Assembly (NCBI GenBank): GCA_000934665.2
Contig: JYFJ02004323.1
Span: 1-33,019 of the forward strand
Length of the DNA stretch: 33,019 nucleotides
Reading direction: 5' to 3'
Source: Catajapyx aquilonaris
Lineage: Eukaryota
Shown: piece by piece, positions 1-33,019 of the stretch
Numbering within the stretch: the stretch's first letter is position 1
Layout: each line of letters starts with the position of its first letter
Made by a program: the position numbers and the translations under genes
The notes under the pieces: generated by a model
Told to the model about the DNA's origin: nothing
The model's database searches: none
What the model saw: the letters and a program-made list of their open reading frames with translations, nothing else

Positions 1-171
1 TAAGCGCGCCATCTCAAAGTGCAACTCTTTCGCGTCCAGATACTCCAGTTTCATGCCGATACCTCCATATTTGCGGCCGTGACAGCGAGAGGAAGAAGTG
101 TCAAACTCACGGGCCGGCCCGCGACGGGCTCCCGGCAACAATGGATAGCGTAGCCTAGAGCGCGCTCTTAA

Positions 172-495
172 GTTAATTGCACACCTCAGTTATCTCGGCC
201 GTTTCTCATCCGAATTACTTCGCGAATGTATCGACGGCAAGCCAGAAATGTGCGTGATAAAATTACATTGTGCTCTATTACACTAAAATTTTTAAAAGTA
301 TTGTTTTAATAAGTTTAATAGACAAGTACTCAGCCCGATTTCTGGCGGGAATAGACGGCGATACTTTTAAATACGTTTAAAATTTGTAGTGTAGCACTAT
401 GTAATTTTATCACGCACATTTCTGGCTTTCCGAAGGTACATTCGCGAAGTAATTCGGATTATAAACGACCGAGATAACAGAGGTCTGCAATTAAC
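172..495. mobile_element. Foldback/MITE-like element with ~130 bp imperfect inverted arms
   Basis: 172-302 (gttaattgcacacctcagttatctcgg...gccagaaatgtgcgtgataaaattacat) is the reverse complement, with mismatches, of ~370-495 (atgtaattttatcacgcacatttctggc...ccgagataacagaggtctgcaattaac). Spacer is ~70 bp. No clear TSD. Confidence 0.65.
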
Positions 496-839
496 GTAAT
501 TATGATTACACAAATGGCGATTTCCGAGTTTCAAATATATCAGTAGAAAGACAAAGATTTGCACTATCCAGGTTCCACAGCGTGAATTTTTTGGCCTCCG
601 AAAAGTGCCATAAAATATTCATTTTGCGGCGTAACGTTGGCAACTAGTCAAAAAATGACACTTTCAAATGGATGTCCCTCACTCCACCTTCTAGACTTGC
701 TGACTAGAGTTTGTTTACAAGCCGGTAAAGACTCGCGCTGAAGCTCAGACCGGGTCGGGGAAATGGGGACGACGCGACATGTGGCAACGGCGCAATTCTA
801 ACCGAGGCTTGTCGTTCACATAGTAACCGAGGGTTTGTT

Positions 840-964
840 TACGCTCGAGAAATACGCACACTCGGAATGGGAGTTTAAACCGGATCCAGCGTGTAGCGCA
901 AACTCAGTTCAAACTGACTTGAACCACTGTTCGAGAAATCGGCCCTTAAACTCGGTTCAAACTG
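840..964. repeat. Possible end of a PIF/Harbinger-like MITE with subterminal repeats
   Basis: 17-bp direct repeat aaactc(a/g)gttcaaactg at 900-916 and 948-964, and tcgagaaat twice. The end ...gagaaatcggccc is followed by TTA/TAA. The partner end is not seen. Confidence 0.25.
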
Positions 965-1276
965 TTGCCACCACAATATTCCTCATTTCATTCCGGTTCA
1001 TTTGATATATAATTATGATCATGGGGTTACAACAAGAACTCTACCTTAAATAAATTGTCAGTCCGGCTCCATTGTTGCCGAAAGATGTTGCCATATCTCC
1101 GTGGGATTTTCACCTGGGTGGCTCAAATTTCGTTTTTAGCAACAGCTCATGTGTGTGTACGCACATGATTTTTTATATCAAATTCTGAGATGGTCGAGCC
1201 ACTAACTTGTCTGTATTGACATGGAATGACCCAGATTATTTATTGGTGTTGTTGTTGTTGTTATGTCCTCCTACAG

Positions 1277-2054
1277 GTTCGCCTTCTCTGCTCTGATCGA
1301 AGAGAATCCCAACCTCATCCCGACGGCCACTCCTGTTCGCGTGCTGATATGTGTCTGGGCCCTGGTGTGTGACATACTGGTATGCGGATACGAGGCCAAG
1401 TTCTTTGCCTTTCTGGTGTCCCCTGAAGAGGAGAAGCTGCCAATGAGCTTGAAGGAGCTGGCTTCGACTCCGGGATGGGAATGGGGGTGCATGGATATCA
1501 CATATGAGTACATCCACATGCTGCTCACTCTGTCAGAAGTTGGCTACCACAGTGAGCTACAGCCGGTGATGCAGAAAGGCGGTGGAATGACCGAGTGTGT
1601 CCAGAGGTCAATGGAAGAGAACTTTGCCTGCTTCTCTCTTGATGTCCTTCTGAGTGCCATGAGTGTTCAGCAGATGGATTTGGACGGAATAATACCTGTC
1701 CAAATCATACATGACATGTCCCTGACAAGCTTTGGGGGTTACACCATGGTCAAGTATTCAGTCCTGGAGCACGCCATTAAAAGATTAGAATACAATTTTG
1801 AAAAGGGCGGGTTGTACCTACATTACATCCCTATTTTTGAGTATATCTTGAAGTTGCTCTCCCTGAGATCGGCCCGAAAGATAAACCTGTCTTACAAGAC
1901 CTCGATGGCTCTGAATATAAGTCAGTTCAAGACTCCTTTGGTGGCACATTGCGCCATCATGGCCTTTGCTCTCGTGGTTTTCATTTACGAGGTATTGAAC
2001 TACAGATACGGCAAGGGAAAGGAAGTAGTGAATATAACTGATCAGAAAGAATAA
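1277..2054 (+). CDS. Terminal exon of a divergent ionotropic receptor (IR/iGluR-like): pore segment, M3, S2 and M4. 5' exons not found in window.
   Basis: Acceptor tcctcctacag|G at 1276. Translation FAFSALIEE..PTATPVRVLICVWALVCDILVCGYEAKFFAFLVSP..PMSLKELA fits the IR pattern P-x-x-x-x-x-R-(I/V)-L-x-x-W...Y-x-A-x-L-x-S/A-x-L. C-terminal TM LNISQFKTPLVAHCAIMAFALVVFIYEV; stop TAA at 2052-2054. Confidence 0.8.
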
Positions 2055-2322
2055 GCAGGACCTGATACTGTAGGCAACTTCAAAAGCTCCTTCACATGCA
2101 TGTCGTTACTGCACCATAGCAGATAGCACAATAGTAATGTCACAATTCTTTTTTTTTTAAATATGGTCTAGGCGACATACACAGCTAAACAAGTTTAGAA
2201 TCAGTGCACGTTGGTAATATGCCTGCACAACTGCTTTTAGATTTTGACTGTGGGAGGAAACGGATGTCAGTCGTCTATGTTAATTTGCGCCAAGTTCTTT
2301 ACGCAATGGATGAAAAGGCGAT

Positions 2323-2327
2323 AAAAA
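2323..2327 (-). terminator. Pol III oligo-T terminator of 5S gene
   Basis: TTTTT on the minus strand immediately after the 5S 3' end. Confidence 0.85.
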
Positions 2328-2328
2328 G

Positions 2329-2448
2329 ATGCCAAGTGCACCCGGCATTCCTAGGCGGTCACCCATCCAAGTACTACCCGGGCCCGACGTTGCTTAACTT
2401 CGGGGATCGGACGAGAACCGGTGCTTTCAACGTGGTATGGCCCTTGGC
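2329..2448 (-). rRNA. 5S rRNA: 5S rRNA gene (single copy in window)
   Basis: Minus strand reads GCCAAGGGCCATACCACGTTGAAAGCACCGGTTCTCGTCCGATCCCCGAAGTTAAGCAACGTCGGGCCCGGGTAGTACTTGGATGGGTGACCGCCTAGGAATGCCGGGTGCACTTGGCAT. It is 120 nt, with box A (AGTTAAGC), box C (TGGATGGGTGACC) and paired ends. Confidence 0.96.
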
Positions 2449-2708
2449 GAGAGGGTGAGGAACAAGATGGACTTTGTCTCTCAACTTTTCGAATAGTCAT
2501 GTACGATTTAGGGAACAATGTATGCAAATTTAGGTTAATAAAAATGTTAGAAGTAAAGCGTGGATAGGCAGCTAATTATTGTGACGTCATTGGAAATTTC
2601 AGTTTAGGAGATTACCGCATGAGGCGCCACCAAACATTCCTCCATTTTCATTGCGACAAGACCACTTTTTGGAATATTGTACGTTGTACGTTGTACGACT
2701 AAAAAAAG

Positions 2709-3958
2709 ATGGTTCACTGCAGCGTGCCGTACTGCAAGTCCAACTCGGCCAACAAGGGCCGGATGGGGGTGTCATTCCACGAGTACCCGAGCAACGAGGA
2801 CCTCAGGGCGAAGTGGGTCAGGGCTGTGGCCAGACAAGGTAACGTCGCAAAGCATTTTCATGATGATACTCACTTGAGTTGTGATCAGCCGCCCTGTGCG
2901 TTTCAGGCCCGGAGAAGAACACGTACTGGACACCCTCTGACAGGGACATTGTTTGCAGCAGGCATTTTACGGAGGAGGACTTCCACACGGATTGTAAGAG
3001 GAAGAGGTTAAGGCCGGCCGTGGTGCCGACGTTGTTCCCTGACTATCCGGCGTACATGCAGCCTAAGGTGGTGAAGCGGAGGAAGATACCGGTGCGGCAA
3101 GTACTGGTTAAGAAGAAGCGGATGGAACCGCCTACGGTGGAGGAAGAGGTCGCCAGGATCACTGAAGGCACCGAGGCTATCACAGAAGAAATCATTGAAA
3201 CGGAGGAGGTGTCGCCGATGGTAGGGTTGGGCGAAGCGGTTGCGATGGATGCTGATCCGATACCTCCACCTGCAGACCCGCTTGAAGGGAGCTTACCGAC
3301 ACATCGCGACGCATGTGTGCAGACCAAGATTGATCAGGCCAAGTTTATCGAGAGTGTGCAGTCAAACAAGGTTATGAAGCTTAGCGCGCAGAGGGCCCAG
3401 TCGCGTAATCGCATACTTAGAGAGATGATTGACGAGCTATGTGGGCACAACAAGCAGCTGGAAGAAAAGATGAAGCGGTACAACATTTTTATGCTGGATA
3501 ATGATGCGGAAAATGGTGATTCTCGAGCACTTTTTTTGTTGGAGCAGCTGCAGGCGTATGGGAAGGTAAAGCCAAGGTGGAGCAAGAAGACCATAAAGCA
3601 TTGCAAAGTGTGGCGGTCAATGTCTAACACTGCATATCAGTATGCACAAAAGCTGCCATTGTTGACACTACCAAGTGCGACTACGCTGACCGCGGGTAGA
3701 AGTAAGGATTATGAAGCATGCGAAGAGGAAGCTGCGGAGGCAGGAGCGAGTAGTTCCGGGTTGGACTCTGAAGTTCTACATGAGGAAGCAGCAAGTGGCG
3801 TTGAAGATGAAACGAGAGAAAGTGACAGTGAACAAAAAGGCGCAGCTAAAGACCACGATTACGTTGATCCTACCAAAGATCTTAATTCCCAGTTGGCGAT
3901 CGGAGAACTGATCCAATTCCCACCGGAAGTTTGTCAGGAGCAAGAAATAGTCAGCTAG
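2709..3958 (+). CDS. THAP-domain protein, P-element transposase-derived (THAP9-like, truncated). Exons 2709-2838 and 2907-3958, 393 aa.
   Basis: GT-AG intron 2839-2906 joins MVHCSVPYC..FHEYP..KW to GPEKNTYWTPSDRDIVCSRHF..RLRPAVVPTLF, giving a complete C2CH THAP with AVPT-like box. Then a coiled-coil-like stretch, RWSKKTI..AY..LTLPSATTL (P-element transposase N-terminal motif), and an acidic tail with DHDY. Confidence 0.9.
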
Positions 3959-4277
3959 AGTACGCTGCAGTTAGCTTAACGTTACTTGTACAATGTTGGG
4001 TAATTTTTTTTATTTAAAAAAAAAAAAAAAGTATAATGTTCTGTAAAGTATTGAAATTGTTTTATTTGACATCTTTACAGCTTGCTCCGGCACAATGCAT
4101 GTTCCTTTTTGTAGTTATTTTGTAATTTCATGACTTAAAAGTGACTCTTGGATGGCAATTGGTAAGTATTAATATTTTGGCAATAATTACATTGAACATA
4201 ATTATCCAGTGTCCCATGTACTGTATCGTGTCGAAGCACGAATACGATACTAGTGTTTACACGTTCAAGTCACACAC

Positions 4278-4338
4278 AAATGGCGCAACATTTTTTCCAC
4301 GGCCAATAACAACTCGCCGAATCGTTCAGCGCATGCGC
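4278..4338 (+). promoter_or_regulatory. Putative CLPB promoter motifs (YY1-like and NRF1/EWG-like)
   Basis: AAATGGCG at 4278-4285 and palindromic GCGCATGCGC at 4329-4338, in a CpG-rich patch ~180-240 bp upstream of the ATG. Confidence 0.45.
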
Positions 4339-4516
4339 CCTGCTTATCCTCCGAACAATTGCCTGTCTGGATGCGCCTTCAACATTAACTTGAACATTTT
4401 TGTTCTTCGGACGGTACAGTTTGTAGAGGAATTTTGGTCCGGTGCACCGTCGCCCTTGTACGGCCCCGTGTCCTCGGGCAACCCACGGCGGCACACACCC
4501 ATGAGATGAACAAGGG

Positions 4517-6885
4517 ATGATGCAACTGTTCCCCATGCTTGGAAGGGGTATGGTACTTAGAGTGCTGCTCCGTGGATCAGTGTTGTTCTCGAAGAGGGAG
4601 GCTGTCAGATGGCCCAGGGGCGGCCCGTGGTGCATGCTGCCTTCCTCCAGGGGGGTTGTGGCACAGGCCGGGAGGAGGATGCCCACGGTCAGGATCAACT
4701 GGGCTGACCCCATGTGGAGGATCACCACCGTCGGAGGGCTGCTTGGGGTCGTGTACTGCCAGGATGGGAAGAGTCAGTCCAGTAAGGGAGACTCTCAATT
4801 ACCAGTAGTAGTAGCAGCAACAACATCAAAACCGTTGCCAAACTGGTTCGCTATTTGTAATAATCAACAAATGCAAATGGATTTTGATCAGTTTTTGTTT
4901 TCTTTGCAGCGAGACTCTTCCGTGCTGCAAAGTACGGCAATGAAGAGGAGATCAGGAGGTGAGTTTTTTTTAAACGAAATTTCAGATAAGTAGCTTTCCA
5001 AAGGGGCTTTCCAATGACAATAAATTGGCATGCACAGTCACAGATGGAGCAATTCTGGTTAATTTTAAGTTGACGTGATGTATCGTTGTTGCAGGATTTT
5101 CAGAGAAGGTGTTGATGTGAACCAGAGGCATGAACTGGGCTGGACGGCCTTACATGTGGCGGCTATTAACGGACACACAGAAGTCGTGGAGGCGTTAGTA
5201 GCTGCCGGTGCTAATGTCAACATGGGGGATGAGTTCACCAATGCTCACTTGATGGGGAAAGAGAAAGGAATCCACTCCCTGGAAGTCCTTGTCCGGCGTG
5301 AGGATGAATTCAGCGACAGGCTGAACAACCGGGCTACCTTCAGAGGATGCACGGCTCTGCATTATGCGGTGTTGGCAGACAGCTATGATACCATTGTAGT
5401 GTTGTTGGAGGCTGGCTCGAACCCCCTGCAAGAGAATGATAGTGGACACCGGCCTGCTGAGTATGCCAGGGACCAAAAGACAAAGAAATTGTTACAGCAG
5501 CATGCCAGCAAGTTTGAGGAACTCAAGAAGCAGAGAGAGGCAGAGGAACGTCGAAGGTTCCCCCTGGAGCAGCGCCTGAAGCAGTATATTGTAGGACAGG
5601 AGGGACCCATTACAACTGTAGCCTCAGCCATACGCAGGAAAGAGAATGGTGAGTTCTTGGTATAAATCACTTCTACCATATGTAACACAAAACCTTTACA
5701 GGTTGGTATGATGAAGAGCACCCCTTGGTATTTTTATTCCTCGGATCATCTGGGATTGGGAAGACTGAACTGGCAAAACAGATTGCCCGTTACCTGCACC
5801 GTGAGAGACCAAAGGGGTTTGTGAGGCTGGACATGTCCGAATATCAGGAGAAGCATGAGGCAGCCAAGCTGATAGGTGCTCCACCTGGATATGTTGGCCA
5901 TGACGATGGAGGCCAGTTGACCAAGCAACTCAAGCAGTGCCCGAACGCTGTCGTCTTGTTTGATGAGGTTGATAAAGCTCACCCAGACGTACTTACAGTC
6001 CTGCTGCAGCTGTTTGACGAGGTGACGTACGGAAAAGGAAAATATTTGCCACAAACGTAATGTTGTAACATGCATTGCATGAGCCTTTTACATATTGCTT
6101 GCAGGGACGGTTGACTGATGGGAAGGGGCACACAATAGAATGCAAGGATGCAATATTCGTGATGACTTCTAACTTGGCCAGTGATGAAATAGCCGAGCAT
6201 GGGATGCAGCTCAGGAGAGAGGCAGAGGAGGTAGCCAGGCAGCGATATGAGGGAAAGATTGGTGAGTTGGATAACCTGGAATTCCAAGTTCCAGAACTCA
6301 GAATTGCATTATGCTGTCAATTCTTGCACGTGACTAACAAGAGATTACTTTGCAGATGACGAGGAAATTCCAGACCGTATCACAATATCGAAGCAGTTCA
6401 AGGAGAAAGTAGTCCGCCCGATCCTGAAAAGGCAGTTCCGCAGGGACGAATTCTTGGGACGCATCAACGAGATAGTCTACTTCCTCCCATTCTCGCGTTC
6501 TGAACTAATCAAGCTGGTATCCAGAGAGCTTGACTTCTGGGCCAAGAAGGCAAAGCAAAAGCATGATATTGAGCTTCGATGGGACAGGAAGGTGCTGGAC
6601 GTCCTGGCAGATGGCTACAATGTCCACTACGGAGCCAGGTCCATCAAGTATGAGGTGGAGCGCAGGGTAGTCAGTCAGCTGGCGATGGCCCATGAGAGCA
6701 AGCAGATTTCAAAGGGATCTGTGGTCGAGATCATGGTGGAGGAAGTTGGAAACACTTCAGGAGACGGATTAGAAGCACCGCTAGGGTCCATCAGACTGAG
6801 GGTCAAACCTAAAGGTAAGGAAACGTTTATGGACCTAGACGAGCCATTCAGTAATGCATCACCACTTAATGGAGGGCTTGGCTGA
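4517..6885 (+). CDS. CLPB: Mitochondrial disaggregase CLPB/Skd3 (ankyrin repeats + AAA+). Exons 4517-4781, 4910-4958, 5095-5648, 5702-6021, 6105-6261, 6356-6885; 624 aa from the first ATG.
   Basis: All five GT-AG introns keep the frame. Arg-rich presequence; ankyrin [12 protein letters not shown] and [22 protein letters not shown]; Walker A GSSGIGKT; pore loop GYVG; Walker [35 protein letters not shown]. All match recalled human CLPB motifs. Exact start ATG uncertain. Confidence 0.97.
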
Positions 6886-7599
6886 TCATATGTGATATGG
6901 TTTGTACAATTATGTGTTGTGTCACAAATAAAAAATTATTCATGAAGACTATGATAGTTGTGTCATTGTATTGTATTACGTGAGTTATTAGCGTAACTTT
7001 TGGCCAAAGCCTTGAAAGTCGAAGGCCGTATGCTGTGTTATCATTTTTCCAGAGATTACTTTACAATTAAATAAAAGATTAGTGATTAATTATATTGTGC
7101 CCTTGTGCTAATTACGCATGGAAGGTCATCCAAAAGGTGCAGGTCAGTACAGCATGGGAGTATCCTCGTTAATACTTCCACCGCAAACAGTACATGACAA
7201 GGATAAACATATAGGGCAGGTCAATTATCCACAGCGATGTAACCTACGTGAGTCTGCTGAAATTTAATTTATTTCATACTTCTTACGTGAGCAAAAGTCG
7301 TACGTCAGGTACTAGAGGGTTAAAAGGAAGCTTGTTCACTTCTTAGAGGGATTTCCCCCATAAATTAATGTGTCTATGAGGCAATAATAATAAATCTGCC
7401 CTTGCAGCCAAAGGCCAATTGCACAACCCTTTAACATGTAACGGGTGAACCTTTTTCATACATAGTTTTTTCTCCCACACTGGAATAATATACAACATGT
7501 CTGCGTGTCAGCTTATTACAACCTCGCTTAAAAAAATACGGACAAACAAACGGAAAGAGAGAATAAGCCGATTAGGTAACGTATATTGATGTGATCAGC

Positions 7600-7735
7600 A
7601 TATTGGCACCAGTGCTGGTCACGTGATCCTGGTGGCTTTCATTCTTATTGGCCTATTCGCGTCACGTGATCATCAGGGTGGCCTTAAAGCTTAAACAATA
7701 CAGTTTTTTTTTTAGTAATAAAAAATCTCGCGGGA
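7600..7735 (+). promoter_or_regulatory. Putative SRD5A3 promoter: two GTCACGTGAT E-boxes, two ATTGG (CCAAT) boxes, TCTCGCG motif
   Basis: GTCACGTGAT at 7618-7627 and 7661-7670 in a CpG-rich patch. A candidate donor GAG|GTACGT near 7793 and an acceptor ttttgacag at 9239 suggest a 5' UTR intron. Confidence 0.5.
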
Positions 7736-8518
7736 AAACTTGCTGTGATTCGAATCGATGGTATCATTAGAATGGCCGGGGGTTATTGTCGAGGTACGTG
7801 TCCTTCATACGTGACTGCCTCGAGGGCCAGAGACAGTGAGGCGCCCTTCGTACAGTTGACGTGTGCACATGCGTGTATACAGTACGTTTCGAACGTACTA
7901 TCCGTGCATTTAGAGGAGAATAAACCGGGCTGGGCTGTGTGGCCTTCAAGAGAGGCGCACCACCTGCCCAGTGAAGCAGCACAGTTTGTGTGAGAGAATA
8001 AGCGTCCAAGGCAGCACTAGAAGGGATCACAAAAAGAGACAGCACACACACAGTGGTAATTAAGTCTGATATTGCACCTGTACTGTTAAGCATTTTGTAT
8101 AGAAGAGGGGGCTTCTTCTTGTTGTGTTATGGAGAGTTGCATGGTGCACTCGCTTGCTGCCATTCTTATCCTGTGGATGGTGCGTTACTTAGAGCATGAG
8201 ACTACAGCATATTCCACATAATTGCATAAGGTAGCAAAGCTGAAAGGGTGCGAGAAACATCAAATTGAAATCATGTGAGTTTCTAAGCAGTAATTTTTGT
8301 ATGTATCTGCTGATGGCACTGGGCTGGGATGAGAAACTGCACAATGATGACAGCATGTTGTGGCAATGGAGCTTGTTTATTAAATGATTTTGCAGAATTT
8401 CTGCTGACATGTTGATGAAACGATAATAACAATGTAACAGTAACGAGAATCCTTAAATAGTGCTTTTTCCCTCGACAGTTTTAGCATGTTGTCATCCGTG
8501 ACGTTTGATGTGGTATTA

Positions 8519-8605
8519 CAGTCGACTCCGGATATAACGGACTTTCGTTTATAGCATACTTTTTCCCATGGTCCCTCGAAGTCTTGTTATATCCGGAATC
8601 AACTG
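8519..8605. mobile_element. 87-bp pogo/Tigger-like MITE
   Basis: TA|CAGTCGACTCCGGATATAAC ... GTTATATCCGGAATCAACTG|TA; 20-bp TIRs with 2 mismatches and a TA TSD. Confidence 0.8.
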
Positions 8606-9243
8606 TATGAAGCTTAAATGAATAGGTATTGCTGATATGGAGTTAGCAGTAGATTGCCAAGCAAGGCACTCAATTTTTATAACCTTAGAAATGGCCTTGG
8701 ACGAGTCTTATGTAAGTAAGCTCAAGTTACTTTTATTAATGGATGTGAACCTAAACAAGCAAAGCCAGTTTTCCATATATTTGCATCACACTTTATTATA
8801 TACCCCTTCCTGGAAAGAGTGGAAACATGATCCAATGAAACTATTGCGGTCAGTTCATTGTTGTTCCAGTATGTACAGTACTGTATATTATGTGGCATGC
8901 AGCATGAAGACATAGGAAGTTGTCTGTTTTCAAGCAAAAGTTTCGTAATGCTGTATTCAAGGTTTGTTATGAACAGGTTTCACTGCACCTCTCATCACTA
9001 CAGGTGCATGATAATTATGCTGTATGTTAATCCGCAGGTTTTGTTATGAGATCCCTGCATATTAAGAGTTCAGCAATATTGGCCCTGCATGCATCCCATG
9101 TACTGGGAGAACTGTTGGTTGGTTGGCATGGCATGAATGTACCCCAGTAGGTATGGCTCTTGGGGAAAATAACACATCTGCCAGTAGTGTTAAGTACTCT
9201 TACGTTGTATGATTGATGATTTTTGTCAACTTTTGACAGCACA

Positions 9244-12200
9244 ATGCAAGTCGAAGAAATACTGTCCAACATTGGAGCCATCCCATTATTATTTTGGGCC
9301 ACTGCATTTCTAACGACACTTGGGGCCATGGCGGTGAAGGTGGAAATGTACCTTCCTGGGTTCGTCATCAAGCTGTTCAAGTATGGGAAAACTGCTCCCA
9401 AGGCACTTGAGAAGACTCCATTGGACATTCAAGTACCCAAGAAGTGGTTTGCGCACTTCTACGTGTTTGCCACAGCGTACATGGCATTTGTGGTCTTCAC
9501 TGTTCTGGTGACATACCTAGCAGAGCAGACATTTCCAGGATGGTACAGGCATTTGCTAGAACTATTGCTACCAGAAGCAAAAGTTACAGGTACGGTAATC
9601 AAACTTATTAGATGTAAGATCTGTTTCAAAGTTATATTTCAAGGTGCACACAATATGTGCACAGTTTGTGTGGCTATGAACCAGGGGATTACTTATTATA
9701 AGGAATCGCCAAGGGAATCATTTGGTGTCAGCAGCCTCATTGCTGAGGTTATGGACCACAATGTTCAATGTTGCTTTTCCAACACTGATAACAAGGCTGA
9801 GTTCCAGTATGCCATTCATAGGAGTAATTGTCAAAAGCTCACCACAGCTGATAGACGAATAGATTATGGGTCATCATGATTCAGGTGATACATATTAGGT
9901 TGTGATCTGGCTAGAGAGATGTGGTGAATGTATGGTCATTGCAAAACTTCCAGTACGTGCTATACTTCATATTGTAACTTATGTAACGAGGCTGTAGAGA
10001 TCAAAGGACTTCCCTATGGCTCATGGAGTTCACCTGGAAAGTTTTTCATAATCATTATTTAACCTACGTACCTTATACCTGTTGCAGCCTTCTACGACCT
10101 TCACAAAGCTGAGATTGCAAAGTATTCACAGTCAGTTGAGTTATAAAGGATTTGAAAGAGTTACAATGGCCCTATTTAAGTGCCATTAAAATGTTGGATA
10201 AACAATTATCAATTATGAAACACATTATTTTGAAATTGCAGAAGCTTTGACGCAATCTGTCAGCATCAACTATCATTCCCTCATTCATTATGAACATTTT
10301 TGTCCAACACACACTGTCCAACACCAAAGGTCCAGTTGCTGGTTGATCATGAATGGAAGACATATCTTTTGTCTTTGGATGAATAGTTTGAATGAAAGGG
10401 TATATTGTAGCCTGCAAGATTTCAGTTGGACAAAATATCTTTGGTTGAAAATGGTTTAGGTGAAGTCGGGTGAAGTGTTATGCAACCATAATACAGGGCT
10501 ATTCATAAGTCTTGACCCTATTTTAAAAATTCGCCAAAAATACACTACACAACAGATAGTTGTAATTAATATGCCAAAAGAGCGAGAAAGGATCCGAGTT
10601 TTTTTTACAGCAAACCCCTCTCGTGTTGTAGCCTTGCTGTGCTGCTAGGAGGCAGTAGTTAGAAAATGATAAATTATGCATTATAAATGAACATAGAGGA
10701 TTACCTCTTTCAACAAGATGGTGCTCCACCTAATTTCCATACCCAGGTGCGATGGTACTTCAACCAAAATCTACCACGACGTTGGATTGGACGCACAAGT
10801 CCCGATGATGAGGTGTTAATGCGGTGGCCACCCTGGTCACCCGATTTAACTCGCGACTTTTTCTTACTGGGATTTGTGAACGACACTGTCTTTGTGCCTC
10901 CACTCACTGCCAATGTCCAGGAACTTCGCCACCGCATCACCATGGCTGTCACAAACTCTCAATGATTGACCTAACAAAAATTTACTCCATTTCGCCCCAT
11001 ACGCGAGCAAGCATGTCACATGCTTGCTCGCGTATGGGGCGAAATGGAGTATCGGATAGATGTGTGCCGCATCTCCAGAGGAGGACACATTGAACATTTG
11101 TAATGTGTGTAAAAAAAACTCGGATCCTTTCTCGCTCCTTTGGTATATTAATTACAACTATCTGTTGTGTAGTGTATTTTTGGTGAATTTTTAAAATAGG
11201 GTCAAGACTTTTGAATAGCCCTGTATATTGTTCCTAAGCGTAAGCATTCATGCAAGAATTAATAGTCCATTCACACAACTATAGTTTCTCTGCAGACAAG
11301 TGCTTGAGTTTTTGGTGACTGGGCATAGATTCAGTAACCAATATGATTACCTAACATCTGCATTTCCATGAATAATTCTTCATGCAAATACAGTTGCTCA
11401 CATCCACAATATCCTCCTGAGACCTAATGTCGTCATATCTCAACATCAGCAAAATATATATTTTGGTGCCAGCTAGTGGTGCCAACAGAACTGTAATCGG
11501 TTGGTATCCCATGATTACAATCTGGCCTCAATAAGGAGCCACCTAAGTGTCGAATATGTGACTTTGGCCGCGAAAATTAAATCACACACTGCCACTACTC
11601 ACTCACTCACTGCTCACTGCCGCTGCTGAATCCAGGCACTCATCCGATAAGTTTTATTTTTCTCCTCATTAATTTTAGTGCGATTTTCGTCAATGCAACT
11701 AATGTCCTGGGATTCACAAGGAATGTGTATTAGGAAATGCGAAAAGATGTGTCCGCATGACAATCTTTGTTGCTGTAGAGAACTGGTGATTTTCTTTTCC
11801 TCCTGAGACCCAATGTCCATTTAAAAGTTTTTTTTATCTGAATGGGCTGTGACTTTTCTTTAAGTGTCTATACACCCATAAGGAAGTGTGCTTTGCACTA
11901 TGCAGTTCAGTTTTAACAAATTAGAATAGCGAGGTACCATGCTAGGGGGTAAGAAGGGCCATGCCTGGAGTGGTGGCCTTGAAAAATAATTTCATGTTAA
12001 TCATTAATTGTCTTCTGAGAGGAATTGCTAACATGAATTCCACAAATGAATTTTAAAAACATTGTTTTGAGGATAGAGCACTATGTTAGTGATCCATTAA
12101 GTGGCATTTTAATTTTCAGCTTTCATCTGTTCTGCTTTTGCAGCAGCAATTGAGTCCTAATGTTCTCATTGGTTGTTTGTCATTATTTTTGTCAATATTT

Positions 12201-13558
12201 TAGAACTATCATTTTTTTCTCATTTCTTAATGAGAAAATGTTCAGAAAATGCAATAGGAACTGGCATTGTGTTACTCCATTCTTCTCGGGTCTCGGGAGG
12301 ATATACCTGAACCGCTTCGTGGCCTCCATAGTCAGCATATTGATAATAAATTATGCACATTTTATGTATTTATTGGCCACCTATGACCTATTGTGTGTCT
12401 TTTCCTTTAAAGCTCACTAGTCACACAAATAAGGTTTTGCACCTTGAAGGGTAGGCGACATCAGGCCTTAGGTGATTTAATAATCTGTCACTCTTCCTAT
12501 TGTTTCATATTGTAGCTGCAGTTTATTGTATCACAGTAAGACCTGCTGCATACTCTCATATTAATACTCACCATGTCACACTACTATTAGCACAATCAGG
12601 TTAATCTAATTTGACAGTGCTGTTTTATTAGTGCCTTTTCCAGCAGCTAACAATGTGCCTTCTGCATTTATACAGGCTCACTACTTGAAACTTGAGGCTC
12701 TTACCAGGTGTGTGCCGGCATTTCCTTACCTGTAGCTTACCTCTACCCTAGTTGTACCTTGCTAGTATAGAGCCTACAATATGATTTTATTTAATGCCTT
12801 CAGGAAGTTCTCGAGGCAGATTATTGTTCACCTTCTTTATTAATTTTTATTTTTTAATAGTGTCTCCATCTGTAATCATGCTGGCAACATTCTTGTTCCT
12901 GATGCAAGTATCAAGGCGGCTGTATGAGTGCTACTTCATCAGTATCTTCTCCCCGGCCACCATGAGTGTCTTCCATTACGCAGTTGGATTCGCCCACTAC
13001 TTTGGTTCTTCTACCTCCCTGTTGACCCAGGCACCAACTCACTTCAGAGGAAACCTGAGTCTCTCTGAGATTAGTCCAACAGCTTGGGTGGGCACTGCCA
13101 TTTTCATTTGGGCTTGGTATCAGCAATACGCTGCTGCATTGGGCCTTGCCAATTTGCGCAAGAAAAAGGATGGTTAGTCAATAGCACATGCGTCAGAGTC
13201 ATGATATTTGCTATTTTACAAGTTACGTTGAACCCAATTCCAGGAAGCATAAGTCATGAGCATCGGATGCCTCAGGGAGGGCTGTTTGAGCTGGTGTCGT
13301 GTCCACATTATTATGCAGAGGTGCTTATTTACTCTTCCATGTACCTGATTGTTGGATTTGGAAACTTTGCATGGCTGGCTGTGTTGGCCTGGGTTGTATC
13401 CAATCAGGTAAGATTTTCAGTATGTTGCTGCATGAGTAAAAGGCTGATCCATTTTTATTTTTCAGACTATAAGTGCCCTTATGTGCCATGAATGGTACCA
13501 GAAGAAATTTAAGAGTTATCCCAAGAATCGAAAGGCTATTTACCCATTTGTGCTGTGA
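9244..13558 (+). CDS. SRD5A3: Polyprenol reductase (SRD5A3/DFG10 family). Exons 9244-9589, 12861-13172, 13244-13407, 13466-13558; 304 aa.
   Basis: In-frame GT-AG splicing. Motifs KYGKT, VPKKWFAHFY, QVSRRLYEC, HYAVGFAHY, LANLRK, HRMPQGGLFELVSCPHYYAEVLIY, NQ..SAL..HEWY..KFKSYPKNRKAIYPFVL. Confidence 0.95.
10494..11223 (+). mobile_element. Non-autonomous Tc1/mariner element (730 bp) in SRD5A3 intron, with C-terminal transposase remnant
   Basis: TA TSD on both sides; ~115-bp TIRs (CAGGGCTATTCATAAGTCTTGACCC.../...GGGTCAAGACTTTTGAATAGCCCTG). Internal 10687-10965 reads FQQDGAPP..RWIGR..WPPWSPDLTRDFFLLGFVND.VFVPP. Confidence 0.93.
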
Positions 13559-14020
13559 TGTTCTCTTGAATACCATGTTTGCTTGTTTGTTAACTCATTT
13601 TTTATTACTGATAAATGCTCATATTTCTTGCCCGTTGTTTTATTGAGTTTGTTGATGTCAGCTGTTTCTTGTCCTTTTTTAAATGCTCCACTTTAGCCAA
13701 TTCTGTCTACAATATGCTGCTTCCTGTTGCTTTTATTGCGGCACACATGGTACACATGGTTTCTCCTCAGCTTATGAGGCATGCATAATTACAGGATGGC
13801 TCACTAAAAATTCATTCGTAATCCATCAGGCCTCCATCAGGCCAAATAGAATGCAACGTTGATGATTGGGTTATCCCTGAAAATTGTTTGTGTCCATGGG
13901 AATGGGATTATTTGTCACACTAGATGAACTAATAATTTTCTTGGAGAGGTTAAAATCATACCTTACAGGAGTGTTTCTTGATAAATTTTTCCATGTGTGT
14001 TGCATTGACATTTGGTATTT

Positions 14021-14104
14021 ATGCATGATCAAGTCACACCACATGAAAATTATTGCTCTTTATACAGAGCAATAATTTTCATGTGGTGTGACTTGATCAT
14101 GCAT
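14021..14104. repeat. Perfect 39-bp inverted repeat with 6-nt loop
   Basis: 14021-14059 is the exact reverse complement of 14066-14104; loop ttatac. Confidence 0.95.
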
Positions 14105-15547
14105 TTTCAGGGAAGTGGAAAGACAAGGTTCACAAATCATCATTCATTACATAGTCACATTATTTGAAATTCTGAACTACAAGAAACTGTGACCTACAAA
14201 AAATCAGTTTCTAGTTTTAAAAATTCTTTCAAGTGAACAAGTGAGATTAAATGGTGCATTGTAAAGTTAATTTTCTCCAGAAAACACATCTTGATGAAGA
14301 TTATTCTCTGGATAGAGGTACTCTTTTTTGAATCTCTTAATCCCTGCCAGACTGGATTCATGCCTTCATCTGCCATCATATAATAATCAGTATCTGTAAT
14401 AAGCAAAGTTTTGAACTGATGGATTTGTAGCTTGGACTTCCACTGGCAGCGGCTCTCCCAGGACAGACCTGTCAATGGACATAACCATTTTCGCAGCGTA
14501 GCAAATAATATTGATGTTTAGTTATAATCGGGTTTTTACGAGCGTAAAATAATCATTGCAATGAATTTTAAAACTTGACTCATTTTATGATAAAGAGGTT
14601 TTAAAGCTTTCATATTGTATAATGTGTCTTATGAGAAATGAGAGTATATGTTACTATTCTTAAGAAGCCAAAACTAAAGATAATGGTTCGAGTCACTTTG
14701 TTCACAAGTCCTGCTGGTTTCGCCAACAGTGACAGTAATAATAACTGGCAGCTGGTGCTGCTGCAAAAGGACACGGAGACCATTGATACCGATCGTGTTG
14801 CAAGTAATAATTTGCTCTTGAAAACAAGTTCCAATCACACATTCATCCAATATGTAGCGCCCCATGACTTCAACAACCAGGCTTCTGAACTTGTCCCATG
14901 CATATTTATCACCCAACCCACACTTGGTAATAATCAGCCCCTCCAGAAGAGAGCTAGGGGTGCAACGCAAGAGCAAGGAGGAGGAGAAGGAAAAAAATAA
15001 ATGGCAACTTTCACTCCAACTGGATCAGAGGTGCTATCCCCACACGCCTGGCCATAAATGGGAAGAGTCTGTGGAATCATTTGGGGAGTTCAACCCGATC
15101 TCACTTGGCGTATACCGTAACTTCAGGCCGCGCCTGTTTCCTGATGTGGGGAGTTCATTGAGACTGCTTGTGCCTTCTTTTTTTCCCCCCTTCTTCTTCT
15201 TTAGCTTGCTTGCTTTCAACTCGAAGCACCCACACTCACCTGCATTCCTGACTGTCTATAACCCCTACCTACACCCATTTTACAATGTGAGATAAAACTG
15301 GGAGCCATGGACCCAATGCCTAAGCGTGGGGGGAAAAATATGTGCCTTGGAATAGTTCAATGTGGAAAATAGTGCCAATTCACACATATTTTATTATGCA
15401 AATTCGTAAATTGCATAGTTGTCGCAGCTCTTTGAATTGGACACTATCGAGTGAGTGTCAATTTTTTGAGAAAATAAGGAGAGGATAAATGTTGCCCTAA
15501 AAATGTTTTACAGTGCGGACATCACATCATCATTAATGCAAAAAACA

Positions 15548-15740
15548 ATATTAATTGCAATTATGCAAATAATATTGTAATAATGCAAATAACTATTACT
15601 TAATTTCAATAATTCAAATGATAATATTAATTACAATTATGCAAATAATAATATTGTAATAATGCAAATAACTATTAATTTCAATAATTCAAATGATATT
15701 GATTGCAATTATGCAAATAACTATTAATTGCAATAATGCA
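15548..15740. repeat. AT-rich tandem repeat, ~75-bp unit x ~2.5
   Basis: Unit atattaatt(g/a)caattatgcaaataatattgtaataatgcaaataactatt...ttcaataattcaaatgat is repeated. Confidence 0.8.
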
Positions 15741-18089
15741 AGAAAGATTCGAGATGATGTGGACACTCGTATTATTGAATTTAAGAGTTGTTTGTGGTTG
15801 TATGAAGCCATAATTATGAAAACACAGTAGGCAAATAAATTTTTTGAATGTGTACTGAATAACATTTTGAAATGCAAAAATGAAGTTGATTGATTGAAGT
15901 TTAATTGTGAAGTACAAAACTATAGCATTCAGGATTTTCAATGCAATTTAAGTTTCAAACACTAATGACAGTCAAATCTTGAAGAAACCCGAAATAACAA
16001 TATGTACTGCATAATTAGTATTAGTTCATATTTTACGTCGCTGATGTCACCCGCTCATTAAGCGTTGAAATTAATGTCATATACACGACACTGTCTCTTT
16101 GATAGACGTGGGCAGAACAACATGATGAGCCAGAAATCAAGCTTTGATTTTCTCCACGATAAGCAGTCACCGATTTGTTACGGTCTTACCCCAACATTAA
16201 TTGGATTAACAACGATCCGCCATACATTTTCTCATGTCTTATTGCCTGGCCACACACACCAGGCGATCCCGTCCCTGATTATTGTACACACACTCGAGCA
16301 CCCCCAATAAAGCAGAAGTCCAAACCTTTTGTTTGCCAATCAAGTATTATAATCGTGATTTGCAAAAAAAGGCGTTTTCCTAAACCGTGGGCAGGGTGTA
16401 ACGGAGACTTCCTGCTATGACCTTTACTAATCCTCAAGGAAATCTGGCTGCCAGCAAGATTCCACACATCACCGCCACAATATCCCAGTCAACGACCTTT
16501 CCAAGGTTGTTCCCTCAGTCCCTCACCATTACACCTGAGGGCTTATCTCTGGCNTACCCCCCCCCCCCCCCTCCACAAAACCTCCACTTGACAAATGTCC
16601 AACAGCTTCCGTCTGCAGGTTCATTGCTATGCTAATGAGCTGAGGAGCAATAATGATAACTTGAACGAAGGAAGAAGAAAAAAAATTAGTGTGTACACAT
16701 GGCTTAGAGAGGAGGAGACACATAGATATTTGAGTCAATTAAGTGTCATGGTAGCGATTGAGAAAAATTGAGATGGGAGTGATTTTGGGCCGGGGCCGAA
16801 GCGGAACAGCAGATGAAGGATGATTGAGATGACGAGTTCCGTAAATAAATCTCATTTTGGCGGACGGCCAGGAATTCCATTTGCTGTGCAAAGTAGAATA
16901 ACTCTCAAGAGCTGATTACATGTGTCGAGAGAAGGGCTTTGGAGACAGGGAGATATGCAGTCCATAGGGGTCGTTTACATTGAGTCAAAGTGTATGCAAA
17001 TATCTCAAATTTCTGTTATCTACCCAATTGTTTGACTCCCAGCAACTGGCATATTGGTCCAATAAGAGTGTTGAATTGCTGGTTGCTGCCCATTGGAGCT
17101 TGAGGTTGCCCTGGTGCTGCATAGGTGCTGCGACCTTACCTATTATGCAAGGACGGCTGAGGGGTTGAGGACTGGACTCCAGTGCTGGTTGGTGGGTGTG
17201 TGCGAATACATTCCGCATCCGCTTCGTGCAAGAATTTTTGATCAGGCGGGGGATGGCGAAATATTAGCCAGTCACACACACCCTTCGTGCTCACATTCAT
17301 CATCACATGTGACATGTGCAGGTGGGCCCCCATTACCTTTTTTCCATTGGCTCCCATGTTGATGCCATTACATGAGAATGTAGGGGCTGATGCCCAGACT
17401 AGAAATTGCAACAAATTCGCAGCATTACCGGAATTTGAAGATTGTACTTTGTTGATTTTTGAGCAGGTCAGGAATTTACACGGTTTGGCTGCATTTCCAC
17501 CTGGCCCAAGTTCACCCTCCAGCAGGGTGACGTCAACTGCCAAAGATTTCCACCAGAACATTACCTCACCGCGCGCCTCTCTCATCGCATAGCATGGCAT
17601 GCTTCCTTACAAGAAGAAGAAGAAAAAAAAAACCGCATGCAATTATTTCCCCCCCTCGGACTATAAATCCCGCCGGATTTATTAACCAACCAGCTTTGCG
17701 ACCAATTAGCCCAGCCAACAGTCGCAATTATGTGACGCACTTGATGTCTCAATGATGCTATATGGCTTTTCAACCGGACAGGTCAGCATCCTTTTTTTTT
17801 AAACAAAAAAAAAGGGGGGGGGGGGGACCAGCTCCNGAAGGGGATAAGAGGGGAGGGGGGGTAGAAAAAGCCCCCACGCTGGGCGCCAGTAAATACAGGT
17901 AGCAGATGCGGAGATCATGTTGACACGGACAAGGGGGCCCACAAAAAAAAAGACGGTGCAGCAACAACAACAACCCCGAAGAAAAAAAATTGTAACAAAT
18001 GAACCGACTGAACGGCCGGTTTTTGCTGTTAGGCCAAATCCTTCAAGGGGCCTGGTTTGCCCCGGAGTCAACCGCCCCGTTATGTTACA

Positions 18090-18633
18090 CAGGGTGGTGC
18101 ACTGTCTGAGTACGTATATCCAGCAACCCAGCATGATCATGCGTGGAAATGTAAAATGCAATAATTGCACCTGGTACTTTTACAGTATATTTTTTTGGAG
18201 GAATTGAAAGTACTTGCTGATGTACGCTGTGATGGTTGGACTTGTATGTAACTGGGGCCAGTAGATGGCTGGAGCTGTTCGGTGAGGAGTGTTCACACTG
18301 CCTTGGTTATGAATGGAACAATCCGGCTGTCTTCATAAGCAGGCGCATGTGTCGAGAGTGGGATGGGAGTGGGGGGGGGATTCTGTATAAATAGATCAGG
18401 TCGTGCCTCAGTAATTGCAAGCATCTAGCAAAACAAAAGGATTTGTACTCGAACTACTGGTGTTAATCAAAGAAGTCGGTTTTGCACAAAAACACCAACA
18501 ATTTACGAAGATTTTTTTAAAATTAATTATTTTGCGATTGTTCATTTCAGCAACCAGTGAATGTGTTTTTTTTTCCTATTTACAAGCTGGTTGCTGGACC
18601 AATCCATTCACGTTTGGACTATGGACCACCCTG
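18090..18633. mobile_element. Possible old Tc1/mariner-type MITE with short TIRs
   Basis: CAGGGTGGTGCA at 18090 and TGGACCACCCTG|TA at 18622-18635 (11/12 complementary). Left flank is CA rather than TA. Confidence 0.35.
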
Positions 18634-19993
18634 TACAATAGCAACATCGACTGTTCCTAGCAGGACTTTCCTGCCATCTGGTCCTTCCAGTAGGCAAAAT
18701 TTTGCGCTGGAGTCTCATCAATAAACGGCAAGGTTATATGCAAGAGAGAGATTTTCCTGTATATGCAGCAGCGTTCATTATATGAACTATTAATTATTCG
18801 TGGGATCTGCTGAGGGGTTCATTTAGCATGTATTAAGTAGCTCTATTATGTAGGGCAGGCCGGATGATCTATCTTTTGGGTCACAGATGTAACTTCATAG
18901 TGATAGGAACGCGGAACTTTTGCTTTGCAAGTGGGCCGGAAGGTTCAGTTTGTAAAATCGGCCGGAAATGTGGCTCGCTTTTTTTTTGCATTCTTTTTGA
19001 GACATGAAACAACCCCCTCGATGGTTGTTGAAGGAATTAGACGGTGTATATCTAATCTAATGTACGAGGAGATATGTAAGAGGATCGGACGTTCTCTTTC
19101 CTCTCCCGGAACTGGTTGGGCAGAGGCGCGGCGCCTATTTTCGACCTTCATTTGGGGACACCCAAAGAACCTTCGGAGACTAATGCCCACTATAAAGGCA
19201 CTCACACTTTGGAATTGTACAACTAAGATGGGGGGCAGAGAATTTATTTAATTTTATTTATTGAAAATATTGAAAAGCTGTTCGGTTTATGAGCTACTCA
19301 GATTGCAAGGTGACCAATCAGTGATCAAACAGAATATAATTTCTCTCCAATGTGTCATCAGTCCTTGTTTAGTTTATAGGGATGAGCAGTTATGAAGCCA
19401 AAAAATTATTAACGTCAGTGATGGCCATATTTTATGTTTTCGAATCCATATGGCTCGTTGTCAGGCTACCAGGTGCAAGAATGGGTCTGGCTCTAATTTA
19501 CCATGGAAAGTTTGATAACGTGTTATCTATAGTCGTCTGTAACAGTTCAGGGCTGCCCTTTGAGCGTTTTTAAAGCTATATAGAACGTGACATTGTTGCG
19601 ACATGCGCCTTGTTTCGTGATTTGATAATAAAGTTTAATGGTGCATTGTTTTTGGCAAATTTTCAGTGCCATTTAATTTTATTATGACTCAATTGCTACA
19701 AATAATTATTTAGCTAACACTTGATGTTAAGCATAGTGTTATCGCCGTTTATGACTATAGGCCACAGTATTATTGATGCTCAACTCGAAATATTGGCAAA
19801 GAAAAATTGCCAATGCAAATTGTACTGCGTCACGGCTTATAAAGTTATTACCAAACTTGTTTCACGGACCCCTTTGAATGCACTGAAAATACACGCCGAT
19901 AATTCTTTCCTTGCACAATTTAATTTTGTCCCGAGGGCCAACTCCCAAACTACTGATCGAAAACCGGTTTGACTCTTTTTTTTCTTTCATCAT

Positions 19994-20038
19994 CTTCTTC
20001 TTCTTCTTCTTCTTCTTCTTCTTCTTCTTCTTCTTCTT
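19994..20038. repeat. (CTT)15 microsatellite
   Basis: Direct reading. Confidence 0.95.
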
Positions 20039-21044
20039 CCTCCGAGAAGCTGTTTCCAGTGGGTGTCGATTAAAAAAGTCTTGCCGGTTACTTTCATCTC
20101 AGAAAACCGAGTGAAGAAACTGAAGAAAAAAATATAATTGTGGCCACCTCCCTTATAAACTTGCATGAAACAAGATGGCTGCTGCCACGAGCTGAATTGT
20201 CAAAATCCTGGACAGCGCGACACTTTGGACCCCTCAAAAGTTGGGCAACGAGTCACTCTGCTGGTCCTATACAAAAAAAAGTGACAAAAAGGTGGGAAAA
20301 AAGAAGGAGTGAGACGACGTGACACAACCCATTACTTTGAGATTCTGGTGGGCAGGTAGGCTTTTGCAGTCAATGCCGTCCACTCTTACGAAGGTCGAAA
20401 TCGCGTGTGGACGCCATCATTGTGCTGGAGCCCCGCGAGACCCGACCTCTTTTAACAAAACAACAGGCTTGTATTATACAGAGGAAAAAGGGTGGTGCAA
20501 CTAATACAAAAGTCGCCAGTTCAAGACCGAAGAGAATTTTGTGTTTACTCCAGCAACCTGCTGCCAATGGCTGCATAATATTTATCAGTGATATGAAATA
20601 TAACCGAGATTATAATTTCGTGATTTCGGATGATGGGCTAGGTCAGCATTGTTGTGTGGAGTTGTAACAAATATGTGGTCCTCATTATTACGTGATGGGT
20701 TAATCGTTCGCAGGGAGTCGAAATATTACACGCTAATGACTTCATTATCATAATCTGATGTTATAATTGTGTGGAAAAGGTGAACAGACTAAGTGCATTA
20801 CCCTGCGCGTTTCCAGGTGGAGGGAAATTGTTTTATAGAGGCGGAATTTTTTAACTTTTTTAAAAAAAAATTCATACCATGAAAAGGACATGCTTCACAG
20901 CCAGGAAGTTAAGGAATTGCAACTAATTATATATTATTGCTATAATAAAAATGTTTCGTATATTTTATATTTAAAATATAATTTACATTATCCCTTACTT
21001 TCATTATTATTAAATTGTTTACCAATATAGCCCAAATTTTGGGC

Positions 21045-21200
21045 AACACGCTAGCTACAATCGCAGACTTCCACCTCTGAGGTCCCGAGTTTGATCCCCG
21101 GGTCGAAAAAAATGCTTCTTATGTAGATAACGTTTCGACGGGTTCTCTCCGGATTCGCGTGGGTTTTCTCGGGGCTTTCTCACAATCAAAAAAACCATCC
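21045..21200 (+). mobile_element. Degenerate tRNA-derived SINE-like fragment
   Basis: B-box-like GAGTTTGATCCC in gacttccacctctgaggtcccgagtttgatccccggg, followed by gggttctctccgg/gggttttctcggg motifs resembling SINE body sequence. Confidence 0.4.
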
Positions 21201-24200
21201 ACAGCGCCTGAAAAATGGCAAGGAGCGTTTCGGCAACACACATTTTCAATATTTTCTTTTATTGTTTGAATTTTCAATTGATTTAATTCTATTGAATTTT
21301 CAACGGAGAACGATCATATTCACATTTGCATTACTTCGAGGTGTGAGGGCTTTAAGCGGACTATTTTTTTTTAAATCTAACGACTGCAATTAAACTCTGG
21401 CGGAAAACTGACCCTTAAATAATACTCTTCGAGCACTATCACAGGACAATGCCTCATTCAATTTGTATACCAAAATATCTGTAATCGTTGTGCGTTTCAT
21501 GCAAGTTTCATGTCTTCAGTCTTGTGCCAATATATACTCGCAATTATTTTTCATACTTGCATGTGTCACGGAATCTCCCACCAAAAATACTGACCATTGC
21601 GGTCCTTCTCACTCAAATCGCGATTATCTAATGGCACCCACAGTGATATCCTGCAATTGTTGCATTTGCCACTGGGTCATTTTGTAGTCGCATAATAAAT
21701 AACGAACGCTACTAACTTGCAAGTAGTGTCGAATGAACCATCCTTGAGATGACCTGCAGAGAGAGGAGGGGGGGTTGGTAAGGGAAGCGTTTAGGCTTCA
21801 TTTGCTTTTTCCTTTCCCACGCACAGTCCATTAAAGGGCGGCTTCCTCCTCCGCCCTCTTCCATCCGGGAGCTAGAATCAAAATGCACGACTCGCTAGAA
21901 CATTTGTGTGTGTGTGTATGCAAGGAGGCCACACATGTCGTGTGTGTATACACATACCTGCGTACCATTACAAGCTTGGATTTGGTCGCGTCAGATCATT
22001 ATTAATAACCGCCTAAAGGGCGAAATTAAAATTAGAGCAAGTTGGCAATGACATCCCCCGCGAGCGAGATCCTCTCTGAAAACACAGCATCTTGATGGGT
22101 ATATCTAATGTTCTCCCGCCTGTGCATGACGTCCGCGTACCTTTTGCCCAACCTTCTTTTTTTTCTTCTTCCTCGAAACACCTGCAATGGATGCCAAGAA
22201 GGTCTGGGACGCCGGTTATATACCGCCAGCGTCAGCGAAACTGTGCGTCTGCTGGCTTCAAACCATGACGCAAATTTCGGGAACACTGACGCGGTTCGCT
22301 TTGCCAAAAATTGCAAAGGAAGCATCATTAACACACAGACTCGGTTCAGACAGTGTCCCTGTCAAGGTCTCTCTCGAAAACTACTATTGTTGTTTTTGTT
22401 GCCGTTGGTTGGTCAACCAACCGTTGCCTCCACAGGGGCACACTTCCGGAGACATCTCTGGATCGAAAGGAACCTCCGAATTCTCCTTGGCCTCCTGATC
22501 TTGTGGTGTCGGATGGCCGGCCACGTTGTCCGATCGGATGGAATTCCTGTTGACAAAGTGATTCACTGGAAAAGCGGTCAGCAAAGGACATGACGTTAAA
22601 AAAATGCTTTGCTTATTCGTGGAAGCTCACCCAGGCAGGAATTTCCAGGAAATGAGTCAATATATTTTAAAAAAATAGTCAAGTATTTTGTATACGAACT
22701 CGGCTGAATTTTGTGCAACCAACTTCCAACAGGTTGCTGAGGATGCTTCATTTACTATACTGAAGGCAGAGAGAAATAGTGTGATTATAAAATGTTAGCA
22801 CTTATATGGCAACTAGGGGGGTTTTAAATGGAAGCGACTGTGTCAGATATGAAAACAAGTATGTATTTATTTTAAAAAAAAGACTCGTCGAAAAGTCTAC
22901 CGGGATTTGTTTGCCACTGGTGTTAACACATTGCCTGGAATTTTGCTCCGAGTGGCCTTCACACTTCGGAGGCTCATTTTTGTGGTATTGTTGCAATCGG
23001 AATTGCAGTTTCCTGTCTGGCACAACGGTTCGGTTTGTGGTTGCATAAACACGTTCTTATATATTGATTACACAACGTTAATATTTTTACAAAAAAAATA
23101 CTCTGCATTTTCCTTTGCATAATATTCTCACATGATCATTACAAGCGATGTTCACACTGTGTGCATATTTTAAAAAATCATTGCATGCGGTCTTCTTCAT
23201 TTGCACATTTTATCAATGATTTTATGGCAGTTTTTTTATTTCATTGTCATTTCGCCATTCCAGTATGTAGACTAGAGGTACAAAAAATAATCAAATCTTT
23301 CTTTTATAGACAATTACATTCATATCAAGGTTACTCAACTTGTTTCAATGACGTCGACTGGAAAGTAAAAGATATGGTTTATCTTACATACACAATGAAC
23401 GTGTGAATCGAGCCGTAACCGCTGTGAATCAATGGGTCACTCGTGAATCAATGAGTAAGTTGGTTAATGAGTGTAGGAATCAATGAGCGAAGCACTGGCT
23501 CACTTAATGAATCAAAGCCAGTGTACGTGCCTCATGAGTACTTATTGGTCATGAGCGACTAAGCCAAGAAGACTCATTAATTCACACACACTGATTCAGA
23601 CATTGATCAACCTTGCTGTTGAACACGTGCACAATCGGAAGAAGGTTTTTGTGATTCATGAAGGATTTACAGAACTATTTAACTGACAATGGAGCTAACA
23701 GCAGTTTAAGTGTAATTTTTGTTTTATATTGGAGAAATCGTGCAGCAGATGAGATTTCTCAATGTTCGTGTAGGTTTTCTCGAACTCTTCTCATTTTCTC
23801 CGCACTTAATTTTTTTCTGTGGCCTCAGTTGCTTCCTCGGTAAGCCTTCCGATATATGTTCATTCTCAGCCGTGCACATATTGAACTCCTGAATGGACCA
23901 CGCAGATTAGCCAACAGCATGGAAAGTACTTCCTCGTCCGATAATAATCACTCCCCAACTGCCTACTCTTATTAACTGTTTACATTAGCGTCCCATGCAA
24001 AGTGGCCTTGTGGTCTCTGCCTTTTTTTTTTACTTCTTTCGTCTTCTTCCCGGCAGGTACAGTATGGTCTTGGCGCCACGATAATGTTTCCTCTCTCTTA
24101 ATTATACACAGCCTCCGCCGCCAGGTGAAAGCTCTGAGTCAACGTAAGAGCGTAAGAGCTGTCCCATTTGAATATCAGCAGTATGAATGACGTGGTTGGA

Positions 24201-25324
24201 GTCAATTGAAGTCCATTGATCGTGATTGGCAATCGGAGTGAACCGGACGGAAGATATTTTTGGGTACACTAGCTGGCGAAGTGCTGTTGTATATAGTAAG
24301 CATGTGTGACCGAACAAGTGTCGTAACTTTGTTGAGTACATAGTATATCGTTATCCCTTCCCTTCTGAGTGTCATAGCGACCCAATCCACACTACTTCCT
24401 CTTTCATTAGATATGTGGGTCACTGGCCTCGTTCAGACAACGGTCAAACCTCTAGCCTCCACTTATACAGGGTGGTGCACTGCCCAGGTCCACAGTTCAA
24501 ATGGGGTATTGTTTGCCACAGCAACCTGATATTTCTGAAATAAAAAGCAACAGACTCGTATAGGAAGGGGTTGCTTCTCTACAGGTTGCTGGAGACAACA
24601 ATTCACGACCTCTTCCCTTATACCTATATATGAGTTGAACTGTTGGGCAGTTAACCAACCTGTATATCTGGCAATCCGGATGAGCCGCAAGGTTCCACCA
24701 TTCTGAACGTCATGCATCAGAAGAGAATTCATTGAGTCAATTTGTTACACATTTATGCTGGAATTACCAGTGACGTAAACCTGAAATGGTGCAGCGTTCA
24801 TTCTTAGGTGTTCTAAGGTACAAAATGATATCATCTTCGTTGCTACAACTTCCTTAGCAATGACAACACTATGGTGATGTCATTTGAACCTTAGAAATCA
24901 ACGCTTAGGCAACTGCGGATGGGGTTACAAGATAAGCTTAACATTCATAATAGAATCTGCCGTTCAACCAACACGACTTGCAACTGAACCCCTAAAGTGC
25001 ACATTTCCCCCCTGCCACTTGCTCGCATTCAAAAACACATTTAAAAGTTCAAAGCTACACGACCTTTGACCCCCCCTCACAACACGGTAAAACTCTACCG
25101 CCTGGCTGATAAGACGAGGTCGCTGATGGGGTTGAGCTTATCTACAACATTTAGCATGGAAAACCCGGGCTTGGGTTCAAAGTTCAGCAACGTATTGAAG
25201 AACACACCATAACATATATGCATGTGTCACTTTCTTGTTGTTTCTTTCGTTCGACCCATACTTGACTGTTGATCAAGCAAATCGCCCACACCTGTTGGCA
25301 TGGGCAAAACCCACTCTTCTGCTG

Positions 25325-25348
25325 CTTCTTCTTCTTCTTCTTCTTCTT
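25325..25348. repeat. (CTT)8 microsatellite
   Basis: Direct reading. Confidence 0.9.
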
Positions 25349-27495
25349 AAGAGACTGGTCCCCCTCCGCCCAAAAGAGGAGGATGTGAAAGCAGTGTAGG
25401 TTGGTCCACCTGCTCTGACCTGAGGTTGACAGGAAGAGTAAGGAAGCCAATCATGAGGCCTGCTGCAGCATCTCTTTTGTAGTATATAACGTGGGTGAAA
25501 CCCGCGGGTGCAGCCAACTTTTATAGGACAGGGCGGTATAATTATTATGTGGAGCTGCAGGATGTGACCAAATTAGACAAGGGGGAAGGAGCAGCTACAA
25601 TATGTGGAACGGTATTGTTGCTGGGGTCTGCAGAGGAACATGATTTCCCAGAAGAGGACGTCGTCGAACAAGCTTCCTTTTCTTCGTCTTATCGGTTTGG
25701 TTGGGGAGAAGATGAGGGAAAAAAATGGTTTCTGGTGGCTCCTGACACACACAACCTCGCTTCTGTAAACCCGATGCCCCACACTCCTCTCTCTGTCCTA
25801 ACACACAAGCTCACTGTGCCTGTACAGGGTGCTTCAGTTGCTTATTAGAAAGCAACTTAATTGGACCACCCTATATGTATGGGGACGATTGCTTCCAGGG
25901 TACGAAAGGTATTTTTTTTAAATATGTAAAGACCCTGCCCACTGACCTCACGAGACTGTGACTCCACCCTGGTGACCTCCTACGGTCCCCTGCGGAGGGC
26001 GAGGATTGCCCTCCACCCTTTTACCATGCAAAAATTCGGCTGCAAAAACAATAGGTTAGATTTAACCTGGTTTAAACTAGCAGCTAATGTTGGGATGGAG
26101 ATAAATAATGAATAACGTGGTCCCCTCCCATTTCCATGGCCTGATCCTATGGATGGAGAATTAGAATGGAGGTTCTGTGGTCGTTTTTTTTTTTTTTAAG
26201 TGAGGGGTGGGTGGGGGAACAACAGTGAGGGCCCCACCTGCCAGGTGTTGGAAGGACGTGGGATGATTGCTGCTGTAGCCGCTGCTGCTACCTCTGGCTG
26301 GAAGAGAAGGCTCAACAGTGCCTACTACCAGAACTATCACCATTGCACCATGCTATTTTTTGGCACACTAATTGCTGGACAACAAAAGCAACAGGTTCCT
26401 TTATACTAAACCCTAAGGGATTTATGAATAAGGTGCGGGGGCGATTTCCAAGGAGGATGTGGCGTCAGTCACAAGACAAATTGCTTCCTCGCTGCAGCCC
26501 AAGCCACCCTCTCTCCATCCATGATATTCAGAGCTAATGCGTGCTCCTAGCTGCTGACCCCCTCAGTCCCAAAATTGCTTCGTCGGTATGAGAGATATGG
26601 GCCCCCAAGTTGCGTTATAGGGAGGTCATTCAGTTAGGAAGACCACACGTTTTGTATTCAGGCCAATTCCGCCCAAATGGATTTGGGTCATAATATTTTC
26701 TTAAAAGGTGTCAAAGGGGATGGCAGGAGTCGGAATGAGCCTTAGGCCACGCCCCCTTTCTTCGTGACAATATGAGAGCGACTGCGATTATTTATCGAGG
26801 AATGACATTTTTTGGTGCTGAAAATAAGTGGTGGAATGCTTGTTTATAGGTATGGTTAAGTTATTTGTGTACAAATTTTCCAAATCCCAGACCAAGGCTA
26901 GGACTCCGTGGTGACAGATGAGATAAAATATGCACAGGGTGGTGCACTGCCCATGTTCCCGTGTTTTGGCAGGGATACGTGGGCTTAGGGTGGCCATTTC
27001 CAAATCGGACAGCTGCTATGTAGGTATAGTATATATACAGATATACAGTATACAAGTGTACGTATAATGAATATGATTTTTTTTTTACTTCGTGATAACC
27101 GAAATACATAAATGACTAAATTATTGTACTTAACACACTAACAACTAACGTCTTAAGCATAAAAATGTAACATAAATCAAGCATGTTTTGTGATGAGCTG
27201 AAGTTGAAGAATAAAATGCCATAGAAAGGCTAATGAGAGCTAATGAAATTTCCATTGTCTATTGTATTCTTATTGATTCTTCAGTGCAAATGTGGGTGAT
27301 GAGATTGGCGCAGGGCACTCTGGCACAGTAGTTATTGCATGGCCTTCAGTTCCCGAACGTTCAGCTGTTCTAGTACAACCCCAGAAAATTTATTTAATAG
27401 TACAAGAGTATTTTCTTGCCAATTCATTAGCCCGTCTTGCAGTGATGGCGCCCTTTCTTTACAATAAGTACATGCTGGAGAGAGTGTCAGTATCG

Positions 27496-27586
27496 GAGGA
27501 GCGCAGTGGTCTAGTGGCTAAGGCGCTTTATTCGTAGCCTGAAGGTTGAAGGGTCGAATCCTGAAAGTAACGCGGCGTTTCTTTTT
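27496..27586 (+). other. tRNA-derived Pol III cassette 1, left arm (not a true tRNA)
   Basis: A box TGGTCTAGTGG 27507-27517, B-box-like GGTCGAATCC 27552-27561, T5 at 27582-27586; no intact cloverleaf. Confidence 0.6.
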
Positions 27587-27696
27587 ATCGCTATGGACCT
27601 TTCTCGCTCTTACTTGGTCTCTCATTTCACATTTATTTCTCTTTGAAGTGCATCTGGTAAATAGGCTAGACCCTTCCAACACCCATAATTTCGTTA

Positions 27697-27773
27697 CCAC
27701 AGAGCGTGGCACTATGGTAACGCATCAGACTCTCAATCGGGAGATGTGGGTTCAAATCCCTAATCTCCACGGT
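27697..27773 (+). other. tRNA-derived Pol III cassette 2, left arm (not a true tRNA)
   Basis: A box TGGCACTATGG 27707-27717, anticodon-like arm TCAGA-CTCTCAA-TCGGG, B box GGTTCAAATCC 27749-27759. Confidence 0.65.
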
Positions 27774-29331
27774 TGATGAGTCAGAAAAAAAAAATTTGCA
27801 GCCGACATCTCTGGCCAAGATGGCGACTGTTTCTTCGCAGTTTCCCAAACACTTCTTCAGAGGTGTTAGAGGAGCAGCGAAGAGGGGGGGGAGGGTGGAG
27901 AGGGGGAGGAAAGGGGGGGGAGGGGAGAAAATGTTTTTGGAAATTTTTAAAACACCTGCTTAATGGGAGGGGGCGGTCACTTTTTTCTTCGAAAAAAGTC
28001 AAAGATTTAAAAAGTCACTTAAATGATCAAGTGGCTTCGCTTGTGTTGTCCATCCCGGCAGCCCCCACCCTACTCACCCCATAGTGACTACATTTGTCTT
28101 ATACCAGGGAGTTACATTCTCAAACCTATCATCCCCCCAAATATTCACTCCTAAAATTTTAACTATAGGTCCAATAAAATCACCAGCACATGCAAATGAA
28201 TCGGCACATGTTTTAGGTCATTTTCAATGGTTTGTTGCAGCCTGACCTTTGACATGAAAGACCCTAGTATTAGGTTTTTGGTCTAGGGCCAGGCCCTACC
28301 TCGGTCTCCATCTGTCGGGTCTTTCGTAATGAGACTGTATACAGAGAGTACAGTACAATATATATCTCTGTGTGAGGTAGTAATGCCCCTATCCAAACGT
28401 ACGTAGTTGGCAGGTATCAGTATGAATGTGACGTAGGCGAGTGGTCATCGTCACCACCTTGGGGTCATCAGGACGGACATTCGGCATCACTGTTTCGTGC
28501 CATTGCTCTATGGATTAATAAAATAATAAATCCCGACCCGCTTCGGCTGTGGGTGGAGATGTGCATATCGTCGACGCGGTTTTACATAGGCAAATTTTCG
28601 ATTAGGCTTGGTGACCTTCATGTCTCTTTGACCTTACATATTCCCCCCTTTCCACCCCCGCCCCGCTACCCACAAGGACAGGCGGACTGCTACAATAGGC
28701 TAGCAGGCTAGAGGCATACTTGTTCACATCGAGAGATATACTCTGTATCTATGTACTGTGCTCTGTATACAGTCTCATTACGAAAGACCCGACAGATGGA
28801 GACCGAGGTAGGGCCTGGCCCTAGACCAAAAACCTAATACTAGGGCCTTTCATGGCAAAGGTCAGGCTGCAACAAACCATTGAAAATGACCTAAAACATG
28901 TGCCGATTCATTTGCATGTGCTGGTGATTTTATTGGACCTATAGTTAAAATTTTAGGAGTGAATATTTGGGGGGATGATAGGTTTGAGAATGTAACTCCC
29001 TGGTATAAGACAAATGTAGTCACTATGGGGTGAGTAGGGCGGGGGCTGCCGGGATGGACAACACAAGCGAAGCCACTTGATCATTTAAGTGACTTTTTAA
29101 TTCTTTGACTTTTTCCTTCGAAAAAAGTGACCGCCCCCTCCCATTAAGCAGGTGTTTTAAAAATTTCCAAAAACATTTTTTCCCCTCCCCCCTTGCCTCC
29201 TCCTCTCCACCCCTCCCCCCCTCTTCGCTGCTCCTCTAACACCTCTGAAGAAGTGTTTGGGAAACTGCGAAGGAACAGTCGCCATCTTGGCCAGAGATGT
29301 CGGCTGCAAATTTTTTTTTTCTGACTCATCA

Positions 29332-29408
29332 ACCGTGGAGATCCGGGATTTGAACCCACATCTCCCGATTGAGAGTCTGATGCGTTACCATAGTGCCACG
29401 CTCTGTGG
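29332..29408 (-). other. tRNA-derived Pol III cassette 2, right arm
   Basis: Mirror copy: B box at 29346-29356, A box at 29388-29398. Confidence 0.65.
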
Positions 29409-29518
29409 TAACGAAATTATGGGTGTTGGAAGGGTCTAGCCTATTTACCAGATGCACTTCAAAGAGAAATAAATGTGAAATGAGAGACCAAGTAAGAGCG
29501 AGAAAGGTCCATAGCGAT

Positions 29519-29615
29519 AAAAAGAAACGCCGCGTTATTTTCAGGATTCGATCCTTCAACCTTCAGGTTACAAAGAGAGAGTCTTAACCACTACACCACT
29601 ACACCACTACGGTAC
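29519..29615 (-). other. tRNA-derived Pol III cassette 1, right arm
   Basis: Mirror copy: B-box-like GGATCGAATCC at 29544-29554; A box TGGTGTAGTGG within a tandem (TAGTGGTG) repeat at 29588-29611. Confidence 0.6.
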
Positions 29616-30266
29616 CTCGATGCTGACGCTCTCTCCAGCATGTACTTATGGTAAAGAAAGGGCGCCACAAAATACCATTAATCTCAATGTAGTGTCATTT
29701 GTCAAATAAATTCTCATAATATATCCTTGTATATTTTCTACGGGAATTGATACAATTCAACAATATTAGTGTGTTAAGTAAAATAATGCGGTAATTTGTG
29801 TGTTTCAGTTATATTAAGTAAAAAAAGGCATATTCAATATACAGTATGTTGTTTAAAACAAAACCACATTCGTCTACAGTCTACACAATTGTATATAATA
29901 GGAGACGGGACCCAGGGGTGCTGCTGGAGTCGTGACAAATGGCTCCAGGCTTCAGAAGTGAGGGTCATCGCCAGGTCGTCTTTTAAGAATAGTCGTAAAA
30001 ACCCCGCGCATTTTCAAAATAGAAAAATACTGCCGACCGGTCGCTCGAGCAAGGGATGTTGTCATAAATGTCTCGACCGGGTACACCGTTACGTATATCA
30101 TCAGCCCGAGTACCCGACGAGGTGATTCACATATTTTGGAAAAGTCCAAATGTGTGCTTAAGGAGCTGGTTTGAGGCATTAGTCACCAAAACTCTTGGAA
30201 ATCGAGGGATGTAAGAGGGTCTCTGAACTATATTGCGAGATTTTTCGGCCAAACTTTACGTGCCTT

Positions 30267-30381
30267 CTGCTTGAAAACTATTTAAATATAGTTTTCAAGC
30301 AGTTCCCAGTTCTCAGAAGTAGAAAAAAAAATCAAGTCTGTAAATTAACAGACTGGATTTTTTTCTACTTCTGGGAACTGG
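30267..30381. repeat. Two adjacent hairpins (15-bp perfect stem; ~35-bp near-perfect stem)
   Basis: ctgcttgaaaactat/atagttttcaagcag at 30267-30302; ccagttctcagaagtaga...gtctgt/acagac...tctacttctgggaactgg at 30306-30381. Confidence 0.85.
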
Positions 30382-32197
30382 AGGTCATTATTGCGTCATT
30401 TAAAAAGGCAACCCGATTTGGCCATTCAATTTTTGCTGCAAAATATGTGCGAATTTTATTTAAAATGCCAATGCAACACTAATATTTCCGTCCAGTTCAT
30501 TTTTTAAAAAACCAAATATGCAAGAAAAATTTATTATTGGCTCACTATGGGGTAATGTTTTGCTCAGAATTTCAGTTGTATAGTGGTCATGTATGAGTCG
30601 ATTATTCCTTTATGTACTGAGATGTTGTATATAAATGGATGACTTTCTAGGATAGCTGGATGTGTCACTGTTGCTAGAGTGAATATAAATTGAGATATTA
30701 AGCTATACGGCGCATCCCTTTTAATTGCCCCTGCTAACCTCTGACTAGATGAGTCCCCTCCGCCACCCACAATAAAAAACGAAGACAAATGTGTGGGAAT
30801 ATACTGAAAACAACCGAGCCAGGAAATTTCAACAGGCGCCCAAACCGACATTAGTCCTTATTTGGCTAATTTGGGAAGGGCAAAACCAAGGCCAATTCAA
30901 TGTTTGCGCCCCAGCTAAACAATTATTCATGCCCGCAGTGCGATACTCTCCAAAAGCTCCGGTGTATAGGGTCATTAGGAAGAAAAAAAAGGCAGAAGTT
31001 TTACCGTACAGGTTTCGGTGTCAGGCTTAATGACCTTTTGCTTGCATCTGAGGTACCTGAGAATGCCTGGCCAGGGGTAAGAAAAAGGAAGGCACTTTTT
31101 TTTTCTTTTAAGATTTTTTTTTTTTTCGCGGCGTATTCGGGGGAGAGGCCGGTCGTGTGGCGCCTGTGGCCAGCGGCCAACCTGACTGGTTCCGCAGGCG
31201 GACAATGAAGAGGAGTTGTTTTTGCCGGTGGGCTCAAAACAGGAAAGGATGTCCTCTCTTCCAGGCTAGAAAAGTAACACTGCTGCGTTGGCTTTTTCTG
31301 AAAAAGGTTCAACATTGTTGAGAAAAAAAATCAGTTTCGTCACTTTTGGAGCTGGACACCGTTTAGGGGGGCTGAAAATGGATTTCAGATAAAAACGACC
31401 TTCCAGTCCGCTCTAAATTGTGCAAATCAAAGCCCAGCAGCCAGGAACAGAAGGTCAATCCCCCTGAAAAACTTTCCCCTAGTCTTTCCCATTGGCTACG
31501 CTACTGGCCCGAAACGAAACCCGCACTTTCGGAGCAGAAATTCTTCCGACTGCTACCTTGCTGCCCCCTTTTTTTGTGTGTGCAACAATGTGGCGTAGAA
31601 CATTTTCCTTGTTCGCACTTATAACCTGGCATGACATCGGTGGTTATTTAGCCTGTTAATTTGACCAAGTGCAGCCAGGACGGCGGGATCCTTGAAATTA
31701 TTCAAAAGTGCAACTTCCTCCTCTCTACATACCTCCAGGCCCAACTATTCCTTCCCTATTCCTCGTAAAAATTCAGGCAACTATGATAGAACCTTCGAGT
31801 AGAATATTCAGTTGCTTATTTGTAGTACAGGCGTAATATTAGGTCGAGAGAGAGAGAAAAAGGCATTCATAGCGTGTCAAGACGAGCACGTGTTCCGGCG
31901 GATGGAAGCTGTCTATTGGTGTGTGGGCCTCAGTCTCTATCTTGTTTGCGGCCATGCACGTGTCCAGCAGGCGTAGCCTCTCGGTAGGAGAACGACCGAT
32001 TGCTGAAAAAAGAGAAAGTAATCAGCCTGATAGTGGTCCTTGAGGGAGGATCATTGTACCGAAGGTGGGAGGAAGACGCATTCAAGAGCTTGTCTCCTGC
32101 AGCTCTTCGTGATTGACACTCCCCAGCAGCCAACCCCTCTAGACTGCTGGATGAGGAGAAACCCCCATGTAAAAGATAACCACACAAAAGCAGACTA

Positions 32198-32770
32198 ATT
32201 TCGATATATTTTCAAAATATCTCACAGTGCGATTTATCGAACAATATTTTTCAGAATATCTCAGCAGTGTGATATTTCGATATATTGACCAATACTCTTC
32301 AAACTATCTCAACAATGATATTTCTATATAACTAACAGTTTCAAAATATCGCAGCAGTGATATTTCGATATATCGACCAATATTTTCAAAATATCGCAGC
32401 CGTGTGATATTTCGATGTATCGACCAATATTATTCAAAATATTTCAACAATGTGATATTTACATATAACTAACAATGTTTCAACATATCTCAGTTCTGTT
32501 ATCGACCACTATTTTCAAAATATCTCAGCCGTGATATATCGATATATCGACTAATACTTTTAAAATATTCCAACAATGTGATAATATGTCGATATATCGA
32601 ATAATGTTTCAAAATATCCCAGGCGTGTGTTAATATCGCACTATATTTGTACATATCGAAGCCGTGTGGCATTTCGATATATATCGAACTATTTCAAAAT
32701 GTATCAGCCGTGTGATCTCTTTCGATATATGGAACAATATCTTTACAATGATCGATATGTTTAAAAATAC
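32198..32770. repeat. Degenerate minisatellite, ~43-45 bp unit, ~13 copies
   Basis: Approximate consensus gtgatatttcgatatatcgaccaatattttcaaaatatc(g/t)cagc(c/a)gt. Confidence 0.9.
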
Positions 32771-33019
32771 TGGGGTGTAATTGTGGCAAAATGACATACT
32801 ATAATTTATTATGAAAATGACCAGCAGCAGGTAAAGGGGTGAGGACCTGGCTGCAAGTAGGCTCCTTCCGCCCTGGCTACGACCCAGGGCCAACCCACCC
32901 CTGCGGCCATCTACCTCTTTGGACCAGGACCAGCAGCAAGAAAAAGGAGGTACCGGCAAAGCCTGACTTCGCGAGATGGGAAGCAGCTGCTAGTCAATTT
33001 TCTGCGCGCAAACCCCCCC

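Follow-up and report, generated by a model that had tools for sequence, protein, structure and literature searches.

The palindrome and its setting

The window, by which we mean the whole 33,019-nt stretch of Catajapyx aquilonaris contig JYFJ02004323.1 analyzed here, carries host genes between positions 1230 and 13491 (an intron-poor ligand-gated channel ORF, a THAP protein, an ankyrin and AAA gene that is presumably ClpB-like, and a steroid-reductase-like gene) and, toward its other end, a palindrome with the following parts.

26986..27196 (26986-27006 and 27062-27196), + strand: decayed remnants of the outer sequence of the repeat family
27446..28394, + strand: left arm of the palindrome, sequence common to many loci
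28395..28705, no strand: asymmetric non-coding spacer, found family-wide (151 first-look candidates, 40 scored)
28706..29667, - strand: right arm, the inverted copy
29668..29859, - strand: right outer remnant, common to other copies, which stops without a terminal repeat

Each arm is ~950 bp long, and the two align at 93.5% identity. The window copy is a mosaic, as its arms are 87% alike over the cassette-1 segment (described below) and 98-99% alike further in (99% over 27581-27880, 98% over 27931-28340), and the cassette-1 segment of each arm is nearer to other family copies than to the opposite arm. The repeats at this locus are inverted, with no long direct repeat found among them; no tandem array was found in the arms, and in the copies inspected the arm ends are ragged and without a target duplication. 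The left outer remnant yielded neither a terminal repeat nor a target duplication, and a search of the 33-kb window for the hAT 15-mer described below, allowing up to two mismatches, returned no matches. The window copy is without hAT ends and retains outer remnants only.

Four Pol III-type cassettes

The initial annotation described four inward-facing, tRNA-derived Pol III cassettes built into the palindrome, and their parts are present as it claimed. There are two tRNA-like A/B-box heads per arm, both tRNA(Arg)-like; the left-arm A boxes are exactly 200 bp apart; all four heads point toward the spacer; the first T5 run closes a 90-nt unit in cassette 1 and a unit of ~240 nt in cassette 2, in both cases mirrored in the right arm; and a YY1-like motif and a G4-type motif lie inside cassette 2, each with a counterpart in the right arm. 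What the annotation missed is that the four cassettes are not independent, as a single tandem pair was duplicated in inverted orientation and thereby gave rise to four inward-facing units, and that the palindrome that carries them is a dispersed repeat.

27467..27474, + strand: AGTACATG motif upstream of cassette 1; mirror at 29639-29646
27497..27586, + strand: cassette 1 left, tRNA-Arg-like head; A box 27507, non-canonical B box 27551-27561, T5 27582-27586
27656..27672, + strand: 17-mer ~50 nt upstream of the cassette-2 A box, a candidate upstream promoter or protein site; mirror at 29433-29449
27697..27938, + strand: cassette 2 left, predicted ~240-nt Pol III unit; A box 27707, B box 27749-27759, T5 27934-27938
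27816..27825, + strand: CAAGATGGCG, YY1-like, intact in 73 of 77 arm copies; mirror at 29280-29289
27884..27925, + strand: G4-type purine tract, a hotspot of one-sided arm truncations in the family
29169..29408, - strand: cassette 2 right, mirror unit; A box 29398, B box 29356, T5 29173-29169
29519..29608, - strand: cassette 1 right; A box 29606, family-type B box, T5 29523-29519

A strict A-box/B-box pattern matches three of the four heads and nothing else in the 33-kb window, compared with 0.09 in shuffled sequence (200 shuffles); the exception is the left cassette 1, whose B box is GGGTCGAATCC instead of the GGATCGAATCC seen in 65 of 80 family copies. As had been expected, no true tRNA was called: ARAGORN recognized none of the four heads and Rfam none at E<=5, so by the cloverleaf criterion no head is a tRNA gene. 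Heads in other copies reach 21-28.5 bits against the Rfam gathering score of 29, and one copy (L022) is called by ARAGORN yet scores 23.3 bits. The nearest real tRNA for both heads is Arg, at 67-73% identity over the A-to-B segment among 22 tRNA segments drawn from 30 loci, an incomplete sample of the genome's tRNAs, and local scores are well over the shuffle maxima. ARAGORN at a lowered threshold made 93 calls in the window, which were discarded as pure noise.

A dispersed repeat family

The palindrome is a dispersed non-coding repeat family of, by our estimate, roughly 100-150 copies. First-look searches of the genome (285.6 Mb) with four parts, namely cassette 1, cassette 2, and two spacer pieces, gave 128-242 candidates each (the four counts being 128, 151, 221, and 242, with 151 for the spacer), with 40 scored for each, and the 17-mer upstream of cassette 2 has 206 exact matches in the genome, compared with none for its reversed control. 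Among the 100 17-mer matches listed (71 contigs), an inward-facing pair occurs on 26 contigs and an outward-facing pair on none. In run X1, the summed contig depth rises from ~30 outside the palindrome to 1,000-13,000 inside it; run X5 gave three short pieces only and was excluded as evidence. The multi-locus candidates, the depth, and the 17-mer matches show that the cassettes are repeat-borne and that this is not a unique locus. As a locus, the window palindrome is ordinary, a single decaying copy of a repeat.

The family contains several forms. An older one, at ~24 loci (L188-L211), combines one arm with half of the spacer and with a paralogue of cassette 2 that is diverged and faces inward, and some of these copies add a second arm. 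One lineage is without cassette 1; in another the cassette-2 B box is degenerate and the cassette-1 B box canonical; and in two lineages outside the hAT branch described below the outer sequence differs and no ends were identified. An apparent shared terminus without a target duplication in lineage c was rejected, as a fourth copy runs past it.

These observations bear on the suggestion that the window locus serves the host, either as a symmetric TFIIIC boundary or as a dedicated paired ncRNA gene. The strict boxes kept in three of the four heads and the intact YY1-like motif would fit such a role, whereas the window copy is one of at least 100, nothing sets it apart, and it is a mosaic in which the left cassette-1 B box is mutated. 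The boundary in particular finds no backing in sequence divergence among copies: over 127 distinct arm segments (of 175 alignments, the remainder being duplicates), the A and B boxes diverge by 0.044 per site and the rest of the arm by 0.060 (p=0.53), and the boxes are thus no better conserved than their surroundings, and the lineages just described dispense with cassette 1 or carry a degenerate cassette-2 B box. Against the rest of the heads alone (0.087), the boxes do differ in the same 127 segments (p=0.026), a comparison between copies that are not independent. We regard a host function at this locus as very improbable.

Exchange and truncation of the arms

Within the family, exchange between the two arms of a copy keeps them alike. 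The median identity of a copy's own two arms is 95.3%, compared with 90.2% between copies, although this likeness is possibly inflated by short-read assembly; the own arm is the nearest relative in 23 of 39 two-armed copies, and in a tree of inner arms the two arms of a copy pair as a supported cherry in 16 of 27 copies, whereas 8 copies are unpaired and the remaining 3 are unresolved or weakly supported. Run X2 placed two arm-specific variants on separate contigs, at depths of 8.4 and 17.5 compared with 21-25 on the flanks. The G4-type tract is the start point of 24 of 60 distinct inner-arm pieces, from which the cassettes upstream have been lost, with the reservation that 15 of the 60 are lineage boundaries and that alignments also tend to break in such tracts. 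The tract looks like a liability, as truncations that remove the upstream side cluster there, and their polarity agrees with the G4-induced deletions described for worms in the available part of PMC4654259. The family is a natural setting in which to test arm-to-arm conversion and G4-linked deletion.

Mobility in a hAT-type composite

Sequence shared between copies, traced outward, leads to two fixed ends that have a 15-bp inverted repeat in common. At G000:C225:17866-24101, these 15-bp terminal repeats bound a 6,236-bp element that contains the palindrome and is flanked on both sides by an 8-bp direct repeat. Short terminal inverted repeats together with an 8-bp target duplication are the signature of hAT elements. 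The 15-mer has 80 exact matches in the genome, and among 40 of these loci examined, both ends were found in 14, with 8-bp duplications that are perfect in 12 and have one mismatch in 2, so both the composite and these 14 loci show the features of a non-autonomous hAT. The 14 two-ended loci measure 277-1,937 bp and lack most or all of the palindrome; since such short derivatives moved without the cassettes, the cassettes are dispensable for hAT mobility. Approximately 20 palindrome-bearing loci retain one hAT end, and one locus has been shown with both. Mobilization by hAT is demonstrated for one branch, and for the other lineages it is inferred at most, as the window copy has neither end and two lineages lack identified ends. 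The genome contains 134 matches to the hAT dimerization domain, several in open frames of >500 aa, and an autonomous partner may be among them; in ten of these loci (~3 kb or less each), the 15-mer at up to three mismatches was found in none.

The composite at G000:C225:17866-24101 (L076, L038, L063) is itself nested: its hAT-type ends enclose the palindrome together with a tRNA-Ala copy, small hairpin repeats, and an insert at a TA site. The short hAT versions provide empty sites (L094, L096, L099) for the nested insert, which has a TA duplication and 43-bp inverted ends. These features and a motif likeness suggest a mariner, a label that Pfam did not confirm, as the single 92-aa frame searched matched no transposase family. 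A near-intact tRNA-Ala(TGC) gene with a shared upstream flank rides in the element's outer region (L073/L173, L174, L072); the gene at G000:C1386:48031-48102 scores 70 bits, and the hAT-branch copies have lost their 3' end. A separate tRNA-like head of SINE type, ~70% alike to cassette 2, occurs at L066:7810-7910, L082:1340-1440, and L124, and one copy is inserted in the element's outer region.

In having long inverted arms, a non-coding middle, and many copies, the family resembles foldback elements. Galileo (PMC3573991) and Tetris (PMC4079207), as far as they are described in the available sections of those papers, share with it the arms and the middle, the extension of arms by recruitment of internal sequence, and chimeric copies without target duplications, and both extension and conversion between arms have been proposed there, for Galileo in PMC3573991. 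The differences are that the long inverted repeat here is internal, the only ends found being short and hAT-type; that its arms are without a tandem-repeat domain; and that they bear Pol III-type units, which those sections do not mention for Galileo or Tetris. In the copies inspected, then, the long arms are not termini with a target duplication and internal tandem repeats. A second likeness is to the multicopy Pack-TIRs of animals, and in particular to Pack-hAT-N8_XT in the main text of PMC8277862, a non-autonomous hAT with captured DNA and distinct target duplications, many copies of which lose an end. Its cargo is a gene fragment with a known parent, whereas the cargo here comprises nested repeats, a tRNA-Ala copy, and the 2.4-kb palindrome, and the term tRNA is absent from that main text.

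The TRIMp3 elements Cassandra, Helenus, and Ajax are likewise non-autonomous and have a Pol III promoter derived from a small RNA in their repeated arms, according to the portion of PMC10886601 considered here. They are LTR retrotransposons with direct repeats, a PBS, and a PPT, in which Pol III probably makes the template, whereas the repeats here are inverted, and the palindrome locus has no direct LTRs with a PBS and PPT. The T5 runs would end Pol III transcription after ~90 and ~240 nt, and Pol III therefore cannot copy the palindromic element. Retroelement readings (DIRS, Penelope, and TRIMp3) were rejected on this early stop and on the lack of a shared ORF in up to 10 kb of flank from 17 stretches.

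Origin of the heads

SINEs derived from tRNAs, dimeric ones included, have a tRNA-like head with A and B boxes and a structured body. The cassettes have such heads, and the heads differ from those of SINEs in lacking a poly(A) or tandem tail and a target duplication and in having conserved upstream flanks. A search for the cassettes as free SINEs revealed no large family with these heads, and at the first-look threshold no free copy was found that starts at the head and has both a tail and a target duplication. All 20 of 20 loci picked by cassette 1 alone continue upstream of the head, and 99 of 118 internal alignment ends fall in the last query bin, at the spacer.

The heads are 69% alike between deep lineages (z 5.5-6.7 against shuffles), and the linkers fall to chance. 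Head conservation was rejected as a stand-alone sign of selection, as unrelated tRNAs are equally 69% alike, and it therefore counts only together with the upstream motifs that are kept. The AGTACATG motif retains the same offset in a deeply diverged lineage, and the 17-mer is identical, with its 50-nt spacing, in the paralogue of cassette 2, whose head is only 69% identical. Motifs kept at such fixed offsets favor common ancestry at the DNA level.

An alternative that must be weighed here is that the heads are old SINE or tRNA-pseudogene pieces captured by the repeat, that the hairpins described below are leftovers or products of local template switching, and that no selection acts in the family. 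We consider this reading rather unlikely, yet several observations agree with it: the A and B boxes are not specially conserved among copies, the heads are dispensable for hAT mobility, head-to-head identity (67-71%) is no higher than the background of unrelated tRNAs, and the composite bears other cargo, such as the tRNA-Ala gene copy. It fits poorly with the upstream motifs, which retroposition would not carry, and with the search for head 1, whose 229 candidates are about the size of the family itself. A hairpin-1 model run on 408,782 bases from 70 sources points the same way, as it matched family members only, plus two partial matches (E 0.58 and 0.92).

The heads also entered an earlier suggestion that read-through of the whole palindrome yields a hairpin RNA and hence siRNAs against SINE heads. 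Arms that are 93-99% identical would give long double-stranded RNA if transcribed, and this is what speaks for it. The longest exact match of an arm is 10 nt to six other SINE-like heads and 14 nt to 42 tRNA calls, which is too short to lend any support, and any siRNAs would chiefly hit the family itself; we regard such a trap as extremely improbable.

Cassette 2 as a predicted two-hairpin RNA

Cassette 2 is predicted to specify a Pol III RNA of ~240 nt with two hairpins of ~55-60 nt, which appears to be new here.

27726..27784, + strand: hairpin 1, ~60 nt, with the B box in the apical loop (z -5.8; mirror 29321-29379, z -6.0)
27833..27882, + strand: hairpin 2, ~55 nt (z -3.9 in the window copy; mirror 29223-29272)

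The predicted 242-nt unit folds better than 200 of 200 shuffles (z -3.4), and in hairpin 1 the anticodon-arm region pairs with sequence past the B box; the scores are for fold windows picked after the fold was seen. Of the paired small ncRNAs that the initial annotation had envisaged, cassette 2 remains a candidate, as its two hairpins persist across diverged subfamilies, whereas cassette 1 has no significant fold (z -1.15 and -0.23).

Hairpin 1 occurs in two subfamily forms that are only 72% identical between flanks that are 88% and 97% identical. Both forms fold at -34 to -39 kcal/mol, compared with ~-17 kcal/mol for a random-substitution null with the same number of changes, and in nine pairings at most 4 of 1,000 null sequences were as stable. 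In the second form, folding is confined to the Pol III-sense strand (z -5.5 vs -0.8), with 5-7 G:U pairs in each of seven rows, and the sense fold is stronger than the antisense fold in 75 of 77 related hairpins. Hairpin 2 lies at the same position in forms that are 54-64% identical, with z -2.6 to -5.3 in seven of the ten arm copies folded and z -1.3 to -1.9 in the other three. In the cassette-2 paralogue the fold is weak and favors neither strand, and the degenerate cassette-2 B box belongs to the lineage whose hairpin is the most strand-specific.

Divergence of the hairpins beyond that of their flanks with pairing still kept, together with a folding that is G:U-rich and confined to the sense strand, argues against a passive origin. 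The variants within the stem of hairpin 1 refine the picture. Those that are shared comprise 5 G:U and 2 A:C, compared with 3 G:U and 11 A:C among rare ones (Fisher p=0.04). On the other side, the stem also has five mismatch types that are shared, and taken by itself the G:U test is weak (p=0.23 over the shared variants). Rare variants mostly disrupt pairs, and formal covariation was not significant in four of five measures over 65 rows (65 of the 77 hairpins, with seven rows out of register), the sole excess over shuffles being in cells with a two-sided change (2/500). Selection has therefore probably acted on the source elements and not on the window copy, and the pattern is consistent with source elements under selection whose individual copies afterward decay neutrally.

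The hairpins and motifs might instead be signals in the DNA, as single-stranded hairpins or protein sites acting in cis in the copying of the element, and not an RNA gene. The blocks most invariant across lineages are the 17-mer and the CAAGATGGCG block rather than the B box, the ends are ragged, and selection confined to source elements fits a role in cis. The many G:U pairs and the layout from A box to T5 fit RNA better, and neither an autonomous partner nor a replication protein was found near the copies examined; we consider a cis-acting role improbable.

In layout, cassette 2 resembles the TMERs of the herpesvirus MHV68, which in the available part of PMC4838037 are Pol III RNAs of 200-250 nt with a tRNA-like element and two hairpins. 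Cassette 2 has this arrangement, including the tRNA-like start and the terminal U run, as a prediction only. The TMERs are viral and have a complete tRNA-like element upstream of both hairpins, whereas in cassette 2 the 3' half of the tRNA-like head is taken up into hairpin 1; the likeness is one of layout, and no sequence link is claimed. For TMER4, the same source reports that the shape of the stem-loop mattered more than its sequence. The resemblance could suggest that the family is what remains of a virus-like element, with long inverted ends and genes for Pol III hairpin RNAs, that a hAT captured at a later stage. No ORF is common to the copies in up to 10 kb of flank from 17 stretches, and a 22-base motif had no match in viral contigs and none in metagenome contigs, which leaves this origin scarcely credible.

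Interpretation

The explanation that we favor, and hold to be on balance probable, is that the window contains an end-less copy of a non-autonomous, DNA-mobilized, foldback-shaped composite in which cassette 2 serves, or served until recently, as a genuine Pol III gene of the source elements. A tandem pair of tRNA(Arg)-derived Pol III units came to lie in both arms by inverted duplication, and exchange within copies keeps the arms alike, which by itself accounts for the four inward-facing cassettes. At least one branch travels in a hAT-type element, as one full copy and the deletion derivatives show. Cassette 2 of the source elements would be transcribed into a ~240-nt RNA with two long hairpins, whose retained shape would be kept by selection on the propagating lineages. 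The element may benefit by staying transcribed and accessible, or its hairpin RNA may engage the small-RNA machinery; the preferred reading includes either. Individual genomic copies, the window copy included, would then decay.

More tentatively, as a possibility rather than an expectation, we propose a wider reading in which a DNA-mobilized arthropod repeat bears, in each of its inverted arms, a Pol III gene of its own for a two-hairpin RNA, under selection in the lineages that propagate. It might then be a DNA-transposon counterpart of both the TRIMp3 promoters and the viral TMER-type RNAs, serving the element either as a small-RNA source or decoy or by opening chromatin. Why a cut-and-paste or foldback element should need a structured Pol III RNA is not obvious, and the family would matter if cassette 2 is expressed. 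In the literature covered, most subscription papers, Repbase reports, and supplements being outside its scope, no structured Pol III RNA is described in such an element, and consensus tables of transposons in supplements or Repbase could hold a similar one; the available parts of PMC3845634 and PMC10498592 contain nothing on the palindromic element.

Minor repeats of the window

The window contains several smaller repeats. A 736-bp element at 10491-11226 has 119-bp inverted ends starting TACAGGG, and we take it to be probably a Tc1-type MITE. Short palindromes at 168-499, 14021-14104, and 30306-30381 are probably MITEs as well, the last of which has weak matches to Rfam miRNA precursors, far under the gathering score. 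A degenerate tandem array of 45-48-bp units occupies 32204-32749, and a 23-bp repeat occurs in three copies, at 18089, 24467, and 26934, one of which lies just left of the element's outer remnant.
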